In this document: positions 1-55,618 of the stretch, piece after piece | Layout: each line of letters starts with the position of its first letter | How positions within the stretch are numbered: position 1 is the first letter of the stretch | Assembly: GCA_041572575.1 (NCBI GenBank) | Contig: JBFFSH010000004.1 | Location: 1 to 55,618, forward strand | Length of the DNA stretch: 55,618 nucleotides | Source of the DNA: Thermodesulfobacteriota bacterium | GTDB taxonomy: Bacteria > Desulfobacterota_D > UBA1144 > Nemesobacterales > N074bin48 | Reading direction: 5' to 3' | Made by a program: the position numbers and the translations under genes | Notes under the pieces: generated by a model | The model's database searches: none | Told to the model about the DNA's origin: nothing | What the model saw: the letters and a program-made list of their open reading frames with translations, nothing else

Positions 1-379
1 CTGCTTTTTGTGCACTGCAAAGGGGACAGTTTTTTGTTCATAGTTAAACCTGTTTAACTTTTTTCTCATTATAATATAGTAAATAAAGGCTAAAACCCCA
101 TTTTCAGCACACATTTTTTGCAATTATGCCCATTTCGAACCACAAACATTTTCGTTAAGTAAATGTTTGGTTGGTTATGATCGAAGTTAATCTGCCGATT
201 ATTGATAACAGATTTATTGGATATTAATTAAGAAGAAATCTGCTTTTATTAAGCCCTGGTCAAGGCACACTAACATCAGATCTCTCGTATACACTCGAGA
301 TGACAATTGTGGTTAATGCAATTTCCCCTTGCAATAACCTCTCATAATTCATACAATCCTAGTATAGGGGGTATGAACT

Positions 380-1501
380 ATGCCTAAAGAGGAAAGCAAG
401 TTTAATATTAGGGACTTTGTAGAAGCGGTACCCATAATAAACCCTGAAGATATTTATGAGAAACTTTCTGATCTCGGCTACATAGGCCAGGGGAAAAGCA
501 GAAAAGTTATATCTCTTTCAGCTTACAGGCATGTAAAAAGATTAAAGCAGATCCACTGTGAGCAGGTAAAAAGAACAGATCTCACCCCCAGACCAAACTC
601 TATTCTAATAGGCCCCACAGGCTGCGGCAAAACATATATACTTGAACTGCTTTTTGGGCAGATACTTAAAATTCCATATGTCATCATAGACATGACAAAG
701 TTTACTGAGTCGGGCTACGTGGGTGATGATGTGCTCAATATACTGGTTCAGCTTGTTTATGCATCAAATGAAAACCTGGATATAGCGGAGTGCGGAGTGG
801 TAGTGCTCGATGAATTTGATAAGCTTGCAGGCTCATACAGCAATGCACACTTTGCAGGCCAGGGCACTACAAAGGATGTATCCGGCTATGGGGTACAGAG
901 GGAACTTCTAAAAATCCTGGAGGGCACGGATATTCAGATACCGCTCGATTTTGGTTTTTCAAACCGCGGCCCGAGGGCTATGATGTCCACAAGGGATATT
1001 TCATTTTTTGCAGTTGGAGCATTCTCGGGGATTAAGGATATGTTTAGAGAAGACGGTATGGGATTTGAACAAAAACTGGCTCAGGGCGCAGATCAAAAAT
1101 ATGACATTGCATATAAAATATCAGACGAGCAGGCCGATGATATTTCACAGTTCCACCTCTTTGGATTCCTTCCGGAGCTAATTGCCAGGTTTAATAGAAT
1201 TATCCCGTTCGAACCCCTTGGCAGGGATACTCTAAAGGATATTCTAATACTAAAAGTTGAAAACTATAAAAGAGAGTTTATTCAGGAAGGCTATACACTT
1301 AATATAGATTCAAGCCTTGCAGACCTGGTTGTGGATGAATCGATAAAAAGGCAGACCGGCGCAAGGGGTCTTGATGTTTTGCTTAGTAAGTATATTGAAG
1401 ACGTTGCTTTTGAGCTTTTTGGCAAAGGAAACAGCGGGCAAATTAACATTAAAGCAGATAGAAACGGAAAAGTTTCACATCAGATTAAAAAAAGAGCGTA
1501 G
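380..1501 (+). CDS. ClpX-like AAA+ ATPase (paralog lacking the N-terminal zinc-binding domain)
   Basis: Walker A GPTGCGKT, pore-1 loop TESGYVG, Walker B VVLDEFDK, DVSGYGVQRELLKILEG, GFLPELIARF and TGARGL match ClpX. No N-terminal C4 zinc finger. Confidence 0.85.
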   Translation: MPKEESKFNIRDFVEAVPIINPEDIYEKLSDLGYIGQGKSRKVISLSAYRHVKRLKQIHCEQVKRTDLTPRPNSILIGPTGCGKTYILELLFGQILKIPYVIIDMTKFTESGYVGDDVLNILVQLVYASNENLDIAECGVVVLDEFDKLAGSYSNAHFAGQGTTKDVSGYGVQRELLKILEGTDIQIPLDFGFSNRGPRAMMSTRDISFFAVGAFSGIKDMFREDGMGFEQKLAQGADQKYDIAYKISDEQADDISQFHLFGFLPELIARFNRIIPFEPLGRDTLKDILILKVENYKREFIQEGYTLNIDSSLADLVVDESIKRQTGARGLDVLLSKYIEDVAFELFGKGNSGQINIKADRNGKVSHQIKKRA

Positions 1502-1519
1502 GGCAGGTAATTCCTGCCC
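1501..1519. terminator. GC-rich hairpin between convergent genes, possible terminator
   Basis: GGGCAGG-TAATT-CCTGCCC perfect 7-bp stem directly after the clpX-like stop. No immediate U tract. Confidence 0.45.
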
Positions 1520-1568
1520 CGTGCTCCGTTTATATAAGGAGATTTGATACCCTGTTTATTTACAGTCA

Positions 1569-1832
1569 TTAAATCTTTACTCCAAATACATACTGGCCGT
1601 AATCTTCCAAACTAAATCTTCTTGCATGTTCAGTAGAATTTACATCCACGCTGTCTTTGGCATTGAGATAAAAGCTGATATGATCTGACTCTACATAACT
1701 GCCCTTTATATGATCACTTACTTGATTCTTTTTAACAGGCACATTTACGCCAAATACATTTGTGTCTGCAAAGCTTATTGAGCTAAGCCCCATTGATAAT
1801 GCTATCGCTGTAACTGCTAGTAACTTTTTCAT
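1569..1832 (-). CDS. small exported hypothetical protein (87 aa)
   Basis: Start moved from 1871 to ATG 1832: GAGGT RBS precedes MKKLLAVTAIALSMGLSSISFA, a typical signal peptide. Confidence 0.75.
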   Translation of the reverse strand: MKKLLAVTAIALSMGLSSISFADTNVFGVNVPVKKNQVSDHIKGSYVESDHISFYLNAKDSVDVNSTEHARRFSLEDYGQYVFGVKI

Positions 1833-1985
1833 TTTAGTTACCTCCAAATTGTTATTTATATATTTAGACAAATTACTATATAAAAAGATTCACCTTTTTT
1901 GAATATTCGTTCAAAATAATATAATTGCTATAATTAATTGGTTAGCAATGAGCCTTCTGGTATTATCTAAGCGCTTAATAATATT

Positions 1986-3284
1986 ATGAAAATATCACTT
2001 ACAAGCCTTGGATGCTCTAAAAACCTCGTGGACAGCGAGCTTATACTCGGAAGCCTCACAAACTCAGGCCACGAGATCACTACTGAAGACAAAGCAGACA
2101 TAATTGTAATTAACACATGCGGATTCATAGGCGATGCAAAAAAAGAATCTATAAATACGATCATTGATCTGGCAGAGTATAAGAAAACCGGCTCATGCAA
2201 AAAACTAATAGTCACAGGCTGTTTAGTAGAAAGATACTCGCAGCAGCTAAAAGACGAATTCCCTGAGGTTGATCATTTCTGGGGTACCGGAAACCTGCTA
2301 AAGATTAATGAAGTACTCTCAGATACAATTTACGATTTCAACAAAACCCCTTTTGGAACAATCTATGACCCCGACAGCCCAAGGGTAATGCTCACTGATT
2401 CTCACACAAGTTATGTAAAAGTATCAGAAGGCTGTTCAAGAACCTGCTCATTTTGCATTATTCCCAAGATGAGGGGAATCATGAAAAGCAGGAGTGTTGA
2501 TTCAATATATAATGAAATATCTATGCTTGGACAAAACGGAGTAAAAGAAATAAATCTAATTGCTCAGGACATGACAAGCTACGGCAGAGACATCGGCACA
2601 AGTCTTTACACCCTTTTAAAAGAACTTATAACAATTGATTCTATAGAATGGATGAGGCTGCATTATTGCTACCCTTGGGGAGTAACTGATGAGCTTGTTG
2701 ATCTGCTAGCAGATGACAATAACCTTCTGCCATATATTGACATGCCCATACAGCATATAAATGACAGGATATTAAAACTGATGGATAGAAAAACCCCTAA
2801 AAAGAGAATTTTATCTATTGTAAATAAATTAAAGCAGTCTATGCCCGATCTAACATTAAGAACTACATTTATTGTAGGCTTTCCGTCAGAGACTGAAGAT
2901 GAATTTGAAGAGCTGCTTGAATTTGTTGAGGACACGAAGTTTCAAAGAGCCGGTGCCTTTAGGTATTCGCATGAAGAGGGTACGCCTTCTTTTGATATTG
3001 ATGGTCAGATCGATGAAGACATTAAGGAAGAGAGGCTCGAAAGACTTCTGAATGTTCAGTCCGATATATCGCTTGAAAATAATAAAGCGCTTATAGGTAA
3101 AACATTTGGTTATTTTGTCGAGGGGATAGAGGACGGCAATTATTTTGGCAGAATAAGCACTCAGGCACCCGAGGTTGATGGACTGACGTATATAACTACG
3201 GACAAAAAACTTAAAAAAGGTGATTTCCTGCAAGTCAGAATCACCGAAGCAGATATATACAATTTACACGCAGAACTAGTTTAA
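1986..3284 (+). CDS. rimO: ribosomal protein S12 methylthiotransferase RimO
   Basis: LGCSKNLVDSE, NTCGFI, radical SAM motif CSRTCSFC, C-terminal TRAM domain with APEVDG. Confidence 0.95.
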   Translation: MKISLTSLGCSKNLVDSELILGSLTNSGHEITTEDKADIIVINTCGFIGDAKKESINTIIDLAEYKKTGSCKKLIVTGCLVERYSQQLKDEFPEVDHFWGTGNLLKINEVLSDTIYDFNKTPFGTIYDPDSPRVMLTDSHTSYVKVSEGCSRTCSFCIIPKMRGIMKSRSVDSIYNEISMLGQNGVKEINLIAQDMTSYGRDIGTSLYTLLKELITIDSIEWMRLHYCYPWGVTDELVDLLADDNNLLPYIDMPIQHINDRILKLMDRKTPKKRILSIVNKLKQSMPDLTLRTTFIVGFPSETEDEFEELLEFVEDTKFQRAGAFRYSHEEGTPSFDIDGQIDEDIKEERLERLLNVQSDISLENNKALIGKTFGYFVEGIEDGNYFGRISTQAPEVDGLTYITTDKKLKKGDFLQVRITEADIYNLHAELV

Positions 3285-3301
3285 CTCAGTGGTATGAGAA
3301 G

Positions 3302-4228
3302 ATGAAAATCATTTTCATGGGAACCCCGGAATTTGCCGTACCATCACTCAAGGCACTCACAGAGTCAGAGGATGAAGTAATTGCTGTTGTCTGCCAGCCC
3401 GATAAGCCGGTAGGCAGAAAAAGAGAATTACACAAGCCTCTAACAAAACAGTTTGCCGAAAGCCGGAATATTTCAGTACTACAACCTGCAAAAATTAGAA
3501 ACAATGAAAAATTTCTGAATGAGCTTAAACAACTAGCGCCCGATCTAATTTGCGTAGCAGCCTATGGAAAGATTCTTCCAAAAGAAGTATTAGACCTTCC
3601 AGTGCATGGATGTATTAATGTTCATTCATCATTGCTGCCAAAATACCGTGGTGCCGCACCAATAAATTGGGCAATAATAAACGGTGAGTCCAGGACCGGT
3701 GTTACAACCATGCTAATGGATGAAGGTATGGACACAGGTGACATATTGCTTATTGAAGAAACTAACATTACTGCTGACGATACCTCTGAAACCCTTACAA
3801 AAAGGTTATCTGAAATTGGCGCAGAATTATTAATCAAGACAATAGATGAATTAAAACAAGAGGGACTCAATCCCATAAAGCAAAGTGATAGTGAAGCTAC
3901 CCTCGCACCCATACTCAAAAAAGAACACGGGGAAATAGACTGGTCAAAATCAGCCACTGAAATCAGAAATCAGATAAGAGGTCTTCTGCCATGGCCGGTA
4001 GCATATACGAATCTAAACGGAAAGATGCTAAAAATATTTAGCGCCGATGTTTCCGAGAAAAGCGGTGATCCCGGAGTAGTATTAGAAGCAAGTAAAAGTA
4101 TTCTTAGAATTGCATGCGGATCCGGAAGTCTTGACTTAAAAGAGCTGCAGCTTGAGGGAAACAAGAAAATGGAAATCAGATCATTTCTTGCCGGAAGAAA
4201 AATAGAAAGTGGAATGAGACTTGGTTAG
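3302..4228 (+). CDS. fmt: methionyl-tRNA formyltransferase
   Basis: IIFMGTPEFA, CQPDKPVGR, NVHSSLLPKYRGAAPI, MDEGMDTG. Confidence 0.97.
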   Translation: MKIIFMGTPEFAVPSLKALTESEDEVIAVVCQPDKPVGRKRELHKPLTKQFAESRNISVLQPAKIRNNEKFLNELKQLAPDLICVAAYGKILPKEVLDLPVHGCINVHSSLLPKYRGAAPINWAIINGESRTGVTTMLMDEGMDTGDILLIEETNITADDTSETLTKRLSEIGAELLIKTIDELKQEGLNPIKQSDSEATLAPILKKEHGEIDWSKSATEIRNQIRGLLPWPVAYTNLNGKMLKIFSADVSEKSGDPGVVLEASKSILRIACGSGSLDLKELQLEGNKKMEIRSFLAGRKIESGMRLG

Positions 4229-4593
4229 ACACCTATATGTACATCAAAAAACTTTATGTCCACTTTTGCAACGAGTCCGCTTTTCCATACAAGATCGCGT
4301 GCCTTCTTCTGTTCTTCTTTGGGAACTACAAGTGTGAGTTTTGCTCCAAGCTCCGATAGAGCTTTCCACTTGTCCACACAGCTCTCGTCTACTGTTTCTT
4401 TTGTATCAACCTCTATTATGCCCACAACCTGACCATGATTTACCATCACAACATCGGGATATTTACCCTCTAAATCGTAATTCTGCTCATCACCCGGATT
4501 GATATTGACCTCGCTATACATTCTGCCATTTTTCTCTTTTATCTTTCTTATAACCCAGTCATGAAGGAACTGTTCATCTTCAGAGCGTGCCAT
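4225..4593 (-). CDS. hypothetical protein, possible minimal PD-(D/E)xK nuclease-like fold
   Basis: ORF overlaps the nadK stop. YPDVVMV...GIIEVDTK pattern. ATG 4593 preferred over GTG 4602 because of the GGGG RBS spacing. Confidence 0.6.
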   Translation of the reverse strand: MARSEDEQFLHDWVIRKIKEKNGRMYSEVNINPGDEQNYDLEGKYPDVVMVNHGQVVGIIEVDTKETVDESCVDKWKALSELGAKLTLVVPKEEQKKARDLVWKSGLVAKVDIKFFDVHIGV

Positions 4594-5443
4594 AACGTTC
4601 ACCCCACATTAATTTAGTTTTAAGAATTGTAAAATAATCCCTGAATGGAGACTTAATAAATTTGACTGTTTTTTCTGACTTTGAGACTTCAACAACATCA
4701 TTAGGAATCAGATCAAAACTAATCTGCCCGTCGAGTGTAAGATGCAGCTCTGTTTCTTCAGACAGCGATCTGACTCTAATCTTCCTCTCATTAGACACTA
4801 CAAGCGGCCTGTTAGTAAGCGTATGAGGACAAATTGGTGTTATGATCATAAGTGGTAGGGTTGGAAACACGATGGGCCCTCCTGCAGAAAGTGAATATGC
4901 AGTAGAACCTGTTGGAGTTGATAGTATCAGACCATCGGCCTTTACGGTAGTAATCTGCTTATTATTAGTTTCTACTGAAAGGTCAACAACTCTGGAAACT
5001 ACACCCCTGCTTATAACCACATCATTAAGTACATCATATTTGCAGAACTGCTTTCCATCTCTAAGGACCCTGGCTGTTATCATATCGCGTGTTTCAATAT
5101 CATAAGTACCCTTTGCGATGATATCCACAAGCTCAAGCGCCTCTTCTCTTGTAACCTCAGTGAGGAATCCCAGGTTTCCCATATTAATGCCTACAACAGG
5201 CACATCTGTGCCGCTTAGGTTTCTGGAAACCCCAAGGAACGTACCGTCACCGCCAAGTACGATCACCACATCAGATTTCTCTTGAATTTTCTCGGCTTTA
5301 GTTGAATTAGCATGATCCACCAATACAGCCAGTTCGTCCTCTAAAAAGACTTCGATCCCTTGTGAACCAAATTTTTCTATAAGCAATTTTGCAAGTTTAA
5401 TAACTTCGCTATTATCTTTTTTGCCGACTATTCCTACTTTCAA
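4580..5443 (-). CDS. nadK: NAD(+) kinase
   Basis: LGGDGTFL, GINMGNLGFL, LNDVVI, ADGLILSTPTGSTAYSLSAGGP. TTG start with GGAG RBS. Confidence 0.96.
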   Translation of the reverse strand: MKVGIVGKKDNSEVIKLAKLLIEKFGSQGIEVFLEDELAVLVDHANSTKAEKIQEKSDVVIVLGGDGTFLGVSRNLSGTDVPVVGINMGNLGFLTEVTREEALELVDIIAKGTYDIETRDMITARVLRDGKQFCKYDVLNDVVISRGVVSRVVDLSVETNNKQITTVKADGLILSTPTGSTAYSLSAGGPIVFPTLPLMIITPICPHTLTNRPLVVSNERKIRVRSLSEETELHLTLDGQISFDLIPNDVVEVSKSEKTVKFIKSPFRDYFTILKTKLMWGERYGTL

Positions 5444-5472
5444 TTCAAATCTCTCCTATAAGATTTAATTAT

Positions 5473-6577
5473 CTAATTATTATTAGAAGAGTGCAACAAA
5501 TAATTTTTTATAAATTCACTAAGGTCCCCGTCCATAACGGGATCGACATTTCCTGTTTCAAAACCGGTCCTGTGATCCTTAATCATCCTGTATGGATGAA
5601 ACACGTATGAGCGAATCTGGGAGCCCCACCCTATTTCCATTTTTGATGATTCAATATTGTCGAGCTTTTCCTGCTGCTTTTGTTTTTCAAGCTCATAGAG
5701 CCTGCCTTTTAAAATCTTCATACAAGTAGCCCTGTTTTGGTGCTGAGACCTTTCATTCTGACAGCTAACAACAATATTTGTTGGAATATGAGTTATTCTT
5801 ACTGCAGAATCTGTCTTGTTTACATGCTGCCCACCGGCTCCTGAGGCCCTGTATGTATCTACTCGCAGGTCTTTTTCTTCGATCTCAATATCTATATCGT
5901 CTTCGATTTCAGGTGTAACAAATACGGACGAAAACGAAGTGTGCCGTCTTTTGTTAGAATCAAATGGTGAAATGCGCACAAGCCTGTGCACGCCGCTCTC
6001 TCCTTTTAAGTATCCATACGCGTAAGGACCCTTTGCCAAAAACGTACAGCTCTTTACCCCGGCATCATCACCAGGCTGGTTATCGAGCATCTGCACATCA
6101 AAACCGCTCATCTCACAGTACCGCAGGTACATCCGCAGGAGTATCTCCGTCCAGTCCTGAGCCTCTGTACCCCCTGCTCCTGAATTTATGGAAATAATAG
6201 CATTATTCGGGTCTTCGGGCTCACCCAGAATTCTTTTAAACTCGAGTGATTCAAGCCTTTTGTATAAGGCTGACAACTTGCCCTGTACTTCGGCCCCCGT
6301 GGTTTCATCGTTTTCTTCGGCGCTGAGCTCAGATAACAATTCGGCTTCTTCGAGTTCTTCAGATAAGGAGCTCCAGTCACTTACAATTGTTTTTATCTGA
6401 GACTGTTCTTTCAGCACCTTTTGTGCAGATTCTTTATTATCCCAAAAATCTGCCTGGCTTACTTCCAGATCGAGTTCATAGAGTCTGTCTTTTTTTGCAG
6501 GCAGGTCAAAGATAGTCTCCCAGCAGCTTTAGTCTTGTCTTTATATCCTGAATTTTGTCTTTGTTCTCTGTAAACAT
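5473..6577 (-). CDS. prfB: peptide chain release factor 2, with programmed +1 frameshift
   Basis: SPF and GGQ motifs. First 23 codons from ATG 6577 (MFTENKDKIQDIKTRLKLLGDYL) end in CTT TGA C, and the +1 frame continues DLPAKKDRLYEL...FWDN into the long ORF. Confidence 0.96.
6505..6521 (-). promoter_or_regulatory. RF2 autoregulatory frameshift site
   Basis: GGGAGAC TAT CTT TGA C: internal SD-like element followed by the canonical CTT-TGA-C slippery site. Confidence 0.93.
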
Positions 6578-6710
6578 GGCTATATATAAATTTGTTTAGA
6601 ATATAAATTGATCCATATCTAATAGCAAGTTTGATTTATATCTGCGCGGGGTTTGAATTATAACAGGATTAGGGTAAATTTTTCGCAAATTTTAGTTAAG
6701 GAGATTAACA

Positions 6711-7850
6711 TTGAAGACTTATCTTTTCACCCCTGGTCCGGTGTCTGTGCCGGAAGAAGTTTTGCTGCAAATGGCAAAACCTATTATTCATCACAGAACT
6801 GAAGAATTTGAAAGTATTTTTGCAGAGGTACGCGAAGGATTAAAATACGTTTATGAAACTCAAAAAGAAGTATACATACTGGCTGCATCTGGCACAGGTG
6901 CAATGGAAGCCGCAGTGGCAAATACCTTGAGCAGAGGTGATAAGGTACTGGTAGTAAACGGCGGTAAATTTGGAGAAAGATGGGGAAAAATTTCAAAGGC
7001 TTACGGGCTAGAAGTAGTTGAAGAAACAGTTGAATGGGGTTACAGCGTAGACCCTGCCAGGATTGAAGAACATCTAAATAACGATAAAGATATCAAGGCT
7101 GTAATGATACAGGCCAGTGAAACCTCCACAGGTGTTATGCACCCGACAAAGGAAATTGGACAGATCACCAAAAAAAGAGACGATGTAATATTAATAGTTG
7201 ATGGAATAACCGGAGTTTGTGTTTTCCCACTGCCTTTTGATGAATATGGAATAGATGTTTTAGTAGGGGGTTCGCAAAAGGCTTTTATGCTACCTCCCGG
7301 ACTGTCATTTGCTGCAATGAGTGATAAGGCCTGGGGATTTTATGAAAAATCGGATCTTCCAAAGTTTTATTTTGATTTTAAGAGCTGTGAGAAAAATGCT
7401 TTAAAAAACACAACAGCTTTTACCCCTGCGGTAAGCCTTATAATCGGACTTGCTCAGGTGCTTAGGAACTTTAGGGCTGAAGGCCTTGAAAATATCCATA
7501 ACAGGCATGAGAAACTAGCACTTGCCACAAGGGAAGCAATGAAAGCAATAGGGCTTGAAGGCTTTGTAAAAGGCACACCAAGCACAGCTCTGAACGTCAC
7601 TTATGCTCCTGAAGAAATTGGCGCTAAGAAAATGATAAGCTCTCTTAGCAGTGATTTTGGAATAACTCTTGCAGGCGGCCAGGATCATGCAAAAGGAAAG
7701 ATTTTCAGGATGTCGCATATTGGTTATATAGACAGAGCTGATACCATTGGTGTTATCTCCGCTATAGAATCAGTTCTTAAAAATCTGGGTCATGAGTTCG
7801 AGTTTGGTGCAGGCACTAAAGTAGCAAGTGAAATCCTGCGTAACATGTAG
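6711..7850 (+). CDS. class V PLP-dependent aminotransferase (alanine-glyoxylate/serine-pyruvate family)
   Basis: LFTPGPV, HHRT, SGTGAMEA, SETSTGV, GGSQKAFMLPPG (PLP lysine), FRMSHIG. TTG start with AAGGAG RBS. Confidence 0.9.
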   Translation: MKTYLFTPGPVSVPEEVLLQMAKPIIHHRTEEFESIFAEVREGLKYVYETQKEVYILAASGTGAMEAAVANTLSRGDKVLVVNGGKFGERWGKISKAYGLEVVEETVEWGYSVDPARIEEHLNNDKDIKAVMIQASETSTGVMHPTKEIGQITKKRDDVILIVDGITGVCVFPLPFDEYGIDVLVGGSQKAFMLPPGLSFAAMSDKAWGFYEKSDLPKFYFDFKSCEKNALKNTTAFTPAVSLIIGLAQVLRNFRAEGLENIHNRHEKLALATREAMKAIGLEGFVKGTPSTALNVTYAPEEIGAKKMISSLSSDFGITLAGGQDHAKGKIFRMSHIGYIDRADTIGVISAIESVLKNLGHEFEFGAGTKVASEILRNM

Positions 7851-7903
7851 TTTATTCATAAAAATAATTATTCGTACATCTCTAACTTTTATATAGGTTG
7901 TGA

Positions 7904-9700
7904 ATGGATCCTAAATTTATTAGGAATTTTTGCATAATTGCACATGTAGACCACGGAAAATCTACTCTAGCCGACAGAATCCTCGAGTATACGGGAACCG
8001 TTGAGAAGAGGGACATGGAAGAACAGTTCCTCGACAAAATGGATCTGGAAAAAGAAAGAGGAATTACAATTAAGGCACAGTCTGTAAAGATTAATTATAA
8101 ATCTGAAGACGGCCAGTTATACCAATTCAATCTTATTGATACCCCCGGGCACGTGGATTTCAGCTATGAAGTATCCAGAAGCCTGGAAGCCTGTGAAGGG
8201 GCGCTGCTGGTAGTGGACGCTTCACAGGGTGTAGAGGCCCAAACCGTTGCAAATGCTTATCTTGCTGTAGATATTGGTTTGGAGTTAATTCCTGTAATAA
8301 ATAAGATTGACCTTCCTTCAGCAGATCCCGAAAGGGTAAAACGTGAAATAGAAGATATTGTAGGTATTGATGCTACAGATGCGACACTTGCAAGTGCAAA
8401 AACCGGTATCGGTATAAAGGAAATACTCGAATCCATTATTCACCTTATTCCTCCACCTCAAGACAATAGGGGAAAACCTCTTAAGGCGCTTATATTTGAC
8501 AGCTGGTTCGATTCATATCAGGGTGTAGTGATGCTGGTTCGGGTGTTTGAAGGAGCCATAAATGTTGGCAAAAATATAATGTTTATGTCTACAGGTAAAT
8601 CTTTTGATGTAAAAACACTTGGAGTTTTTTCTCCAACCGCTATAGCTTTAAAGACTCTTGGAACGGGCGAGGTGGGTCTTGTAACCGCATCGATTAAAGA
8701 TATAGAAGAGGCAAAGGTTGGTGACACTATAACATCTTTGGAAAATCCAACAGATAAACCCATACCCGGGTTTAGAGAAGTGCAGCCGATGGTATTTAGC
8801 GGACTTTATCCAATAGACACAAATGATTACGAGAAATTAAAAGATGCCCTGCTTAAGCTTGGGCTAAATGACGCATCTCTTACCTATGAGCCAGAAACTT
8901 CGGTTGCTCTTGGTTTTGGCTTCAGGTGTGGTTTTCTTGGCCTGCTTCATATGGAAATTATCAAAGAGCGTTTAGAAAGAGAATTTGATCTAAATCTTAT
9001 CACAACTGCTCCCACTGTAGTATACAGGGTAATAGACAAGACAGGAAAAATGACTGAAGTGGAAAACCCGAGCAAGCTTCCCACACCGGATAAGTTTGAG
9101 ATAATAGAAGAGCCTTATGTAAAAGTCACCCTGCATACGCCAAATCAGTTCCTTGGCGCTATATTTGATCTTTGCAGAAGCAAGCGAGGGATTCAAAAAA
9201 ACCTGAGCTATAAAACAGAGGACAGAGTGTTGGTGGAATATGAACTTCCGCTCTCTGAAATAGTTTATGATTTCTATGATACACTCAAATCAATCTCCAA
9301 GGGCTACGCTTCAATGGACTATGAACCAATCGGCTACCGGGCCTCTGATCTTATTAAGATGGAGATACTTATAAACGGTGACCCCGTGGATGCGCTTTCT
9401 GTTATCACTCATAAAGAAAAAGCATACGAGAGAGGAAAAGCACTTATTGAGAAACTCCGGTCACTCATTCCAAGACAGCTGTATGATGTAGCTATTCAGG
9501 CAGCAATTGGAAACAGGATCATTTCAAGAGAATCCGTTAAGGCTCTAAGAAAAGATGTGACGGCAAAATGTTATGGCGGTGATGTTTCGAGAAAGAGAAA
9601 ACTTCTTGAAAAGCAAAAAGAGGGAAAGAAAAGAATGAAGCAGGTAGGCAGCATAGAAATCCCTCAGGAAGCTTTTTATGCAGTGCTTAAGAATGATTAA
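7904..9700 (+). CDS. lepA: elongation factor 4 (LepA)
   Basis: [50 protein letters not shown]. Confidence 0.98.
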
Positions 9701-9955
9701 TTAATCGGCAAATATCCAGTAAGGATGGTCTTTATTAGTTATGAGGCCGTATTCTTGTCCTGTAATTTGATAATCAATCCACAATGCCGGATAAAAAATA
9801 ATATGTATAATTTTATGAGAAATCTTGCTCTCTTCGAGTAAAATATAATTGGATTGTACTGAAGAGACTTGAGTATATTTGTACTTAATTGATAAAAATG
9901 TGCAGATATATATTATTGAAAATATAATAAGAACCGAGACTAACCATCTTTTCAT
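9701..9955 (-). CDS. small hypothetical membrane protein
   Basis: 84-aa ORF at the end of the nadD-rsfS run with an N-terminal hydrophobic segment. AT-rich. Confidence 0.55.
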   Translation of the reverse strand: MKRWLVSVLIIFSIIYICTFLSIKYKYTQVSSVQSNYILLEESKISHKIIHIIFYPALWIDYQITGQEYGLITNKDHPYWIFAD

Positions 9956-9972
9956 AATTTCACTATAATTGT

Positions 9973-10356
9973 TTAGCTCGCAACCTGTTCCTGCTCAAAC
10001 GGAAGCTTTACCCTTGGGGCTTCGTTCCACAGGCTTTCGATGTCAAATTCGGCTCTTACAGGCCCATGAAAAACATGGACAAGAGTATCACCAGTATCTA
10101 TAAGCACCCACCTGCACTCTTTTAACCCTTCTATTCCCAGGGGTTTTGAGCCAAGCTCCTTGCATTTCTTTTCGATATTTTCGACAATGGTCTTTACACC
10201 ACGGTCGGAATCTGCGCTGCATATTACAAAATAATCTGCAAAATCAGATAGCTTTGTCATATGGAGCAAGACTATATTTTCTGCTTTTTTGTCGTAGGCA
10301 GCTTCAGCTAGGGCAAGAGCTTTTTTCTTTGGTGTTAGGGATCCGTTTTTAGGCAT
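9973..10356 (-). CDS. rsfS: ribosome silencing factor RsfS (Iojap)
   Basis: DKKAENI, ADYFVICSA, WVLIDTGD..VHVF, FDIESLW. Canonical position after nadD. Confidence 0.93.
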   Translation of the reverse strand: MPKNGSLTPKKKALALAEAAYDKKAENIVLLHMTKLSDFADYFVICSADSDRGVKTIVENIEKKCKELGSKPLGIEGLKECRWVLIDTGDTLVHVFHGPVRAEFDIESLWNEAPRVKLPFEQEQVAS

Positions 10357-10993
10357 AAAGGTTGTTGTCGAATATATACTGTTCTACTTTAGGCGGGACA
10401 AGCTCATGTATCGGTTTATTATTTTTAATGAGTTCTCTAATCTCCGAAGATGAAATATCTATTCCCTCTATTTGCGTTTTGATAATCAAATTTGAATTTT
10501 TGTGTTTGTAATATGTATTTCCAGTTTCTGTCTTATCATATCGAAAATCATCTTTTATGGCAAGTGGCAGATCTTCATCATCATCAAAGTAGCCCGGTCT
10601 GGAAATAACTATAAAATTTGATAACTCAAATAATTTCTTATATTCCTTCCAAATATCAATCTGGTTAAAGATATCGTGTCCAACAATAAAATATAGATCA
10701 TCTTCGGGCAATTTGTCTTTAAAATATTTGAGGGTATCAATAGTATAACTCTCTTTGTTACTTGAAATTTCGAAGTCTGAGATACTAAATCTATCGTTGC
10801 CATGAGTAGCAAGTTTAACCATCTCGTATCTTTGCTCCGGTGTGGCTAGTTCTTTTTGATCCTTATGTGGCGGAATATTCGATGGAATAAAACATATTCT
10901 ATCAATATCAAGAATTTCGAGGATTTGCTCAGCAGCCTTTACATGGCCCGAGTGAATGGGATTGAATGTGCCGCCAAAAAGTCCTTGTTTCAC
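10349..10993 (-). CDS. nadD: nicotinate-nucleotide adenylyltransferase
   Basis: FGGTFNPIHSGH, SYTIDTL, ISSSEIR. Confidence 0.96.
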   Translation of the reverse strand: MKQGLFGGTFNPIHSGHVKAAEQILEILDIDRICFIPSNIPPHKDQKELATPEQRYEMVKLATHGNDRFSISDFEISSNKESYTIDTLKYFKDKLPEDDLYFIVGHDIFNQIDIWKEYKKLFELSNFIVISRPGYFDDDEDLPLAIKDDFRYDKTETGNTYYKHKNSNLIIKTQIEGIDISSSEIRELIKNNKPIHELVPPKVEQYIFDNNLYA

Positions 10994-11011
10994 GATAGAT
11001 GCTCTTCCATT

Positions 11012-12127
11012 TCAGTTCAAATAACCCTCAACCATAACGTGGTTACCAATTGAACTTATATTTACATTTGAGAGTTCAAATGAGTCTTTTATTTCATTTA
11101 TTCCAAGTTCACCAATCATGCTCTTTCCATCTGCCCCAACAATCTTGGGCGCATAGAAAAATATGGCTTTATCTACAAGTCCGTATCTTATAAAGCTCGA
11201 TGCCACCTTGCTACCGCCTTCAACCAAAACACTCATGATACCTCTTGACCCAAGCTTTTTTAGAACCTCTTTAGTATTTACAAAACCGTTTTTATCAAGG
11301 CCTGTTTTTACTACTACAAACCCCAAATCTTTAAGTCTTTTCATTTTCTTAACCTTATTAATATTCTTAGAGCAAAAGATCATTGTTCCAGAACGCTCGG
11401 TTAAAAGTTTTGCCGAAAGCGGAATCTCAAGATTGGTATCGAGGACAACTGCTATCGGCTGTTTATCCACTCTCTTTTTTTCAAGCCTTACATTCAGCAT
11501 AGGGTCGTCAGTTTTGACGGTGTTGATGCCCACCAATACTGCATCTGAAAGGGATCTTAGAATATGGCCTTGTTTTCTTTGCCCTTCACTTCCTATCCAT
11601 TTGGAATCACCAGAAAAAGTGGCTATTTTGCCATCCAGAGTAGATGCGAGTTTGAGGGTAACAAATGGAATCTTTTTGCTTATATGTTTAAAAAATGCTT
11701 CATTAATCTTTAAGCATTGATCTTCTAGAACTCCGACTGAGACCTCTACCCCTTTTCTCTTAAGAGCCTTAACGCTCTTGCCTGAAACCTGAGGGTTTCT
11801 ATCTAAAGAACCAATAACAACCCTAGAAAATTTCTCTTCAAGTACTGCATCCAAACACGGCGGTGTTTTTTTATTTTTGTGACAGCAGGGTTCAAGGGTT
11901 ACATAAAGAGTCGAGCCAGCAATTTTTTTGCCCTGTTTCCTGGCATTGTTGATAGCTTCGATCTCTGCATGAGGCAGTCCGGCCTTTTTGTGATAGCCCT
12001 TTCCGATGATCTCGCCGTTTTTTACAATCACCGATCCAACAACCGGGTTTGGGCTTGTCATTCCACTGGCTTTTTTGGCAAGCTTAATGGCAAGAGCCAT
12101 ATATTTAGCATCAATATCATTGCTCAT
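11012..12127 (-). CDS. ribD: bifunctional riboflavin deaminase/reductase RibD
   Basis: SPNPVVG, HAE, TLEPC...TPPC zinc ligands, reductase domain with LVEGG. Confidence 0.96.
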   Translation of the reverse strand: MSNDIDAKYMALAIKLAKKASGMTSPNPVVGSVIVKNGEIIGKGYHKKAGLPHAEIEAINNARKQGKKIAGSTLYVTLEPCCHKNKKTPPCLDAVLEEKFSRVVIGSLDRNPQVSGKSVKALKRKGVEVSVGVLEDQCLKINEAFFKHISKKIPFVTLKLASTLDGKIATFSGDSKWIGSEGQRKQGHILRSLSDAVLVGINTVKTDDPMLNVRLEKKRVDKQPIAVVLDTNLEIPLSAKLLTERSGTMIFCSKNINKVKKMKRLKDLGFVVVKTGLDKNGFVNTKEVLKKLGSRGIMSVLVEGGSKVASSFIRYGLVDKAIFFYAPKIVGADGKSMIGELGINEIKDSFELSNVNISSIGNHVMVEGYLN

Positions 12128-12135
12128 AGATGAAG

Positions 12136-13500
12136 TTAGTGAATAGTATGTTCTTCGTCACCAAAAAGTGCCTCTACAAATTGCTCAGCATTAAATTCTC
12201 TAAGGTCTTCAAGCCTCTCGCCAATCCCAATATATTTCACAGGAATACTAAGCTCGTTTGCAATACTAATTATTACACCACCCTTAGCGGTTCCATCCAG
12301 CTTCGTAAGCGCTATCCCAGTAAGGTCAATTGCTTCATTGAACAACTTTGCCTGCTGTATGGCATTCTGACCTGTTGTAGCATCCAGCACAAGAATCGTT
12401 TCATGAGGTGCTCCCTCAAGTTCTTTGTTTATTACCTTTCTCATTTTCTTAAGCTCATCCATGAGGTTGTCTTTTGTATGAAGCCTTCCGGCTGTGTCGA
12501 TAATTAGTATATCAGCACCTCTGGAAACCGCTGCCTTAACCGCATCAAAAGCTACAGCAGATGGGTCTGCTCCGCTTTGACCCCTTATAAAGTCTGTGCC
12601 TACCCTCTTTGCCCATACTTCGAGCTGGTCTACAGCAGCTGCCCGAAAAGTATCTGCCGCAGCAACCATGACCTTCTTATCTTCATTTTTGAATTTGTTT
12701 GAAAGCTTCCCGATAGTGGTCGTCTTTCCTACTCCATTTACCCCGGCCACCATCATTACGAAAGGTTTTGTTTGAGGGCTTACTGCACCCCCCTCCGATT
12801 CTTTTAGTATCGCTAGAATTTTGGCCTTGAGTATATTTTTTATTTCATGAGGATCAGTAATGGAATTACTCTCTATTTCTCTTTCCACATCCTCTCTTAA
12901 TTTCATTGTAGTTGTGACTCCCAGGTCAGCCATAACAAGTGTCTCCTCAAAATCTTCCCAAATCTCGTCATCAATCTCGGTTCTGCTGATTATTGCATCG
13001 AGTTTATCAATAAACCCTGTACGAGTTTTTGATAAACCTTTTCGGAGCCTGGAGAAAAAACTCTCCTTAGGAGCTTCTTCTATCTGTTCATCCGGCTGTT
13101 CTTCTGTAACTTCCTCTACTATCTCTTGAGGTATTTGAGGTGGAACCACGGGCTCAACCTTAACTTCCACCTTGGGGGCTGCTTCAGATTCCCTTGGCTC
13201 GGTCTTAGCTACAAATTCCGGAGCCGGTTCCGAAACAACCTCTTCGGACACTTCGGTTTGTTGCTCTACTTTACCCTGAATTTCTTCTAAATCAGCAGGT
13301 TGTAATTGTTCAGCAACAACAGCATCTTCAGCAGCTTGAGAACTGTCTTCTTCTGGTTCAGATACCTCCGGTACTTCATCCTTTACAAATATTGCTAAAA
13401 TTAAAGTTACTAAAAATATGACAGCACATATTAGAATGAAAGTTAAATCCTGAGGATTCATGTTTAAAGTGCTGGATAAGTTATTAATTATTGATTCCAA
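12136..13500 (-). CDS. ftsY: signal recognition particle receptor FtsY with N-terminal TM anchor
   Basis: GVNGVGKTTT, DTFRAAA, DTAGR, TKLDGTAKGG. N-terminal hydrophobic helix followed by an acidic linker. Confidence 0.96.
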   Translation of the reverse strand: MESIINNLSSTLNMNPQDLTFILICAVIFLVTLILAIFVKDEVPEVSEPEEDSSQAAEDAVVAEQLQPADLEEIQGKVEQQTEVSEEVVSEPAPEFVAKTEPRESEAAPKVEVKVEPVVPPQIPQEIVEEVTEEQPDEQIEEAPKESFFSRLRKGLSKTRTGFIDKLDAIISRTEIDDEIWEDFEETLVMADLGVTTTMKLREDVEREIESNSITDPHEIKNILKAKILAILKESEGGAVSPQTKPFVMMVAGVNGVGKTTTIGKLSNKFKNEDKKVMVAAADTFRAAAVDQLEVWAKRVGTDFIRGQSGADPSAVAFDAVKAAVSRGADILIIDTAGRLHTKDNLMDELKKMRKVINKELEGAPHETILVLDATTGQNAIQQAKLFNEAIDLTGIALTKLDGTAKGGVIISIANELSIPVKYIGIGERLEDLREFNAEQFVEALFGDEEHTIH

Positions 13501-13670
13501 ATCGACTACTCCTTCATACCTTAGATTTCTGGCTCTATTAGTAAAAATTCATATATTGACCTTTAATATACTATTACAAAATCTCATATCAATAAGCTTG
13601 ATTCAAAATTTGGATTTATTAATAATTTTTTACTTTTTTTAGACTTATATTCAGATAATATAGATTTTAT

Positions 13671-16600
13671 ATGTCAGACCAGTTTATTCACTTACATTTA
13701 CATTCTCAGTACTCGCTTTTAGACGGCGCAATTAAATTTAATGATCTGTTTACGAAAGCAAAAGAGTATGAAATGGACTCTATTGCCATTACAGACCATG
13801 GAAATCTGTTTGGCGCCTATGAATTCCATCAAAAGGCAAAAGAGTTTGGTATAAAACCCATAATTGGATGTGAAATTTATATAACTCCTACCCTGAAAGT
13901 TGATCACCCTTCTCAGGCCAGAAATCACCATTTGATACTTCTTGCAACAAATACAGCAGGATATAAAAATCTATCAAACCTAGTGACAAAAGCATATTTT
14001 GACGGATTTTACAGAAGACCCAGGATAGATCATGAGCTTTTGGAACTGCACAGTGAGGGAATAATATCACTTAGCGGCTGTCTTAATGGTGAGCTCTGCA
14101 CAAGCATACTGGAAGATGATATGAACAAAGCCATGGCCGTTGCATCTAAATATAAAGAGATGTTTGGTGACAGATACTATCTGGAAGTACAGGCTAATGA
14201 CCTGCAAGAGCAGGAATTGGTAAATGAGAAGATCAAACAGATCGGAAAATCTCTAAAAATACCCATAGTGGCCACAAATGATTGCCATTTTTTAAACAAG
14301 CACGACTCCAAGCCTCACGATGCGCTGCTTTGTATTCAGACCGGATCGATGCTGCAGGATGAAAACAGGTTTAAGTTTAAAGGGGAAGAATACTATTTTA
14401 AATCAGCAGAGGATATGGTTTCTTCTCTTGGAAAATATGAGGATGAAATCTATAAAACAGCCGAGATAGCAGAAAGGTGCAATTTTGAATTTGAGACCAC
14501 AGGATACAAGCTTCCGGTATTTAAAATTGATAACGGCAAGTCGCTTGAAGAATACTTACTGGAGCTTACAAAAGACAATCTGAACAAGATTATTAGAGAT
14601 AAGAGTCTGGATGGTGATCAAAAGAAAATATATCAGGAAAGAATAGACAGGGAAATTCTGACCATAAACGAGATGGGATTTGCGGGCTATTTTCTGGTAG
14701 TCGCTGATTTTATTAACTATGCAAAATCAAAGGGCATACCAGTTGGTCCCGGAAGGGGAAGTGCTGCCGGAAGTCTGGTAGCTTATGCGCTTGGTATTAC
14801 CGAGGTTGATCCTATTCCATACAATCTCATATTCGAGAGATTTTTAAACCCCGAGAGAGTGAGCATGCCTGATATTGATATTGATTTTTGCGGTGAAGGA
14901 AGGGATGAAGTTATAAGATATGTTACAGATAAATACGGAGCGGATAAGGTAGCTCAGATAGGAACATTCGGAACTATGTCCGCAAAGGCCGTGGTCAAGG
15001 ATGTGGGAAGGGTAATGGGAATTCCATATGCAGATGTAGACAGGGTTTCCAAACTTATCCCGTCTTTTAGAGGAAGAGTATTTTCCATTGAAGAAGCAAT
15101 AAAGAATGTACCGGAGCTTAAGGACCTTATTAGCAGCTCAGAGGACTTGACCGAGTTAATTGAGCTTGCAAAACCTCTGGAAAATATGGTAAGGCACTCT
15201 TCGACCCATGCTGCAGGGGTTGTTATATCCAACGAGCCTCTATCTGATTATGTACCGCTCTATAAAGGAGCAAAGGACGAAATTGTAACCCAGTTTGATA
15301 TGAACTCCATTGAATCTCTTGGGTATGTTAAGTTCGATTTTCTTGGGCTCAAAACACTTACTGTCATAAATAAGGCAATACAGCTTATAAAACAGTCTGA
15401 TGATCCTGAAGCAAAGAACTTTAATATTTCGAATATTCCACTAGATGATCCTAATGTTTACAAACTTCTGTCCAGAGGATTTACGAGAGGGATATTCCAG
15501 ATTGAATCACCGGGAATGAAAGAGGTGCTTTCAAGGCTGCAGCCTACTGACTTTGAAGATATTATCGCCCTTCTTGCACTTTACAGACCAGGCCCCCTTG
15601 ATAGCGGCATGGTAGATGAATTTATACAAAGAAAACACGGCAAGAAAAAAGTGGACTACCCGCTTCCCGATCTGCAGGAAATTCTAAAAGACACTTATGG
15701 CCTTTTTGTGTATCAGGAACAGATAATGAACACAGCATCCATTGTTGCAGAATACAGCCTTGGAGAAGCTGATTTACTACGGCGCGCCATGGGAAAGAAA
15801 AAGCCTGCCGAGATGAAAGCGCAGAGGAAAAGATTTTTAGAAGGAAGCAAGAACAGGAGTATTGCTCCAAAAAAGGCAAAAGAGATATTCGATAATATGG
15901 AAAAGTTTGCCGAGTATTCATTCAATAAGAGCCACAGTACGGCTTATGCAATGATCACCTATCAGACAGCTTACCTGAAGACCTACTACGCTCCTGAATT
16001 CATGGCAGCCCTTATGACAGTTGAAGCCGGCAATACCGATAAGATTATTGCTAATATCGCTGAATGCAGGGATATGGGTATAGAAATTCTGCCACCGGAT
16101 GTGAATGAAAGTTTATCTGGATTTACTTCAGTAAATGGCAAGATCAGGTTTGGACTTTCAGCAATAAAAAATATTGGAGAGAGTGCGATAGATTCAATAA
16201 TTAAAGAGAGAGAAGAGAATGGTAGGTTTTCTACAATCTTTCAGTTCTGCAAGAATATGGACTCAAAGAAGATCAATAAAAAATCTTTAGAGAGTTTAGT
16301 AAAGAGCGGCGCCTTCGACTCCATAAATAAGAACAGGGGTCAGCTGTATGAATCTATTGAAATGCTCTTAAATTTCATAGCACTTAACACAAAACTAAAT
16401 TCACAAAATCAAAATTCCTTATTCCCGTTAGAAGACTCTATATCTCTTCCAGAACTTGCAGATACGGAGAACTGGGATGAAAAGAACATACTTAGGTGCG
16501 AGCTTGAAGTACTTGGTTTTTTTGTAACAAACCATCCTATGGAAAAATATGCACATGATCTTGCACGGCTCGTTAAAATAAAAGACAGCGAAAGCATAAA

Positions 16601-17108
16601 GGAAATCCCGGATGGTAAAGAGGCTTCTATTGCAGGAGTGGTAAGAACACTAAATGTAAGAAACACAAAGAGCGGTTCGGGTATATTTGGAAACCTTGTT
16701 TTAGAAGATCTTAAGGGATCGGTTGAGGCTGTTGTTTTTAATGATCTGCTTAGAAAATCACTCCATATATTAGAGGACAGGACTGAACCAATAATACTAA
16801 AAGGCATAGTTGAACACACTGAAGAAAGAACCAAACTAAGATCGCTGGACATAAGCTCACTAAAAGAGCTCAAAAGTATGTCTACTTTAAATGTTCAGTT
16901 AGAACAGCAAAAGGCTAACAGTGAATACTACTCAAAGCTGCAGGATGCATTTTTAAAATTCCCAGGGGATTCAAAAATCAACCTAAACATAGAAACAGAA
17001 GATGGCAAAGCTGTTATAGAAGTTGGGGAATATAGGGTTAGTATAGATGATCCGTTAATAGACCATCTAGAGACTATGCTAGGCAAAGGGACAGTCTCTA
17101 TCAGCTAG
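13671..17108 (+). CDS. dnaE: DNA polymerase III alpha subunit
   Basis: PHP domain HLHSQYSLLDG, GPGRGSAAGS, SMPDIDID, KFDFLGL, FNKSH, C-terminal OB fold. Confidence 0.98.
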   Translation: MSDQFIHLHLHSQYSLLDGAIKFNDLFTKAKEYEMDSIAITDHGNLFGAYEFHQKAKEFGIKPIIGCEIYITPTLKVDHPSQARNHHLILLATNTAGYKNLSNLVTKAYFDGFYRRPRIDHELLELHSEGIISLSGCLNGELCTSILEDDMNKAMAVASKYKEMFGDRYYLEVQANDLQEQELVNEKIKQIGKSLKIPIVATNDCHFLNKHDSKPHDALLCIQTGSMLQDENRFKFKGEEYYFKSAEDMVSSLGKYEDEIYKTAEIAERCNFEFETTGYKLPVFKIDNGKSLEEYLLELTKDNLNKIIRDKSLDGDQKKIYQERIDREILTINEMGFAGYFLVVADFINYAKSKGIPVGPGRGSAAGSLVAYALGITEVDPIPYNLIFERFLNPERVSMPDIDIDFCGEGRDEVIRYVTDKYGADKVAQIGTFGTMSAKAVVKDVGRVMGIPYADVDRVSKLIPSFRGRVFSIEEAIKNVPELKDLISSSEDLTELIELAKPLENMVRHSSTHAAGVVISNEPLSDYVPLYKGAKDEIVTQFDMNSIESLGYVKFDFLGLKTLTVINKAIQLIKQSDDPEAKNFNISNIPLDDPNVYKLLSRGFTRGIFQIESPGMKEVLSRLQPTDFEDIIALLALYRPGPLDSGMVDEFIQRKHGKKKVDYPLPDLQEILKDTYGLFVYQEQIMNTASIVAEYSLGEADLLRRAMGKKKPAEMKAQRKRFLEGSKNRSIAPKKAKEIFDNMEKFAEYSFNKSHSTAYAMITYQTAYLKTYYAPEFMAALMTVEAGNTDKIIANIAECRDMGIEILPPDVNESLSGFTSVNGKIRFGLSAIKNIGESAIDSIIKEREENGRFSTIFQFCKNMDSKKINKKSLESLVKSGAFDSINKNRGQLYESIEMLLNFIALNTKLNSQNQNSLFPLEDSISLPELADTENWDEKNILRCELEVLGFFVTNHPMEKYAHDLARLVKIKDSESIKEIPDGKEASIAGVVRTLNVRNTKSGSGIFGNLVLEDLKGSVEAVVFNDLLRKSLHILEDRTEPIILKGIVEHTEERTKLRSLDISSLKELKSMSTLNVQLEQQKANSEYYSKLQDAFLKFPGDSKINLNIETEDGKAVIEVGEYRVSIDDPLIDHLETMLGKGTVSIS

Positions 17109-17388
17109 GATTTAGTTCAGCAAACAGCTTTTCTATTTTTTGCGGATCTTTTGTAATCACAAATACTTCCTGAATTGATGTACCGCTTTTTGCAATAAGC
17201 TTAGCACCGCTTACGGTTTCATATTTGTATTTTACATGCAGGTTTTCGCCTGTTGCCTTTGAGACTTTTATTTCACCGGGAATTACACCAGTAACATACT
17301 CAAGGCTCGAGATATATTTTTCAAGATAATCCTGCAGGCCTTTTATAAGACTGTGTTGGCGTTTTATTTTAGATTTTCTGTGTTTCAT
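17101..17388 (-). CDS. DUF2103-like protein
   Basis: HS...IPG..I...KLIAKSGTSIQEVFVIT pattern matches the DUF2103 family as I recall it. Confidence 0.6.
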   Translation of the reverse strand: MKHRKSKIKRQHSLIKGLQDYLEKYISSLEYVTGVIPGEIKVSKATGENLHVKYKYETVSGAKLIAKSGTSIQEVFVITKDPQKIEKLFAELNPS

Positions 17389-17899
17389 TTCTATTTAATA
17401 ATAAATCTATATATGAACCTTCTATAAGCTTTTCTTTTTTAACTTCAAGTTCTTTAATTATACTTTCTGCTATAACCAATCCTTCATCAGCACTTTGTCC
17501 ACTTTTTAATACGACCTCAAGCTCAAGATAATTTCCAAGCCCCGCAACATCATCAAGATGTATTCGTGTCTGTCCCGTAATATAAACCAAACGCCTTTTT
17601 TCCACAACTCCTATTATGCCTAGTGAACTTTCGAGTGCCTTATTTAATTGTCCGGGATTATTCGTTTTATAAATAGAGTAGTCTGATTTTTTGGGCCCTT
17701 TGATATTATCCCTTCTGTATGAAATTAGCTCGGCTTCATCCTCAGAAAATATCCTTAGTTTAAGCCTGCCGGTGTTACACCCATAATATATATCCTTTTG
17801 ATTTAAAACTGTATAATCAGAGCCATAATATTCATTTATACGTTTTTGTACTTCATGCAGATTTTGTATCCTGGCCTTTATTTCAATATTTGATTTCAC
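17369..17899 (-). CDS. CYTH domain protein (class IV adenylate cyclase-like)
   Basis: NIEIKAR (ExExK-like), RLKLR, KRRLVY, RIHLDDVAGLGNYLELE. Confidence 0.88.
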   Translation of the reverse strand: MKSNIEIKARIQNLHEVQKRINEYYGSDYTVLNQKDIYYGCNTGRLKLRIFSEDEAELISYRRDNIKGPKKSDYSIYKTNNPGQLNKALESSLGIIGVVEKRRLVYITGQTRIHLDDVAGLGNYLELEVVLKSGQSADEGLVIAESIIKELEVKKEKLIEGSYIDLLLNRNETQKI

Positions 17900-17983
17900 T
17901 TTTTTATTAAATTACGTTTATGAAGTATATGTGATAATCAATAAATAGTATCATAAATCAATTAATTAATATCTATCAAATGC

Positions 17984-18874
17984 ATGAAAATAGGAATAGC
18001 GGTTCCCAATTTTGGAAAGTATGCCACTAAAGACAATATTACAGATATTGCCCTTGCAGCAGAAGAATATGGTTTTGATTCTATTTGGGTAAGCGACCAT
18101 ATTGTTATTCCGGAAAGTCACAATGTATTTGGTAACAACTTTTATGATCCCGTATCAACGCTTTCATATTTAGCATCCATAACAACTACTATTACTCTTG
18201 GAACAAGCATACTTGTCCTCCCCTATCGAAATCCGATTGTGACAGCAAAAGCAGTTACCACGATTGATCAGCTATCAGAAGGAAGATTAATACTGGGTGT
18301 GGGTGCTGGCTGGCTTGAAGATGAGTTCGAAGCACTTGGAGCAAACTACGAAAACAGATGGAGTAAGACTCTGGAATATATAGATATATTACAATCGCTA
18401 TGGTACTGCGAAAAAAAGGACTACAAAGGAAAATACTTTAGTTTTTCTAATATTAGTTTTAAGCCAAGAACATACAACAACAGAGAAATTCCAATTTGGT
18501 TGGGCGGTAATTCGATTAAATCCATTAATATGGCATTTGATAAATGCTCCGGCTGGCATGCAGTCAGGCTTAATGCAGATGAATTAATGGAAAAAAGAAA
18601 ATATATAGAAAGAAAATTCGAAAAAACAGTAACAAGAAGAGAAACCTTTAGTATTTCTACAAGAACAAATCTTCAAATTACAGATAATAGTACAATAAAT
18701 GCGAATGTCGATGAACCCCTTAGAGGAAACAAGGGAAAAATTATAAAAGGTTTATCAAATTATAAATCTGCCGGTGCAGACCATATGATTATATACATAT
18801 TAAGCAGTAACATTAGTAATTTTATAAACACTATGAAAACTTTCGCAAATGTAATAAGACCACAAATCGATTAA
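17984..18874 (+). CDS. LLM-class flavin/F420-dependent oxidoreductase
   Basis: GFDSIWVSDHIV, DPVSTLSYLAS.T..ITLGTSILVLPYRNP, GRLILGVGAGW. Confidence 0.88.
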   Translation: MKIGIAVPNFGKYATKDNITDIALAAEEYGFDSIWVSDHIVIPESHNVFGNNFYDPVSTLSYLASITTTITLGTSILVLPYRNPIVTAKAVTTIDQLSEGRLILGVGAGWLEDEFEALGANYENRWSKTLEYIDILQSLWYCEKKDYKGKYFSFSNISFKPRTYNNREIPIWLGGNSIKSINMAFDKCSGWHAVRLNADELMEKRKYIERKFEKTVTRRETFSISTRTNLQITDNSTINANVDEPLRGNKGKIIKGLSNYKSAGADHMIIYILSSNISNFINTMKTFANVIRPQID

Positions 18875-18875
18875 T

Positions 18876-19499
18876 TTATACAGACTCCTCAAATACCTCT
18901 GCTTCAAAGCCGTATAAATCAGTATTTTCATCCTCCAATGCGTTTTCTTTGAGACCTGCTTTAAAACATATTTCCTTAAGATAAGTCTCCTTATCAAGGT
19001 TATACACAATCGGCACATGCGGCAGGAGTAGTCCCGTTCTGCTGCCCTTGGATATTACAAGACCATGTCTTCCTATAACTACTTCTTCAGGTTTTATTGG
19101 CTTTATAGGTTTTAAAACACTTATCTCAATCTTAATATTCGGCAGTTCCCCGGCCGATACTTCACAAAAACGTGGGTCACTCGTAGCTGAGGATATTGCC
19201 GTGTTTTGCACAGCTTCTGCAAGAGGTTTTGAGGGGAATATTTCACCCTTACAGCCTCTTAGCTCATTTGTGTCTTTTTTTCTAAGAGTCACAAATGTTG
19301 CCTTGGGCTGTAGTAAAGATGCTTGATCGCTGACGACTTCTGGGATTTCTCTTGTCTCCAAAAAAGTCTTCAATGTGTTTCTTGCAATCTTCAACAGGAT
19401 ACTTTTATCGTTATCGCTCAGCTGCTTTTCAGTATCAACCCCCGCTGTTTGCATAAGATGTTCATTAAGCAATTTTTGAAATTCACTGGTATTGCCCAT
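18876..19499 (-). CDS. AMMECR1 domain protein (AmmeMemoRadiSam protein A)
   Basis: ATFVTL, LRGCKG, DPRF, IEISVL, GLLLP, ICFKAGL. Confidence 0.9.
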   Translation of the reverse strand: MGNTSEFQKLLNEHLMQTAGVDTEKQLSDNDKSILLKIARNTLKTFLETREIPEVVSDQASLLQPKATFVTLRKKDTNELRGCKGEIFPSKPLAEAVQNTAISSATSDPRFCEVSAGELPNIKIEISVLKPIKPIKPEEVVIGRHGLVISKGSRTGLLLPHVPIVYNLDKETYLKEICFKAGLKENALEDENTDLYGFEAEVFEESV

Positions 19500-19676
19500 A
19501 TTCTCAAATGAAAAAATGTAAAACTTTTATGATAGTAAAAGTATAACACAGTCCGGCAGATTATTTTTGAAACAACGTTCAATTATCTACAATCATTCTA
19601 TGTACGAAAAATACATTTACACATCTTAAACATTGTATTATATTCTTGGTATAAATAAAATAAGAGGTGGGATTAA

Positions 19677-20279
19677 ATGTCAGCATTATTAGAAACTTTA
19701 GGACAGGTACTAAATAGTGGAGCAGTAGGTCAGATCAGCAGACAGATAGGTTCTGATGAAGGAACAACAGGTAACGCGTTGTCTGCTGCCCTTCCTGTAT
19801 TATTGGGGGCGTTATCAAGAAATGCAACCAGAGGAGATGGAGCAGAGAAACTTCTCGGGGCACTTTCTCGCGATCATGATGGCGGAATTCTCGATAACCT
19901 TGATGTATTCCTTCAAAATCCTGAATCCGGATCAGGAAGTGGTATCCTAAGACACATGCTTGGTGGCAGACAACCAAGAGTAGAGTCCAGCCTAAGCAGA
20001 TCAACAGGTCTTGATGCAGGTTCTATAGGAAAGCTCCTTGTTACACTTGCACCGATTATTATGGGAGCCTTGGGAAAATCACGCAGGCAAAATAACATGA
20101 ACTCAAGGGACCTTAGCGATATGCTAAATACAGAAAGAGCAAGCTTTGAAAGAAGCCAGCCCCAGGCATCAAATCCACTGAATCAGCTCCTTGATGTAGA
20201 CGGTGACGGAGACGTAGATATGGCAGACCTCATGAAAGGCGGTCTATCCAGTGTGCTGGGTAATATGCTTGGAAAGTAA
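19677..20279 (+). CDS. DUF937 family protein
   Basis: LPVLLGALSRNA, HDGGILDNL, GSGILRHMLG, C-terminal LDVDGDG. GAGGTGG RBS. Confidence 0.85.
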   Translation: MSALLETLGQVLNSGAVGQISRQIGSDEGTTGNALSAALPVLLGALSRNATRGDGAEKLLGALSRDHDGGILDNLDVFLQNPESGSGSGILRHMLGGRQPRVESSLSRSTGLDAGSIGKLLVTLAPIIMGALGKSRRQNNMNSRDLSDMLNTERASFERSQPQASNPLNQLLDVDGDGDVDMADLMKGGLSSVLGNMLGK

Positions 20280-20328
20280 TATTTTCTATAATATATAGAG
20301 ATTTCATTAAAGAAGTTTACTATTGAGA

Positions 20329-22275
20329 TTACTGGGGTCTTGTAACACCCAGTTTTCTCATTCGTGCTCTGAGAGTACTCGGATTTATATCCAATATAGA
20401 AGCGGCACCTTGTTCCCCATGCACTTTCCAATTGGTTTTTTCAAGGATTTTAACAATATGATTCCTTTCTATATTCTCTAGCCTCATTAAATTCAGGTTA
20501 TCCTGCAGTTCTATATTATCAATAAACTGATCTTCTATATGAAGTGTACTTCCCTTCGAAAGTACAATATTTCTCTCTAAAACATTTTGTAGTTCTCTAA
20601 TGTTGCCCGGCCAATTATATCTCAAAAGCTTATCGTGAGATTTAACAGAAATCCGGCGTATATTTTTACCTAATTTTTTCGAGTATTGCGTTATGAAATA
20701 ATTAACTAAAAGAGGTATATCGGATTTACGTTCTCTTAGTGGGAGCACAAGTACAGGCACAACATTTAATCTATAATACAGGTCGGCTCTGAATTTATTC
20801 TGCTTGATAGAAAGTTCGAGATTTCTGTTTGTGGCAGCTATCACTCTCACGTTTACTCTTTGAGTATTACTGCTGCCTACTCTCTCATATTCCCCTTCCT
20901 GAAGAATCCTAAGAAGCTTAACCTGCAAGTCCACAGGTAATTCAGAAATTTCATCTAAAAATATGGTCCCGCCATCGGCAATCTCAAACCTGCCAATTTT
21001 TTCCTTAACAGCCCCGGTAAAAGCGCCTTTTTCATGTCCGAATAACTCACTTTCAATAAGCGTAGGAGCTATGGCTCCACAATTAACTTTTACAAATGAC
21101 CTGGTATTTCTTGAGCTTAGGTTATGAATTGCCCTTGCTATTAGTTCTTTACCAGTTCCGGTTTCCCCCAATATAAGTACAGCAGATTCAGTCGGAGCTA
21201 CGATTTCAACTTTATTAAGAATTTTCTTAAGCTCAATATCTTCACCTATTATTTCTTCAAAATTGTCATTTAATCTAATCTCTTCTTTCAGGTAAATATT
21301 TTCATGATGCAGTTGGTCTTTTAATATCTCCAACTCTTCTAATGCATTCTTTAATTCCTGGGCCTGTTTTGCATTATTAACAGATACTTCAATTTCCTTA
21401 GATACTATTTCGAGCAGTCTCAACTCGTCTTCACTAAAAGCATCCATTTCCATCGCATGTAAATTTATACAACCAATAGTCTTACCACTCTGTTTTATAG
21501 GTAGTGACAGACAGCTTTTAGTGCCGAGCTTCAGTACTTCTGGGCTTGCCTGAATTTCTTTTTCTAGATCCTCACAATATTTAGCCTTACCGGTGGAAAT
21601 AATGTTCCAGACTATGCCATTTGGATATTTGATAATTTCAAATTGCTCCAAATACCAATTTGGAAGACCTGCATAGCCGCTTAGTACCGCATTATCCTGT
21701 TCTGCAAGATATATTTCTACACCGTTTATACTATCTAAATTTTCAAAGAGGGAATTTGAAGCATTTCTCAATACTTCTTTAAGGTCTATAGTCTTATGAA
21801 TATCCTTAAGAATGTTGTTTATTATTTCTTCATTTCTATTTTTTCTTGATAATTTTAAGAGGGTTTCCTGTAAAGTTTTCTCAGATTTTCTGGTTCTGGT
21901 TATATCCTTAAAAATACATACTCTTCCAATTACCTGATCATTTAACTTTTGAGGAGTCGTGATTTTTTCAAAAATTCGTCCATCTTTAAACTCCAGTATC
22001 TCAAAAGTATCCTTCAATCTGTTATTAACGAGTTCATTAAATTTCTCGTTGTAATCTTCTGAGTGCTTAACAAGAGTACCGAAATATTCAAAAATATCTG
22101 ATTTTTTCTTACTTTCTATTTTATCGCTGGTGATTTTCCAGACATCTAAGAACTTTTCATTGTAATAAAGAAAATTACCATCAGTATCTATGATCAAAAT
22201 TCCATCTGGCTCACTATCGATAGCCGACTTAAAAAAGTCGGTGTATTCAATTATATTTTTTTTGGTAACATTCAT
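20329..22275 (-). CDS. sigma54-dependent enhancer-binding protein, PAS-GAF-AAA+-HTH (FhlA/NifA-like)
   Basis: N-terminal PAS-like and GAF-like regions, GETGTGKE, intact [28 protein letters not shown]-terminal HTH. No receiver domain. Confidence 0.93.
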
Positions 22276-22286
22276 TATTTTTAATG

Positions 22287-22317
22287 GTCATATTTTACAA
22301 CTGCTGTCATATTTGAC
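22287..22317. promoter_or_regulatory. tandem candidate upstream activator sites
   Basis: GTCATATTTTAC (22287-22298) and GTCATATTTGAC (22306-22317): 11/12 identical, 19 bp apart, GTCA-N4-TGAC dyad. Confidence 0.55.
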
Positions 22318-22375
22318 TAATATTTTTGAATACCTATTCATCTTCATACCTAACGATTTCCAAAATATTCCATAA

Positions 22376-22388
22376 ATTCAGTGACTTA
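22376..22388 (+). promoter_or_regulatory. candidate IHF site
   Basis: ATTCAGTGACTTA is one mismatch from WATCARNNNNTTR, preceded by an AT-rich tract and lying between the candidate UAS and the -24/-12 box. Confidence 0.4.
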
Positions 22389-22405
22389 AGACAGGTTTGC
22401 AGATA

Positions 22406-22421
22406 TGGCATACCCCATGCA
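22406..22421 (+). promoter_or_regulatory. sigma54 -24/-12 promoter
   Basis: TGGCATACCCCATGCA: GG and GC separated by exactly 10 nt, 36 bp upstream of the ATG with an AAGGAGGT RBS, next to a sigma54 activator gene. Confidence 0.8.
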
Positions 22422-22457
22422 TAAAGTATATTAACTTTTATTAAGGAGGTAAATAGG

Positions 22458-23201
22458 ATGAAAGTATTATATTTAGTATTTTCTCTATTACTCATATGTA
22501 TATCTTATTCAAAACCAGCAGTTTCTGAGCTGCCTGATCCGGGAATGGAAATTGATGATAGGACGGCTTTGGTAGTAACAGATCCACAAAATGATTTTCT
22601 TAGCCCCAAAGGAGTTACATGGGGTGTAGTAGGGGAAAGCGTTACAGAAAATAAGACAGTTCCTAATATTGAAAGCCTGCTAAAAATCGCCAAGGCAACC
22701 AATATTCCGGTTTTTGTATCCCCTCATTACTACTATCCTACGGATAAAGGCTGGATGTTTGAGGGAGCGCTTGAAGTTCTGATGCATAAAATCAATATGT
22801 TTGACAGAGCCGGGCCTTTATCTCTCGAAGGATTTGAGGGTTCGGGAGCGGACTTTCTCGAGCCTTACAAGCCCTACATTGAAGATGGAAAAACAGTAGT
22901 AACAAGTCCGCACAAGGTTTACGGACCCGAGGCAAATGACCTTGTATTGCAGTTAAGGAAGAGAAAGATTGATAAGGTAATACTTGCAGGTATGTCTGCA
23001 AACCTTTGTGTGGAAGCTCATATGAGAGAACTTCTCGAACAGGGTTTTGAAGTTACGGTTGTAACAGACGGCACAGCTGCTGCAAAGGTTCCTGAGGGTG
23101 ATGGTTATAAGGCAGCCATGGTCAACTTCAGATTTATGGCAAATGACCTTTGGACAACAAAAGAGGCCAATGAGAAAATGAAAAGCTTTGCTAAGAAATA
23201 A
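22458..23201 (+). CDS. exported cysteine hydrolase (isochorismatase superfamily)
   Basis: Signal peptide. Catalytic Asp (VVTDPQNDF), Lys (SPHKVYG) and Cys (GMSANLCVE). Confidence 0.88.
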   Translation: MKVLYLVFSLLLICISYSKPAVSELPDPGMEIDDRTALVVTDPQNDFLSPKGVTWGVVGESVTENKTVPNIESLLKIAKATNIPVFVSPHYYYPTDKGWMFEGALEVLMHKINMFDRAGPLSLEGFEGSGADFLEPYKPYIEDGKTVVTSPHKVYGPEANDLVLQLRKRKIDKVILAGMSANLCVEAHMRELLEQGFEVTVVTDGTAAAKVPEGDGYKAAMVNFRFMANDLWTTKEANEKMKSFAKK

Positions 23202-23279
23202 TCCTGGCAATACATATTTGCTTATTCTCTATGGAAATGATTTAGCTGTAAATATATATTAAAGGAGAGTTTTATATAA

Positions 23280-24479
23280 ATGAAAATCACAAAACTTTAT
23301 AAACTATTATTATTTTCTTTGCTGTGTATGTTCATCTCCCCCAAAATATCTAATGCACAAGCCATTGTAGTCCAGTTTCTTGGAACATCAGACGTAAGTG
23401 TACAGATGATAGACACCGATGGTGACGGAGAAAATGACGTGGAGTCTAACTGCTATGAAAACGACCTGGTTGATCCAACCAGCGGAGAAGTAGTTGGCAC
23501 TGGTCTTGATTGCCTCAGAGATATAGTAGCTAATGAGGATGGAAGTGTAACTCTTATAAGCAATATATTCTTTGATTTCGATGGATTCGGGCTTATTTCT
23601 TCTGAAGGTACAACCACGGTTCAGCCATTACTGACTCAATCTGCTCTGGATGCGGGGCTTACAAACGGCACCGGTTCCTTTTCAGATGAGGATACAATAA
23701 TGTTTGGCACAGGGGTATTTGAAGATGCTACGGGTAATGTACGTTTATCCGGCCTTGTTGACCTTAGCAGTTTTCCAAATGAAGCATTTTTTAACTGTGT
23801 TTTTGAAATAGCAGTGGATGGCGATCCTGCCCCAAATATCACAGGAAGCGGTGATGAGGCTATAGTAGTCAAATTTCTGGGAACAGACTCCGGACAGGAT
23901 ACAATGATCGACACCGATGGTGATGATGTAAATGATGTGGAATCTACATGCTTTGAAAATGATCTTGTAGACCCAAATACCGGTAATGTTGTAGGGCATG
24001 GAATTGACTGTCTAAGAGATATAACACCGGTTGAAGATACAAATGGTCTTACTCTTACAAGCAACATATTCTTCACATTTGATAGTGGAGGGCTAAATGG
24101 TCTGATATCCTCAGAAGGTACAACCACTGTGCAGCCCCTGGTTACAGATTCTGCATTGGATGCGGGTCTAACTCATCAAACCCAGTCCTTTAGAGATAAT
24201 GATACTATCAAATTTGGGACTGGTGATTTTGCAGGCGCTACTGGAAACGCCAGACTATCGGGACTTGTGGATTTAACTACTTTTCCAGACGATACCTTTT
24301 TCAATTGCATGTTTATTATTAAGGCAAACAGGATTGTTGGTGTTAAAAGCGGAAGCGGATGTGCTCTGGCATCAAATAATGATTATGCACAAAGCGGTGC
24401 TATTAATTATTTAATGATGTTATTGGTTCCGTTGTTGATAATTGGTATCAGAAAAAGATATTTTGCAAGTAATTCTTAG
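23280..24479 (+). CDS. exported protein with two tandem ~150-aa repeats and a C-terminal membrane anchor
   Basis: Signal peptide, two homologous domains, then SGSGC-spacer-hydrophobic helix-RKR tail. AAGGAG RBS. Confidence 0.85.
   Translation: MKITKLYKLLLFSLLCMFISPKISNAQAIVVQFLGTSDVSVQMIDTDGDGENDVESNCYENDLVDPTSGEVVGTGLDCLRDIVANEDGSVTLISNIFFDFDGFGLISSEGTTTVQPLLTQSALDAGLTNGTGSFSDEDTIMFGTGVFEDATGNVRLSGLVDLSSFPNEAFFNCVFEIAVDGDPAPNITGSGDEAIVVKFLGTDSGQDTMIDTDGDDVNDVESTCFENDLVDPNTGNVVGHGIDCLRDITPVEDTNGLTLTSNIFFTFDSGGLNGLISSEGTTTVQPLVTDSALDAGLTHQTQSFRDNDTIKFGTGDFAGATGNARLSGLVDLTTFPDDTFFNCMFIIKANRIVGVKSGSGCALASNNDYAQSGAINYLMMLLVPLLIIGIRKRYFASNS
23361..24320 (+). repeat. intragenic tandem domain duplication (23361-23810 and 23859-24320)
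   Basis: Shared blocks AIVV.FLGT, MIDTDGD..NDVES.C.ENDLVDP, DCLRDI, GLISSEGTTTVQPL, SALDAGLT, FGTG.F..ATGN.RLSGLVDL..FP...FFNC.F.I. Also visible at DNA level (GACACCGATGGTGA; GAAGGTACAACCAC). Confidence 0.95.
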
Positions 24480-24485
24480 AGTGAT

Positions 24486-24521
24486 TTAAACCCACCTCAA
24501 TATTATTTGAGGTGGGTTTAA
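24486..24521. terminator. bidirectional intrinsic terminator
   Basis: Perfect 15-bp inverted repeat TTAAACCCACCTCAA / TTGAGGTGGGTTTAA between convergent genes. Confidence 0.8.
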
Positions 24522-24534
24522 TACTATCTTGTTT

Positions 24535-25023
24535 TTAATCTCTCCATTTACTGAATACATAATCAGATTCTTTTTGAGACTGATGGCAGCTAAAGCAGCT
24601 TTGCCCTCCGTCTGCAACAAGGCGCTCTGTTTTACTGTCCCCTGCAAATCCTTCGAATCCCCAGCCTCCTGTGGATGCATATGCGGCTGAATCTTTTTGC
24701 ATAATACCAATTAGTTTTCTATCTGATTCCTGAATTGTCTTATCGGCCTGATTATAATTTAAAAGATCAAACACAATAACAGCACCATCCTGAAAAGTGC
24801 CTGATCTATAACCCTCAATTGCTTGTTCGTTGCCATAGATATGGTGTATACCCTGAAACGGATTTTCAAGCGGATGTCCAGGCTCTATAACCATTGTTTT
24901 TACATGTGTCCAGCTCCGGTAACCATCCGGATATGCAATCTGTGAGCTTTGTCCAACGGTTTTCATACACCCAACAGCTCCAACGACTAAAACAAATACA
25001 CCAAAGACGATAGATTTTTTCAT
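24535..25023 (-). CDS. cytochrome P460/c'-beta family lipoprotein (c'-beta type)
   Basis: Start moved to ATG 25023 (AAGGAGG RBS). Lipobox AVG-C. YPDGYRSW, F.DGAVIVF, GGWGF, C-terminal heme motif CFSCH, DYVFS. Confidence 0.85.
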   Translation of the reverse strand: MKKSIVFGVFVLVVGAVGCMKTVGQSSQIAYPDGYRSWTHVKTMVIEPGHPLENPFQGIHHIYGNEQAIEGYRSGTFQDGAVIVFDLLNYNQADKTIQESDRKLIGIMQKDSAAYASTGGWGFEGFAGDSKTERLVADGGQSCFSCHQSQKESDYVFSKWRD

Positions 25024-25048
25024 TAAAAGCCTCCTTATAAGCATTATA

Positions 25049-25069
25049 TTGGTATCGACTCTATACTAT
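25049..25069. promoter_or_regulatory. candidate MarR operator 1
   Basis: TTGGTATCGA-C-TCTATACTAT, 17/20 arm matches to the dyad ATAGTATCGA-N-TCGATACTAT inferred from both sites. Confidence 0.6.
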
Positions 25070-25096
25070 ATATCAAATATAAAACTACTTGTCAAG

Positions 25097-25117
25097 ATAG
25101 TTTTGCCACGATACTAT
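25097..25117. promoter_or_regulatory. candidate MarR operator 2
   Basis: ATAGTTTTGC-C-ACGATACTAT, 16/20 arm matches to the same dyad, ending 9 bp before the MarR start. Confidence 0.55.
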
Positions 25118-25126
25118 TATAAAGAT

Positions 25127-25696
25127 ATGAAACAATCGCAAATTCTGGAACTAATCGAGAGAATCGGAAATCTACTGAGAGCAGAGCAGAGGATAATAGG
25201 CTCTGCACAACAGCTTCAGCCTGTACACATTCAGGTTCTTGAATACCTAAACCGGTGCAATAAATACAGCAACACACCCGCAGGAGTCGTTAAATATTTT
25301 GGTATTACAAAGGGAACAGTATCACAATCTATAAATGTTCTTGAAAAAAGATCACTTGTAGAAAAGAAAACTGATCTTGCAGACAAAAGGTCTGTGCACA
25401 TTATTATTACTGCAAAGGGGAAAAAATTGCTAAAAACCCTTTTAATAAAAAGAAGTTCTTTTGAATTAGCAAAAAACACAGATAGCAAAATCAATAACTT
25501 GGTAGAAACTGAACTTAAAAACATATTAGCTAATTTGCAAAAACATAACTCTTATAACACCTTCGGAGTATGCAATACATGTAGACATCTAATCACAGAG
25601 CAAAATGGATTTAGATGTGGATTAACTAAAGAAGTGTTGTCATCCACTGATACAACTAAGATATGCCATGAGCATGAATACTCTGAGGCAGTCTAA
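25127..25696 (+). CDS. MarR-family winged-helix regulator with C-terminal C-x2-C-x11-C-x15-C motif
   Basis: ITKGTVSQSINVLEKRSLVEKK.D..DKRSVHIIITAKG wHTH, then FGVCNTC...RCGLT...ICHEH. Start placed at MKQSQ because the upstream in-frame extension runs through the operators. Confidence 0.85.
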   Translation: MKQSQILELIERIGNLLRAEQRIIGSAQQLQPVHIQVLEYLNRCNKYSNTPAGVVKYFGITKGTVSQSINVLEKRSLVEKKTDLADKRSVHIIITAKGKKLLKTLLIKRSSFELAKNTDSKINNLVETELKNILANLQKHNSYNTFGVCNTCRHLITEQNGFRCGLTKEVLSSTDTTKICHEHEYSEAV

Positions 25697-26127
25697 TCAG
25701 TTTTTTTATCGAATATCTCTGATTTTGCTAACCAAACAAATAAAAATCCCACAGTCAAACTAAGCAATGGTCCAAGATATTTCTGCCATAGGGAATTTAT
25801 AACGGCAATATTCGGATCAGCATTTAAATAAATAATTTCTATGGGCTCACCTTTTTCAGGAGCAAACAGATATCCATAAGGCCTGGTGTTTTTAAATGTA
25901 TGCGAATTACCACTTTGATCTTTAAATTCAACCGTCACATAAAACCTTGCAGAGCTTCCGCCAGACCTATGTCTTTCTATTCTTTTAACTTCCCCTTTTA
26001 CAGCAATCCCTTTAGAGGATAGCTGAGCGGAGTTATATAGATCGACCCCGCCTGTATATAGCAAGTATAGACCAGCGGCAGCTGAAACAATAATTATCAG
26101 CCAAGATTTGAGTCTGGCCTTCATCAA
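25693..26127 (-). CDS. DUF3592-like membrane protein
   Basis: TM helix, beta-rich middle (VKGEV...VTVEF.D..G...IEIIY...DP..A), second TM helix. Confidence 0.75.
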   Translation of the reverse strand: MMKARLKSWLIIIVSAAAGLYLLYTGGVDLYNSAQLSSKGIAVKGEVKRIERHRSGGSSARFYVTVEFKDQSGNSHTFKNTRPYGYLFAPEKGEPIEIIYLNADPNIAVINSLWQKYLGPLLSLTVGFLFVWLAKSEIFDKKTD

Positions 26128-26156
26128 AATTTAAAACTATAAACTAGCTTACAATC

Positions 26157-26471
26157 CTAGATGGAATACTTCTTGGCAGCAGCCTTTATATGTTTATCGG
26201 CCTTTTGCAAGTCAGCTGGAGACATAACTGGCTTAATATCTACATAGGCATCAAATGACAAGAACCATGGTTCAGCATATTTCGGAATCTCGGAACTATC
26301 CTTAAGATTTAGAAAAAACAGACCTGTTCTCATTCCATCTTCAGCTGTAAAATACGCAGCTTCTGGTTTTTGCTCGGCCATTATCTCTTTTATTTTCTTA
26401 CCAAGCATCCCGTCCATCACCATATCGTTTGCCGTTTCTACCGGCAGACTTACAGTCATTAGTACTCTCAA
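26157..26471 (-). CDS. conserved hypothetical protein (DUF3303/GYD-like alpha-beta barrel candidate)
   Basis: KPEAAYF, IPKYAEPWFLSF.A.V.IKPVM. TTG start with AGGAGG RBS. Confidence 0.6.
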   Translation of the reverse strand: MRVLMTVSLPVETANDMVMDGMLGKKIKEIMAEQKPEAAYFTAEDGMRTGLFFLNLKDSSEIPKYAEPWFLSFDAYVDIKPVMSPADLQKADKHIKAAAKKYSI

Positions 26472-26520
26472 TTGTTTTTCCTCCTACATATTGAACTAGA
26501 TTTATAATAGATTAAATATT

Positions 26521-26997
26521 TTAAGCCTCTCTTAAATAAATTTGTTCTGCTTTACAGCAATTAATTGTAATATCATCGGGCGGATTATCTTGTAATGATA
26601 ACTCTAACTTTACCTGCACATCAAATTTATTTTCACTAATATTTTTAAAATTAATTTCTATGATTGGTAAACCAACATGAATAAATAGTTCAGGGTTAAT
26701 ATCGGCAATTGATTTTAAATATATGTGTACTGTTCTATCTGAGGGTTCATTTGGCCAGTTATAGTTATAATGTTTCAATTCTAAAAACATCCCAATTTTA
26801 CCAAAAAACATTAGTCCGGTATCTAATAATCTACTTTCATTGTTTGAATATTTTCTTTTAGGCTCCCAAGGTGCTCCCTGTACAAATTTATTACCTGATA
26901 CTACCTTTGCTGATTTTAAAAAGGCATCGTGAAATCTATTGAAATAGTTTTCTACATAAATTGCATCCTTTTTATTTTTGATTAATTTACTAAACAT
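26521..26997 (-). CDS. hypothetical protein, AT-rich, weak Imm50-like pattern
   Basis: 158-aa ORF with an FHDA motif near the N terminus. Confidence 0.5.
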   Translation of the reverse strand: MFSKLIKNKKDAIYVENYFNRFHDAFLKSAKVVSGNKFVQGAPWEPKRKYSNNESRLLDTGLMFFGKIGMFLELKHYNYNWPNEPSDRTVHIYLKSIADINPELFIHVGLPIIEINFKNISENKFDVQVKLELSLQDNPPDDITINCCKAEQIYLREA

Positions 26998-27056
26998 TAC
27001 GGTAGAACTGTAAAAATATTAAACGTTTATTAATTTTATCCCCTAAGTAATCTCTC

Positions 27057-27479
27057 TTATAATTTATCAGTCACAAGCACTTTACCCTTGGCAGCAACTG
27101 CTGTCTTTCCGTCTGATCCCCTAATCCTTCCTCTAAGGTCAACAATATCCCCTGCTAGTTTTTCATTAGGCATGACATTAATAATAAGCAATTCTACCTT
27201 TATCTTTTCATCGGCAAATACAGGTTTTTTAAACCTCTGCCAGAACTCAAGCCCAACTGTCAAGCCGTGCCCGGAAAAATAGGAAGCAGTTGCACCCAAT
27301 AACAGTGCTGTAGTCTGCGTACCACTTGCAATTACTTTTTTAAATCGTGTATTGGCCGCAAAATCAGGATCGTGATGCATGGGGTTTAGATCACCTGCGG
27401 CTTTAGCAAACTCTGAAACCAGGGTAGGATTAAGTGTAACTTCAGTACTGAATCGCTCTCTTGGTTTTATTGAAGACAT
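27057..27479 (-). CDS. MaoC-family dehydratase (hot-dog fold)
   Basis: FAKAAGDLNPMHHDPDFAANTRFKKVIASG, RFKKPVF. Confidence 0.9.
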   Translation of the reverse strand: MSSIKPRERFSTEVTLNPTLVSEFAKAAGDLNPMHHDPDFAANTRFKKVIASGTQTTALLLGATASYFSGHGLTVGLEFWQRFKKPVFADEKIKVELLIINVMPNEKLAGDIVDLRGRIRGSDGKTAVAAKGKVLVTDKL

Positions 27480-27493
27480 AACAACAATTATAT

Positions 27494-28960
27494 ATGAAAA
27501 ATACTCTTACAGAACTTAATTTTAATAATACTTATTATAGTCTGCCTCAGGATTTCTATCATCGAGTTAATCCCACTCATTTTGATAATCCACACCTGGT
27601 AACATTTAATAAAGAAGTCTCTGAAATGATTGGCCTGGATCCGGCGGGAGCAGAGAAGTCTGACTTTGCTGAATATATATGTGGCAAAAAAGAAATACCC
27701 GGCTCAAACCCTATAGCGATGTACTATACCGGCCATCAGTTTGGGGTTTACAATAAAGATATAGGTGATGGCAGGGCAATACTTTTAGGGGAAGTTATTA
27801 ATCCTGAAAATAAGAAATGGGATTTACATCTTAAAGGCGCGGGTCGCACAAAATACTCTAGACAGTTTGATGGCAGGGCAGTCTTGAGGTCATGCATTAG
27901 GGAATATCTCTGCGGGGAGGCATTGCATTATCTTGGAATTCCTACTACAAGATCGCTCTGCATTATAGGAAGTGATGAGATAGTACAGAGGGAAATACCG
28001 GAAATGGGAGCCATGCTCCTTCGGGTAGCTCAGTCTCATGTCCGCTTCGGTTCATTTGAGGGATTTTTTTACAGTGACCAATTTGAGAATATCAAAATTC
28101 TTGCAGACTATTTAATTACAAACCATTTCTCTCAATTATTTGATTCAGATAACAAATATTATGAGCTTTATAAAGAAATTTGTAGAAATACTGGAAAGTT
28201 AATAGCTTACTGGCAGGCCTATGGATTTACTCATGGAGTGATGAATACAGATAATATGTCTGTTCTCGGACTTACTTTTGACTACGGCCCCTTTGGATTT
28301 GTAGAAGAGTTTGATCCCGAATTCATTCCAAACCATTCAGACCATCACGGCAGATATTCTCTTAGAAACCAGAAATCCATTGCCCACTGGAACCTTCAAA
28401 AGCTGGGCAAATGTTTTATAGATCTTATTACTTCAAGACAAATAAATGACGGCCTTCAAATGTACATTGACACATACAGAGATGAATATATAAAACTTAT
28501 GAGAAGAAAATTAGGTCTCGAAATTCCAGCAGAACAGGACTGGCAGCTTGTAGAAATCATATTGGAATGTCTTTACAGCTCCTGCGTAGATTACACAACC
28601 TTTTTCAGAAATCTATCCGATTTTGATGAGGATAATATCAAAACTGAAAATCCAGTTTCTAAAATGTTTAGCGGCACCGAATATGGTAAGTGGGCAGCCT
28701 TTTATTCAAAAAGATTAAAGGAAGAACAGAGCAATAAATCAAGAAGAAAAGAGCTTATGGACTCAGTAAACCCCAAATATATTCTTAGAAACTATATAGC
28801 TCAAAGAGCCATAGAAAAAGCTCAATCGGAAGACTATACAGAGATTAACAAAATCTATAAAATATTGCAGAACCCATTTGATCAACAACCCGAGTTTGAA
28901 GAATACAGCAAACCCGCGCCTGAAGAGTATAGAAACTTATCCCTTAGCTGTTCTGCTTGA
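27494..28960 (+). CDS. selO: protein adenylyltransferase SelO (YdiU)
   Basis: YTGHQFG, GDGRA, LKGAGRTKYSR, DGRAVLRSCIRE, HGVMNTDN, DYGPF, NPKYILRNY, C-terminal SCSA. Confidence 0.95.
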   Translation: MKNTLTELNFNNTYYSLPQDFYHRVNPTHFDNPHLVTFNKEVSEMIGLDPAGAEKSDFAEYICGKKEIPGSNPIAMYYTGHQFGVYNKDIGDGRAILLGEVINPENKKWDLHLKGAGRTKYSRQFDGRAVLRSCIREYLCGEALHYLGIPTTRSLCIIGSDEIVQREIPEMGAMLLRVAQSHVRFGSFEGFFYSDQFENIKILADYLITNHFSQLFDSDNKYYELYKEICRNTGKLIAYWQAYGFTHGVMNTDNMSVLGLTFDYGPFGFVEEFDPEFIPNHSDHHGRYSLRNQKSIAHWNLQKLGKCFIDLITSRQINDGLQMYIDTYRDEYIKLMRRKLGLEIPAEQDWQLVEIILECLYSSCVDYTTFFRNLSDFDEDNIKTENPVSKMFSGTEYGKWAAFYSKRLKEEQSNKSRRKELMDSVNPKYILRNYIAQRAIEKAQSEDYTEINKIYKILQNPFDQQPEFEEYSKPAPEEYRNLSLSCSA

Positions 28961-28970
28961 TTTAGATTTT

Positions 28971-31628
28971 TTACTCAGGCCTTAAAACAGTAATTGTATA
29001 CTTTTTAAGGTCAATATACTTCTTAGCTACTCTTAATACATCCTCTTTGGTCACAGACATAATACGTTCGGGGTACTTTTGATATTCTTTATAGCCCTGC
29101 CCATAAATTTCATCAAACGCTATACGTGCTGCCTGAGATGAGTTTTGCTGAAGGCCGATTTCAAAATTACCTACCAGGTACTGCTGCGCCCTGCTGAGCT
29201 CATCGTCTGTTATTCCTTTGGCCAGTAGTAGTTCCAGCTGCTCTTTCATGCCGTCAATGGCTTCATTTTCCTTTTGAGGGGCGGTGCCGATATAAACCCC
29301 AAAATAACCCGGCTCTAACCCGGGTGTATAAAAAGATGTAACAGAATAAGCCAGGCTTCTCATATCTCTAAGTTCAGTGAAGAGCCTTCCGCCCTGCCCT
29401 GCAAGTACAGTATTTAAAATTTCAAATGCATACTGATCATTATCGTTTAAATCAGGTGCTAAAAACCCAAGCAGTATATGTGCCTGAGCCTTGTCTTTTT
29501 GAGTTACAGTCGATTCTCTGATTGATTTTGCACGTTTTTCTGCCTTAAGTGAAGGCAGGCTCAGTTTATTTCCCTTAAAACCTGAAAACTGTTTATTGAG
29601 TGATGCCACAACTTTTTCGGTATCAACGTCTCCTGCAACTGAAATAACCATATTCTCCGGGTTAATATATTTTTTATAGAATTTTTGCAGGTCCTGTTTA
29701 GTAAACTTTTCTACTACTTCGGGTTTTCCAAGGCTGTCAAAACGGTACGGATGTTTTGTGTAAAGTGTGGAAAGAAAAGTATTTACTGCTGTTCTTATTG
29801 GATTATCACCCTGCCTGTTGATACTGGCAAGTATCTCTCTTTTTGCCCTGTCAATCTCATCTTCGGGAAAAGTAGGGTTAATTATTACATCTGAGAATAT
29901 ATCAATAGTTTTATCGAAGTTCTTACTGAGAGATTCTACGGCAACACCGATGCTGTTTTTACCTGAAAAACCATCAATTTCGGCAGCCAAGGATTCTACT
30001 TCTACGGCTATATCCTCAGCCGTTCTTTTAGTAGTACCGCGTGTGAACATATCAGATAACAGATTGGATATTCCATTATTTTTTTCATTTTCAAACCTCA
30101 CTCCACCAAGAAACACGGCCCTTGCAGCAAAAATAGGGACTGCATGATTTTCTTTTACAAGAAGCGTTATTCCATTATCGAGTTTTGTTTTAAATACCTG
30201 TTCTACTGAATCCGAAGATTTTTGCTCAGGCTTACTATCTGCCATTTTGGAAACTTTCTCAGCAATTTGGGAAATCTCATTTACATTAATTGAAACGTTT
30301 TCTGAAGGGAGCAGAAACCCAGGGGTCATGTTGTCATTATTAAAATATTTATTTGCAACCCTTACAATATCATCGGCAGTTACGTTTGATACCTTTTCCA
30401 GATACTCTTTTTCAAACACATAGTCGCCTGTTTCGACCTCATAAAAACCAAGTTTTTGTGCCTGCCCCTGCATGGTTTCTTTTGTATAAATAGTATCACT
30501 TTCGATGTTTACCTTTGCTTTATTCAGTTCGTCATTACTCACCTTTTCATTTTTAAGCTTATATAATTCAGACAGCGCCTCAGTTAAAGCTTCTTTCGAG
30601 TTTTCAGGCTTAAGAGTGCCGCCTATTACGAAAAGACCTGGATCTTTGGGAGTAAAAGAGTATGAATAAATGCTGTTAACTATTCCCTTTTCTTCTTTTA
30701 TGTTTCTGTATAGACGCGAGCTTTCACCTCCGCCAAGAATGTTCGAGAGTACATCCAGCACAGGTGTATCATCACTATTTGCTGCTGGTCCATGAAAAGC
30801 GATTACAAAATATCCTTCTTTTATATCCTTTGAAATAACAAAAGGATTAATCTTATTTTGCCTAGGTTCTACGGGTATATCACATTCAGGAATCGGAGTT
30901 TTATTAATTTTTCCAAAAGTCTTATTAATTTTTTCTTTTATTTCTGACTCGTTAAAATCACCTACTACTACTACAACCATATTGTCTGGTGAATACCATT
31001 TTTTATAAAAATCAAGGATTCCTTCTCTTGTAAAACTCTTTACGCTCTCTGATGTTCCTATTACAGGTCTTTTATATGTATGATGTTTATAAGCCTCTGC
31101 AAACATCTTCTGGCTAAGTACCCTGCTAGGTGAATCCTCTCCCCTTCTTATTTCTTCCAAAACAACTTCAAGCTCCTTACTCAGCTCTTCAGGATCAAAA
31201 GTAGAGCTTGTTACAGCATCTGAAAGCACATCCAGGGCAGTCTCGGCAAACCTGCTTGCTATCACAACATAATAAACAGTTTCATCAAACGAGGTAAAAG
31301 CATTAATATCACCGCCGCTGCTCTCTATTACCCTTGCAATTTCTCCAACTCCTCTTTTCTCGGTACCCTTAAAAAGCATGTGTTCGTGTACGTGAGCAAG
31401 ACCAAACTCACCCTCAACTTCGCAGGCACTTCCTACCTTCACCCACACGTTCACTGCAACTACCGGTGAGGCATGGTTTTGTTCTAGTATCACTGTAAGA
31501 CCGTTATCAAGCGTATATTTTTCAGTAACGGGTTGCTCATTTGAGCTGTCTGCTGCAAGTATCATATCTGTCTCCTTGAATAAAACTAAAGAAAGTAAAA
31601 TCAATAAAATTGTTCTTAATTTTTTCAT
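28971..31628 (-). CDS. M16 (pitrilysin) family zinc peptidase, exported, two-module fusion
   Basis: Signal peptide, inverted zinc motif HVHEH, NAFTS, second module lacking HXXEH. Confidence 0.92.
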   Translation of the reverse strand: MKKLRTILLILLSLVLFKETDMILAADSSNEQPVTEKYTLDNGLTVILEQNHASPVVAVNVWVKVGSACEVEGEFGLAHVHEHMLFKGTEKRGVGEIARVIESSGGDINAFTSFDETVYYVVIASRFAETALDVLSDAVTSSTFDPEELSKELEVVLEEIRRGEDSPSRVLSQKMFAEAYKHHTYKRPVIGTSESVKSFTREGILDFYKKWYSPDNMVVVVVGDFNESEIKEKINKTFGKINKTPIPECDIPVEPRQNKINPFVISKDIKEGYFVIAFHGPAANSDDTPVLDVLSNILGGGESSRLYRNIKEEKGIVNSIYSYSFTPKDPGLFVIGGTLKPENSKEALTEALSELYKLKNEKVSNDELNKAKVNIESDTIYTKETMQGQAQKLGFYEVETGDYVFEKEYLEKVSNVTADDIVRVANKYFNNDNMTPGFLLPSENVSINVNEISQIAEKVSKMADSKPEQKSSDSVEQVFKTKLDNGITLLVKENHAVPIFAARAVFLGGVRFENEKNNGISNLLSDMFTRGTTKRTAEDIAVEVESLAAEIDGFSGKNSIGVAVESLSKNFDKTIDIFSDVIINPTFPEDEIDRAKREILASINRQGDNPIRTAVNTFLSTLYTKHPYRFDSLGKPEVVEKFTKQDLQKFYKKYINPENMVISVAGDVDTEKVVASLNKQFSGFKGNKLSLPSLKAEKRAKSIRESTVTQKDKAQAHILLGFLAPDLNDNDQYAFEILNTVLAGQGGRLFTELRDMRSLAYSVTSFYTPGLEPGYFGVYIGTAPQKENEAIDGMKEQLELLLAKGITDDELSRAQQYLVGNFEIGLQQNSSQAARIAFDEIYGQGYKEYQKYPERIMSVTKEDVLRVAKKYIDLKKYTITVLRPE

Positions 31629-31694
31629 TGTATGTAATATTACCCTAATTGTATTAAAGTTTAGATGTATTAAACCCGGGAATGGATTAAATTG

Positions 31695-32504
31695 TTATAA
31701 TATTCTTGTTGTTTGCTTTTCCTCTTGTGATCTCACCCTCTCCTGCTTCTTAACCAGGTTATATAGATAAAGAAAAAATCCGCTCAAAGCATAGGTATAT
31801 GCTATAAGGAGTATCATCGCCTCAGGGATGGTGATGATAGCCGCTATTATAATTGAAATCACAACAAGTGCATTAAAAGGCCTTTTAATGTTTCTTGGAA
31901 ACTTCCAGTATGGCACATCACTTACCATGAGCATCCCAATAAACGGGGTTACAAAAAGATAAGCCCACATAGCAATTTCCGTGGGATCAAGCCTTATTTC
32001 TGCAAAAAACAGAATTGGAGAAGCCACGATACCCGCGGCCATAGGGCTTGGAAGGCCTGTGAACTTGTATTTTTCTACCCCTGCAGACTGCACATTAAAC
32101 CTTGCAAGCCTGAGTGCAGTGCAAACTACATAAAAAAGAACCACCATAAGTCCTAACTTTCCTGAGTTAATAAGGCCCCATGAATAAATGAGCACAGCAG
32201 GAGCTACACCAAATGATACAAGGTCGCTCAGTGAATCATAGGATATACCAAAATCACTTTCTGAACTTATTAGTCTTGCTATCCTTCCGTCTAGCAGATC
32301 AAGAAAAGCCGATATACCAATAAAAGCCGCTGCCCACCAGTACTTTCTATAAAATTCTTCTGTTGTGATCAGATCATTAGATACCATGCTTACTATCTGA
32401 ATCGAGGTCATTATTGAAAGCAGCCCGAAAAACAGATTTCCTGTAGTCATGATACTTGGCAGTAGCGGCATCATACGCTGCCTTCTGGTTTTTTTCTTCT
32501 TCAT
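31695..32504 (-). CDS. pssA: CDP-diacylglycerol-serine O-phosphatidyltransferase
   Basis: DLLDGRIAR...G...DSLSDLVSFGVAP, LRLARFNVQ, FTGLPSP. Adjacent to psd. Confidence 0.92.
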   Translation of the reverse strand: MKKKKTRRQRMMPLLPSIMTTGNLFFGLLSIMTSIQIVSMVSNDLITTEEFYRKYWWAAAFIGISAFLDLLDGRIARLISSESDFGISYDSLSDLVSFGVAPAVLIYSWGLINSGKLGLMVVLFYVVCTALRLARFNVQSAGVEKYKFTGLPSPMAAGIVASPILFFAEIRLDPTEIAMWAYLFVTPFIGMLMVSDVPYWKFPRNIKRPFNALVVISIIIAAIITIPEAMILLIAYTYALSGFFLYLYNLVKKQERVRSQEEKQTTRIL

Positions 32505-33150
32505 TTACTTTTAAACTCTCCGATGATTGATTGTCCACCTACCACTTTATCACCCAAACTTACCATTAATTGTACATCCTTCGGCAGGTAAATATCAACC
32601 CTTGATCCAAATCTTATGAGTCCTATCCTCTGAGCAATGCTGAGTTTATCACCCATTTTAATCAGAGGCACTATTCTTCTTGCAAGAAATCCGGTTATGA
32701 GTGAAACAACTATCGGCTCCCTACTCTCCGTTTCAAGAAGCATGGAAAATCTCTCGTTATCATCCGAGGCATGATCGGTAAAAGCAAGTTTAAACTCACC
32801 CGGTTTATACTTTGTAGATTTTATAGTTCCGGGGTATGGGTTTCTGTTTACATGACAGTCAAAAATTGACAAGAATATGCTTATGCACTGCATTTCTTCT
32901 GTGAGGAAGTTTGGTTCTGAAATATTTTTAATAGAGACTACTTTTCCATGAGCTGGTGAGAGGATTAAATTACTGCCTGCAGGAATATCAGGATCAGGGT
33001 CTCTGAAAAAGAATATAATAAAACCTGTGAGAATCCCGAATATCAGAGAAAGTGTTACACAACCCCAAAGTGCAAACAACCATGTGATAACTGCAAGAGG
33101 GATAATAAACTTAAGCCCGTCAGCAGCAATCTTTGGTCTGAATTCTTCCA

Positions 33151-33151
<1 letters not shown>
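32501..33151 (-). CDS. psd: phosphatidylserine decarboxylase proenzyme
   Basis: FFRDP, SPAHGKV, IFLSIFDCHVNR, RFGSRVD self-cleavage site. Confidence 0.93.
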
Positions 33152-34167
<1,016 letters not shown>

Positions 34168-34171
34168 CTAC

Positions 34172-34669
34172 TTATTTCTCCTTCTGTTTATTTTGTAAGT
34201 CTCTTTTAAGTGCTACTGTACCTGTTCTTGCAATTTCACTTATACCCATCGGAGCAAGAAGATCAATAAAAGCTGTGAGCTTGTCTTTATCACCCGTAAG
34301 TTCAAGCATATAGTTTTTCTGACCGACATCTACTACTTTTGCCCTGAATATATCAACTATTCTTAGTATTTCTGCTCTGTATTCCTTTTTTGTATCAACC
34401 CTTACCAGCACCATTTCACGCTCAACCCTTGTTTGTGTTGTGAGGTCATTCACTTCTATGACGTTTACCATATTATTAAAGCGCTTTACTACTTGAGCAA
34501 TGACATGCGGGTCTCCACTTGTAACAAGAGTTATCCTGGAAGTTCCGGGTTCGCGTGCCTCTGCCACACAAAGACTCTCAATGTTAAAGCCCCTTGCGCT
34601 AAACAAACCTGAAATTCTGGAAAGAACCCCGGATTCGTTATCTACTAGTATAGAAATAGTATGTCTCAA
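34172..34669 (-). CDS. ilvN: acetolactate synthase small subunit
   Basis: ACT domain RISGLFSARGFNIESL. Start moved to TTG 34669 (MRHTISILV), 8 nt after GGAGG. Confidence 0.95.
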   Translation of the reverse strand: MRHTISILVDNESGVLSRISGLFSARGFNIESLCVAEAREPGTSRITLVTSGDPHVIAQVVKRFNNMVNVIEVNDLTTQTRVEREMVLVRVDTKKEYRAEILRIVDIFRAKVVDVGQKNYMLELTGDKDKLTAFIDLLAPMGISEIARTGTVALKRDLQNKQKEK

Positions 34670-34751
34670 ATATATTTCCTCCAATCAAATTAGTAATAAT
34701 TAGGAAATGAAAAGGTGTAACTAAAAATCATTTCATTGTAAATAGCTTAAC

Positions 34752-36455
34752 TTAAGCTACATCCACAGGATCCATAATCATCTCATTCATAGCCGCTCCG
34801 GGGGCAATCATTGGATATACCATCTCTTCACAGTCCACATCAACCTCTAAAAGAACCACTCCTTCCATGTTCAGTGCTTCTTTAAATGAAGATTCGACCT
34901 GATCGGGCCTTGAAACCTTCATTCCCTTTGCTCCAAATGACTCTGCAAGCATAACGAAATCAGGAAGCACCTCAAAGCGGGATGCAGAGTAGTTTTGATC
35001 AAAAAACATCGTCTGCCACTGTCTTACCATGCCGTGGTGCCTGTTATTAAATACTATTATTGTTAGATCCAATTTATACTCAACAGCAGTAGCAAGCTCC
35101 TGCATATTCATCTGGAAACTGCCGTCTCCACATACAGAAATCACCCTTTCATTGGGCTTAGCAAACTTGGCTCCCATTGCTGCCGGGAAACCAAAACCCA
35201 TTGTTCCAAGCCCACCGGAATTTATCCAGGTTCTTGGCCTGTTGAACCTATAAAACTGAGCAAGCCACATCTGATGCTGGCCGACATCGGATACTATTAT
35301 TGCATCACCCTTTGTCATATTTGAAAGAGTATCGATTGCAAAGCTGGTCTGAATTTTGTCATCATCTTGATGAGGATTTAGAGGATGCTGATCTTGCCAT
35401 TTCTTTATCTGAGCATGCCACTCTTTTCTCCGAGGTTTCAAATCAGTAGGTATAATTTCAATAAGTTGTTTTAATACTTCTTTTGCGTCACCTATTATTG
35501 GACAGTCAACTTTAATGTTCTTCTCTATTGACGACGGGTCAATATCTATATGAATTATTTCTGCATTAGGAGCGAATTTTTCAAAGTTTCCACCTGTAGC
35601 TCTGTCATCAAATCTGCCTCCAACGGAAATTACCAGGTCTGATTCATGAACTGCCATATTTGCGGCATATGAGCCATGCATACCAAGCATACTTATATAT
35701 AATGGGTCGTTTGCTGGAAAAGCTCCAAGCCCCATAAGGGTAAGGTTTACAGGAATGTTGAGTCTATGAACAAAATCTGAAAGCTCTTTGCTGGCGTTTG
35801 AAAGAATAATTCCGCCTCCACCATATATGATGGGTCTCTTAGATTTCTTAATCATATTCATGGCACGTTTTATCTGCTGAGGATCTCCTTTTGTAGGAGG
35901 TTTATATCCCCTTAAATTAACCTTTTCAGGAATAAAGAACTCATCTTCACCGATTAATACGTCTTTAGGCATATCAACTAACACTGGGCTTGGCCTTCCT
36001 GTGGTAGCAATATAAAATGCTTCTTTCATGGCTTTTGGAAGGTCGTAAGTTTCTCTGACTAAAAAGTTGTGTTTAGTACAGGGCATTGTGATTCCGATAT
36101 GATCTGCTTCCTGGAAAGCATCACTACCAAGATACTGTGTGGGGACCTGTCCTGTAAAAACTACAACAGGGGATGAATCCATTTGTGCAGTTGCAATTCC
36201 TGTTACAGTGTTAGTTGCAGCAGGGCCGGAGGTACAAAGAACAACTCCTGGTTTACCAGATGCCCTTGCATAGCCATCTGCCATATGAGTTGCACCCTGT
36301 TCATGTCTTGCAAGCACATGGGTAATATCACCTAGATACTTGGTCATGACATCATAGACCTTAAGCACATATCCTCCGGGCAGCCCAAAGACTACGTCTA
36401 TCCCTTCGTGTTTAAGAGTCTCAAAAAACATTTCCGCACCAAGCATTCTAGCCAT
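34752..36455 (-). CDS. ilvB: acetolactate synthase large subunit
   Basis: RHEQGA, TSGPAATN, DVGQHQMW, SGGLGTMGFG, GDGSFQMN. Confidence 0.97.
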   Translation of the reverse strand: MARMLGAEMFFETLKHEGIDVVFGLPGGYVLKVYDVMTKYLGDITHVLARHEQGATHMADGYARASGKPGVVLCTSGPAATNTVTGIATAQMDSSPVVVFTGQVPTQYLGSDAFQEADHIGITMPCTKHNFLVRETYDLPKAMKEAFYIATTGRPSPVLVDMPKDVLIGEDEFFIPEKVNLRGYKPPTKGDPQQIKRAMNMIKKSKRPIIYGGGGIILSNASKELSDFVHRLNIPVNLTLMGLGAFPANDPLYISMLGMHGSYAANMAVHESDLVISVGGRFDDRATGGNFEKFAPNAEIIHIDIDPSSIEKNIKVDCPIIGDAKEVLKQLIEIIPTDLKPRRKEWHAQIKKWQDQHPLNPHQDDDKIQTSFAIDTLSNMTKGDAIIVSDVGQHQMWLAQFYRFNRPRTWINSGGLGTMGFGFPAAMGAKFAKPNERVISVCGDGSFQMNMQELATAVEYKLDLTIIVFNNRHHGMVRQWQTMFFDQNYSASRFEVLPDFVMLAESFGAKGMKVSRPDQVESSFKEALNMEGVVLLEVDVDCEEMVYPMIAPGAAMNEMIMDPVDVA

Positions 36456-36486
36456 TTAATGTAAAACCTCCTGAATTAAAATATCC

Positions 36487-36708
36487 TTATTTCTTTTTCT
36501 TAAATTCTTTCATTTTTTGCTGCATTTGATCCTTAAGAGCTAATTTCAGTTTTTTTAGCTGCTTAATTTCAAGCTCTTCAGCTACAGACAAATCATCTAT
36601 ATTTTCCAAAACAGCAACTTTTTCATCTAGTTGCCTGTGTTCTGAAAATAAATTTCTAAAACCTTCATCCTCTTCTAATAACTTTTGAACCAAATCATCA
36701 TCTGCCAT
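36487..36708 (-). CDS. DUF465 (YdcH-like) coiled-coil protein
   Basis: F..LF.EH..LDEK...LKKLKLALKDQM. Confidence 0.85.
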   Translation of the reverse strand: MADDDLVQKLLEEDEGFRNLFSEHRQLDEKVAVLENIDDLSVAEELEIKQLKKLKLALKDQMQQKMKEFKKKK

Positions 36709-36712
36709 GATA

Positions 36713-37411
36713 TCACCTCTTATTATCTATTAATTCGGCATGAGCCTCTCTTACATATCTAGGAACAAGCGTATTAACTTCATCCTTTTTTGCCTTTTTA
36801 AAACTATCAACACCCAATAATACACAGCTTGATGCACGCGGACTACACAAGTGCCCTGGTGCAAAAAGCACAAGACCGTTTATTCTATCCATAAAAGTTA
36901 ATTTATTCAAATTTAATCCGTCACCAATTAACACAATTTTTTCATTTTTTTGCTCTATACTACTGCATATATCATCTACACTTACAATTTTATCCCCTTC
37001 ACCTATAATCTCCAGTTCGTTATTATTATATCTAAAAAATGCAGAATATAACTGTCCTTTTTTGGCATCTATAATACTGCAGATTGGAAATGGCGTAATT
37101 AGTGAATTAAAAGCCACACACTTTAGAGTTGATACCCCTATAAGGGGTAAACCGAGAGAATATGCTATACCCTTGGCAGCTGAAATCCCAACCCTAAGAG
37201 AGGTATAAGAACCGGGCCCCGAAGAAACTGCAATTCCCTGCAGGTCAGATTTTTGAAGCCCTATTGTACAAAGCAACTTATCTATAGAAGGAATAATCTG
37301 TGTAGAATGTTTTAACCCGGAATTGAAGAAAAGCTCCCCTAATACTTTATCATCTTCTGCTACAGCCACACTGCCGCATAAAGATGATGTTTCTATTCCC
37401 AGTGCTATCAT
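36713..37411 (-). CDS. tsaB: tRNA threonylcarbamoyladenosine biosynthesis protein TsaB
   Basis: LGIETS, HS..I, GPGSYTSLRVG, IDAKK, LVPRYVR. Confidence 0.93.
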   Translation of the reverse strand: MIALGIETSSLCGSVAVAEDDKVLGELFFNSGLKHSTQIIPSIDKLLCTIGLQKSDLQGIAVSSGPGSYTSLRVGISAAKGIAYSLGLPLIGVSTLKCVAFNSLITPFPICSIIDAKKGQLYSAFFRYNNNELEIIGEGDKIVSVDDICSSIEQKNEKIVLIGDGLNLNKLTFMDRINGLVLFAPGHLCSPRASSCVLLGVDSFKKAKKDEVNTLVPRYVREAHAELIDNKR

Positions 37412-37455
37412 TAACTAAAAATTCAACCTAAATAATATCAATGCCAACAGAATGC

Positions 37456-38583
37456 TTATTGTGTCTGCATAGGCTCATCCATTCTTCCAAGAGAAGCAGA
37501 TCCCGAGCTAATACCTTTGATTCTGAGGTCAAGGTCATCTTTGTTAGTAGCCTGCCTCATGGCTTCTTCATATGTAATGAGCTTCTGTCTGAAAAGATTA
37601 TAAAGGCACTGATCGAATGTCTGCATTCCATAATGCAGGTGTCCCTCTTCAATGGCCTGCCTGATTTCACTTGTTTTTGTAGGATCGGCAATACAGTCTT
37701 TGATTCTTGAAGTTGCCAGCAGGACTTCAACCGCGGGAACCCTGCCCTTTCCATCTGCCTGAGGCATGAGCCTCTGAGATATAATTGCTTTTAACACCTG
37801 TGAGAGCTGATATCTGATCTGATTTTGCTGACTCGATGGAAATACAGCAAGCATACGGTTAATGGTTTCCTGAGCATCCAGTGTATGAAGCGTAGTAAAC
37901 ACAAGGTGACCTGTTTCTGCAGCAGCAGTAGCAATTTCGATTGATTCCAAGTCACGCATCTCACCAATGAGAATAACGTCCGGATCTTCACGAAGAGATG
38001 CTCTCATTGCATTTGAGAATGAAAGAGTATCAATTCCGACTTCGCGCTGGTTAATATAGCTATTTTTGTCCGTGTGTGTGTATTCCAGAGGATCTTCAAT
38101 ACTAATTATATGCGATGCCTTTTTTGTATTAATATTGTCTATCATGGCTGCAAGAGAAGTAGATTTTCCACTACCTGTTGTACCAGTTACGATAACTAGC
38201 CCCCTGTCTTCCATACTTATTTTATCAAGTATTGGCGGGAGGTTTAAATCATCGAATGATAAGATGTTATAAGGGATAGCCCTAATAGCCATAGAAGTTT
38301 CTCCGCGCTGCTGGTAAACATTTACCCTGAAACGTGAAACATCGGGAATATTATATGCAAGGTCAATATCAAAAGTTCTTTCAAATCTTTCTATCTGATT
38401 TTTATTCATTACAGAAGAATATAGACTCTTCATGATCTCTGCGTTTATAACCGGTGCTTCTTTCATGAAATGAAGCCTACCGTTTACCCTGAACACAGGA
38501 ACACTATCGGTTTTAAGGTGAATATCCGATGCACCTACCTTAAGTGCTGCCTTCAATAAATCATCAATTTTCAATATAGCCAT
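37456..38583 (-). CDS. pilT: PilT/PilU-family type IV pilus retraction ATPase
   Basis: GTTGSGKST, IEDPLEY, LREDPDVILIGEMRD, AETGHLVFTTLHT, GMQTFDQ. PilT versus PilU not resolved. Confidence 0.85.
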   Translation of the reverse strand: MAILKIDDLLKAALKVGASDIHLKTDSVPVFRVNGRLHFMKEAPVINAEIMKSLYSSVMNKNQIERFERTFDIDLAYNIPDVSRFRVNVYQQRGETSMAIRAIPYNILSFDDLNLPPILDKISMEDRGLVIVTGTTGSGKSTSLAAMIDNINTKKASHIISIEDPLEYTHTDKNSYINQREVGIDTLSFSNAMRASLREDPDVILIGEMRDLESIEIATAAAETGHLVFTTLHTLDAQETINRMLAVFPSSQQNQIRYQLSQVLKAIISQRLMPQADGKGRVPAVEVLLATSRIKDCIADPTKTSEIRQAIEEGHLHYGMQTFDQCLYNLFRQKLITYEEAMRQATNKDDLDLRIKGISSGSASLGRMDEPMQTQ

Positions 38584-39630
38584 TTAATCATCCTCCGAGC
38601 TTTTAGGCTTTGTAGATAAACCACTCTTTTCATATATTTCTACTATCAATTTTTCCATTAATTGGGGGTTTTCTATTAAAAATTTTCGAGCATTTTCCCT
38701 ACCCTGACCAAGGCGCTCACCATCATAAGAAAACCATGTACCGCTTTTTTCTACCACATTATGCTTAACTCCAATATCAATGAGCTCACCGGTATAAGAT
38801 ATTCCTTCTCCAAAAACTATATCAAACTCCGCATCCTTAAACGGCGGAGCAACCTTATTTTTAACTATTTTAACCCTTACCCTATTACCGGTAATATTGT
38901 CTCCGTCTTTTATTGAACCTATTCTTCTTATCTCAAGCCTGATAGAAGAATAAAACTTAAGCGCATTTCCGCCAGTCGTGGTTTCAGGGTTCATATAGGA
39001 TGGAACACCAATTTTCATTCTTATTTGGTTTATAAATATAACAATCGTTTTAGATCTGTTTACAGTAGCTGTAATTTTTCTTAGAGCCTGAGACATGAGC
39101 CTTGCCTGCACACCCACATGAGCATCACCCATCTCTCCTTCTATTTCTACTCTCGGGGTTAGAGCTGCAACTGAATCAAGCACAATAACATCTATAGCAC
39201 CGCTTCTTACAAGCGTATCAACAATCTCCAAAGCCTGCTCTCCAAAATCTGGCTGAGATACAAGCAGGTCGTCCACTTTAACACCTAATCTCGAAGCATA
39301 AGCAGGGTCTAAGGCATGCTCAGCATCAATAAATGCTGCAACACCACCCAGTTTTTGAGCTTCGGCAATTACATGAAGAGCAATTGTAGTCTTTCCTGAA
39401 GATTCAGGCCCGTACACTTCTGTTATTCTGCCTCTTGGTATACCACCAACACCAAGAGATAGATCAAGCCCGATCGAACCCGTAGAGACCGCCGAGATTT
39501 CCGGAATTATTGCATCTGCGCCTAGACGCATTATTGAACCCTTGCCAAACTGCTTTTCTATAGAAGAAATGGCAAGCTCTATGGTTTTTTCCTTTTCTTC
39601 CAAACTCTTTTTATCTGCTGTTTCCTGCAT
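38584..39630 (-). CDS. recA: recombinase RecA
   Basis: [36 protein letters not shown]. Confidence 0.99.
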
Positions 39631-39653
39631 TTTAACTCCCTATAAGTAATTGA

Positions 39654-40895
39654 TTATACATAATTTTTTAAGAACTTCCTAATCATATCCAGACTTTGTG
39701 TAGATGTTATAAGCTTTATCTGTTCCCTATCACCATGATAACTGAATTTATCAGAAATTATATCACCATTTTTACATGCAAGCGAAATATGCACCGTACC
39801 CACTGGTTTTTCTGTGCTTCCCCCTCCAGGGCCTGCAATTCCTGTGATTCCAACGCCTATATCCGTGCCGGCTAAATCCAATACTCCTTTTGCCATGGCC
39901 TCCGCTACATGAGTGCTCACCGCTCCATGATTTTCTATGAGCAGCCTGCTTACACCGAGGTCATTTATCTTCGATTCGTTGCTATAACAAATAATCGACC
40001 TGTTAAAATATTCTGAGCTTCCCGGCACATTTGTGATTCTATGTGAAACAAGCCCGCCTGTACAAGATTCGGCAAGCGATATACTCATGCTGTGCTCTGT
40101 TAAAAGACCTCCAACAACCTCTTCCATCGTTGTGTCTGACTCTGCGTATATATATTGACCTATTTCTGATTTTATTTTTTTTAGTAAACTTTCTATCTTT
40201 GTATTTATTTGCTCTTCAGATTTTCCTTTTGCAACAAGTCTCAAATGAACCTCGGGAAAATGTGATCTATATCCCAGGTATACACCTTCAGTTTCCAAAT
40301 CTTGAATTTTTAGAGCTAACTCCGATTCTTTTAGACCAAATGTTCTCAGGAGCAGTGTTTTGGTTTTTTCATTATCTGAAAACCTGATATTTATATCTGC
40401 AAGAACAAACTCCTGCATCATAGATTTAAACTCTTTTGGTACACCCGGAAGGAAATAAAATATTTTTTTATCATACTCATAGTAAAACCCTGGCGCTGTA
40501 CCAACGTTATTGTTTATAATTTTGCATCCCTCGGGCAAATAAGAAGGTTTTTTGTTTATTTCCAGAAGCTTCCTTTTTCGCCTTGCAAATATTTTCTTTA
40601 TCATTTCCAAAGCTTGGGGGTTTTCACAAAGCTTTGTACCGAAGTACTTGGCAGCTACCCCGGCAGTTAGATCGTCTTCAGTGGGTCCTAAACCTCCAGT
40701 GACAATTATTACGTCCGCCCTGGCATTGGCATTTCCAAAAGCCTGCAGTATATCGTCTTCGTAGTCACCAACAGTACTATGAAATTTCACCTCAAATCCG
40801 CTGTCTGCAAGGAGTCTGGATGCCCAGTGAAAATTTGTATCTAGCGTAAGACCGCTTAGAAGCTCATTTCCAGTGGTGATTATTTCTATGTTCAT
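39654..40895 (-). CDS. cinA: competence/damage-inducible protein CinA
   Basis: MoCF-like N-terminal domain (TGNELL, TGGLGPTEDDLT) plus PncC domain (AESCTGG, GITGIAGPGG). Confidence 0.95.
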   Translation of the reverse strand: MNIEIITTGNELLSGLTLDTNFHWASRLLADSGFEVKFHSTVGDYEDDILQAFGNANARADVIIVTGGLGPTEDDLTAGVAAKYFGTKLCENPQALEMIKKIFARRKRKLLEINKKPSYLPEGCKIINNNVGTAPGFYYEYDKKIFYFLPGVPKEFKSMMQEFVLADINIRFSDNEKTKTLLLRTFGLKESELALKIQDLETEGVYLGYRSHFPEVHLRLVAKGKSEEQINTKIESLLKKIKSEIGQYIYAESDTTMEEVVGGLLTEHSMSISLAESCTGGLVSHRITNVPGSSEYFNRSIICYSNESKINDLGVSRLLIENHGAVSTHVAEAMAKGVLDLAGTDIGVGITGIAGPGGGSTEKPVGTVHISLACKNGDIISDKFSYHGDREQIKLITSTQSLDMIRKFLKNYV

Positions 40896-40901
40896 AAGTA
40901 T

Positions 40902-41357
40902 TTAATAAACCCTGATAAATATTTGCATTATTATATTTGCATAAATTCCTGCAAGCACATCATCCAGCACAATTCCATAGCCGTCTTTTAATTTCTCGAG
41001 TTTTCTTATTGGATACGGCTTTGTAATATCAAGCGCCCTGAACAAAAAGAATCCTAAAATTACATTTACCCATGTAAATGGGATCAGGATCATAGTAAAA
41101 AGATATCCACAGACCTCATCTATCACAACATGCGAAGGATCTTTTTTCTTATAAATATTTACAGCAAGAGTGGACATATAAATAGAAACAGCTGTAAGAA
41201 TGATGATAAGTGCTATATATAAAGGCAGCGAAAGGTTAGTTATAAAGTATAGAAGTAATATGGCACCAAGGGTACCTGCGGTTCCCGGCGCTATGGGAGA
41301 ATTGCCTAGGAAAAAAAATGTTACATACAGCCTAATTAGAAAATCTTTGTTGATAAT
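40902..41357 (-). CDS. pgpA: phosphatidylglycerophosphatase A (start codon uncertain)
   Basis: DPSHVVIDEV, FFLFRALDI.KPYPI, DDVLAG. The frame stays open upstream of the listed ATG (41177) to 41357 and encodes the conserved SPIAPGTAGTL motif. Confidence 0.88.
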   Translation of the reverse strand: MINKDFLIRLYVTFFFLGNSPIAPGTAGTLGAILLLYFITNLSLPLYIALIIILTAVSIYMSTLAVNIYKKKDPSHVVIDEVCGYLFTMILIPFTWVNVILGFFLFRALDITKPYPIRKLEKLKDGYGIVLDDVLAGIYANIIMQIFIRVY

Positions 41358-41835
41358 TTATTCCTTCGTGCTCTAAAAGCTTTTTCTTATAATTTATACC
41401 ACAAGAATAGCCCCCAAGACCAGTTTTGGAAACAACTCTGTGGCATGGGATTACTATTGGAAGCGGATTTGCCCCAACAGCATTACCTACGGCACGATAG
41501 GAATTTGGCCTTCCAAGCTTGTTTGCTATATCTTTATAAGTTATTAATTTGCCAAAAGGAATTTTTAAAAGCTCTTTCCAGACGCTTTTTTGAAATTTGG
41601 TACCTTTAGATATATCCAGTTTATAGCTAAACTTTTTAAGATCACCATCTAAATATGATTTTAACTCTTTCAATACAGCTGAGGGCTCATCAGACCTGGT
41701 AAATTCAGCAGATTTATTATTTGCCCTAAACTCTTCAAAATTTTCTAAACCTAATATCAGGTTGGATAACACTCCGGAACTGGAAACAGCATAAACATCA
41801 CCAAGACTGCTTTTGATTTTTGTATAAGAGCACAT
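41332..41835 (-). CDS. ogt: methylated-DNA--protein-cysteine S-methyltransferase
   Basis: GTKFQ.SVW, IPFG...TY, RAVG.A...NP.PI.IPCHRV. Confidence 0.93.
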   Translation of the reverse strand: MCSYTKIKSSLGDVYAVSSSGVLSNLILGLENFEEFRANNKSAEFTRSDEPSAVLKELKSYLDGDLKKFSYKLDISKGTKFQKSVWKELLKIPFGKLITYKDIANKLGRPNSYRAVGNAVGANPLPIVIPCHRVVSKTGLGGYSCGINYKKKLLEHEGINYQQRFSN

Positions 41836-41931
41836 ATTTCCCCCATTCGGAATATAATCATTATACTCAAACTCAGCTAATTATTAAAACTATCAGGATA
41901 ATTTATTAGCTTTTAATAAATACCCAGAGAA

Positions 41932-43080
41932 TTACTGCAGATTATCGTACAAACTCTTTAGTACCTCTGAGCTATGAGATTTCTTAAGCTTCATTATGGT
42001 CTGTTTTTCTATCTGCCGTATTCTTTCTCTTGTAAGTCCAAATTTCTGCCCTATGTAATCCAGAGTAAATGAATCATCGTACCCGATACCATATCTCATC
42101 TTGATGACTTCCCTTTCTCTTGTTGTAAGGTCAACCAGAGCTTCATTAACATTTTCAGGTATTGATATATTATCGATCTCTGCATCCTGAAACACCTGGT
42201 TATCGTCCTTTAACAGATCTACGTAGCTTGTTGTTTCACTGTTATAAATGGTGGAATCAAGGCTGATTACATCATTTCCTGTTCTTATAACACTCTTTAT
42301 ACCGTCTACAGATATATTTAGGATTGCGGAAATTTCCTCTGCTGATGGGTCCTTACCCTTTTCTTCTTTTAATTTTATAAACGTCTGCCAGATCTTCCCT
42401 GATTTTTCCAGCAGATACGATGGAACCTTGACTGTTCTTGTCTGATTAAAAATAGCCCTGGAAATAGACTGGTTTATCCACCAAACTGCATATGTAGAAA
42501 ACCTGTAGCCCTTGGTATAATCAAACTTCTCAACAGCCCTGATAAGCCCTATGTTACCTTCCTGTATGAGGTCTAAAAATGATGCGCCCTTTCCTACAAA
42601 CCTTTTGGCTATGCTGGCTACAAGCCTTAAATTAGAGTTTATAAACCTGTTTCTAAGATTATTTTTAAACTTACTATAGGCATGAATAATATGTTTGTTT
42701 CTAACTGCCCTTTTGTTCAGTTCTTTTTTTTGCTTTACTGACTTTATTTTTCTCTCTGAACTGCTGCACTCACAGACTTTGTTGATTTTAACGTCACTTA
42801 TTGGTGATGAATAAAAAGAGATTCTGTTTTCACAGTTTTGCATAAGAGCAGAAAGAGTAAGCTCCTGCTTGGGCTTTAGTAATGTTTCCAGACTTACATC
42901 CTTAAAATAATCGTTAATTAAGATGTTATCTTTTTCATTATACTGGGGAGTTAAACCTGAAGTTTTGGTATTTAACTTCTGGTTTGCCTTATTTATCTTA
43001 AATGAATTTTCACGATTTAGCTCAAATTCATTATATTGTTTTTCTTCAGTTACAGTGCTAAAGTTGTTTTCATCATACAT
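41932..43080 (-). CDS. alternative sigma70-family factor (group 2-like, no region 1.1)
   Basis: [28 protein letters not shown]...[10 protein letters not shown], region 4 [10 protein letters not shown]. Confidence 0.9.
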
Positions 43081-43208
43081 ATCATCCCTCTTTTAGTGCT
43101 TTTAATATTTTGATGTTTATAAACCTATAGAGATGCAAACTCTATATAAAAATATTAACTAAATTACTTAAATAAAGTTTCAAACAAATAAAAAATTAAG
43201 TAAATTAC

Positions 43209-43976
43209 TTATTGAATAGGTTTGCTGGAGCTCTGTCCGGAAGCGTTTTCGAAGATTTCGTTCCATTTCTGAAACAGTATTTTTATAGAAGTAGCTGCTT
43301 TTTCATACTCTGATTTTCTGATAAGTTCATTAAATGCAGATAAATCTCCCACACTTTTCTCATTATCGAGAGTATAAGCATGTATAAATGTACAAATATC
43401 TCCATAATTTAAAATTATATGGCCAGAACTATCATAACCTGAAAGCAGTCCTAACAGCTGGTCGCAGCCTCTTATAAGGTTTGTAAGAATACTAATGATT
43501 TCAGACTCTTTGATATCCTCCGGCACTTTACTTATGGTTTGTTCATATAAATTCTTTGCTGTTTTTACCCTTTCTATGCCACTTCTAAGCTTTATACTAT
43601 AATAAATCGCATTAAAACCCCAGTGAGAAAATAAAGATTTTCTCTCATCCTCTATAAACAGTAAAAACCATTCTACGGGAATGATGTTTTCTATATATAT
43701 AAGATTATTTTGAGTTTCTGACTCAGACGGCGCAATATAATACTTTCCATCTTCATCTTTAATGAAAAAGCAGTCCTTAACTTCAGACGGGTTAATATCT
43801 ATTCTCTCACTAAAAGATTTTTTGAAATTATCATACTCATTAGCAAACCATACGCCAAAAGGCGATGGAGGACCGCCCCAGTATAGCTCATAAAACTCTA
43901 TATAACTCTCCCAATAATCTTTTTGCTCGATAAATGAATCGAGCGGCTCATATATTATTAAATTACTTGTAGCCAT
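43209..43976 (-). CDS. conserved hypothetical protein
   Basis: 255-aa ORF with IYEPL, PVEWFLLF...ER and LNYGD motifs. Confidence 0.7.
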   Translation of the reverse strand: MATSNLIIYEPLDSFIEQKDYWESYIEFYELYWGGPPSPFGVWFANEYDNFKKSFSERIDINPSEVKDCFFIKDEDGKYYIAPSESETQNNLIYIENIIPVEWFLLFIEDERKSLFSHWGFNAIYYSIKLRSGIERVKTAKNLYEQTISKVPEDIKESEIISILTNLIRGCDQLLGLLSGYDSSGHIILNYGDICTFIHAYTLDNEKSVGDLSAFNELIRKSEYEKAATSIKILFQKWNEIFENASGQSSSKPIQ

Positions 43977-44123
43977 AGTAATATTTTATAAAATATGATA
44001 AAATAACTTTAACAATTTACATTAATTATAGTATTAAACTGCTTGAAAAACTTAGGTTTATTATTGACCTTAAGAAAAAAACAGTTTATACTGGATATTA
44101 ATTTTAAACAGGAGGATATATCC

Positions 44124-44381
44124 ATGAGATATGTAGTTATCGTTTTACTGGCAGCTTTACTGTTTACTACACCGTCTTTTGCAAGACCTAAACAGATCAC
44201 AGAATACGATCCTAATGATGCCATTAATCCTTTCAAAATTACAAGTTTGATCATACGCCCACCTATAGCACTAATTAATGTTTTCGTAAAGGGTTTCTAC
44301 TATGTTTTAGATTCTGATCCAATCAGAAGACCTTTTAACATTGAATTCGATTCTTCAATTAATATAGACGAAGACTATTAA
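44124..44381 (+). CDS. small exported hypothetical protein (85 aa)
   Basis: Start moved to ATG 44124 (AGGAGG RBS). Signal peptide MRYVVIVLLAALLFTTPSFA. Confidence 0.75.
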   Translation: MRYVVIVLLAALLFTTPSFARPKQITEYDPNDAINPFKITSLIIRPPIALINVFVKGFYYVLDSDPIRRPFNIEFDSSINIDEDY

Positions 44382-44394
44382 AAACTACTATAAG

Positions 44395-44440
44395 ACCCAT
44401 TGTAGATAATTATGCATCTATCTGCAATGGGTTTTTCTTT
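44395..44440 (+). terminator. intrinsic terminator
   Basis: 14-bp stem ACCCATTGTAGATA / TATCTGCAATGGGT (one G-U pair), 10-nt loop, followed by TTTTCTTT. Confidence 0.75.
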
Positions 44441-44533
44441 GCCCGTTTTACCTCTTATTTAATCACTTCTTTGTATTTCTCAACTTATTTTCTATAATTT
44501 TAAATAAAATATAGCTTTAACCAAATTAAATTA

Positions 44534-46360
44534 ATGATCCATAGCAATGATATAATCGATAATGCCCCCACTGCACCCGGTGTATATTTGATGAAAAACC
44601 GGACTGGCAAGGTACTTTACGTAGGAAAGGCAAAGCATCTAAAAAAGCGCGTTTTATCCTATTTTACACCAAATAGAAGTGATAACAGGTATCAGATTCA
44701 TGATCTTCTAAAAGAAGTTAAGAACCTAGAGTATATAATCACGCAGAATGAAAGAGAGGCGCTGATACTCGAAAATTCACTTATAAAAAAATACAGGCCA
44801 AGATTTAATGTACAGTTTAAAGACGATAAAACCTACTTTTCTTTAAAACTGGATATCAAGGATAAATATCCCAGGCTTTATTATACAAGAAAGGTAGTAG
44901 ATGACGGTGCACTATATTTCGGACCGTTTACATCATCGACAACGCTTAAAAAAACCAAGAAGTTTTTTCATAAGCTTTTTCCCCTAAGAGACTGTACTAA
45001 CTCTAAATTTAAAAGACACTCCGATAGACCGTGTATAAATTACAACCTCAAGCTGTGCTCGGGCCCATGTGCAGGAAAGATCTCAGAGAGTGAATACCAG
45101 TCCCTTTCAAATCAGGCAAGGCTCTATTTGAGAGGTAAGTTCAATGAAATAGTAAAACTGATACAAAATAACATGAAACAGGCAGCAGAGGATATGCGCT
45201 TTGAAGAAGCCGTATTATACAGGAATCAGCTTAGTTTTCTTAAGATGCATATAGACCAAAAGGGGCTTATTGATTCAAACACAAAAGATATAGATGTTCT
45301 TGGTATATACAATGAAGGCAGGGGGGCGAGCATTGTTGTTCTCTATTACAGAAACGGTTCGGTTATGGATAAATCAGAATTTTTCTTTGAAAACAGTTTT
45401 GGAGATAAAGACCAGATACTCGAAGAATTTATATACAGATATTACTCAGACAGGAATAACTATCCGAAGGAAATATGCATAGGAATCGAGCTTGAGAACA
45501 GTAGTTTTATTACACAGTGGCTTTCAGAAAGAAGTGGTAGGACTGTTAAACTCATAAATCCCAAAAGAGGGAAAAAAGTTGATCTGATAAATCTTGCAAA
45601 GGAAAATGCCAGAGCCTGCTATATAAAGAACTATCATGAACAGAGCAACTTTGATAAACTCTTTGAAAACCTTGCAAAAAAATTAAATCTGAAAAACCTT
45701 CCAAGAACCATCGAGTGCTACGACATCTCAAACATTCAGGGTACAAACCCTGTGGCATCGTCAGTTAGATTTGAAGACGGCAAGGCACAGAAGAAAAGAT
45801 ATAAAAAATACCGTATAAAAACTGTATCGGGTCCCGATGATTTTGCCATGATGAACGAGGTTATAAGCAGAAGACTGCAAAGAAAAGACGAAAAAGGCTG
45901 GGACCTGCCGGACCTCATATTAATCGATGGAGGCATTGGACAGCTAAATTCAGCCCTTAGTGCAGCCAAACATAACGACTCTTTGGAAGAGGTTGATATT
46001 GTTGCTATAGCCAAATCCAGAACAAGAGATGAAGCAGATAAAATAGTAATTCCAAATAGATCCAATGCAGTGACATTTAAAAAGGACTCAAAAGAAATTT
46101 TATATCTTATGAGAATAAGGGATGAGGCTCACAGGTTTGCAGTTGAATATCATAAAAATTTACGCAAAAAAGGATTTATTAAATCGGCATTTGAGTCAAT
46201 CCCGATGGTAGGCGCAAAAAGAAAGAAGATACTTCAGAAAAAATACAGGACGATTAATAACCTTAAGAAGGTAAGTTTAGACGAGCTTTTATCGATTGAG
46301 GGCTTTAATACAAAAATAGCAAAGTCTGTAATGGATTATGTAGCGGAGGCTAAGCAATAA
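44534..46360 (+). CDS. uvrC: excinuclease ABC subunit C
   Basis: GIY-YIG-like PGVYLM...LYVGKA, UVR domain, [27 protein letters not shown], HhH motif. Confidence 0.97.
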
Positions 46361-47258
46361 ACATCTCGAGAATTGCCTTTCCGGCATGAAGTTTATTTTC
46401 TGCCTGCTGATAAATTACGGAATTCTTATCATGTATTATCTCATCAGTAATCTCCTGGCCCCTGTGAGCAGGAAGGCAGTGCATAATAAGCGTGCTGTTT
46501 TTTGCGTTTGATAATAGATTGCTGTTTAGCTGATAATCTTTAAACATTTCCAGTTTCTTGTATTTTTGATCTTCCTGACCCATACTGACCCACACATCGG
46601 TGTAGACCACATCAGCATCTTTTACGGCTTGCACAGGATCTCGAATTAATTCGATCCTGGGATCATAAGTGTCTGCAATACGAAGCATATCCTTATCAGG
46701 CTCATATCCTTTAGGGGTAGAAATTACAAGTTCAAATCCTAATATACAGGCAGCACCAATAAGGGAGTTTGTTATATTATTTCCATCACCCAAATAAACA
46801 AACTTCATATTATTTATATCAACACCATTTTCTTTAAGAGTATATAGATCAGATACAATCTGACAGGGATGCTCCAGATCGGTAAGCGCATTAATAACCG
46901 GAATGTCTGAAGCCTCGGCAAATTCTTCAATCATTGACTGATCAAAGGTTCTAATAATAATGCCGCTTAAATAAGACGTCAGTACTTTTGCCGTGTCTTC
47001 TATAGATTCACCACGGTTTAGCTGCAGATCAGATGAGCTCATAAATATGACATCTCCTCCAAGCTCGTTTATAGCAACCTCAAATGATATTCTTGTACGC
47101 GTGGACTGTTTTTCAAAAATCAGGCCAACAGATTTATTTATAAGACTTTGCGGAAAATCCCTGGATATTCTTGAAGACTTAAGCTCTTTTGTACGCTCAA
47201 ACAATAATTCAAACTCTTCTTTTCTCAGGTCAAATATACTTAAAAAATGTCTAGGCAT
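46350..47258 (-). CDS. argF: ornithine carbamoyltransferase
   Basis: KQSTRTR, HPCQ, DVWVSMG, HCLP. Confidence 0.96.
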
Positions 47259-48456
47259 TTGAAACCTCTTCCAATACAGTTCTAATTATACCAAGTGCAA
47301 TATCTATCTCTTTTTTACCTGCAATTAGCGGGGGCAGAATTCTTATATTTTTTTGTTCAGTTATGATTGTGAGAAGCCCCCTTTTATATAATTTTTTAAC
47401 AACCTCTGATGCATATTTATTATTTGCAAGCTCTATGCCAATAATAAACCCGCTGCCTCTCACTTCTTTTATGATATTGCTGTTATGTGATTGTACCTCT
47501 TTTAGTTTTGAAATGAAGTAAGAGCCCAGTGTTTGCACATTATCAAGCAGACCATCATCCATTATGGTGCTTATAACGCTATAACCAACGCTCATGGCAA
47601 GTGGGTTTCCTCCCATTGTAGAACCATGAGAGCCCGGGGTCAGATATTTTGCATGCTTGTTTTTTGCAAGCAGCGCCCCGCAGGCAAGCCCGCCTCCAAG
47701 CGCTTTTGCAAGCGTCATAAGGTCTGGCTTAAAACCAAGCTGTTCATAGGCAAACATGCTTCCGGTTCTTCCAACACCAACCTGAATCTCGTCTAATATG
47801 AATAAGATATTGTTTTGATTACATAGTTTTCGGACTTTTTTCAAATACCCATTTGGTGGAATTATTACTCCATTTTCACCCTGTATGGGTTCGAGTATTA
47901 CGGCGCATACTTTTTTGTCACCGGCTGCTTTTTGAAGCTGGGAGAAATCACCATAATCTACAAATTTCACACCAGGCACCATCGGGTTAAAGCCCTGCCT
48001 GTACTTCTTGTGTCCCGTTATGCTAAGCGACCCGTATGACCTTCCATGAAATCCGCCTTTAGTTGATACGATTTTATACCTGCCCCCGTTTTCATTTCCC
48101 CATTTCCTTGCAAGTTTTATCGCGGCTTCGTTTGCTTCGGCTCCGCTGTTGCAAAAAAACACCCGGTCTGCAAATGAATTTTCAACGAGAAGCCTTGCAA
48201 GTTTTCCCTGTTCTTCGGTATAAAAGAGGTTTGAGCTGTGAACGATCTTATTTAACTGAGAAGATATTGCTTTTTTAACTTTCGGATGATTATGACCAAG
48301 GTTATTGACTGCAATACCCGTAGTAAAGTCCAGATATTTATTGCCCTCGAAATCCCAGACCCAGCATCCTTTGGCTTTTTGCAGTGCTATGGGGTATCTT
48401 CCGTAATTTTTAAATCCATAGCTGTCCAGAGCAGCTATTACATCAGAAGATTTCAT
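47251..48456 (-). CDS. argD: acetylornithine aminotransferase
   Basis: [38 protein letters not shown]. Located between argB and argF. Confidence 0.94.
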
Positions 48457-49334
48457 ATCAGTATCTGTGTTCCAATCCCTTTATCTGTAAACACTTCCAA
48501 GAGCAGCGAGTGTTCCTTGGTACCATCTATCATATGAACCTTCTTTACTCCTTCGTTTAGTGCGTTTATGGCACAAATGACCTTGGGGATCATTCCTTTT
48601 GAAATTACATTGCTGCGTATAAGCTTTTTTACTTCCTTTTCATGTAGTGTGGATATAAGCTCTTTTTTCTTGTTCAGTATTCCAGGAACATTTGTAAGGA
48701 TTATGAATTTTTCAGCATTAAGCGCACCAGCTACCTTACCTGCTACATGGTCGGCATTTATGTTGTAAGAATTGCCCTGTTCATCAAACCCGATTGGCGC
48801 TATCACCGGTATATAGCCTGAATTATCGAGTGTTTCTATTAGCCTCGGATTTATATATACGACCTCTCCCACATGACCTACATCAGCTTTAGCCGGAATC
48901 TTTATGCCGTTTTCTTTTGCAAACTTATTTATATCGAGTTTCTCGGCTGTTATCAGTTTGCCTTCCTTGCCGGATACTCCCACTGCCGTACCGCCAAGAA
49001 GGTTAATAGCTGTGATGATATCCTGATTTACCTTTCCTACCAGCACCATTTGGGCCACTTCCATTACAATATCCGTAGTAACCCTTAGACCTGCAATAAA
49101 TTCAGTATCAATGCCAAGCTTTGATAGGTAATCTCCAATCTGCGGGCCGCCGCCGTGAATAACTACAGGATTCATCCCTACATATTTCATTAGCACAACA
49201 TCACGAGCAAAACTGTTAAGTTCATGAGAGTTTATGCTTCCACCGTACTTTATAACAATGGTCTTTCCGTAAAACTCCCTTATATACGGAAGAGCCTCGC
49301 TTAGTGTCTTTGCCTTGTTTATTAATTCATTCAT
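48453..49334 (-). CDS. argB: acetylglutamate kinase
   Basis: VIKYGG, VIHGGGPQI, GLRVT, NINAD, GMIPKV. Confidence 0.97.
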   Translation of the reverse strand: MNELINKAKTLSEALPYIREFYGKTIVIKYGGSINSHELNSFARDVVLMKYVGMNPVVIHGGGPQIGDYLSKLGIDTEFIAGLRVTTDIVMEVAQMVLVGKVNQDIITAINLLGGTAVGVSGKEGKLITAEKLDINKFAKENGIKIPAKADVGHVGEVVYINPRLIETLDNSGYIPVIAPIGFDEQGNSYNINADHVAGKVAGALNAEKFIILTNVPGILNKKKELISTLHEKEVKKLIRSNVISKGMIPKVICAINALNEGVKKVHMIDGTKEHSLLLEVFTDKGIGTQILI

Positions 49335-49361
49335 TTATCTAGTAAGAGAAATTTCAAAAGC

Positions 49362-50705
49362 CTAGAGTATATAGCGGCTCAAATCCCTGTCCTTAACTAT
49401 GTCTGATATTTTGTTTTTAATATACTCTGAATCTACCCGAAATTCTGTATCATGAATATCAGGGGCATCAAATGATATTTCTTCAAGAATCTTTTCCAGT
49501 ATTGTATGAAGCCTTCTGGCACCTATATTCTCTGTGGTCTCGTTTACCTCTTCTGCCAGCTCGGCAAGCCTTATTATCGCATCATCGGTAAATTCAAGAG
49601 AAATGTTTTCAGTCTTTAAAAGCTCCTTGTACTGTTTTATGAGTGCATTTTTAGGCTCTGTTAAGATTCTTACAAAATCATCTTTAGATAGTGCATCAAG
49701 CTCTACCCTGATTGGAAACCTTCCCTGAAGCTCCGGTATGAGGTCAGACGGCTTAGAGACATGAAATGCCCCTGCTCCAACAAAAAGAATGTGGTCGGTT
49801 TTTACTAGCCCATGTTTGGTGTTTACAGTACAGCCCTCAATTATAGGAAGCAGATCCCTCTGTACTCCTTCGCGTGAAACATCAGGGCCGGACGAAGCTT
49901 CCCTCCCGCATATCTTATCTATTTCGTCCACAAAGACTATTCCCGACTGCTCCACCCTTTCCACGGCCTGCTTTACAACCTTATCCATATCTACAAGCTT
50001 CTGGGCCTCTTCCTGAACCAATGCTTCTAATGCATCGGGAACTTTGACCTTTTTTCTCTTGGACTTTTTGGGCATAAGATTTCCCAGCATATCCGAAATA
50101 TTTACATCCATCTCTTCAATGCCCGACTGTGAGAAAATCTGAAGCGGAAAGTTTTTGGCAGTGACTTCAATCTCGATTGACCTGTCGTCAAGCTTCCCTT
50201 CCCTTAACATCTTTCTCATCTTTTGTCTGGTCTCGCTCTGTGATTCGGCCTCAGGCTCAGCATCGCCTGTCTTTGGAAGCAATATGTCAAGGATCCTTTC
50301 TTCTGCAAGTTCCTTAGCTTTGCTGATCACATTTTTCTTTTCTTCTTCGGTTATCATTTTTACAGCAATATCCGCAAGGTCCCTTATCATGGACTCCACA
50401 TCTCTTCCTACATAGCCAACCTCTGTAAACTTTGAAGCCTCCACTTTTAAAAACGGCGCCTGTGAAAGCCTTGCAAGCCTTCTTGCAATTTCAGTCTTAC
50501 CAACTCCTGTTGGACCAATCATAAGAATGTTTTTTGGCGCAATCTCATCTCTCATCTCAGCTGACACCCTCTGCCTTCTCCACCTGTTCCTAAGGGCAAT
50601 TGAGACTGCTTTTTTGGCCTCTTTTTGACCAACTATAAACTTATCCAGCTCTGTTACGGTTTCTCTTGGTGTAAGAGTGATTAAATTATTTTCAGCTTTA
50701 TCCAC
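49362..50705 (-). CDS. hslU: ATP-dependent protease ATPase subunit HslU
   Basis: [24 protein letters not shown]-domain, [15 protein letters not shown]. Confidence 0.98.
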
Positions 50706-50709
50706 TAAT

Positions 50710-51243
50710 CTATAACTCCTCTATAACTATATTATCGTTTGTATAAATACATATTTCTGAAGCAATTAATAGCGACTGTTTTACTATCTCCTTAATCTCC
50801 AGATCAGAATGTCTCATAAGAGCCTTTGCAGCAGCCTGTGCAAAAGGACCTCCGGAACCTATGGCAATCACATCGTCATCAGGCTCTATAATATCCCCGC
50901 TTCCCGATATTAAAAACATCGATTCTTTATCTGCTACAATTAAAAGCGCTTCGAGCCTGCGCAGGATTCTGTCCGTTCTCCAGTCCTTTCCAAGCTCCAC
51001 TGCCGATCTTCTGAGGTTTCCCCTGAATTCCTGAAGCTTTGCCTCAAATTTATCAAAAAGAGTAATTGCATCAGCCGTGGATCCGGCAAATCCCACGACA
51101 ACCGAGTCATTGTAAATTCTTCTAAGCTTCTTTGCCGTGTGCTTTAGAGCAGTTGCCCCGAGCGTAACCTGTCCGTCTCCTGCAATGGCTATTTTTTCTC
51201 CTTTCTTAACACAAACAATTGTAGTGCTTCTTAAATCTTTCAT
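50710..51243 (-). CDS. hslV: ATP-dependent protease peptidase subunit HslV
   Basis: Short propeptide then [22 protein letters not shown]. Confidence 0.98.
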
Positions 51244-51270
51244 ATATAAAATCCTCTTAACTTAAAACTT

Positions 51271-52149
51271 CTATGATCTGGGATGGGTTTTATCGTAAAC
51301 TTCCATGATACGTTCTATGGAAGTGTGTGTATATTTTTGTGTAACAGAAAGGCTTGAGTGCCCGAGCATATCCTGTATTGCTCTTAGATCAGCGCCGCTT
51401 CCAAGAAGATGCGTGGCAAATGAGTGCCTGAGCGCATGGGGGCTGATATTCTTGCTGAGTGATGCAGCCTGAGCAAACTTTTTAACAATCCGTCCTATGC
51501 TTCTTTCGGATATTTTGTCACCTCTGTTATTTATAAAAACATTATCTGTCTTTGGTTTTAACAGCTCTCTTTTCTGCAAATATTCCAAAAGCGATTCGAT
51601 AGCCTTTTTTCCTACGGGAACGATTCGCTGCTTGCTGCCTTTACCAAGAAGCTTGAGTTCATTTTTATCAATATTCAAACTATCTAGTTTTAAATTTACA
51701 AGCTCACCAACGCGAATACCACTTGAATACATGAGTTCGAGCATGGCTTTATCCCTTATGCCCCGCACTCCTTTATAAACACTCTGGTCTATGAGCCTGA
51801 ACATTTCATCGACTGATAAAAATACCGGGAGTTTCTTCTCTTTTTTTGGTGTAGGAATGAGCTTTGCCGGATTTGACTTAATAATTTTTTCTTTTTGCAG
51901 ATAATCAAAGAAAGCACGAAGTGAGGCAAGCTTCCTTTCAATGGTAGATTTAGAGTTTTTCGTGTTTAGAAGTCCCATATACATGCGAATATGTGAATCA
52001 TTAATTTCATTTAGATCAGATGCTATATTCTTAGACTGCAAAAACCGGGCAAAGTCGTCCAGGTCCTTACCATAGGCTCTTAAGGTATGGGCAGAGTAAT
52101 TTCGTTCAGAGTCCAAATAATTCTTAAATTGATTAATATAGCCTGTCAT
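51271..52149 (-). CDS. xerC: tyrosine recombinase XerC
   Basis: HTLRAY, RD.AMLELMYSSGIR, GKGSKQR, HALRHSFATH, LGH, Y. Chromosomal position upstream of hslVU. Confidence 0.88.
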   Translation of the reverse strand: MTGYINQFKNYLDSERNYSAHTLRAYGKDLDDFARFLQSKNIASDLNEINDSHIRMYMGLLNTKNSKSTIERKLASLRAFFDYLQKEKIIKSNPAKLIPTPKKEKKLPVFLSVDEMFRLIDQSVYKGVRGIRDKAMLELMYSSGIRVGELVNLKLDSLNIDKNELKLLGKGSKQRIVPVGKKAIESLLEYLQKRELLKPKTDNVFINNRGDKISERSIGRIVKKFAQAASLSKNISPHALRHSFATHLLGSGADLRAIQDMLGHSSLSVTQKYTHTSIERIMEVYDKTHPRS

Positions 52150-52194
52150 TTTTAAAGGTTATACAATAAGCATTATGCTTAGTTGTTCAAGGGC

Positions 52195-52437
52195 TTAGAG
52201 TTTTTTGGAGCAAATATAGAAGAATTCATTGCCAAATTCCCAGCCTGTTGTAATAATTTGAAGCTGTCCTGATGAGACCATCCCTTTAAGCTCATCGAGT
52301 ATTTCTCCTTTTAGTTCAGCCTTGTCTTTTTCAGGAAAATCTTCTTTTATCTTCGAAGCAAGAGCTTCAATATTAGAGTTGCCCTCTCCAAGTCCTGTAC
52401 ACATTGACTTTAATAAACTAGTTTGAATATCTGACAT
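52195..52437 (-). CDS. small hypothetical protein
   Basis: 80-aa ORF with AGGAG RBS. Confidence 0.65.
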   Translation of the reverse strand: MSDIQTSLLKSMCTGLGEGNSNIEALASKIKEDFPEKDKAELKGEILDELKGMVSSGQLQIITTGWEFGNEFFYICSKKL

Positions 52438-52543
52438 AAAATCTCCTAACTAATATATTTTTATCCAAATATAGTAAATCCATTAAAAAACAGAATACTA
52501 TAACAAATATATTGGATTATTTCTATCCAACAGGCCTTAAGCA

Positions 52544-53749
52544 ATGAAGATTCTAATCTATACTCACGAATACCCGCCGTTTCTTGGCGGGCTTGCAACC
52601 ACCAGTTACAAACTTATAAGAGGTCTGTCCAAGAAAGATGATCTGGAAATATTTATATTAGCACCTTCCTATGGAGCCGGAGATGAAAGTGTTGATAAAG
52701 AGCATGGTGAGAAAATAGTAAGAGTTCCAATATTACGTTCAAAGATCGCAAAATTTATTCCTATTTTATACTATTTAATATCGAGTATCTTTTTTTATAT
52801 TTCTTTGAAAAAAATAAAACCAGACCTCGTCTTGTTTATAACGGAAGAAGCAGAAGCAACCGGTGGCTTTGTAAGCTATTTTTGTGATTTCACTTCTATT
52901 GCAAGGGTAGCAGGTTCTGGAATAACAACCTGTTTTCTAGGCAATAAACCATTTAAAAAATTACTAAAATATCCAATTGCCAGGTTATATAAAATATCTA
53001 AAAAAATTATAGCCGTAAGCAATTATTCAAAGGACCTGCTTTTACAAGTTGGAGTAGATGGAGAGAAAATAACAGTAATAAACAATGGAATAAGTGAACA
53101 ACTAATTTCTAAATCTACAGATAATAAAAAACTTAATAAAATAAAAAAAACGTATTCAATAAAAACTGATGAAAAAATATTGGTTACGATTGCAAGAATT
53201 CTACCTAGAAAAGGGCAGGACAATGTAATAAGGGCGCTTAAATTGGCAGAGGATGAGCTTGGTGACTTTAGATATCTAATAGTAGGCACAGGCAGGTATG
53301 AAACTCAGTTTAAAGAACTTGCCAGGTCATTGGGGCTGGAAGATAAAGTTATTTTCACCGGAGGCGTCGATCACGACGAAATCATACACTGTCTGGACCT
53401 TTGCGACCTCTTTATTCATGCCAACAGGTTTTGGAACAACAAGGTCGAGGGACTTCCAAACGCGGTGCTTGAAGCAAGCGCGAGGGCAAAACCCGTTATA
53501 GTTGGAAATGACAGCGGCTCTATTGAATCTGTTATAGACGGTAAAACCGGATTCTTGGTAGATTCAGAGAGTCCCGAACAAATAGCGCAGGCTATTTTAA
53601 AAATTCTTTCTGATCCCGGACTTGCACAAACAATGGGCAAAAATGGAAAACAGATGATTGTACAGAGATTTACTGAAGAAGAAATGATTGAAAATTACTA
53701 TAATCTCTTTAAGTCCTTATATAACTCAGATGACAACCCTGTAGCTTAA
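52544..53749 (+). CDS. glycosyltransferase family 4 (GT-B)
   Basis: EYPPFLGG, ARILPRKG, EGLPNAVLEA, DGKTGFLV. Confidence 0.92.
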   Translation: MKILIYTHEYPPFLGGLATTSYKLIRGLSKKDDLEIFILAPSYGAGDESVDKEHGEKIVRVPILRSKIAKFIPILYYLISSIFFYISLKKIKPDLVLFITEEAEATGGFVSYFCDFTSIARVAGSGITTCFLGNKPFKKLLKYPIARLYKISKKIIAVSNYSKDLLLQVGVDGEKITVINNGISEQLISKSTDNKKLNKIKKTYSIKTDEKILVTIARILPRKGQDNVIRALKLAEDELGDFRYLIVGTGRYETQFKELARSLGLEDKVIFTGGVDHDEIIHCLDLCDLFIHANRFWNNKVEGLPNAVLEASARAKPVIVGNDSGSIESVIDGKTGFLVDSESPEQIAQAILKILSDPGLAQTMGKNGKQMIVQRFTEEEMIENYYNLFKSLYNSDDNPVA

Positions 53750-53773
53750 GCCCCCTGGAGACCCTGGAGAGTA

Positions 53774-55618
53774 TTAGTGCATCCACCTTTCTTTCCATAT
53801 TTGAAACATCAGCATATACCAGATCCTTTCTGCCTTTACACTTTTACCATTATATAGTTTATCCACCCAGGACTTTGTTGTTTTAGGACAGAATATGCCA
53901 TCCTGCTTTATTTTTTCTTCACCCAGATAATGTTGTACAAGAGGCTTAAGATCAGTTGTAAGCCATTTAAGCACAGGGGAAGTAAAACCTCTTTTTGGCC
54001 TGTCCCACAGGTCGCGAGGAATATATTTTTCCAGCACTTTTTTTAAAATATATTTAGACTGTCCATCCTTGTGTTTTAGATGTGACGGTATACGGGCTGC
54101 AAATTCGAGCAGCCTGTGGTCAAGAAGCGGCTCTCTGCTCTCAAGACTCACGCTCATAGAAGCCCTGTCCACTTTTGTGAGTATGTCATCACACATATAG
54201 GTTTTAAAATCCGCAGCAAGCATCTGATTCATATAATCATCTTCGCTTAAGCGGCAAAAGCTTTCATCAAACACTTCATCTGTAAAAGGAATGGAATATG
54301 GGTCGATTATAAGTTCATCTAACTCATTATCTCTCCATTTGGCATGAGTTATTTTATGTATATTTTTGAGATTTCTTTTTACTCCCTGCTCTATCATCGC
54401 CTGAAAACTTGAGTATTTATCAAACACTCCTCTAACTTCTGGCAGCAAAAATTTAAGGTGGCCGTATAGATACTCCACGCTATCTGGACTTATGCCGGAT
54501 ATTGTTTTTTGTATCAGATTCTTGATCGCAGAGGGGTAACGGTTTATATGGTCATAATAGTACACTGCCTTGTTGTATCTGTTATAACCAAAAAACATCT
54601 CGTCACCGCCATCTGCAGAAAGGGCCACCGTGACATCCTGCCTTGCAAGCTTTGATACAAGATATGTAGGGATACCAGAATTGTCTCCAAACGGCTCGTC
54701 ATATATTTCTGCAAGCCTGTCTACTACATCCAGTGCTTCCTTACCGGACACATAGTACTCCGTGTGGTCTGTGCCAAGATAATCTGCAATCCTCTTTGCA
54801 TGACAAGCTTCATTGTATTTATCTTCATAAAACCCTATTGAGAAGGTTTTTAGCTTAGAACTCATGTTTTTTTGAAGAAGGGCAGTTACTATGCTCGAAT
54901 CTACCCCACCGCTTAAAAACACACCCACCGGAACATCCGATACCATCCTGTATTTGAATGAGTCGATAAGCATCTCTTCAAGCTGTTCTGTAATTTCATA
55001 CTCGGAGTGTGTAAGCTTATCCTTTAAATAGTGATCTAAAATATCCCAGTATTTAACTTCATTAATTGTATGATCTTCAAAACAAACATAATGACCTGGT
55101 CTTACGCAGTTAGTATCCTTAAAAATAGTCCTTGGGTTTGATATAAACCCATATTTTAAATATGTCGGCAGAACACGATAATCTATTTCTTTTGGAAATT
55201 TAGGATGTTCATGAAGCGCTTTTAGTTCTGAAGCAAATAGTAACAGACCGTTGTTATGATAGTAATAAAGGGGTTTTACTCCGGCTCTGTCACGAATGAG
55301 AAAGAGTTTCTTTTCTCTTGAGTCCCACAGGGCAATTGCAAACATTCCTATAAACTTGTGTATACAGTCAATTCCCCACTGTTCATAGGCCTTTATAAGA
55401 ACCTCGGTATCGGAATTGCTCTTAAAACTGTAGCCCTGCTGGATAAGCTCCTGCCTTATTTCCTTAAAGTTATACAGCTCTCCGTTGTATGTAACCCATA
55501 CTGTGCCTTTATCATTAGACATGGGCTGTCTGCCAAGAGAAGAAACATCAAGTATAGAAAGCCTTGCGTGTGCAAGCCCGATGTTGTTTTTTTCATCAAT
55601 ATATTCTCCCTTATCATC
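53774..55618 (-). CDS. asnB: asparagine synthase (glutamine-hydrolysing) family amidotransferase, 5'-truncated by the window
   Basis: Frame is open to the window edge (…IGLAHARLSILD…GRQPM). YNGELYN, SDTEV, RDRAGVKP, FLSGGVDSS, SGDG-like SADGGDE, KVDRASM, PKRGF. Confidence 0.9.
   Translation of the reverse strand, partial: DDKGEYIDEKNNIGLAHARLSILDVSSLGRQPMSNDKGTVWVTYNGELYNFKEIRQELIQQGYSFKSNSDTEVLIKAYEQWGIDCIHKFIGMFAIALWDSREKKLFLIRDRAGVKPLYYYHNNGLLLFASELKALHEHPKFPKEIDYRVLPTYLKYGFISNPRTIFKDTNCVRPGHYVCFEDHTINEVKYWDILDHYLKDKLTHSEYEITEQLEEMLIDSFKYRMVSDVPVGVFLSGGVDSSIVTALLQKNMSSKLKTFSIGFYEDKYNEACHAKRIADYLGTDHTEYYVSGKEALDVVDRLAEIYDEPFGDNSGIPTYLVSKLARQDVTVALSADGGDEMFFGYNRYNKAVYYYDHINRYPSAIKNLIQKTISGISPDSVEYLYGHLKFLLPEVRGVFDKYSSFQAMIEQGVKRNLKNIHKITHAKWRDNELDELIIDPYSIPFTDEVFDESFCRLSEDDYMNQMLAADFKTYMCDDILTKVDRASMSVSLESREPLLDHRLLEFAARIPSHLKHKDGQSKYILKKVLEKYIPRDLWDRPKRGFTSPVLKWLTTDLKPLVQHYLGEEKIKQDGIFCPKTTKSWVDKLYNGKSVKAERIWYMLMFQIWKERWMH

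What the first reader, a model, noticed from the sequence alone, without database searches (positions are those of the whole stretch)
20329..24479. Self-contained sigma54 module: PAS-GAF activator driving an exported cysteine hydrolase and a surface-anchored tandem-barrel protein
Seen: a receiver-less PAS-GAF-AAA+(GAFTGA)-HTH activator is head-to-head with a correctly spaced -24/-12 promoter. Two co-directional genes follow, 78 bp apart and both with signal peptides, and a 15-bp hairpin closes the unit. Known: GAF/PAS-type enhancer-binding proteins usually sense small molecules directly and often activate the adjacent divergent operon. Inference: this is a ligand-inducible extracytoplasmic system in which the hydrolase and the barrel protein act on the same unknown molecule. 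I know of no characterised pathway with this gene pair. It is the best candidate here for an undescribed system.
Basis: partly seen in the sequence, partly recalled or inferred. Interest (0 to 1): 0.85.

Follow-up and report, generated by a model that had tools for sequence, protein, structure and literature searches.

The report
Sigma-54 unit: exported hydrolase plus double barrel
A sediment bacterium (Candidatus Dadabacteria) carries a sensor-activator next to a sigma-54 promoter that appears to drive an exported cysteine hydrolase and a membrane-tethered protein made of two small-molecule-binding barrels; these two exported proteins also sit side by side in at least six other bacterial lineages, so the pair is real and undescribed, but its substrate is unknown.

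Summary
I confirmed:
- a receiver-less PAS-GAF-AAA+(GAFTGA)-HTH_8 activator at 20329-22275(-);
- a canonically spaced -24/-12 box at 22406-22421;
- an exported isochorismatase-like cysteine hydrolase at 22458-23201;
- a 399-aa signal-peptide / two-barrel / C-terminal-helix protein 78 bp downstream at 23280-24479;
- a 15-bp hairpin at 24486-24521.

The unit recurs in three Dadabacteria variants, and all three keep the GG/GC promoter dinucleotides. All three genes show dN/dS of 0.05-0.08. A close relative lacks the activator, the promoter box and the barrel gene together.

Each barrel repeat models at pLDDT 96 as an allene-oxide-cyclase/dirigent-like barrel. It belongs to a small family without a Pfam model (493 representatives among 1.84 billion).

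- Of 18 barrel-gene contexts sampled (17 lineages), 7 have the hydrolase as immediate neighbour, in both gene orders and under different regulators.
- Only 1 of the 80 best hydrolase loci carries a barrel gene.
- The hydrolase family is very large, 60-84% identical across 18 phyla, and usually sits beside Cupin_6-AraC regulators and redox/detoxification-type genes.

So the barrel is an optional partner of a widespread exported hydrolase. Substrate, inducer and sigma-54 dependence remain inferred.

The parts
20329..22275 (-). Sigma-54 enhancer-binding protein, 648 aa: PAS (23-126), GAF (164-298), AAA+ sigma-54 interaction domain with GAFTGA (342-508), lid, HTH_8 (599-642); no receiver domain
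   Evidence: Pfam. NCBIfam best hits NifA/FhlA/NorR all fall below their curated cut-offs. dN/dS is 0.079 against L096.
22287..22317 (+). Two 12-nt direct repeats, GTCATATTTTAC and GTCATATTTGAC, 19 nt apart and about 90-120 nt upstream of the -24 element; candidate activator-binding (enhancer) sites
   Evidence: the repeat finder family D2. The block CAACTGCTGT.A.AT.TGAC is conserved in L001 and L096. Function is inferred.
22292..22319 (-). Sigma-70-like promoter match (TAGTCA-16-TAAAAT) ahead of the activator gene, overlapping the repeat boxes; possible autoregulation
   Evidence: Consensus scan, (9 of 12 positions). Weak and tentative.
22406..22421 (+). -24/-12 sigma-54 promoter TGGCATACCCCATGCA
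   Evidence: 2 matches in the window, 0.20 expected. GG/GC and their spacing are conserved in L096 (TGGCACACCTCATGCA) and L001 (TGGTACACCCTTTGCA). Absent upstream of the hydrolase in L003, which lacks the activator.
22443..22449 (+). Shine-Dalgarno AAGGAGG of the hydrolase gene
   Evidence: Sequence.
22458..23201 (+). Exported isochorismatase-like cysteine hydrolase, 247 aa: signal peptide about 1-23, mature start ELPDPG, triad Asp42/Lys153/Cys184, family-specific insert SPHYYYP...
   Evidence: Pfam PF00857, 98.5 bits against a cut-off of 27. Alignments to PDB 3kl2 and 6xix. Motif positions and signal-peptide survey. More than 8000 homologue clusters.
23202..23279 (+). 78-bp intergenic gap with SD AAAGGAG and no terminator-like structure
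   Evidence: z = -0.03.
23280..24479 (+). 399-aa exported double-barrel protein: signal peptide 1-26; barrel 1 residues 27-180 (23358-23819); barrel 2 residues 194-350 (23859-24329); flexible linker with conserved GSGC(A/S)(L/I)AS; C-terminal helix 373-397 followed by RKR
   Evidence: Repeat alignment. AF2 single repeat pLDDT 96.1, pTM 0.90. Full-length model. Foldseek. No Pfam or NCBIfam hit.
24486..24521 (.). 15-bp hairpin (TTAAACCCACCTCAA / TTGAGGTGGGTTTAA, loop TATTAT); likely bidirectional terminator shared with the convergent P460-fold gene
   Evidence: -26.6 kcal/mol, z = -6.95. The same hairpin follows the barrel gene in L001 and L096, and follows the hydrolase gene directly in L003.

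Best explanation
This is a sigma-54-dependent, activator-controlled two-gene operon in a Candidatus Dadabacteria chromosome.

Proposed steps:
1. A cytoplasmic signal acts on the PAS and/or GAF domain of the receiver-less activator (inferred).
2. The activator binds the repeat boxes about 100 nt upstream and remodels sigma-54 RNA polymerase at TGGCAT-N5-ATGCA (inferred from anatomy and comparative co-variation).
3. One transcript runs through both genes to the conserved hairpin. The anatomy supports this: no terminator lies between the genes, and in a relative that lacks the barrel gene the same hairpin follows the hydrolase directly.
4. Both products are exported by Sec.
5. The hydrolase is a soluble periplasmic Asp-Lys-Cys amidohydrolase-type enzyme from a very widespread, very conserved exported family. 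In other phyla this family is wired to AraC-type or sigma-54 regulators and sits among redox and detoxification-type genes.
6. The second product is held at the cytoplasmic membrane by a C-terminal helix. It presents two allene-oxide-cyclase/dirigent-like barrels to the periplasm.
7. The barrel protein is an optional partner of the hydrolase. It either binds and hands over a poorly soluble small-molecule substrate, or captures or converts the product.

The most likely biological role is extracytoplasmic processing or clean-up of an amide- or ester-bearing hydrophobic or aromatic small molecule. The substrate and the inducer are unknown.
For: Anatomy: domains, promoter, spacing, ribosome-binding sites and hairpin are as described.

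Conservation:
- Three sequence variants of the whole unit exist (window; L096/L097; L001/L098). Protein identities to the window are 75-93% (activator), 91-94% (hydrolase) and 88-94% (barrel protein).
- The GG/GC promoter dinucleotides and their spacing are kept while neighbouring bases vary.
- dN/dS is 0.05-0.08 for all three genes.

Co-variation: L003/L004 share the DnaE-DUF2103-AMMECR1 synteny and a 92%-identical hydrolase. They lack the activator, the -24/-12 box and the barrel gene, and the same hairpin follows the hydrolase directly.

Fold:
- The AF2 repeat model has pLDDT 96.1.
- Foldseek PDB top hits are PloI4, Tsn15, allene oxide cyclase 2, pyocyanin demethylase and AbmU/AbnU (probability about 1.0, E from 5e-4, TM 0.4-0.5).
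- 10 of 113 family members give weak Pfam Dirigent hits.

Functional link:
- The same hydrolase family (64-75% identity to the window's) is the immediate neighbour of a barrel gene in Dadabacteria, L002, Latescibacteria L005/L006, Bacteriovoracaceae L043, Poribacteria L102, L103 and Betaproteobacteria L105.
- Both gene orders occur, with gaps of 19-329 bp.
- The paired barrel genes are scattered over the family tree.

A second sigma-54 case: in L005 a response-regulator-type activator and a TGGCATGTCCTTTGCG box precede barrel-then-hydrolase.

Export: 109 of 111 hydrolase homologues have N-terminal hydrophobic signals. One barrel-family member is fused to peptidoglycan-binding domains.
Against: - No expression data. 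The 'RNA' runs that contain the locus show flat depth on both strands and contigs up to 86 kb, so they contain DNA and say nothing about transcription.
- rpoN could not be looked for, because the genome search was shut.
- A weak sigma-70-like match lies in the 78-bp gap (23232-23260), and the gap is 154-160 bp in L001/L098. The barrel gene may therefore have its own promoter.
- Only 1 of the 80 best hydrolase loci has a barrel gene, and 11 sampled barrel contexts have no hydrolase nearby. Neither protein needs the other in general.
- Structural similarity to known barrels is fold-level only (TM about 0.5, 13-18% identity).
- No substrate evidence of any kind.
Confidence: 0.55

Rival explanations
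1. Nitrogen scavenging. The unit is a nitrogen-limitation response in which the exported amidohydrolase releases ammonia from an extracellular amide or ureide (biuret-, ureidoacrylate- or nicotinamide-like). The activator's GAF domain would sense a nitrogen-status metabolite, as in NifA-type activators.
For: - The best NCBIfam similarities of the hydrolase are all ammonia-releasing amidases: BiuH, PRK11440 hydrolase, PncA and RutB. The nearest solved structures include cysteine hydrolases of the biuret/triuret hydrolase group (6xix, 6xjm).
- The activator's GAF-AAA+ region scores highest against NifA (394.6 bits).
- Sigma-54 is classically linked to nitrogen assimilation (established knowledge).
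Against: - All these matches are far below the curated cut-offs (48 bits against 370 for BiuH; 394.6 against 528.85 for NifA).
- No transporter or nitrogen-assimilation gene is part of the unit.
- In 87 loci the recurring neighbours are Cupin_6-AraC, AhpD-like CMD, thioredoxin, SDR, alpha/beta hydrolase, DUF1348, PNPOx and OsmC, not nitrogen genes.
- This reading gives the hydrophobic-ligand barrels no obvious role.
Confidence: 0.15
2. No functional coupling. The barrel gene is an independent envelope protein that landed between the hydrolase gene and its terminator. It has its own promoter, and its function is unrelated to the hydrolase.
For: - Most hydrolase loci lack it (79 of 80).
- 11 sampled barrel contexts lack the hydrolase.
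- A weak sigma-70-like match lies in the gap.
- The gap is 154-160 bp in L001/L098 and 329 bp in L102.
Against: - Immediate adjacency to the same hydrolase family occurs in 7 lineages, in both orders, with gaps of 19-64 bp in five of them, and scattered over the barrel tree.
- My estimate: if one particular gene in a genome of about 3000 genes is one of two neighbours with probability below 1e-3, seven hits in 18 contexts are far beyond chance (inference).
- In Dadabacteria the barrel gene co-varies with the activator and the promoter.
Confidence: 0.15
3. The -24/-12 box is fortuitous or not used. The hydrolase would be expressed from a sigma-70 promoter, and the divergent activator would control a target elsewhere.
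For: - Several sigma-70-like matches lie in the AT-rich intergenic region.
- Most family members in other phyla have no sigma-54 box: a strict motif was found in only 2 of 86 upstream regions.
Against: - 0.20 matches are expected per window, yet one sits 37 nt before the ATG and faces away from an activator gene.
- GG/GC and spacing are conserved in three variants while flanking bases change.
- The box is missing exactly where the activator is missing.
- An independent activator + box + barrel + hydrolase arrangement exists in Latescibacteria.
Confidence: 0.1

Closest known systems
Receiver-less sigma-54 enhancer-binding proteins with ligand-sensing N-terminal domains that control an adjacent operon (NorR, FhlA, NifA; XylR/DmpR in design)
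   Same: AAA+ domain with GAFTGA, a Fis-type HTH, an N-terminal sensory module (GAF, as in NifA/FhlA/NorR) and a nearby -24/-12 promoter with upstream repeat boxes.
   Different: - Scores are below every curated equivalog cut-off: NifA 394.6 against 528.85, FhlA 381 against 830, NorR 365 against 476.
- It has an extra PAS domain in front of the GAF domain.
- The regulated genes (exported hydrolase and barrel protein) are unlike any characterised regulon of these activators.
Isochorismatase-like cysteine hydrolases of the amidase type (biuret hydrolase BiuH, triuret-hydrolase-group cysteine hydrolases 6xix/6xj4, PncA, RutB, YcaC; PDB 3kl2)
   Same: Pfam PF00857 fold and an Asp-Lys-Cys triad in conserved motifs (DPQNDF, SPHK, NLCVE).
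   Different: - Only E about 1e-10 to the nearest structures, and far below all equivalog cut-offs.
- Carries a Sec signal peptide, whereas characterised members are cytoplasmic (established knowledge).
- Has a roughly 55-residue family-specific insert.
- Shows 60-84% identity across 18 phyla.
Allene-oxide-cyclase/dirigent-like beta-barrels: PloI4, Tsn15, AbmU/AbnU pericyclases, plant AOC2, pyocyanin demethylase PodA (5k21), dirigent protein PsPTS2
   Same: A predicted antiparallel beta-barrel of about 150 residues. Foldseek probability is about 1.0 for the top 30 chains. A C-terminal 'GTG-F-x-A-x-G-x-x-RLSG' block resembles the dirigent signature, with weak Pfam Dirigent hits in 10 of 113 members.
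   Different: - TM-scores are only 0.4-0.5 and identity 13-18%.
- No Pfam model reaches threshold.
- Family-specific features: three conserved Cys, a DxDGDG loop, invariant Arg-Leu-Ser-Gly, export signals, and here a tandem duplication with a membrane tether.
- No catalytic activity can be assigned.
AraC- or sigma-54-controlled clusters around the same exported hydrolase in other phyla
   Same: The same hydrolase family, and sometimes the same regulatory logic: PAS-AAA+-HTH_8 activators sit directly upstream of the hydrolase in Cytophagia loci L050, L073 and L082.
   Different: Those clusters usually lack the barrel gene. Instead they carry CMD/AhpD-like, thioredoxin, SDR, alpha/beta hydrolase, DUF1348, PNPOx or OsmC genes. 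None is experimentally characterised, as far as my searches show.

Membership tests
Bacterial sigma-54 enhancer-binding protein (bEBP) | AAA+ sigma-54 interaction domain with GAFTGA loop and Walker A/B motifs | tested here: met
   PF00158, E 9e-72, residues 342-508. [14 protein letters not shown] and FLDEISE are in the translation.
Bacterial sigma-54 enhancer-binding protein (bEBP) | C-terminal Fis-type HTH DNA-binding domain | tested here: met
   PF02954 HTH_8, residues 599-642, 29.6 bits against a cut-off of 22.
Bacterial sigma-54 enhancer-binding protein (bEBP) | A cognate -24/-12 promoter and sigma-54 (rpoN) in the genome | tested here: inconclusive
   The promoter motif is present and conserved. 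rpoN could not be searched because the genome tools were shut.
NifA / FhlA / NorR equivalogs | Score above the NCBIfam curated cut-off | tested here: not met
   394.6 against 528.85; 381.1 against 830; 364.6 against 476.
Isochorismatase-like hydrolase superfamily (PF00857) | Pfam model above the gathering score | tested here: met
   98.5 bits against 27; residues 36-234 cover profile positions 1-173 of 175.
Isochorismatase-like hydrolase superfamily (PF00857) | Catalytic Asp-Lys-Cys triad | tested here: met
   Asp42 (DPQNDF), Lys153 (SPHK) and Cys184 (NLCVE) align with the corresponding motifs of 3kl2 and 6xix. Activity was not tested.
Biuret hydrolase BiuH, PncA, RutB, YcaC equivalogs | Score above the NCBIfam curated cut-off | tested here: not met
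   48 against 370; 30.2 against 174; 28.5 against 378; 21.1 against 310.
Dirigent / allene-oxide-cyclase-like barrel | Barrel fold comparable with solved members | tested here: met
   AF2 pLDDT 96.1. Foldseek hits PloI4, Tsn15, AOC2, PodA and AbmU with probability about 1.0, E from 5e-4 and TM 0.4-0.5.
Dirigent / allene-oxide-cyclase-like barrel | Sequence membership in Pfam Dirigent (PF03018) or another curated family | tested here: not met
   The window protein has no Pfam or NCBIfam hit. Only 10 of 113 relatives give sub-threshold Dirigent hits, best E 0.0015. A profile search against PDB sequences found nothing.
C-terminal protein-sorting signals (PEP-CTERM, GlyGly-CTERM, MYXO-CTERM, Synerg-CTERM, LPXTG) | Match to a curated sorting-domain model | tested here: not met
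   The C-terminal 46-50 residues scanned against NCBIfam at E up to 10 gave only Synerg-CTERM at E 6.7. No other ORF with this tail was found in the window or in related Dadabacteria loci.
Intrinsic (rho-independent) terminator | GC-rich hairpin followed by a U-tract | tested here: inconclusive
   The hairpin is strong and conserved. The downstream tract UUUAAUACUAUCUUGUUUUU is interrupted, and the consensus scan did not list it.

The most novel reading that the evidence does not exclude
The barrel family would be a new family of periplasmic small-molecule-converting enzymes, not just binders. Its conserved Asp, His, Arg-Leu-Ser-Gly and three Cys are reminiscent of catalytic allene-oxide-cyclase/PodA-type barrels.

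Together with the ultra-conserved exported cysteine hydrolase it would form a two-step extracytoplasmic pathway. That pathway would inactivate or remodel a widespread redox-active or signalling metabolite in sediments, for example an aromatic or heterocyclic amide. Different lineages would have plugged the pair into whichever sensor they use: a PAS-GAF sigma-54 activator here; response-regulator-type activators, AraC or hybrid kinases elsewhere.
Probability: 0.2. Interest if true: 0.7.

Novelty: new variant of a known kind. Interest (0 to 1): 0.5.

Why it matters
Three points would interest specialists.

1. An exported isochorismatase-like hydrolase is conserved at 60-84% identity across at least 18 phyla, yet has no known substrate. 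Conservation that tight in an extracytoplasmic enzyme points to a common, specific environmental or envelope molecule.
2. There is a small, unannotated family of exported allene-oxide-cyclase/dirigent-like barrels (about 500 sequence clusters). About 40% of sampled members sit next to that hydrolase. This gives the first functional handle on both families.
3. The Dadabacteria version offers a compact test bed: one activator, one promoter and two genes. It could be moved into a laboratory host to find the inducer and hence the substrate.

The regulatory design itself is ordinary.

Tried and rejected
- Transcript evidence: four runs labelled transcriptomic hold the locus. They show flat depth over both strands and intergenic DNA, with contigs up to 86 kb, so they are uninformative.
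- The search for related loci with the broad barrel alignments failed for lack of a conserved 7-10-column stretch. A narrower alignment worked.
- Known C-terminal sorting signals were rejected.
- A fusion between barrel and hydrolase was looked for among longer family members and not found. PG_binding_1 and NHL fusions were found instead.
- A second sigma-54 box in the 78-bp gap (TGGCAATACATATTTGC) was rejected, because the GG-GC spacing is 2 nt too long (sequence).
- A shared sensor between the Dadabacteria activator and the Cytophagia PAS activators was rejected. The PAS similarity is only generic: 27-30% identity, E 1e-5 to 1e-9.
- I considered the cytochrome-P460-fold and MarR genes downstream as part of the unit. 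I rejected this because they are absent at that position in L001.
- Literature searches for the gene pair or for an exported isochorismatase-like hydrolase returned nothing relevant.

Full report
**1. What is in the sequence**

The window is chromosomal, about 38% G+C, and full of housekeeping genes: DnaE, LepA, FtsY, RF, arginine biosynthesis and UvrC. The nearest public relatives of the proteins in the finding are annotated Candidatus Dadabacteria. The stretch is held almost word for word in some twenty marine, estuarine, sediment and soil metagenomes.

- **Activator.** ORF 20329-22275(-) encodes 648 aa with PAS, GAF, Sigma54_activat (E 9e-72), AAA_lid_14 and HTH_8, and no receiver domain. 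GAFTGA and the Walker motifs are visible. It is not an equivalog of NifA, FhlA or NorR; all scores fall below the cut-offs.
- **Promoter.** TGGCATACCCCATGCA lies at 22406-22421, 37 nt before the ATG at 22458. Its GG/GC spacing is the canonical one. The degenerate pattern is expected 0.20 times per window and occurs twice.
- **Enhancer candidates.** About 90-120 nt upstream lie two 12-nt direct repeats, GTCATATTT(T/G)AC.
- **Genes.** The hydrolase gene (22458-23201) and the 399-aa gene (23280-24479) each follow a Shine-Dalgarno sequence and are 78 bp apart. That gap has no significant structure (z = -0.03).
- **Hairpin.** The 15-bp hairpin at 24486-24521 folds at -26.6 kcal/mol, z = -6.95.

**2. 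The two products**

*Hydrolase.* It matches Pfam Isochorismatase at 98.5 bits against a cut-off of 27. It keeps Asp42, Lys153 and Cys184 in the motifs DPQNDF, SPHK and NLCVE, and these align with solved cysteine hydrolases 3kl2 and 6xix at E about 1e-10. It falls far below every NCBIfam equivalog cut-off for BiuH, PncA, RutB and YcaC. Its N-terminus is a typical Sec signal. Of 111 full-length homologues, 109 have a variable hydrophobic N-terminus followed by the conserved start ELPDPGMEID, and none has a twin-arginine motif.

*Double-barrel protein.* The 399-aa protein has no Pfam or NCBIfam match. It contains two repeats of about 155 aa.

- A single repeat, modelled on an alignment of 113 relatives, gives pLDDT 96.1 and pTM 0.90, all beta.
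- Foldseek against the PDB returns the allene-oxide-cyclase/dirigent-like barrel group: PloI4, Tsn15, AOC2, pyocyanin demethylase, AbmU, AbnU, LucK and a dirigent protein. Probability is about 1.0, but TM is only 0.4-0.5 and identity 13-18%.
- Ten of 113 relatives give sub-threshold Pfam Dirigent hits.
- The full-length model reads, in order: signal helix (3-18), barrel (27-180), linker, barrel (194-350, pLDDT above 90), disordered linker, C-terminal helix (373-397) followed by RKR.
- The tail matches no curated sorting signal.

I therefore read the protein as tethered to the cytoplasmic membrane and facing the periplasm. 'Surface' exposure is not shown.

**3. Is the unit conserved?**

Yes, within a Dadabacteria clade. 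L096/L097 and L001/L098 carry the same activator / promoter / hydrolase / double-barrel / hairpin block.

| Gene | Identity to window, L096/L097 | Identity to window, L001/L098 |
|---|---|---|
| Activator | 93% | 75.5% |
| Hydrolase | 94% | 91% |
| Barrel protein | 94% | 88% |

The promoter reads TGGCACACCTCATGCA in L096 and TGGTACACCCTTTGCA in L001/L098. GG, GC and their spacing are kept while other positions change. All three genes are under strong purifying selection, with dN/dS of 0.05-0.08.

The most informative comparison is with L003/L004. They share the same DnaE-DUF2103-CYTH-AMMECR1 synteny and carry a 92%-identical hydrolase. They have no activator, no -24/-12 box and no barrel gene. 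The same hairpin, and the same sequence downstream of it, follow the hydrolase directly.

So activator, promoter and barrel gene come and go together. The barrel gene lies inside the hydrolase's transcription unit, upstream of its conserved terminator. This is the best available (comparative) support for sigma-54/activator control and for co-transcription. It is not an expression measurement.

**4. Do the two exported genes co-occur elsewhere?**

The answer depends on which side one starts from.

*From the hydrolase side.* The family is very large. More than 8000 clusters were scored, and the top 120 all have E below 1e-115. A GTDB scan gave 199 species genomes. The best 80 loci are 60-84% identical and span 18 named phyla, led by Bacteroidota (27), Gemmatimonadota (16) and Pseudomonadota (10).

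- Only one of these 80 loci (L043, Bacteriovoracaceae) has a barrel gene within 6 kb.
- Across 87 loci (these 80 plus the window and the six loci fetched earlier), the commonest neighbour is a Cupin_6-AraC regulator (47 loci).
- Other recurring neighbours are CMD/AhpD-like, thioredoxin, SDR, alpha/beta hydrolase, DUF1348, PNPOx, OsmC and a receiver-thioredoxin-reductase-like gene.
- A sigma-54 activator lies within 6 kb in five of the 80 loci. In three Cytophagia loci it is a PAS-AAA+-HTH_8 protein directly upstream of the hydrolase.

*From the barrel side.* The family is small. A full HMMER pass over 1.84 billion representatives finds 493 at E up to 1e-3 and 217 at E up to 1e-30. Members are exported single-domain proteins of about 190 aa. 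A few are tandem versions, and a few are fused to peptidoglycan-binding or NHL domains.

The same hydrolase family (64-75% identity to the window's) is the immediately adjacent gene in seven lineages:

| Lineage / locus | Gene order | Gap (bp) | Nearby regulator |
|---|---|---|---|
| Dadabacteria (window; L001/L098) | hydrolase then barrel | 78 (window); 154-160 (L001/L098) | PAS-GAF sigma-54 activator |
| L002, high-GC organism | barrel then hydrolase | 42 | divergent AraC |
| Latescibacteria L005/L006 | barrel then hydrolase | 42 | response-regulator-type activator, TGGCATGTCCTTTGCG box |
| Bacteriovoracaceae L043 | hydrolase then barrel | 19 | none seen |
| Poribacteria L102 | barrel then hydrolase | 329 | none seen |
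| L103 | hydrolase then barrel | 32 | hybrid kinase with AraC HTH, plus a receiver protein |
| Betaproteobacteria L105 | hydrolase then barrel | 64 | divergent Cupin_6 regulator |

Sources.

Eleven other contexts have no hydrolase within about 5 kb: L087-L092, L094, L095, L099, L100 and L104 (L094 and L095 appear to carry the same gene). The paired genes are scattered over the barrel tree, so pairing has been gained or lost repeatedly.

Chance adjacency to one particular gene has a probability below about 1e-3 per genome (my estimate). Seven hits in 18 sampled contexts are therefore far beyond chance. I conclude that the link is real, and that the barrel is an optional accessory of a widespread hydrolase, not half of an obligate pair.

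**5. Mechanism**

- *Shown by sequence and comparison:* the anatomy, export signals, the fold class of the barrels, the catalytic triad, conservation, co-variation and recurrent adjacency.
- *Inferred:* a cytoplasmic ligand acts on PAS/GAF; the activator binds the repeat boxes and opens the sigma-54 complex; one mRNA carries both genes; the hydrolase acts in the periplasm on an amide- or ester-type bond; the tethered barrels bind the same poorly soluble small molecule (substrate hand-over, or product capture or conversion).
- *Context:* the company the hydrolase keeps in other phyla (AraC regulators, thiol and peroxide-type redox proteins, SDR, alpha/beta hydrolase) points to stress or xenobiotic clean-up rather than nutrient acquisition. 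A nitrogen-scavenging amidase reading cannot be excluded.

**6. Comparison with known systems, and novelty**

The regulatory design is the standard receiver-less activator plus adjacent sigma-54 operon. The hydrolase is a member of the isochorismatase-like superfamily but of no characterised family. The barrel resembles allene-oxide-cyclase/dirigent/PodA-type barrels in fold only.

Full-text searches found no description of the pair or of an exported member of this hydrolase family. First-stage notes from this scan, on this window and on other genomes, describe exported isochorismatase-like hydrolases under PAS-type sigma-54 activators. I treat them as leads; my neighbour survey agrees with them.

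I rate the finding as a new variant of a known kind. The wiring is ordinary. The hydrolase/barrel pair is uncharacterised but real and recurrent. The substrate is unknown.

**7. Limits**

- No usable RNA evidence.
- No genome-wide search, so rpoN and non-adjacent co-occurrence were not tested.
- No signal-peptide predictor was available.
- The context sample on the barrel side is small (18 contexts, 17 lineages).

Noticed in passing
window 47425-47440 (-): A second canonical -24/-12-like match, TGGCATAGAGCTTGCA. It lies inside the class-III aminotransferase (argD-like) ORF 47251-48456(-), 167 nt upstream of the ornithine/aspartate carbamoyltransferase ORF that starts at 47258. It could be an internal sigma-54 promoter for the arginine genes, or chance.
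   Followed up: partly
window 24535-26127: A cytochrome-P460-fold gene (24535-25044, -), a MarR-family gene with a Cys-rich C-terminal extension (25049-25696, +) and a 144-aa membrane protein sit between the unit and the conserved 104-aa/MaoC/SelO genes. They are absent at this position in L001, so they are not part of the unit.
   Followed up: partly
loci L007-L086 (hydrolase homologues): The exported isochorismatase-like hydrolase is 60-84% identical over 18 named phyla, which is unusually tight for an extracytoplasmic enzyme of unknown substrate. A Cupin_6-AraC regulator is its commonest neighbour (47 of 87 loci).
   Followed up: partly
L050:2197-2420, L073:1960-2190, L082:5808-6030: In Cytophagia a PAS-AAA+-HTH_8 activator lies directly upstream of the hydrolase. 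The spacer carries palindromes of the type GCCAATATATTGGC and a GGCA(C/T)-N5-TTGT motif with sigma-54 spacing but a non-canonical -12 (GT instead of GC).
   Followed up: partly
L002:2919-3737: The hydrolase next to the single-barrel gene reads in three different frames over its length. This is either assembly frameshifts or a pseudogene.
   Followed up: no
runs X25-X28 laid on window 19600-25800: Runs labelled TRANSCRIPTOMIC RNA-Seq give contigs up to 86 kb and flat depth over both strands and intergenic DNA. They evidently contain genomic DNA.
   Followed up: yes
window 23340-23370 and 23900-23930 (protein residues about 45-53 and 212-220): Each barrel repeat carries a D-x-D-G-D-(G/D) loop (DTDGDGEND, DTDGDDVND) resembling calcium-binding DxDxDG motifs. 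Each also has three conserved cysteines per repeat. Weak TSP_3, FG-GAP and EF-hand hits in a few relatives point the same way.
   Followed up: partly
proteins P0246-P0251, P0254, P0257, P0362, P0388: Other members of the barrel family are independent tandem duplications, or are fused to two PG_binding_1 domains, to an NHL propeller, or to long acidic low-complexity tails. These features are consistent with an envelope location.
   Followed up: partly
L104:87-6174 and L103:1-5642: Two loci share a Reg_prop/Y_Y_Y hybrid histidine kinase with an AraC HTH, plus a stand-alone receiver, upstream of a barrel gene. One locus has the hydrolase. In the other the barrel gene is followed by an unrelated 176-aa exported protein and no hydrolase is present.
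   Followed up: no

Follow-up and report, generated by a model that had tools for sequence, protein, structure and literature searches.

The locus analysed here raises the question of whether the spacer between two divergent genes holds a complete sigma-54 control region and, if so, which of its elements would be the sites of the activator encoded beside it. The window, i.e. the whole stretch of 55,618 nt that was analysed, is contig C4 of a 2.6-Mb draft genome of an uncultured member of Dadabacteria with a G+C content of 37%. The spacer (22276–22457, 182 bp) lies between the gene of an enhancer-binding protein and the gene of a hydrolase (Table 1). An earlier note on this DNA had read from it two near-identical boxes, a perfect dyad, an IHF-like site, a −24/−12 promoter and a ribosome-binding site. 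When the sequence was re-read, every one of these motifs was found where the note had placed it, and the distances that it had calculated (−145 to −115 for the boxes and −56 to −44 for the IHF-like site) were arithmetically correct. Taken as a whole, the model of a standard enhancer-dependent sigma-54 control region is in our view fairly likely, and its parts are graded separately below.

Table 1. Coordinates of genes and sequence elements in the window, with predicted roles
Feature	Position	Strand	Description
Enhancer-binding protein gene, 648 aa	20329–22275	−	PAS, GAF, AAA+ sigma-54 interaction domain with GAFTGA, AAA lid, Fis-type HTH (Pfam, NCBIfam)
Box 1, GTCATATTTTAC	22287–22298	+	Candidate distal activator site, centre near −139
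Possible sigma-70-type activator promoter, TAGTCA-16-TAAAAT	22292–22319	−	9/12 (consensus scan); hexamers inside box 2 and box 1
Spacer between the boxes, AACTGCT	22299–22305	+	Best-conserved upstream stretch
Box 2, GTCATATTTGAC	22306–22317	+	Candidate proximal activator site, centre near −120; dyad GTCA-W4-TGAC
Dyad, TGAATA-CC-TATTCA	22327–22340	+	Perfect; conserved as TTTTTGAA-N6-TTCA
IHF-like site, ATTCAGTGACTTA	22376–22388	+	∼−56 to −44
Sigma-54 promoter, TGGCATACCCCATGCA (TGGCAT-N5-ATGCA)	22406–22421	+	−24 GG at 22407–22408, −12 GC at 22419–22420
Predicted transcription start	22431–22433	+	11–13 nt past the −12 C, from sigma-54 promoter geometry
Ribosome-binding site, AAGGAGGT	22443–22450	+	7 nt before the ATG at 22458
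Predicted target gene 1, isochorismatase-family hydrolase, 247 aa	22458–23201	+	PF00857; hydrophobic signal-like N-terminus
Predicted target gene 2, exported protein with internal duplication, 399 aa	23280–24479	+	78 bp downstream of the hydrolase gene
Perfect 15-bp inverted repeat, 6-nt loop	24486–24521		Closes the two-gene unit; precedes a convergent cytochrome gene

The sigma-54 promoter and its neighboring genes

The activator has the hallmarks of an intact enhancer-binding protein, as the Walker A motif (GETGTGKE), the GAFTGA motif and the recognition helix were all seen in the alignment and the match to PF00158 scored 240 bits. Its scores were under the NCBIfam equivalog cut-offs of all named activators, among them NifA, FhlA and NorR, and no Shine-Dalgarno sequence was found before its gene. 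The genome holds 27 matches to the AAA+ core of this protein, i.e. about 27 such activators in 2.6 Mb, and encodes RpoN (356 bits, above the cut-off). On the other side of the spacer, the gene of the 399-aa protein is co-directional with the hydrolase gene and syntenic in all three lineages in which orthologues of the activator occur (see below). The hydrolases of the orthologous loci are 91–94% identical to that of the window, and the segment from the ribosome-binding site to the ATG (22446–22460) is identical at 15 of 15 positions in the alignment of the three lineages.

The GG-N10-GC spacing of the promoter is exactly canonical, the reference consensus being TGGCAC-N5-TTGCW. The strict −24/−12 pattern occurs 72 times in the genome; 51 of these occurrences lie in the ∼14% of the sequence that is non-coding (outside long ORFs), and 39 are correctly oriented and precede a gene by no more than 250 bp. 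Most of the correctly placed promoters are a few tens of bp from the start codon, and the distance in the window is 36 nt. The promoter reads TGGCAC-N5-ATGCA in the 94%-identical orthologous locus (L025) and TGGTACACCCTTTGCA (TGGTAC-N5-TTGCA) in the 78%-identical one (L027), where it is nearer to the consensus than that of the window. Part of the conservation just after −12 is explained by the promoter class itself, because an alignment of the sigma-54 promoters of the genome shows a longer consensus, TTGCA[C/A]T with A/T-rich sequence after it. The sigma-54 promoter proposed in the earlier note has thus held up, since it matches the consensus, adjoins an intact activator gene, is kept in the orthologues and resembles many other promoters of the genome, and it is very probably real. 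A sigma-70-like match found in the consensus scan (ATGGCA-16-TATATT, 22405–22432) overlaps it and was rejected as the main promoter of the hydrolase gene, as its −35 element is lost in L027 and 9 bp are inserted there.

Conservation of the boxes in orthologous loci

Orthologues of the activator were sought in a protein search that covered 5.8 billion proteins, and only three lineages were recovered (100%, 94% and 78% identity), the next matches being 53% identical. Gene order is as in the window both at the 94% locus (L025/L028) and at the 78% locus (L027/L030). At its source, the 78%-identical orthologue is labelled 'Candidatus Dadabacteria'. The scan of a genome collection for more orthologues returned distant activators only, and the only genome of the same genus contained no orthologue, its best match being 48% identical. 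A metagenome scan with the hydrolase produced 80 loci, among which the activator was present in the same three lineages only. Between the window and L027, the fourfold-degenerate sites of three genes are 52%, 52% and 31% identical, which is near saturation, whereas the intergenic regions are 68% identical; the intergenic region is therefore under constraint. The interval from box 2 to the −24 element contains no insertion or deletion in any lineage, and L027 has insertions at two places only, 39 bp beside the start codon of the activator gene and 9 bp after −12.

The two boxes are identical at 11 of 12 positions, lie 19 bp apart from start to start, with AT cores at −141 and −122, and form the sole direct repeat that was found in the repeat search. 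Their position is within the ∼80–200 bp upstream of a promoter at which the repeated or dyad sites of an enhancer are expected. Repeats of this quality (11/12 over a 12-mer at a spacing of 12–40 bp) arise in 2.7–4.2% of shuffles of this region and are present in 8% of real intergenic regions of 150–260 bp, and taken alone the repeat is only mildly improbable. The pattern GTCA-N4-T[GT]AC is found at 76 places in the 2.6 Mb, among which the pair in the window is the only one within 45 bp, and the pair is also the only 11/12 repeat containing G/C that lies upstream of the 38 sigma-54 promoters scanned in this genome.

Comparison of the three lineages bears out only in part the expectation of the earlier note that the boxes would be kept in orthologous promoters. 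The GTCA and TGAC arms of box 2 are kept in all three, but box 1, which is retained at 11 of 12 positions in the 94% orthologue, matches at only 7 of 12 in L027 (GCACTATTTAGC). Box 1 of L027 is degenerate even though the three activator orthologues have the same recognition helix. The same T-to-A substitution is present in both boxes of L025, and box 2 thereby becomes a perfect palindrome there (GTCATATATGAC). Box 2 of L027 (GTTAAATATGAC) is identical at 11 of 12 positions to the reverse complement of box 2 of the window, its W4 centre being flipped, and the combination of kept arms and a flipped centre is what a site for a symmetric dimer would allow. The spacer AACTGCT exceeds the boxes in conservation, with 7 of 7 positions retained in the 78% orthologue and 6 of 7 in the 94% orthologue. 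We judge box 2 likely to be a site of the activator, and the chances that box 1 is another are even. The dyad downstream of box 2 may serve the activator as a third site or may belong to another regulator; its exact pattern has one other copy in the genome, inside a gene.

The earlier note had proposed a genome-wide scan for box pairs near −24/−12 boxes. Scans for the boxes, as exact and as relaxed patterns, and for the dyad found no other box pair in this genome and no association of these patterns with its other sigma-54 promoters. As the motif is on no other promoter of the genome, no regulon supports the boxes. A lone box-like match was discarded, as it is located 28 bp from the promoter at C5:50405, too close for an enhancer.

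Three further loci (L032, L033 and L073) encode a hydrolase that is 89–90% identical to that of the window and lack the activator. They contain neither the boxes nor a correctly spaced and placed GG-N10-GC, and only scrambled remnants are found there. This sister lineage is a natural control, which appears to have lost the elements along with the activator.

Architecture shared with homologous activators

The main support for the boxes comes from an architecture that is common to homologous activators, i.e. phased AT-core boxes with a spacing of 17–19 bp at ∼−120 to −175. The closest of these activators are 52–60% identical to that of the window, have the helix NP[SN]TLRSRM and are encoded beside −24/−12 promoters. 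Their two to three boxes share an ATAT[TA]T core, and the enhancers stand out in DNA that is richer in GC. L003 has three ATATTT boxes with cores at −173, −154 and −135 (spacing of 19 bp), L005 has three at −175, ∼−156 and −137 (18–19 bp; the middle box, ACATTT, was assigned by eye), and two boxes are present in L009 (−155 and −136; 19 bp) and in L004 (−143 and −124; 19 bp, by eye). The sequence CGCGATAT[TA]TCACGG occurs twice in L050/L053 at a distance of 19 bp, L039 and L011 have two boxes that are 18 bp apart, and L018 and L062 have two or three at 17 bp. In an unbiased search for the best 12-mer repeat, 8 of 19 loci gave a spacing of 17–19 bp (binomial P = 3e-4; P = 1e-3 when the window is left out). 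A distance of 19 bp does not correspond to an integral number of turns of the helix.

The activators of ECF sigma or STAS and ECF sigma genes in the same order (L003, L005, L004 and L009) are among the closest parallels. They have the PAS-GAF domain order of the window activator, are 52% identical to it, are likewise divergent from their targets and have a near-identical recognition helix, and the L003 protein is similar in length (652 aa against 648 aa). Two to three ATATTT-core boxes are found in these loci at the 19-bp spacing of the window, and L004 (at −54) and L003 (at −65) also contain a TCAR-N4-TTR site, as the window does. The targets differ, however, being ECF sigma operons there and the hydrolase in the window, and so do the flanks of the boxes, which are GATATTTC in the homologous loci and TCATATTT[TG]AC in the window; in several homologous loci the proximal box is also ∼13 bp further from the promoter. 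When the boxes of the homologues were turned into a weight matrix, the window boxes scored only 5.8 and 3.9 bits with it; these are the second- and third-best scores in the intergenic region, and thousands of places in the genome score higher. The matrix could not be carried over as a site finder, as its top genomic matches are intragenic and away from sigma-54 promoters. The likeness of the window boxes to those of the homologues is one of architecture more than of sequence. With the arms of box 2 kept in all three lineages and the architecture of the homologues on one side, and the 7/12 match of box 1 in L027 on the other, the earlier reading of the boxes as the enhancer stands with a restriction: they probably are the enhancer, but in part.

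The IHF-like site differs from WATCARNNNNTTR at one position and from the stricter WATCAANNNNTTR at two. Patterns with at most one mismatch occur 164 times in the window against 192 expected (∼1 per 340 bp), i.e. without enrichment, and the match by itself is not significant. The IHF-like site that the earlier note had listed was accordingly weakened as a bare match, but its pattern of conservation and its recurrence at a like position in homologous promoters speak for it. The three lineages agree at all of the consensus positions TCAG..A.TTA and differ at three of the four N positions; L027 and L003 match WATCARNNNNTTR perfectly. The window, L028, L027 and L004 have the start of the site at −54 and L003 has it at −65, always on the same strand. 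Of 16 homologous promoters, 4 have TCAR-N4-TTR in the expected zone, where shuffling predicts 0.32 (P = 2e-4); with the window clade left out, the count is 2 of 14 (P = 0.03). Candidate binding proteins are encoded in the genome, namely an IHF-alpha-like protein (102.7 bits; cut-off 111) and an IHF-beta-like protein (91 bits; cut-off 115), and there are two HU-like proteins as well. On balance, we slightly favor a functional IHF-like site.

These regularities could be extended to a clade-wide enhancer grammar, in which PAS-GAF activators with an NP[SN]TLR[SA]RM helix would use two to three AT-core boxes phased at 19 bp and an IHF core at ∼−54 to −65, and the flanks of the boxes would set the specificity of paralogues. 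It may apply to the Dadabacteria order and related metagenomic lineages, and we put it forward tentatively, as a possibility with somewhat less than an even chance. If it is true, enhancer sites and regulons would become predictable for many uncultured bacteria, and the 19-bp phasing could reflect the layout of successive dimers that build the hexamer. The combination of phased AT-core boxes and an IHF core suggests a possible rule for annotating sigma-54 regulons in this order.

Proposed mechanism, alternatives and known systems

From these elements we infer activator binding, DNA bending, a transcription start site, a signal and autoregulation, which would combine as follows. Sigma-54 RNA polymerase would sit as a closed complex on the −24/−12 promoter, and dimers of the divergently encoded activator would occupy box 2 and, as a weaker or more variable site, box 1, ∼115–145 bp upstream, the TGAA-N6-TTCA dyad possibly being a third site. 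On receipt of a signal by its sensor domains, the activator would oligomerize, a bend at the IHF-like site (∼−50) would carry it to the polymerase, and ATP hydrolysis would open the promoter, with transcription starting near 22432. The transcript would encode the secreted hydrolase and the 399-aa exported protein and end at the hairpin at 24486–24521. The regulator would apparently be dedicated to this single promoter.

The alternatives mostly concern what the boxes are. It is conceivable, although unlikely, that the promoter is real and that the true enhancer is the conserved block 22296–22340, made up of the invariant CAACTGCTGT, box 2 and the TTTTTGAA-N6-TTCA dyad, box 1 being a recent, lineage-specific near-copy. 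The invariance of the spacer (7/7) and of the left flank of the dyad (ATTTTTGAA) next to a 7/12 box 1 in L027 fits this arrangement, as does the agreement of the two L027 boxes at only 5 of 12 positions, and the centre of the dyad lies 22 bp from that of box 2, a distance at which a further dimer could well be placed. However, the direct-repeat boxes of the homologues are 17–19 bp apart, which is the spacing of box 1 and box 2 and not that of box 2 and the dyad. Moreover, both boxes changed in parallel in L025, and the half-sites of the dyad are unlike those of the boxes. Paired boxes as activator sites, with box 2 as the firmer of the two, remain our preferred reading.

Alternatively, the boxes might mainly serve the activator gene, as its sigma-70 hexamers or as the operator of another repressor, and the enhancer would then lie elsewhere or be dispensable. 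The 9/12 match TAGTCA-16-TAAAAT on the minus strand, with its hexamers within box 2 and box 1, the −35-like hexamer that is retained in the alignment of the three lineages (TAGTCA, TAGTCA and TTGTCA) and the short distance of the boxes from the start codon (12–42 bp) would all fit. Yet a −35 and a −10 element are unlikely to be 11/12 copies of one another, and the −10-like hexamer decays to TAAATA in L027. A single sigma-70-like match also carries little weight, because 16 such matches were found in 2.6 kb where 8.3 were expected. The roles of enhancer and own promoter are moreover not exclusive. We regard this explanation as quite improbable. A chance origin of the boxes, the dyad and the IHF-like match in AT-rich DNA, with only the −24/−12 promoter and the ribosome-binding site functional and the activator acting from solution or from an unrecognized site, appears very improbable. 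Such a repeat is expected in 3–8% of regions, IHF-like matches are no more frequent than chance predicts, or even rarer, and the motif is on no other genomic target, all of which would fit such an origin; against this stand the 68% identity of the intergenic region compared with 31–52% at synonymous sites, the indel-free interval from box 2 to −24, the recurrence of the architecture among homologues and the joint disappearance of the elements and the activator in the sister lineage. The preferred model, in which the boxes belong to a sigma-54 enhancer, is carried by what was observed, namely the motifs and how they are conserved, their presence together with the activator and an architecture that recurs among homologues.

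In its layout, the region is a textbook sigma-54 control region and no new kind of regulation. The norR gene of Escherichia coli is divergent from its target norVW, the position that the activator has in the window. NorR is a GAF-domain sigma-54 activator with several short dyad sites upstream of a −24/−12 promoter and IHF in between (PMC2831303), an arrangement that the window shares, with a GAF-containing activator, multiple dyads and an IHF-like site between them and the promoter. The NorR box is an 11-bp inverted repeat, GT-N7-AC (PMC4987338), and three sites are present, whereas counting of bases in the window gives GT-N8-AC arms (12 bp, GTCA-W4-TGAC) and two clear sites. The window activator also has an extra PAS domain, scores 365 bits with the NorR model (cut-off 476) and has a secreted hydrolase as its predicted target instead of a NO reductase; identity with the NorR box was rejected on the arms and the score. 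A NifA-type TGT-N10-ACA reading of the boxes was likewise excluded by counting bases.

FhlA, whose enhancer consensus is CATTTCGTACGAAATG (PMC4987338), belongs to the same broad GAF-AAA+-HTH branch and gives the second-best NCBIfam match of the window activator (381 bits, far below the cut-off of 830). FhlA-like ATTTCG/CGAAAT boxes occur in homologues of the window activator (CACGATATTTCGTG in L009 and TTACGAAATATCGTAA in L018). The window boxes have only the AT-rich core CATATTT in common with the FhlA consensus, there is no palindrome of the CATTTCGTACGAAATG type in 22276–22457, and there are no hydrogenase or formate genes near the activator, so the FhlA enhancer was not accepted as an identification. 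OrpR of Desulfovibrio vulgaris has a regulon of adjacent operons with an imperfect palindrome upstream of a sigma-54 promoter and requires IHF (PMC8359166). A dedicated, co-localized activator, a local regulon and a palindromic site upstream of a sigma-54 promoter are features that the window appears to share, but the site (GGGCGYRTTTTGCGCCC), the sensor domain and the targets are all different. For a phylum without cultured members, the analysis offers a testable predicted site, GTCA-W4-TGAC paired at 19 bp, together with a full promoter map, and it predicts tight, signal-dependent control of a secreted isochorismatase-type hydrolase and its partner protein.

The earlier note had also suggested negative autoregulation. 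An enhancer that overlaps the regulator's own promoter is a route to self-repression in XylR and PspF. In the window, the bound activator may damp its own expression, because the boxes are 12–42 bp from its start codon and overlap the sigma-70-like promoter. On this basis of position and a 9/12 match, negative autoregulation is plausible, but we hold it to be possible rather than probable. Runs labelled transcriptomic (X25–X28) behave like DNA, because their depth is flat over both genes and the spacer and their longest contigs reach 37–87 kb. The metatranscriptomes X29–X32 contain scattered contigs at 2–5× depth, none of which crosses 22351–22481, and neither set of runs yielded a usable 5′ end. 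One low-depth metatranscriptome contig covers 22026–22350 and, if it represents activator mRNA, would put the start of the activator transcript upstream of the boxes and not within them.

Elements around the start sites of the hydrolase and activator genes

The TAAAGTATAT block (see table below) overlaps a sigma-70-like -10 sequence, TATATT. In the 78% orthologous locus (L027), a 9-bp insertion separates the -12 element from this block, so that it stays in register with the ribosome-binding site and not with the promoter; the block would be located 5' of the predicted start in the window and within the leader in L027. The arms of the inverted repeat, AATATTTTTGAA and TTCCAAAATATT, flank the TGAATA-CC-TATTCA dyad on both sides, and their counterparts in L027 form a direct repeat (11/12) with a separation of 34 bp. 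The hydrolase gene has a perfect Shine-Dalgarno sequence, AAGGAGGT, unlike the activator gene, for which no recognisable Shine-Dalgarno was found 5' of the ATG (window 22276-22290, minus strand) in the three lineages. This absence is compatible with low-level synthesis of the regulator or with a short leader.

Positions of features in the window and in loci with homologous activators
Feature	Position	Strand	Description
TAAAGTATAT block	window 22422-22431		directly 3' of -12; no variation across all three lineages
12-nt inverted repeat AATATTTTTGAA / TTCCAAAATATT	window 22319-22330 and 22358-22369		92% complementary, 27-nt gap
399-aa protein	window 23280-24479		two similar halves
Second exact sigma-54 promoter pattern, TGGCATAGAGCTTGCA	window 47425-47440	minus
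Homologue/ECF sigma locus	L003:3481-3525
Homologue/ECF sigma locus	L005 ~1150-1210	minus
Homologue/ECF sigma loci	L112/L113 (G013:C5, G015:C1)

The hydrolase and the 399-aa protein

In a sister lineage (contigs L032, L033 and L073), the hydrolase is 89-90% identical and is accompanied neither by an adjoining activator nor by the gene for the 399-aa protein. Its upstream region (L032:170-470, L033, L073) retains remnants of the window control region, namely ATTTGCAGAT, GACTTAAGACCGATT, CTAAAGTAT and a TGGCAC without a -12, in permuted order, and has the appearance of a sigma-54 promoter that has decayed or been rearranged. At least five further metagenomic lineages (L039, L050-L055, L062, L089, L092) carry relatives of the hydrolase, 65-80% identical, that are likewise located behind -24/-12 promoters and beside different enhancer-binding proteins. 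Sigma-54 control seems to be recurrent in this secreted hydrolase family.

Each half of the 399-aa protein begins with AIVV.FLGT...IDTDGDGVNDVES.C.ENDLVDP. The protein ends in GSGCALAS, followed by a hydrophobic stretch and RKRY, an arrangement resembling a sorting or anchor signal of the C-terminal type.

Sigma-54 components in the genome and in related families

Seawater runs X25-X28 are labelled 'TRANSCRIPTOMIC RNA-Seq', but they behave like DNA libraries, because their coverage is flat over coding and non-coding DNA (window 21800-24700) and their longest contigs reach 37-87 kb; they are unfit as expression evidence. Sigma-54 components are abundant in the 2.6-Mb genome of the window (G000), with 27 matches to the AAA+ core of the activator and no fewer than 39 well-placed -24/-12 promoters.

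The closest homologues of the activator in other families of the order are 52% identical, with unchanged domain order. ECF sigma-factor genes, or STAS and ECF sigma operons, are divergent from these homologues. The ECF sigma or STAS-ECF sigma genes are driven by -24/-12 promoters that have three ATATTT boxes with ~19-bp spacing. This promoter and gene layout amounts to a cascade from sigma-54 to ECF sigma factors.

Follow-up and report, generated by a model that had tools for sequence, protein, structure and literature searches.

The window (the whole 55,618-nucleotide stretch of DNA analysed here) comes from a Dadabacteria-type bacterium and encodes a protein of two tandem domains that are predicted to fold as barrels. 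The reading we favor is that it is an exported, membrane-held tandem AOC/dirigent-like barrel, which probably handles a small molecule beside a hydrolase in a sigma-54-driven module. For this genome, a 'hypothetical protein' would thus become a testable sigma-54-controlled periplasmic two-gene module.

Architecture, family and predicted fold

The tandem-barrel protein is composed of the following parts:
23280..24479, + strand: complete ORF of 399 aa, predicted to be exported and to carry a C-terminal membrane anchor
23280..23357, + strand: Sec-type signal peptide, aa 1-26, predicted from hydropathy (putative cleavage site ...ISNA/QA, from the sequence)
23358..23822, + strand: barrel domain 1, aa 27-181, with the motif TNGTG; predicted AOC/dirigent-like fold (AF2 model, Foldseek, conservation)
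23823..23852, + strand: inter-domain linker DPAPNITGSG, aa 182-191
23853..24332, + strand: barrel domain 2, aa 192-351, with the motif THQTQ; homologous to domain 1
24333..24476, + strand: C-terminal tail with Cys motif, putative TM helix and basic end, conserved in the orthologues P0002 and P0003

The two orthologues are 88% (P0002) and 61% (P0003) identical to the protein. Comparison with the 88%-identical orthologue in L002 gives a dN/dS of 0.063 overall, 0.013 in domain 1 and 0.039 in domain 2, so the ORF is a real gene under purifying selection. Chance frames are therefore the simplest reading of the antisense ORFs at 23636..24127 and 23745..23999 (- strand). An earlier note on this DNA had delimited the feature as 23280-24320. 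This end is indeed near the end of domain 2, but the ORF continues for 159 nt, and the C-terminal anchor was thereby omitted.

The same note had recognized a duplicated domain. The two copies share 105 of 158 residues (66% identity, E 9e-67), far past chance. In each of four tandem proteins, the protein's own two domains are mutual closest relatives (support at least 0.96), which is most simply explained by separate duplication events. The recurrence of tandem duplication suggests that the two barrels work together.

The signal peptide has no lipobox, and a hydrophobic N-terminus is found in 125 of 145 full-length family members. The C-terminal tail looks tripartite: a conserved GSGC(A/S)(L/I)AS motif (24351-24374) within a Gly/Ser/Cys linker is followed by two further parts:
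24402-24449, + strand: putative TM helix INYLMMLLVPLLIIGI
24450-24476, + strand: basic end RKRYFASNS

No C-terminal sorting-signal class could be assigned to this tail. The NCBIfam sorting-signal models (PEP-CTERM, GlyGly-CTERM, MYXO-CTERM and relatives) gave no match at E<=10, a search with the tail returned only the tandem-barrel protein itself and P0002, and no other ORF within the window ends in a similar tail. The simpler reading is a plain type I membrane anchor. Judging from these sequence features, the protein is likely to be exported and tethered to the membrane: following Sec export, the barrels would sit on the periplasmic side of the inner membrane, held there by the C-terminal TM helix.

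No significant Pfam, NCBIfam or PDB sequence match was obtained, whether the query was the whole protein, a single domain or a profile. A match to a calmodulin fusion in the PDB (5coc, E 0.017) falls on the acidic loop region and was dismissed as chance. A profile search found 369 representative clusters (50% identity), 269 of them with E<=1e-10, and at 90% identity the family comprises 766 clusters. The typical member is an exported, single-domain protein of ~190 aa, and some relatives bear long acidic extensions rich in Asp, Tyr and Ser. Among the 120 matches listed, every source-given name is 'hypothetical protein', with no Pfam assignment. A family of at least 369 clusters at 50% identity, spread over many phyla and labelled hypothetical throughout, is thus invisible to Pfam and NCBIfam. 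The sole recurrent weak Pfam match is Dirigent (PF03018), seen in 16 of 124 members (best 21.3 bits, E 2.4e-4); none of the 124 reaches its gathering threshold of 29.1 bits, and the tandem-barrel protein itself gives no Dirigent match even at E<=10. Alignment coordinates were inspected for three matches, two from members and one from the family consensus; these sub-threshold alignments cover the GTGxFxxAxG motif, at HMM positions 105-132 of 148. Allene_ox_cyc (PF06351) and AOC_like (PF18678) match one member of 124 each, at E 0.07 and 0.053, neither significant.

The AF2 model of the barrel domain, built with 124 homologues, is an all-beta barrel (pLDDT 97.6, pTM 0.91) with strands at residues 2-18, 28-38, 45-58, 64-74, 78-90, 103-107/114-117, 125-135 and 142-154. 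An earlier run with 7 sequences reached a pLDDT of 59.8 and was left out of the fold search. In Foldseek searches against the PDB, the best 39 matches are all barrels of AOC, dirigent, PodA or Diels-Alderase type (probability 0.95-1.00), with PloI4, Tsn15, Cyc15, AOC2, AbyU, PodA and pterocarpan synthase at the top. The TM-scores are moderate (0.44-0.58; best TMq 0.58, to AOC2 2gin) and the rmsd is high. The earlier note had read an AOC/dirigent-type barrel from the motifs and had proposed AlphaFold followed by Foldseek as the check; the predicted barrel does match structures of this type. The model therefore supports the barrel domain as a divergent member of the AOC/dirigent beta-barrel superfamily. 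Since no Pfam threshold is reached and the TM-scores are only 0.44-0.58, it is a distinct family within that superfamily and not a member of the dirigent or AOC family.

Conserved motifs, cysteines and acidic loops

The family is diagnosed by the motifs C...DC, T-H-x-T-G, GTGxF...RLSG and F-x-C-x-F. The following elements are found in the tandem-barrel protein, and the motifs cited in the earlier note are all present in the ORF as quoted there:
23706..23753, + strand: GTGVFEDATGNVRLSG, glycine-rich dirigent/AOC-like motif of domain 1
24216-24263, + strand: GTGDFAGATGNARLSG, glycine-rich dirigent/AOC-like motif of domain 2
23661-23675, + strand: TNGTG, domain 1
24171-24185, + strand: THQTQ, domain 2
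23451..23513, + strand: Cys58 and Cys78 (Cys1 and Cys2 of domain 1), on the modelled strand 2-strand 3 hairpin (model strands 28-38 and 45-58)
23949-23951 and 24009-24011, + strand: Cys224 and Cys244 (Cys1 and Cys2 of domain 2)
23796..23798, + strand: Cys173 (Cys3 of domain 1), in the F-x-C-x-F motif of the last strand
24306-24308, + strand: Cys343 (Cys3 of domain 2), equivalent of Cys173
23412..23438, + strand: loop DTDGDGEND of domain 1, between strands 1 and 2, of DxDxDGxxD type, candidate Ca2+ site
23910..23936, + strand: loop DTDGDDVND of domain 2, with the motif Gly replaced by Asp

The glycine-rich G(G)TGxFxxAxG motif precedes the penultimate strand and reads GTGVFEDATG in domain 1 and GTGDFAGATG in domain 2. 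T-H-x-T-G is a near-invariant family signature, with His in 152 of 165 domain copies. In domain 1 this His is replaced by Asn, and in domain 2 the motif Gly is replaced by Gln. In the earlier note, TNGTG and THQTQ had been taken as a difference at a probable pocket position. The two do differ, but the position is that of the family signature, from which both copies deviate.

If the His of T-H-x-T-G is catalytic, the tandem-barrel protein may therefore only bind its ligand. This leads to a tentative alternative, to which we give a minor share of our confidence: having lost a putative catalytic His, the barrels of this clade could be non-catalytic carriers that bind or hold a hydrophobic or toxic molecule at the membrane, in the manner of lipocalins. 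Consistent with it, Asn also replaces the His in P0002 (domain 1) and P0003 (both domains), the strong purifying selection on both signature-deviant domains fits a retained non-catalytic role, and dirigent proteins are themselves non-catalytic. However, a catalytic role of the His elsewhere in the family is only putative, domain 2 retains it, and lipocalins are absent from the best 50 Foldseek matches.

The cysteines of the tandem-barrel protein are residues 58, 78 and 173 in domain 1 and 224, 244 and 343 in domain 2 (contexts ESNC/ESTC, LDCL/IDCL and FNCV/FNCM); two more lie outside the domains, C16 within the signal peptide and C361 within the tail. The three equivalent cysteines per repeat seen in the earlier note are borne out, and all three are present in 147 of 165 domain copies. 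In four of the 165 copies Cys1 and Cys2 are jointly absent while Cys3 is retained. Because the two vanish together, a cross-strand Cys1-Cys2 disulfide is probable on sequence grounds, and the alternation pattern of the I-F-C-F-I-L face of strand 8 makes Cys3 probably an unpaired cysteine of the barrel core. The note's proposal of one disulfide and one free Cys per domain fits this co-loss. The predicted disulfide would staple each barrel at the strand 2-strand 3 hairpin, with Cys3 unpaired on the core face.

An exported protein whose family has near-invariant H103, C147 and D51 (domain numbering) could also be a periplasmic metal-binding protein, with this His, Cys3 and Asp acting as the ligands. 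We regard this as the least likely of the explanations considered: the Dadabacteria clade can dispense with the His, each domain offers only one His and one free Cys, and neither metallochaperone folds among the Foldseek matches nor metal-homeostasis genes near the barrel gene were found.

Of the two acidic loops, that of domain 1 fits the pattern D-x-[DN]-x-[DN]-G, whereas that of domain 2 has Asp in place of Gly; weak FG-GAP/TSP3 Pfam matches fall on the acidic loop. By sequence the DxDxDG loop is an optional embellishment, because only about 27-29 of 146 domain copies (~20%) carry it. In some members, including the tandem-barrel protein, the DxDxDGxxD loop may bind Ca2+. Such loops, of integrin FG-GAP/TSP3 type and present in both domains, raise the idea of a Ca2+-dependent structural or adhesive protein at the surface of the cell envelope, acting through the loops and the C-terminal anchor. 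The conserved Cys motif of the anchor and the acidic extensions of some relatives agree with this, but ~80% of domain copies have no loop, most members are small, single-domain and soluble, with regulators of small-molecule type, and the fold class is enzymatic or ligand-binding. We hold it to be very unlikely.

The neighboring hydrolase and its proposed regulation

Three elements lie upstream of the barrel gene:
22458..23201, + strand: predicted exported isochorismatase-family cysteine hydrolase (Pfam PF00857, E 6e-28)
22406..22421, + strand: candidate sigma-54 promoter TGGCAT-N5-ATGCA, 36 nt 5' of the hydrolase ATG
20329..22275, - strand: divergent regulator with PAS, GAF, sigma54-activator and HTH_8 domains, syntenic in L002

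The hydrolase scores 98.5 bits against PF00857 (cut-off 27). Its D42, K153 and C184, invariant in 7 orthologues, presumably form the Asp-Lys-Cys catalytic triad of the isochorismatase family. It is not an equivalog of BiuH, RutB, PncA or YcaC. The hydrolase adjoins the barrel gene in 9 of 25 barrel loci, the window included, in a sample skewed to canonical members because the query, 8 typical members, requires the pattern THITGA(V/I)P (the 124-sequence alignment lacked a sufficiently conserved stretch). These loci belong to Dadabacteria, Rhodothermales, Woeseiaceae, Bacteroidota, Betaproteobacteria, Acidobacteria, Gemmatimonadota and one high-GC contig, and 4 further metagenome loci carry the same pair. 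The remaining 16 loci have no adjacent hydrolase, although 2 of them carry too little upstream DNA to tell. In the reverse search, this barrel turned up at only 4 of the 80 hydrolase-subfamily loci, which rules out obligate pairing; the usual neighbors of the hydrolase are a sigma54-PAS activator, AraC/Cupin_6, an alpha/beta hydrolase, DUF1348/SnoaL-like, DoxX and PNPOx-like proteins. The barrel-hydrolase pairing thus recurs across phyla yet is optional.

In principle, the barrel could be directed at its partner in the periplasm, inhibiting the adjacent hydrolase, activating it or tethering it to the membrane, rather than binding small molecules. In 9 loci over many phyla the two genes are close neighbors, with 20-160 nt between them wherever both coordinates were read. 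The hydrolase copies of the 8 other loci are 61-91% identical, far better conserved than the barrels (about 35-40%), and here the membrane anchor is on the barrel protein only. Still, we think this improbable, given that 16 of 25 barrel loci (2 of them with too little upstream DNA to tell) and 76 of 80 hydrolase loci show no such partner. Moreover, the family-wide conservation of buried polar residues and Gly motifs resembles a ligand site, and the fold class has no known precedent for such a role.

The sigma-54 pattern occurs twice within the window, against 0.2 matches expected, and the GG-N10-GC element of the candidate promoter is retained in L002. Across loci, the regulators adjoining the cassette are sigma54-PAS-GAF proteins, AraC/Cupin_6 proteins and Reg_prop/Y_Y_Y hybrid kinases. 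The locus is contained in the RNA-labelled runs X25-X28; these runs cannot prove transcription or operon structure, because their contigs (<=86 kb) span both strands and intergenic DNA evenly. Most likely, the barrel gene and the hydrolase would be co-transcribed from the sigma-54 promoter, with the divergent PAS-GAF enhancer-binding protein as its activator.

Returning to a barrel that handles a small molecule, its mode of action may be proposed by analogy with all characterized members of the fold: AOC, dirigent proteins, pterocarpan synthase, spirotetronate Diels-Alderases and the pyocyanin demethylase PodA. Most likely, the barrel would work without a cofactor, its lumen enclosing a small hydrophobic or aromatic molecule. 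In the periplasm this molecule would be held, or its isomerization or cyclization steered. The ligand is plausibly a substrate or product of the neighboring hydrolase, and the two proteins would constitute an inducible module for small-molecule processing or detoxification. A more specific version, which we regard as rather unlikely, is a periplasmic pathway of two steps: from an environmental compound, the hydrolase would release a reactive intermediate (for example enol, quinone-like or allylic), and the barrel would capture it and steer its cyclization or tautomerization. If true, bacteria would have their first extracytoplasmic 'dirigent' system whose enzymatic partner is defined. It would be induced by a ligand-sensing sigma-54 activator, and the repeated independent tandem duplications would mean that two barrels make up its working unit, in this protein specialized into a copy without the His and a copy with it. 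The literature search found nothing usable on a link between dirigent proteins and isochorismatases or on DoxX/MhqP quinone detoxification.

Comparison with known systems

Dirigent/AOC-type barrels need no cofactor to control what becomes of reactive intermediates, and they are sought as stereoselective biocatalysts. Their bacterial relatives have until now been catalogued only via the Pfam Dirigent model, none with a known substrate. The fold model, the motifs, the probable disulfide, the recurrent hydrolase partner and the dedicated sensors are handles for finding a ligand.

The bacterial dirigent-like (DIRL) proteins of PF03018 are mostly exported by means of a signal peptide. Their predicted barrel has eight strands, a disulfide is predicted between two conserved Cys that lie on neighboring strands, and a conserved glycine-rich GGTG-(Y/F) precedes strand 7 (Bardin et al. 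2022, PMC9344732). The barrel family resembles them in its signal peptide, a predicted disulfide across consecutive strands and a glycine-rich motif. In contrast to DIRL, it stays below the PF03018 threshold (21.3 vs 29.1 bits) and has GTG instead of GGTG, a third Cys in the last strand, the T-H-x-T-G and R-L-S-G signatures, an optional DxDxDG loop and recurrent tandem duplication, together with the predicted C-terminal TM anchor of the present protein.

Plant AOC (AOC2 2gin; Physcomitrella AOC1/2 4h6c and 4h69) gives the best TM-scores (TMq 0.58, probability 1.0) and shares the eight-stranded antiparallel barrel with the modelled domain. However, identity is ~15%, and AOC is a plastid enzyme that does not have these Cys.

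The lowest Foldseek E-values (2e-4 to 5e-3, probability 1.0) are to the [4+2] cyclases of spirotetronate/abyssomicin type: PloI4 (7x80), Tsn15 (6nnw), Cyc15 (8of7), AbyU (5dyv), AbmU (6ymn) and AbnU (7dvi), with TM-scores of 0.40-0.48. These are cofactor-free barrels that pre-organize a hydrophobic substrate. Their role is biosynthetic, they are presumed to be cytoplasmic, and their genes belong to polyketide clusters. Unlike them, the tandem-barrel protein is predicted to be exported and to contain a disulfide, and in the neighborhood inspected its gene is not within a biosynthetic cluster.

Finally, PodA (5k21) is a bacterial AOC-like barrel (TMt 0.59-0.60, 13-14% identity), with a single domain as opposed to the tandem barrels here. 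It acts on an exogenous redox-active aromatic compound and is a functional precedent for extracytoplasmic detoxification.

The tandem-barrel protein and its family

A single open reading frame at 23280..24479 (+) contains the whole feature and encodes a 399-aa protein (P0001) with the following parts.

Parts of the tandem-barrel protein
aa 1-26: Sec-type signal peptide
aa 27-181: domain 1
aa 182-191: linker DPAPNITGSG
aa 192-351: domain 2
C-terminal tail: conserved GSGC(A/S)(L/I)AS motif, then a 16-residue hydrophobic helix and a basic end, RKRYFASNS

The duplication of a domain of about 150 aa, proposed in an earlier note, is borne out: the two domains are 66% identical over 158 aligned residues (E 9e-67), each has exactly three cysteines, and every motif quoted there is found where it had been placed. 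The interval first assigned, 23280-24320, stops near the end of domain 2 and cuts off the C-terminal tail. Comparison with L002, a Candidatus Dadabacteria MAG contig whose orthologue is 88% identical, gives dN/dS values of 0.063 for the whole gene, 0.013 for domain 1 and 0.039 for domain 2, showing a real gene with constraint on both domain copies.

Searches with the whole protein, single domains and domain profiles gave no significant match in Pfam, NCBIfam or PDB sequences, and a word-seeded search found three relatives only. A profile of seven domain copies, run against 1.84 billion representative proteins, retrieved 369 with E<=1e-3, of which 269 also pass E<=1e-10, the majority being single-domain proteins of about 190 aa; a second search returned 766 clusters (90% identity). 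In the 120 of these that were listed, 'hypothetical protein' is the only source-given name and Pfam domains are absent. The N-terminus is hydrophobic in 125/145 full-length members. Genome loci encoding the barrel belong to Gemmatimonadota, Bacteroidota, Rhodothermales, Nitrospirales, Acidobacteriota, Planctomycetota and Alpha-, Beta- and Gammaproteobacteria. In the single-domain members P0025, P0033, P0066, P0074 and P0117, long acidic Asp/Tyr/Ser/Gly-rich low-complexity repeats flank the barrel (before and/or after it), with DDTSDDYDTGDDTSDDMTGGYGY as an example of the repeated unit.

The family HMM, run over 153 proteins, gave two domain matches in 12, three of which look split or partial. 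A tree built from 155 domain copies shows a protein's own two domains as mutually closest in P0001 (support 1.0), P0006 (0.97), P0008 (0.98) and P0010 (0.96). The simplest reading of these sequences would be several independent duplications, the alternative being gene conversion between copies; repeated independent duplication suggests that the paired barrels act together. A hydrophobic C-terminal tail is rare, with 5 cases in 151 proteins; just two of them, the window protein and P0106, have the basic end as well. No sorting-signal model matched the tail, and tail searches found no other protein with the same one; we read it as a putative type I membrane anchor that has a conserved Cys motif next to the membrane. 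Three tandem-domain relatives (P0009, P0099 and P0128) have a GPI-signal-like hydrophobic tail without basic residues, and P0099 and P0128 also lack the signature histidine described below; these proteins may be eukaryotic or anchored by a different route.

Fold, signature and cysteines

AlphaFold2 was unsure with 7 sequences (pLDDT 59.8); with 124 homologues it predicted an all-beta barrel (pLDDT 97.6, pTM 0.91). The best 39 Foldseek matches in the PDB are exclusively beta-barrels of the allene oxide cyclase (AOC), dirigent, PodA and Diels-Alderase types (probability 0.95-1.00, TM-scores 0.44-0.58). They include PloI4, Tsn15, Cyc15, AbyU, AbmU, AbnU and LucK, the allene oxide cyclases of Arabidopsis and Physcomitrella (best TMq 0.58), pyocyanin demethylase PodA, and pterocarpan-synthase dirigent proteins. 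Independently, 16/124 members show a weak match to Pfam Dirigent (best E 2.4e-4, 21.3 bits vs a cut-off of 29.1), which in the inspected cases spans only GTGxFxxAxG, HMM positions 105-129 of 148, the equivalent place in the domain. Because of these two lines of evidence, the AOC/dirigent-like barrel first guessed from the motif holds at both fold and motif level. As a prediction the fold call is solid, and with scores below every Pfam threshold and TM-scores of 0.44-0.58 this is a separate family within the fold class.

Near-invariant positions of the domain are G9, G47, D51, F72, G78, T-H-x-T-G (102-106), R-L-S-G-x-V (129-134), F145 and F149; the histidine of T-H-x-T-G is present in 152/165 domain copies. 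The difference between the repeats that had been ascribed to a pocket does exist, and its site is exactly this signature, from which both copies deviate: domain 1 has Asn for His, and domain 2 keeps His and has Gln for Gly. In P0003, a relative with 61% identity, both domains carry Asn. Since all of these depart from a near-invariant motif, the Dadabacteria clade has remodelled the family signature, yet under strong purifying selection. With its degenerate His motif, this clade may have barrels that only bind a small molecule without converting it. The acidic DxDxDG(xxD) loop that joins strands 1 and 2 is found in only 27-29/146 copies and matches the integrin FG-GAP/TSP3-type Ca2+ loop, with weak Pfam matches falling on it; it is an optional feature and a candidate Ca2+ site. 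A Ca2+-dependent surface protein is a less well supported interpretation of the barrel.

All three cysteines are kept in 147/165 domain copies. Cys1 and Cys2 are jointly absent, with Cys3 retained, in four complete copies (both P0010 domains, P0103 and P0145); other losses in complete copies are Cys2 alone in one and Cys3 alone in one. Given this joint loss and the placement of Cys1 and Cys2 on adjacent hairpin strands in the AlphaFold2 model (28-38 and 45-58), we infer a cross-strand disulfide. Cys3, within F-x-C-x-F, belongs to the hydrophobic side of the last strand, as its I-F-C-F-I-L alternation shows, and is probably unpaired, in the barrel core or lumen. The pattern agrees with the suggestion of one disulfide and one free cysteine per domain; a metal-binding role for the protein is less well supported. 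In PF03018-type bacterial dirigent-like proteins, Bardin et al. likewise predicted a disulfide, two cysteines being placed on consecutive strands in 42/49 sequences (PMC9344732), with which the Cys1-Cys2 pair agrees.

The hydrolase partner and candidate regulation

Features flanking the barrel gene
22406-22421 (+): sigma-54 -24/-12 pattern TGGCAT-N5-ATGCA, 36 nt upstream of the hydrolase gene
22458..23201: exported isochorismatase-family cysteine hydrolase (PF00857), 78 nt upstream of the barrel gene
24535-25044 (-): cytochrome P460-family gene, convergent to the barrel gene and head-to-head with the MarR gene
25049-25696 (+): MarR-family regulator gene

Asp42, Lys153 and Cys184 of the hydrolase are invariant. 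The pattern TGGCAY-N5-WTGCW occurs twice in the window vs 0.2 expected (the other match is at 47425-47440 (-)), the GG-N10-GC of the match near the hydrolase gene is kept in L002, and a PAS-GAF-sigma54-activator gene is divergent from it. The cytochrome P460-family gene is missing from the equivalent position in L002 and appears to lie outside the module.

A hydrolase 61-91% identical adjoins the barrel gene in 9/25 barrel loci (the window, L001, L002, L006, L007, L008, L017, L019 and L024), and the pair recurs in 4 further metagenome loci. Paired loci span at least 7 phylum-level groups, with barrels about 35-40% identical to that of the window. Only 4/80 hydrolase-subfamily loci have this barrel, and the link is not obligate; a barrel that modulates the hydrolase is a less well supported explanation. 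In the other loci, hydrolase partners are sigma54-PAS activators (25), alpha/beta hydrolases (25), DUF1348/SnoaL-like proteins (20), AraC/Cupin_6 (15), DoxX (14) and PNPOx-like proteins (13). Where the barrel gene has no hydrolase next to it, its usual neighbor is an AraC regulator or a two-component system. Taken together, the loci point to a small exported effector switched on by small-molecule-sensing regulators and sometimes paired with an exported hydrolase.

The hydrolase subfamily is itself very well conserved (66-79% identity over 80 metagenome loci, L025-L104; motifs SPHYYYPTD and GSGADF) and matches no equivalog of named NCBIfam enzymes; its cassettes vary, with sigma54-PAS or AraC/Cupin_6 regulators. 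At L001 2919-3737, on a high-GC contig with the single-domain P0004, the adjacent hydrolase is split over two frames with at least two frame changes, which could reflect a pseudogene or assembly errors. The 2.2 kb at 22280-24520 are near-identical (share 0.99-1.00) in 20 runs from at least 11 studies of sediment, marine sediment, estuary, soil and marine metagenomes, an unusually wide recovery. Four runs labelled TRANSCRIPTOMIC (X25-X28), compared over 21900-25300, have contigs of up to 86 kb, with even coverage of both strands and of the intergenic DNA; genomic DNA is probably present in these runs, and they cannot serve as expression evidence.

Proposed function and relation to known systems

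Barrels of the AOC/dirigent fold enclose a hydrophobic or aromatic substrate and steer its isomerization, cyclization, coupling or tautomerization. To our knowledge, all characterized members are cofactor-free, and PDB titles among the Foldseek matches illustrate such substrate-steering barrels. The family studied here is large and unannotated, and for its function we infer the following. The protein would be periplasmic and membrane-tethered, a pair of disulfide-stapled barrels that may bind a small molecule and perhaps also convert it; the molecule is plausibly tied to the neighboring hydrolase, and control would be by sigma-54. The variable hydrolase and barrel cassettes presumably resemble electrophile or quinone detoxification regulons such as the Bacillus MhqR regulon.

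The family sits within a known fold class and is no new kind of system. Previously described bacterial dirigent-like proteins form a catalogue defined by PF03018 matches, to which no function has been assigned (PMC9344732). The barrel family falls outside that catalogue and all libraries searched. Its own signatures, a third invariant cysteine, repeated tandem duplication and recurrent pairing with a hydrolase gene set it apart.

What the first reader, a model, noticed from the sequence alone, without database searches (positions are those of the whole stretch)
24535..25696. Four-Cys MarR regulator divergent from a cytochrome c'-beta-type gene: candidate NO/redox-sensing switch
Seen: a MarR wHTH with an extra C-terminal C-x2-C-x11-C-x15-C-H-E-H module, head-to-head (103 bp) with a single-heme P460-fold lipoprotein. 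Known: cytochromes c'-beta bind NO and CO, and characterised NO sensors (NsrR, FNR, WhiB-like) use Cys-ligated Fe-S clusters. Inference: the Cys module holds an Fe-S cluster or Zn whose modification releases the repressor, giving a NO/redox regulon outside the NsrR/NorR/DNR classes.
Basis: partly seen in the sequence, partly recalled or inferred. Interest (0 to 1): 0.7.

Follow-up and report, generated by a model that had tools for sequence, protein, structure and literature searches.

The report
Cys4 MarR repressor guarding cytochrome c'-beta
A MarR-type repressor with an undescribed four-cysteine tail sits head-to-head with an NO-binding cytochrome c'-beta gene, and the same regulator and 21-bp operator recur across at least seven phyla next to other nitrogen-oxide-handling haem proteins, so it is a good candidate for an unrecognised reactive-nitrogen sensor.

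Summary
Gene 24535-25023(-) encodes a cytochrome c'-beta orthologue (E 2e-58 to Methylococcus McCP-beta). Gene 25127-25696(+) encodes a complete MarR fold plus a 45-residue tail. The two starts are 103 bp apart.

The tail motif needs correcting to C-x2-C-x11-C-x15-C-x-[E/D]-H. The four Cys are invariant in 80/80 genomic relatives and His183 in 78/80. His181 is not conserved.

New here is a 21-bp palindromic operator, ATAGTATCGA-N-TCGATACTAT. It occurs twice in the intergenic region and upstream of marR in about 52 of 80 related loci. One copy fills the spacer and -10 of a leaderless marR promoter. The other lies at the divergent gene.

Divergent partners are cytochrome c'-beta (10 loci, 3 phyla), a cd1 NirS-like cluster, protoglobin, truncated haemoglobin, thioredoxin-like, AhpD-like and DUF2024 proteins. 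Extra operators precede an HAO-family octahaem gene.

This supports an autoregulated repressor of reactive-nitrogen-handling genes. Whether the tail binds Fe-S, Fe or Zn, and whether NO is the signal, remains inference. The tail has no Pfam, PDB-sequence or fold match, and I found no paper on it. I rate it a new variant of a known kind; the closest functional analogue is ArnR.

The parts
24535..25023 (-). Cytochrome c'-beta gene (162 aa): signal peptide or lipobox-like N-terminus with Cys19, Phe cap F56/F85, haem motif CFSCH at residues 143-147 (nt 24583-24597)
   Evidence: Pfam PF16694 E=3.4e-34. PDB 6HIH McCP-beta E=1.9e-58 with residue-by-residue alignment.
25030..25036 (-). Shine-Dalgarno AAGGAGG of the cytochrome gene
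   Evidence: Read directly from the sequence.
25049..25069 (.). Operator site 1 (TTGGTATCGACTCTATACTAT; core GTATCGACTCTATAC at 25052-25066), on the cytochrome side
   Evidence: One mismatch to the family core. PWM score 22.5 with a matrix built only from other loci; the next best site outside the pair scores 7.0 in 55.6 kb. Invariant in relative L081.
25089..25095 (.). TTGTCAA / TTGACAA: -35 hexamer of the marR promoter on the + strand. Its complement is a perfect TTGACA that could serve the divergent cytochrome promoter.
   Evidence: Promoter scan TTGTCA-17-TACTAT. TTGTCAAG is conserved directly upstream of the proximal operator in 20 of 23 loci. The cytochrome-promoter role is inference.
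25097..25117 (.). Operator site 2 (ATAGTTTTGCCACGATACTAT). It fills the spacer of the marR promoter, and its last six bases TACTAT (25112-25117) are the -10.
   Evidence: PWM score 21.1. Same layout in 23 loci, with 6-9 nt between the operator end and the start codon in 19 of them. Inverted repeat with site 1.
25127..25696 (+). MarR-family regulator gene (189 aa), probably translated from a leaderless or near-leaderless mRNA. There is no SD sequence and the ATG lies 9 nt after the -10.
   Evidence: Pfam MarR_2 E=1.3e-11. AF2 pLDDT 89. Foldseek matches to MarR, ST1710 and MepR.
25559..25675 (+). C-terminal metal-binding module, residues 145-183. Cys149 (25571-73), Cys152 (25580-82), Cys164 (25616-18), Cys180 (25664-66), Glu182, His183 (25673-75). 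Four short beta strands.
   Evidence: Invariant columns in A1 and A2. Four Cys in 80/80 loci and His in 78/80. Cys4 spacing in 265/275 family proteins. No Pfam, PDB-sequence or fold match.

Best explanation
The 189-aa protein is a dimeric MarR-type repressor. It binds two copies of a 21-bp palindrome (consensus ATAGTATCGA-N-TCGATACTAT) in the 103-bp intergenic region.

Site 2 occupies the spacer and -10 of the regulator's own leaderless promoter, which gives autorepression. Site 1, 48 bp away centre to centre, lies over the core or start region of the divergent cytochrome c'-beta promoter, which represses the target.

Each subunit carries a 45-residue C-terminal beta-rich module. Its four invariant cysteines, helped by a conserved Glu/Asp-His pair, hold one metal centre within the chain. 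I think an Fe-S cluster or Fe(Cys)4 site is most likely, and Zn(Cys)4 the alternative.

Reactive nitrogen species would nitrosylate or oxidise this thiolate-metal centre. NO is the prime candidate; hydroxylamine-derived species or oxidants are possible. The module packs against the dimerisation helices, so the change would be passed to the winged helices. The repressor would leave DNA and the periplasmic NO-binding cytochrome c'-beta would be made.

Shown (in silico): gene identities, the fold, conservation of Cys4-His, the operator and its promoter placement, and the recurrent partner genes.

Inferred: repression rather than activation, the identity of the metal, the identity of the signal, and the allosteric route.
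For: Gene identities.

Subfamily size: 446 representative clusters at E<=1e-10 and at least 581 genomic loci, in Pseudomonadota, Nitrospinota, Nitrospirota, Planctomycetota, Cyanobacteriota, Myxococcota, Chloroflexota, Acidobacteriota and Thermodesulfobacteriota.

Cys conservation: Cys4 invariant in 80/80 loci and His in 78/80.

Operator:
- 42 of 80 loci have the core with at most 2 mismatches within 400 bp upstream of marR.
- 52 loci have a site with PWM score of at least 13, against 9 background positions of at least 14 in about 750 kb.
- The window's two sites score 22.5 and 21.1 with a matrix that excluded the window; the next best site scores 7.0.
- The layout TTGTCAAG, then the operator ending in TACNAT, then the ATG occurs in 23 loci, with 6-9 nt between operator and start codon in 19 of them. 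Site spacing is 44-56 bp.
- Both sites are unchanged in a relative with 85% protein identity, while flanking intergenic bases differ.

Partners of the divergent or adjacent operator:
- cytochrome c'-beta in 10 loci;
- a cd1 NirS-like gene followed by cytochrome c and NirF-like genes in 4 Methylomonas loci;
- cytochrome c in 1 locus, protoglobin in 2, truncated globin in 2, thioredoxin-like in 5, AhpD/CMD-like in 1, DUF2024 in 6, with MOSC and haemerythrin genes nearby;
- additional operators 54 bp upstream of an HAO-family octahaem gene.

Metal site within one chain: single-chain MarR-MarR fusions carry only one Cys4 module.

Precedent: ArnR, a winged-helix repressor with a C-terminal [4Fe-4S] cluster that loses DNA binding on nitrosylation and controls hmp and narK (PMC12343034).
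Against: - No direct evidence for any metal. AF2 gives no cofactor and I had no access to model coordinates.
- A CxxC knuckle on beta hairpins is also typical of structural zinc sites.
- Several recurrent partners have no known link to NO: DUF2024, an unknown secreted 250-aa protein, and ATP-grasp or GGDEF neighbours in Methylobacter.
- A large Methylococcales sister clade sits behind speE and has no operator within 6 kb.
- The neighbourhood sample is the best 80 of at least 581 loci and is heavy in Methylococcales.
- RNA-seq contigs covering the locus were flat and uninformative.
- The position of the cytochrome promoter is only a consensus guess. The automatic scan did not call it.
Confidence: 0.5

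Rival explanations
1. The Cys4 module is a structural zinc site, a zinc-ribbon-like cap that stabilises the dimer or adds DNA contacts. The real effector is a small organic ligand bound in the usual MarR pocket between the dimerisation and DNA-binding domains. The link to haem proteins then reflects a metabolite signal, not NO chemistry at the cysteines.
For: - One CxxC knuckle following a beta strand, and four short strands in the AF2 model.
- A weak NCBIfam DksA-like hit over residues 112-158, E=9e-4.
- Sub-threshold Foldseek matches to primase zinc knuckles.
- Most MarR proteins are ligand-gated (established knowledge).
Against: - Only one CxxC knuckle. The other two Cys are isolated, which is not the two-knuckle pattern of zinc ribbons.
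- An additional near-invariant His and an acidic residue beyond the four ligands Zn would need.
- No significant fold match to any zinc ribbon.
- The partner genes share no common metabolite pathway but do share reactivity with NO, NH2OH or O2.
Confidence: 0.22
2. The module is a thiol-based redox switch for general oxidants (H2O2, HOCl, disulfide stress), with Zn release and disulfide formation as in RsrA or Hsp33. The regulon is an oxidative-stress regulon, not a nitrosative-stress one.
For: Thioredoxin-like (5 loci) and AhpD/CMD-like (1 locus) divergent partners. A near-invariant extra Cys44 in the DNA-binding domain. Many MarR proteins (OhrR, MexR, SarZ) are Cys-oxidation sensors (established knowledge).
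Against: The commonest partners are cytochrome c'-beta, the NirS-like cluster, an HAO-family gene and globins. These are tied to N-oxides, not peroxide. No catalase, peroxiredoxin or Ohr gene was seen next to any of the 80 loci.
Confidence: 0.15
3. The regulator senses O2, iron or haem supply through a labile cluster, in the manner of FNR, RirA or IscR. It tunes synthesis of haem proteins to cofactor or oxygen availability.
For: Nearly all identifiable partners are haem proteins: c'-beta, cd1, cytochrome c, the HAO-family protein, protoglobin and truncated haemoglobin. Haemerythrin genes lie nearby.
Against: No haem-biosynthesis, iron-uptake or Fe-S-assembly genes lie at the operators. The partners are a specific gas-reactive subset of haem proteins, not respiratory cytochromes in general. 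The hosts include strict aerobes.
Confidence: 0.08

Closest known systems
ArnR of Corynebacterium glutamicum (winged-helix repressor with a C-terminal [4Fe-4S] cluster; NO sensor controlling hmp and narKGHJI; PMC12343034)
   Same: A winged-helix DNA-binding domain is followed by a Cys-rich C-terminal sensory part. It is a dimeric repressor bound at target promoters. Its target genes handle NO. A conserved His lies near the Cys ligands.
   Different: ArnR has an ArsR-like wHTH, a single dimerisation helix and a sensory domain roughly twice as long, described by its authors as weakly TRAPPC3-like (about 14% identity to the template), with three Cys (179, 193, 223). The window protein has a complete six-helix MarR fold and a 45-residue beta module with four Cys at different spacing. 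TRAPPC3 entries 7YH2 and 7YH3 did not appear in either Foldseek search. The ArnR operator is AT-rich and unrelated. ArnR is almost confined to Actinobacteria. I could not run a direct sequence comparison because the ArnR sequence was available only as an image.
NsrR (Rrf2 family [4Fe-4S] NO-sensing repressor)
   Same: The proposed logic is the same: the holo-repressor sits on palindromic operators of NO-detoxification genes and leaves on nitrosylation of a Cys-ligated cluster.
   Different: Different DNA-binding fold (Rrf2) and three Cys at C-x5-C-x5-C spacing. No Rrf2 family was hit in Pfam or NCBIfam.
SufR (winged-helix [4Fe-4S] repressor of suf operons in cyanobacteria and actinobacteria)
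   Same: An N-terminal winged helix plus a C-terminal four-Cys motif with roughly 12-15-residue spacers.
   Different: The SufR motif as I recall it is C-x12-C-x13-C-x14-C, without a CxxC knuckle (from memory, not checked here). SufR regulates Fe-S assembly genes, and none were seen at these operators. Homology was not tested.
Redox-sensing MarR proteins (OhrR, MexR, SarZ/MgrA, HypR)
   Same: The same MarR fold, dimer and palindromic operators overlapping promoters. The signal is read by cysteine chemistry.
   Different: Those use one or two Cys inside the core fold and no metal. None has a separate C-terminal Cys4-His module.
McCP-beta, cytochrome c'-beta of Methylococcus capsulatus Bath (PDB 6HIH)
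   Same: The target gene product aligns over its full mature length at E=2e-58. It keeps the C-terminal CXXCH motif and both distal Phe-cap residues.
   Different: The window protein has a lipobox-like Cys after the signal peptide. No regulator of McCP-beta has been described in the papers I read.

Membership tests
MarR family transcriptional regulators | Winged helix-turn-helix of MarR type recognised by family profiles | tested here: met
   PF12802 MarR_2 E=1.3e-11, 44.9 bits against a cut-off of 27. HTH_27 E=2e-8.
MarR family transcriptional regulators | Complete MarR fold, with N- and C-terminal helices forming the dimer interface around the wHTH | tested here: met
   AF2 pLDDT 89, with helices 2-26, 32-43, 51-58, 62-74, 96-116 and 120-140 plus the wing at 78-94. 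Foldseek E of 1e-6 to 1e-7 and target-normalised TM up to 0.82 to ST1710, MarR, SlyA and RovA.
MarR family transcriptional regulators | (Pseudo)palindromic operator overlapping the regulator's own promoter | tested here: met
   The 21-bp palindrome lies in the spacer and -10 of the marR promoter, conserved in 23 loci. This is in silico only; binding was not measured.
Cytochrome c'-beta (P460-fold, no cross-link) | P460 fold with a single C-terminal CXXCH | tested here: met
   PF16694 E=3.4e-34. CFSCH at residues 143-147.
Cytochrome c'-beta (P460-fold, no cross-link) | Hydrophobic distal pocket with two Phe-cap residues instead of the P460 Lys cross-link and polar pocket | tested here: met
   The alignment to 6HIH keeps F56 and F85. 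These are the positions replaced by Val in two PDB variant entries of McCP-beta, 7ZS4 (NPF to NPV) and 7ZQZ (VFDL to VVDL). Matches to true P460 entries are far weaker, E from 1e-12 to 1e-5. I did not align the Lys position itself residue by residue.
Rrf2/NsrR, NorR, CRP-FNR (DNR/NnrR) NO regulators | Rrf2 HTH; or a sigma54 AAA+ domain with a GAF domain; or a cNMP-like sensor with a CRP HTH | tested here: not met
   None of these families was hit in Pfam or NCBIfam.
ArnR-type [4Fe-4S] NO sensors | Sensory domain described by its authors as weakly TRAPPC3-like, with three conserved Cys (C-x13-C-x29-C) | tested here: not met
   The module is only about 45 residues with a different Cys pattern. 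Neither Foldseek search returned TRAPPC3 entries. The description of ArnR comes from PMC12343034. A direct sequence comparison was not possible.
Zinc ribbon / rubredoxin-like Cys4 modules | Two CxxC (or CxxH) knuckles on paired beta hairpins | tested here: inconclusive
   One CxxC knuckle (149-152) and a C-x2-H (180-183) on strands, plus an isolated invariant Cys164. There is no significant fold match; the best E is 2.5.
Fe-S cluster-containing transcription factors (functional class) | A bound Fe-S cluster ligated by the conserved Cys | not testable with these tools
   This needs anaerobic purification with UV-vis, EPR, native MS and ICP-MS.

The most novel reading that the evidence does not exclude
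This MarR-Cys4His family is a previously unrecognised, phylogenetically broad class of reactive-nitrogen (NO or hydroxylamine) sensing transcription factor. It has a new type of metal-thiolate sensor module. It is the missing regulator of cytochrome c'-beta, of methanotroph HAO and NirS, and of globins in methanotrophs, nitrite oxidisers, sulfur oxidisers, planctomycetes, cyanobacteria and myxobacteria. Regulation of N-oxide handling is largely uncharted in these groups, which matter for N2O emission.
Probability: 0.4. Interest if true: 0.8.

Novelty: new variant of a known kind. Interest (0 to 1): 0.62.

Why it matters
Cytochromes c'-beta, methanotroph hydroxylamine oxidoreductase and cd1 nitrite reductase sit at the branch points that decide whether methanotrophs, nitrite oxidisers and sediment bacteria release NO and N2O. 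How these genes are switched on is essentially unknown outside model denitrifiers.

This analysis provides a defined regulator, an exact operator sequence and a predicted regulon. That turns the question into a set of simple experiments: EMSA with a 21-bp oligonucleotide, metal analysis and reporter fusions.

The 45-residue Cys4-His module has no Pfam family, no solved relative and no fold match. If it proves to be a sensor, it would add a new metal-thiolate sensing domain to the short list of bacterial NO sensors (NsrR, NorR, FNR/DNR, Wbl, ArnR).

Tried and rejected
- Fold search of the isolated C-terminal module against the PDB gave nothing significant; the best E was 2.5. Profile search of the module against PDB sequences and Pfam gave nothing.
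- A region-restricted homologue search asked whether the module occurs on other domain types. Only MarR proteins were returned, 19 hits. Its sensitivity is limited by word seeding and the length window.
- RNA evidence: four seawater RNA-seq runs hold the locus at 100% of sampled words. Their contigs span genes and intergenic DNA at a flat depth of 5-8. No transcript ends or regulation can be read from them, and DNA carry-over is possible.
- I could not obtain the ArnR sequence for a direct comparison. The supplement holds it only as an image, and I did not type it from memory.
- Literature searches for a MarR with an Fe-S cluster, a MarR linked to cytochrome c'-beta or cytS, and a MarR linked to haoA or nirS in methanotrophs found no description of this family.
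Within the 55.6-kb window there are no further sites.
- The 169-aa and 215-aa upstream-extended ORF readings were rejected. Homologues align from the MKK and MKQ starts. The 215-aa reading would start inside operator site 1, whose conservation across loci is explained by the DNA motif.
- The adjacent sigma54 PAS-GAF activator (20329-22275) was considered as a NorR-like partner. It has its own divergent target genes and no operator, so I did not link it to this system.
Full report
**1. What is there**

The stretch holds two divergent genes. The cytochrome gene runs 24535-25023 on the minus strand. It encodes 162 aa from the MKK start, 6 nt downstream of an AAGGAGG at 25030-25036. The regulator gene runs 25127-25696 on the plus strand (189 aa).

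*The cytochrome.* It is a cytochrome c'-beta, not a P460 enzyme.
- Pfam Cytochrome_P460 scores E=3.4e-34.
- The best solved relatives are Methylococcus capsulatus McCP-beta entries (6HIH, E=1.9e-58 over residues 14-162). True P460 entries score only 1e-12 to 1e-5.
- The single CFSCH lies at residues 143-147.
- Both distal Phe-cap residues are kept (F56 in NPF, F85 in VFDL). These are the positions replaced by Val in two PDB variant entries of McCP-beta, 7ZS4 (NPF to NPV) and 7ZQZ (VFDL to VVDL). They are described as the cap over the NO-binding site in PMC6427953.
- The N-terminus (…VGAVG-C19) is lipobox-like.

*The regulator.* It is a true, complete MarR.
- MarR_2 scores E=1.3e-11.
- The AF2 model (pLDDT 89, pTM 0.83) has the six MarR helices and the wing. 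It superposes on ST1710, MarR, SlyA, RovA and MepR.
- After helix 120-140 comes an extra module of four short strands (145-183).

**2. The Cys module**

An alignment of 30 diverse full-length relatives (A1) gives these invariant residues: F146, G147, C149, C152, C164, L166, L171, C180 and H183.
- In the 80 genomic loci fetched, the four Cys are present in 80/80 and His183 in 78/80.
- Among 275 family proteins, including distant representatives, 265 have the Cys4 spacing and 240 also have the His. The exceptions are mostly fragments.
Residue 182 is Glu or Asp.
- The family motif is therefore FG-x-C-x2-C-x(10-13)-C-G-L-T-x(12)-I-C-x-[ED]-H.

The module has no Pfam match even at E=10. It has no PDB sequence relative. 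Modelled alone, it has no significant fold match; pLDDT was 73 and the best Foldseek E was 2.5. A region-restricted search found it only on MarR proteins.

Single-chain MarR-MarR fusions (P0121-P0124, 336-345 aa) carry just one module. This argues that the four Cys of one chain form one site, not a cluster bridging two subunits.

Translating upstream of the regulator genes in the ten cytochrome-linked loci showed recurrent pseudo-peptides. That pattern revealed a conserved DNA element. The element is a palindrome with core GTATCGA-N-TCGATAC and 21-bp consensus ATAGTATCGA-N-TCGATACTAT.
- 42 of 80 loci have the core with at most 2 mismatches within 400 bp upstream of marR.
- 52 loci have a PWM site of at least 13 there. 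Only 9 positions reach 14 or more in the remaining ~750 kb.
- The matrix was built without the window, yet the window's two sites score 22.5 (25049-25069) and 21.1 (25097-25117). The next best of 55.6 kb scores 7.0.
- In a relative with 85% protein identity and identical synteny (L081), both sites are unchanged, while several neighbouring intergenic bases differ.

The proximal site has a fixed place. In 23 loci from several phyla the layout is as follows:
- TTGTCAAG comes first.
- The 21-bp operator follows, and its last six bases (TACTAT, TACCAT or TACAAT) are the -10.
- The start codon follows after 6-9 nt in 19 of the 23 loci.

The window fits this layout: TTGTCA 25089-25094, a 17-nt spacer, TACTAT 25112-25117 and ATG 25127. 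This implies autorepression and a leaderless or near-leaderless marR mRNA, and there is no SD sequence.

The distal site lies 44-56 bp away centre to centre (48 bp in the window), next to the divergent gene. The complement of TTGTCAA is a perfect TTGACA. It could serve as the -35 of the cytochrome promoter, with TATATA 17 nt on, which would put site 1 over the -10 edge and start region. This last point is my inference. The automatic scan did not call that promoter.

**4. What the family sits next to**

I made crude gene calls and clustered the neighbours, then ran family scans. For operator-bearing loci, the divergent or adjacent genes are:
- cytochrome c'-beta in 10 loci: Nitrospina, several Gammaproteobacteria, two Thiodiazotropha symbionts, Thiobacillus and a planctomycete;
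- a cytochrome-c plus cytochrome-d1-domain gene (NirS-like), followed by a small cytochrome c and NirF-like genes, in four Methylomonas genomes;
- a small cytochrome c in one locus;
- protoglobin in two loci;
- truncated haemoglobin in two Nitrospirales;
- an 82-aa CPVC thioredoxin-like protein in five loci;
- an AhpD/CMD-like protein in a cyanobacterium;
- DUF2024 in six loci;
- an unknown secreted 250-aa protein in four loci.

MOSC and haemerythrin genes lie nearby in several loci.

In two Methylococcales loci an additional operator lies 54 bp upstream of an HAO-family octahaem gene (PF13447, E=4e-154).

On a maximum-likelihood tree of the regulators, the cytochrome-linked members are scattered over at least three or four lineages within the non-Methylococcales part. 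The pairing is therefore either old or repeatedly re-formed.

A separate Methylococcales clade follows speE directly and has no operator within 6 kb. Its targets, if any, lie elsewhere.

**5. Interpretation**

I regard the repressor-operator-target architecture as well supported, at roughly 0.85.

The nature of the signal is inference. The identifiable partners share one property: they make, bind or remove NO, hydroxylamine or O2-derived species. HAO and NirS make NO. Cytochrome c'-beta binds it. Truncated globins and protoglobin bind or dioxygenate it. MOSC proteins reduce N-hydroxy compounds.

This pattern, together with an invariant Cys4 (plus His) site, makes a metal-thiolate sensor of reactive nitrogen the most economical reading.

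ArnR of Corynebacterium is a winged-helix repressor with a C-terminal [4Fe-4S] cluster. Its DNA binding is abolished by nitrosylation, and it controls hmp and narK (PMC12343034). Compared with the window protein, ArnR differs in several ways:
- it has an ArsR-like wHTH;
- its sensory domain is described by its authors as weakly TRAPPC3-like;
- it has three Cys at different spacing;
- its operator is unrelated and AT-rich;
- it is almost confined to Actinobacteria.

So the window protein works like ArnR or NsrR on my reading, but it is not a member of either family.

A structural zinc site with a conventional MarR ligand, a general oxidant switch, and an O2, iron or haem sensor all remain possible. 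None is excluded by any computation here.

**6. Novelty and limits**

I found no paper describing this subfamily, its module or its operator. The family is large, with 446 representative clusters at E<=1e-10 and at least 581 genomic loci. Where a source names these proteins, they are named only as MarR-family regulators, apart from a few JGI entries that call them emrRAB repressors.

I class it as a new variant of a known kind: metal-thiolate, winged-helix stress repressors.

Limits:
- The neighbourhood survey covers the best 80 loci and is rich in Methylococcales.
- Gene calling was crude.
- No coordinates of the AF2 models were available to measure Cys-Cys distances.
- The window's own genome could not be scanned for further operators.
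- The public RNA data were uninformative.

The organism itself is unnamed. It has 38% G+C and recurs at 100% of sampled words in marine, estuarine and other sediment metagenomes.

Noticed in passing
L070:2830-2860 (operator) with gene L070:1137-2786(-); L054:4020-4050 with L054:3808-4065(-): In two Methylococcales genomes an extra copy of the operator lies 54 bp upstream of an HAO-family octahaem cytochrome gene, about 1.8-2 kb from the regulator. In L054 that gene appears cut short after 85 codons by an inserted transposase-like ORF (2214-3695).
   Followed up: partly
proteins P0121-P0124 (336-345 aa): Single-chain fusions of two MarR units of this subfamily exist. Only the second unit carries the Cys4-His module, giving a covalent pseudo-dimer with one sensor site.
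   Followed up: partly
L010, L011, L019, L028, L036, L048, L058, L059, L074, L078 (marR starts 1-6 bp after speE in most; 48 bp in L074, 213 bp in L078): A well-supported Methylococcales sister clade of the regulator lies directly downstream of spermidine synthase (with arginine decarboxylase upstream) and is followed by ubiK-yifB. It keeps the Cys4-His module and the recognition helix, but has no copy of the palindrome within 6 kb.
   Followed up: partly
L005:5327-5590(-), L021, L031, L032, L039, L001 (DUF2024 genes): An 87-aa DUF2024 protein with a conserved C-[CV]-F-C-H motif and a C-terminal Cys is the second most common divergent partner of the regulator. In L001 a protoglobin gene follows it. 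Its function is unknown.
   Followed up: no
window 20329-24479: A receiver-less PAS-GAF sigma54 activator lies divergent from an exported isochorismatase-fold protein and a 399-aa internally duplicated secreted protein. The whole block is syntenic with the cytochrome-MarR pair in relative L081. It holds no copy of the MarR operator.
   Followed up: no
window 25693-25696: The regulator gene and the convergent DUF3592-like membrane protein gene (25693-26127, minus strand) overlap by their stop codons. No terminator lies between them.
   Followed up: no
L002:5142-5957(-), L003:5165-5896(-), L034:2724-3476(-), L073:4829-5581(-): A secreted protein of about 250 aa with no Pfam, NCBIfam or PDB match is the divergent partner in a cyanobacterium, a Nitrospinales genome and a genome titled Deltaproteobacteria. 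In a Thermodesulfobacteriota genome (L073) it follows a thioredoxin-like gene. It is a candidate unknown member of the regulon.
   Followed up: partly
window 24400-25800: The exact sequence recurs, with all sampled words, in some twenty marine, estuary, sediment and soil metagenome runs from nine studies and in four seawater RNA-seq runs. The unnamed organism is therefore widespread.
   Followed up: partly
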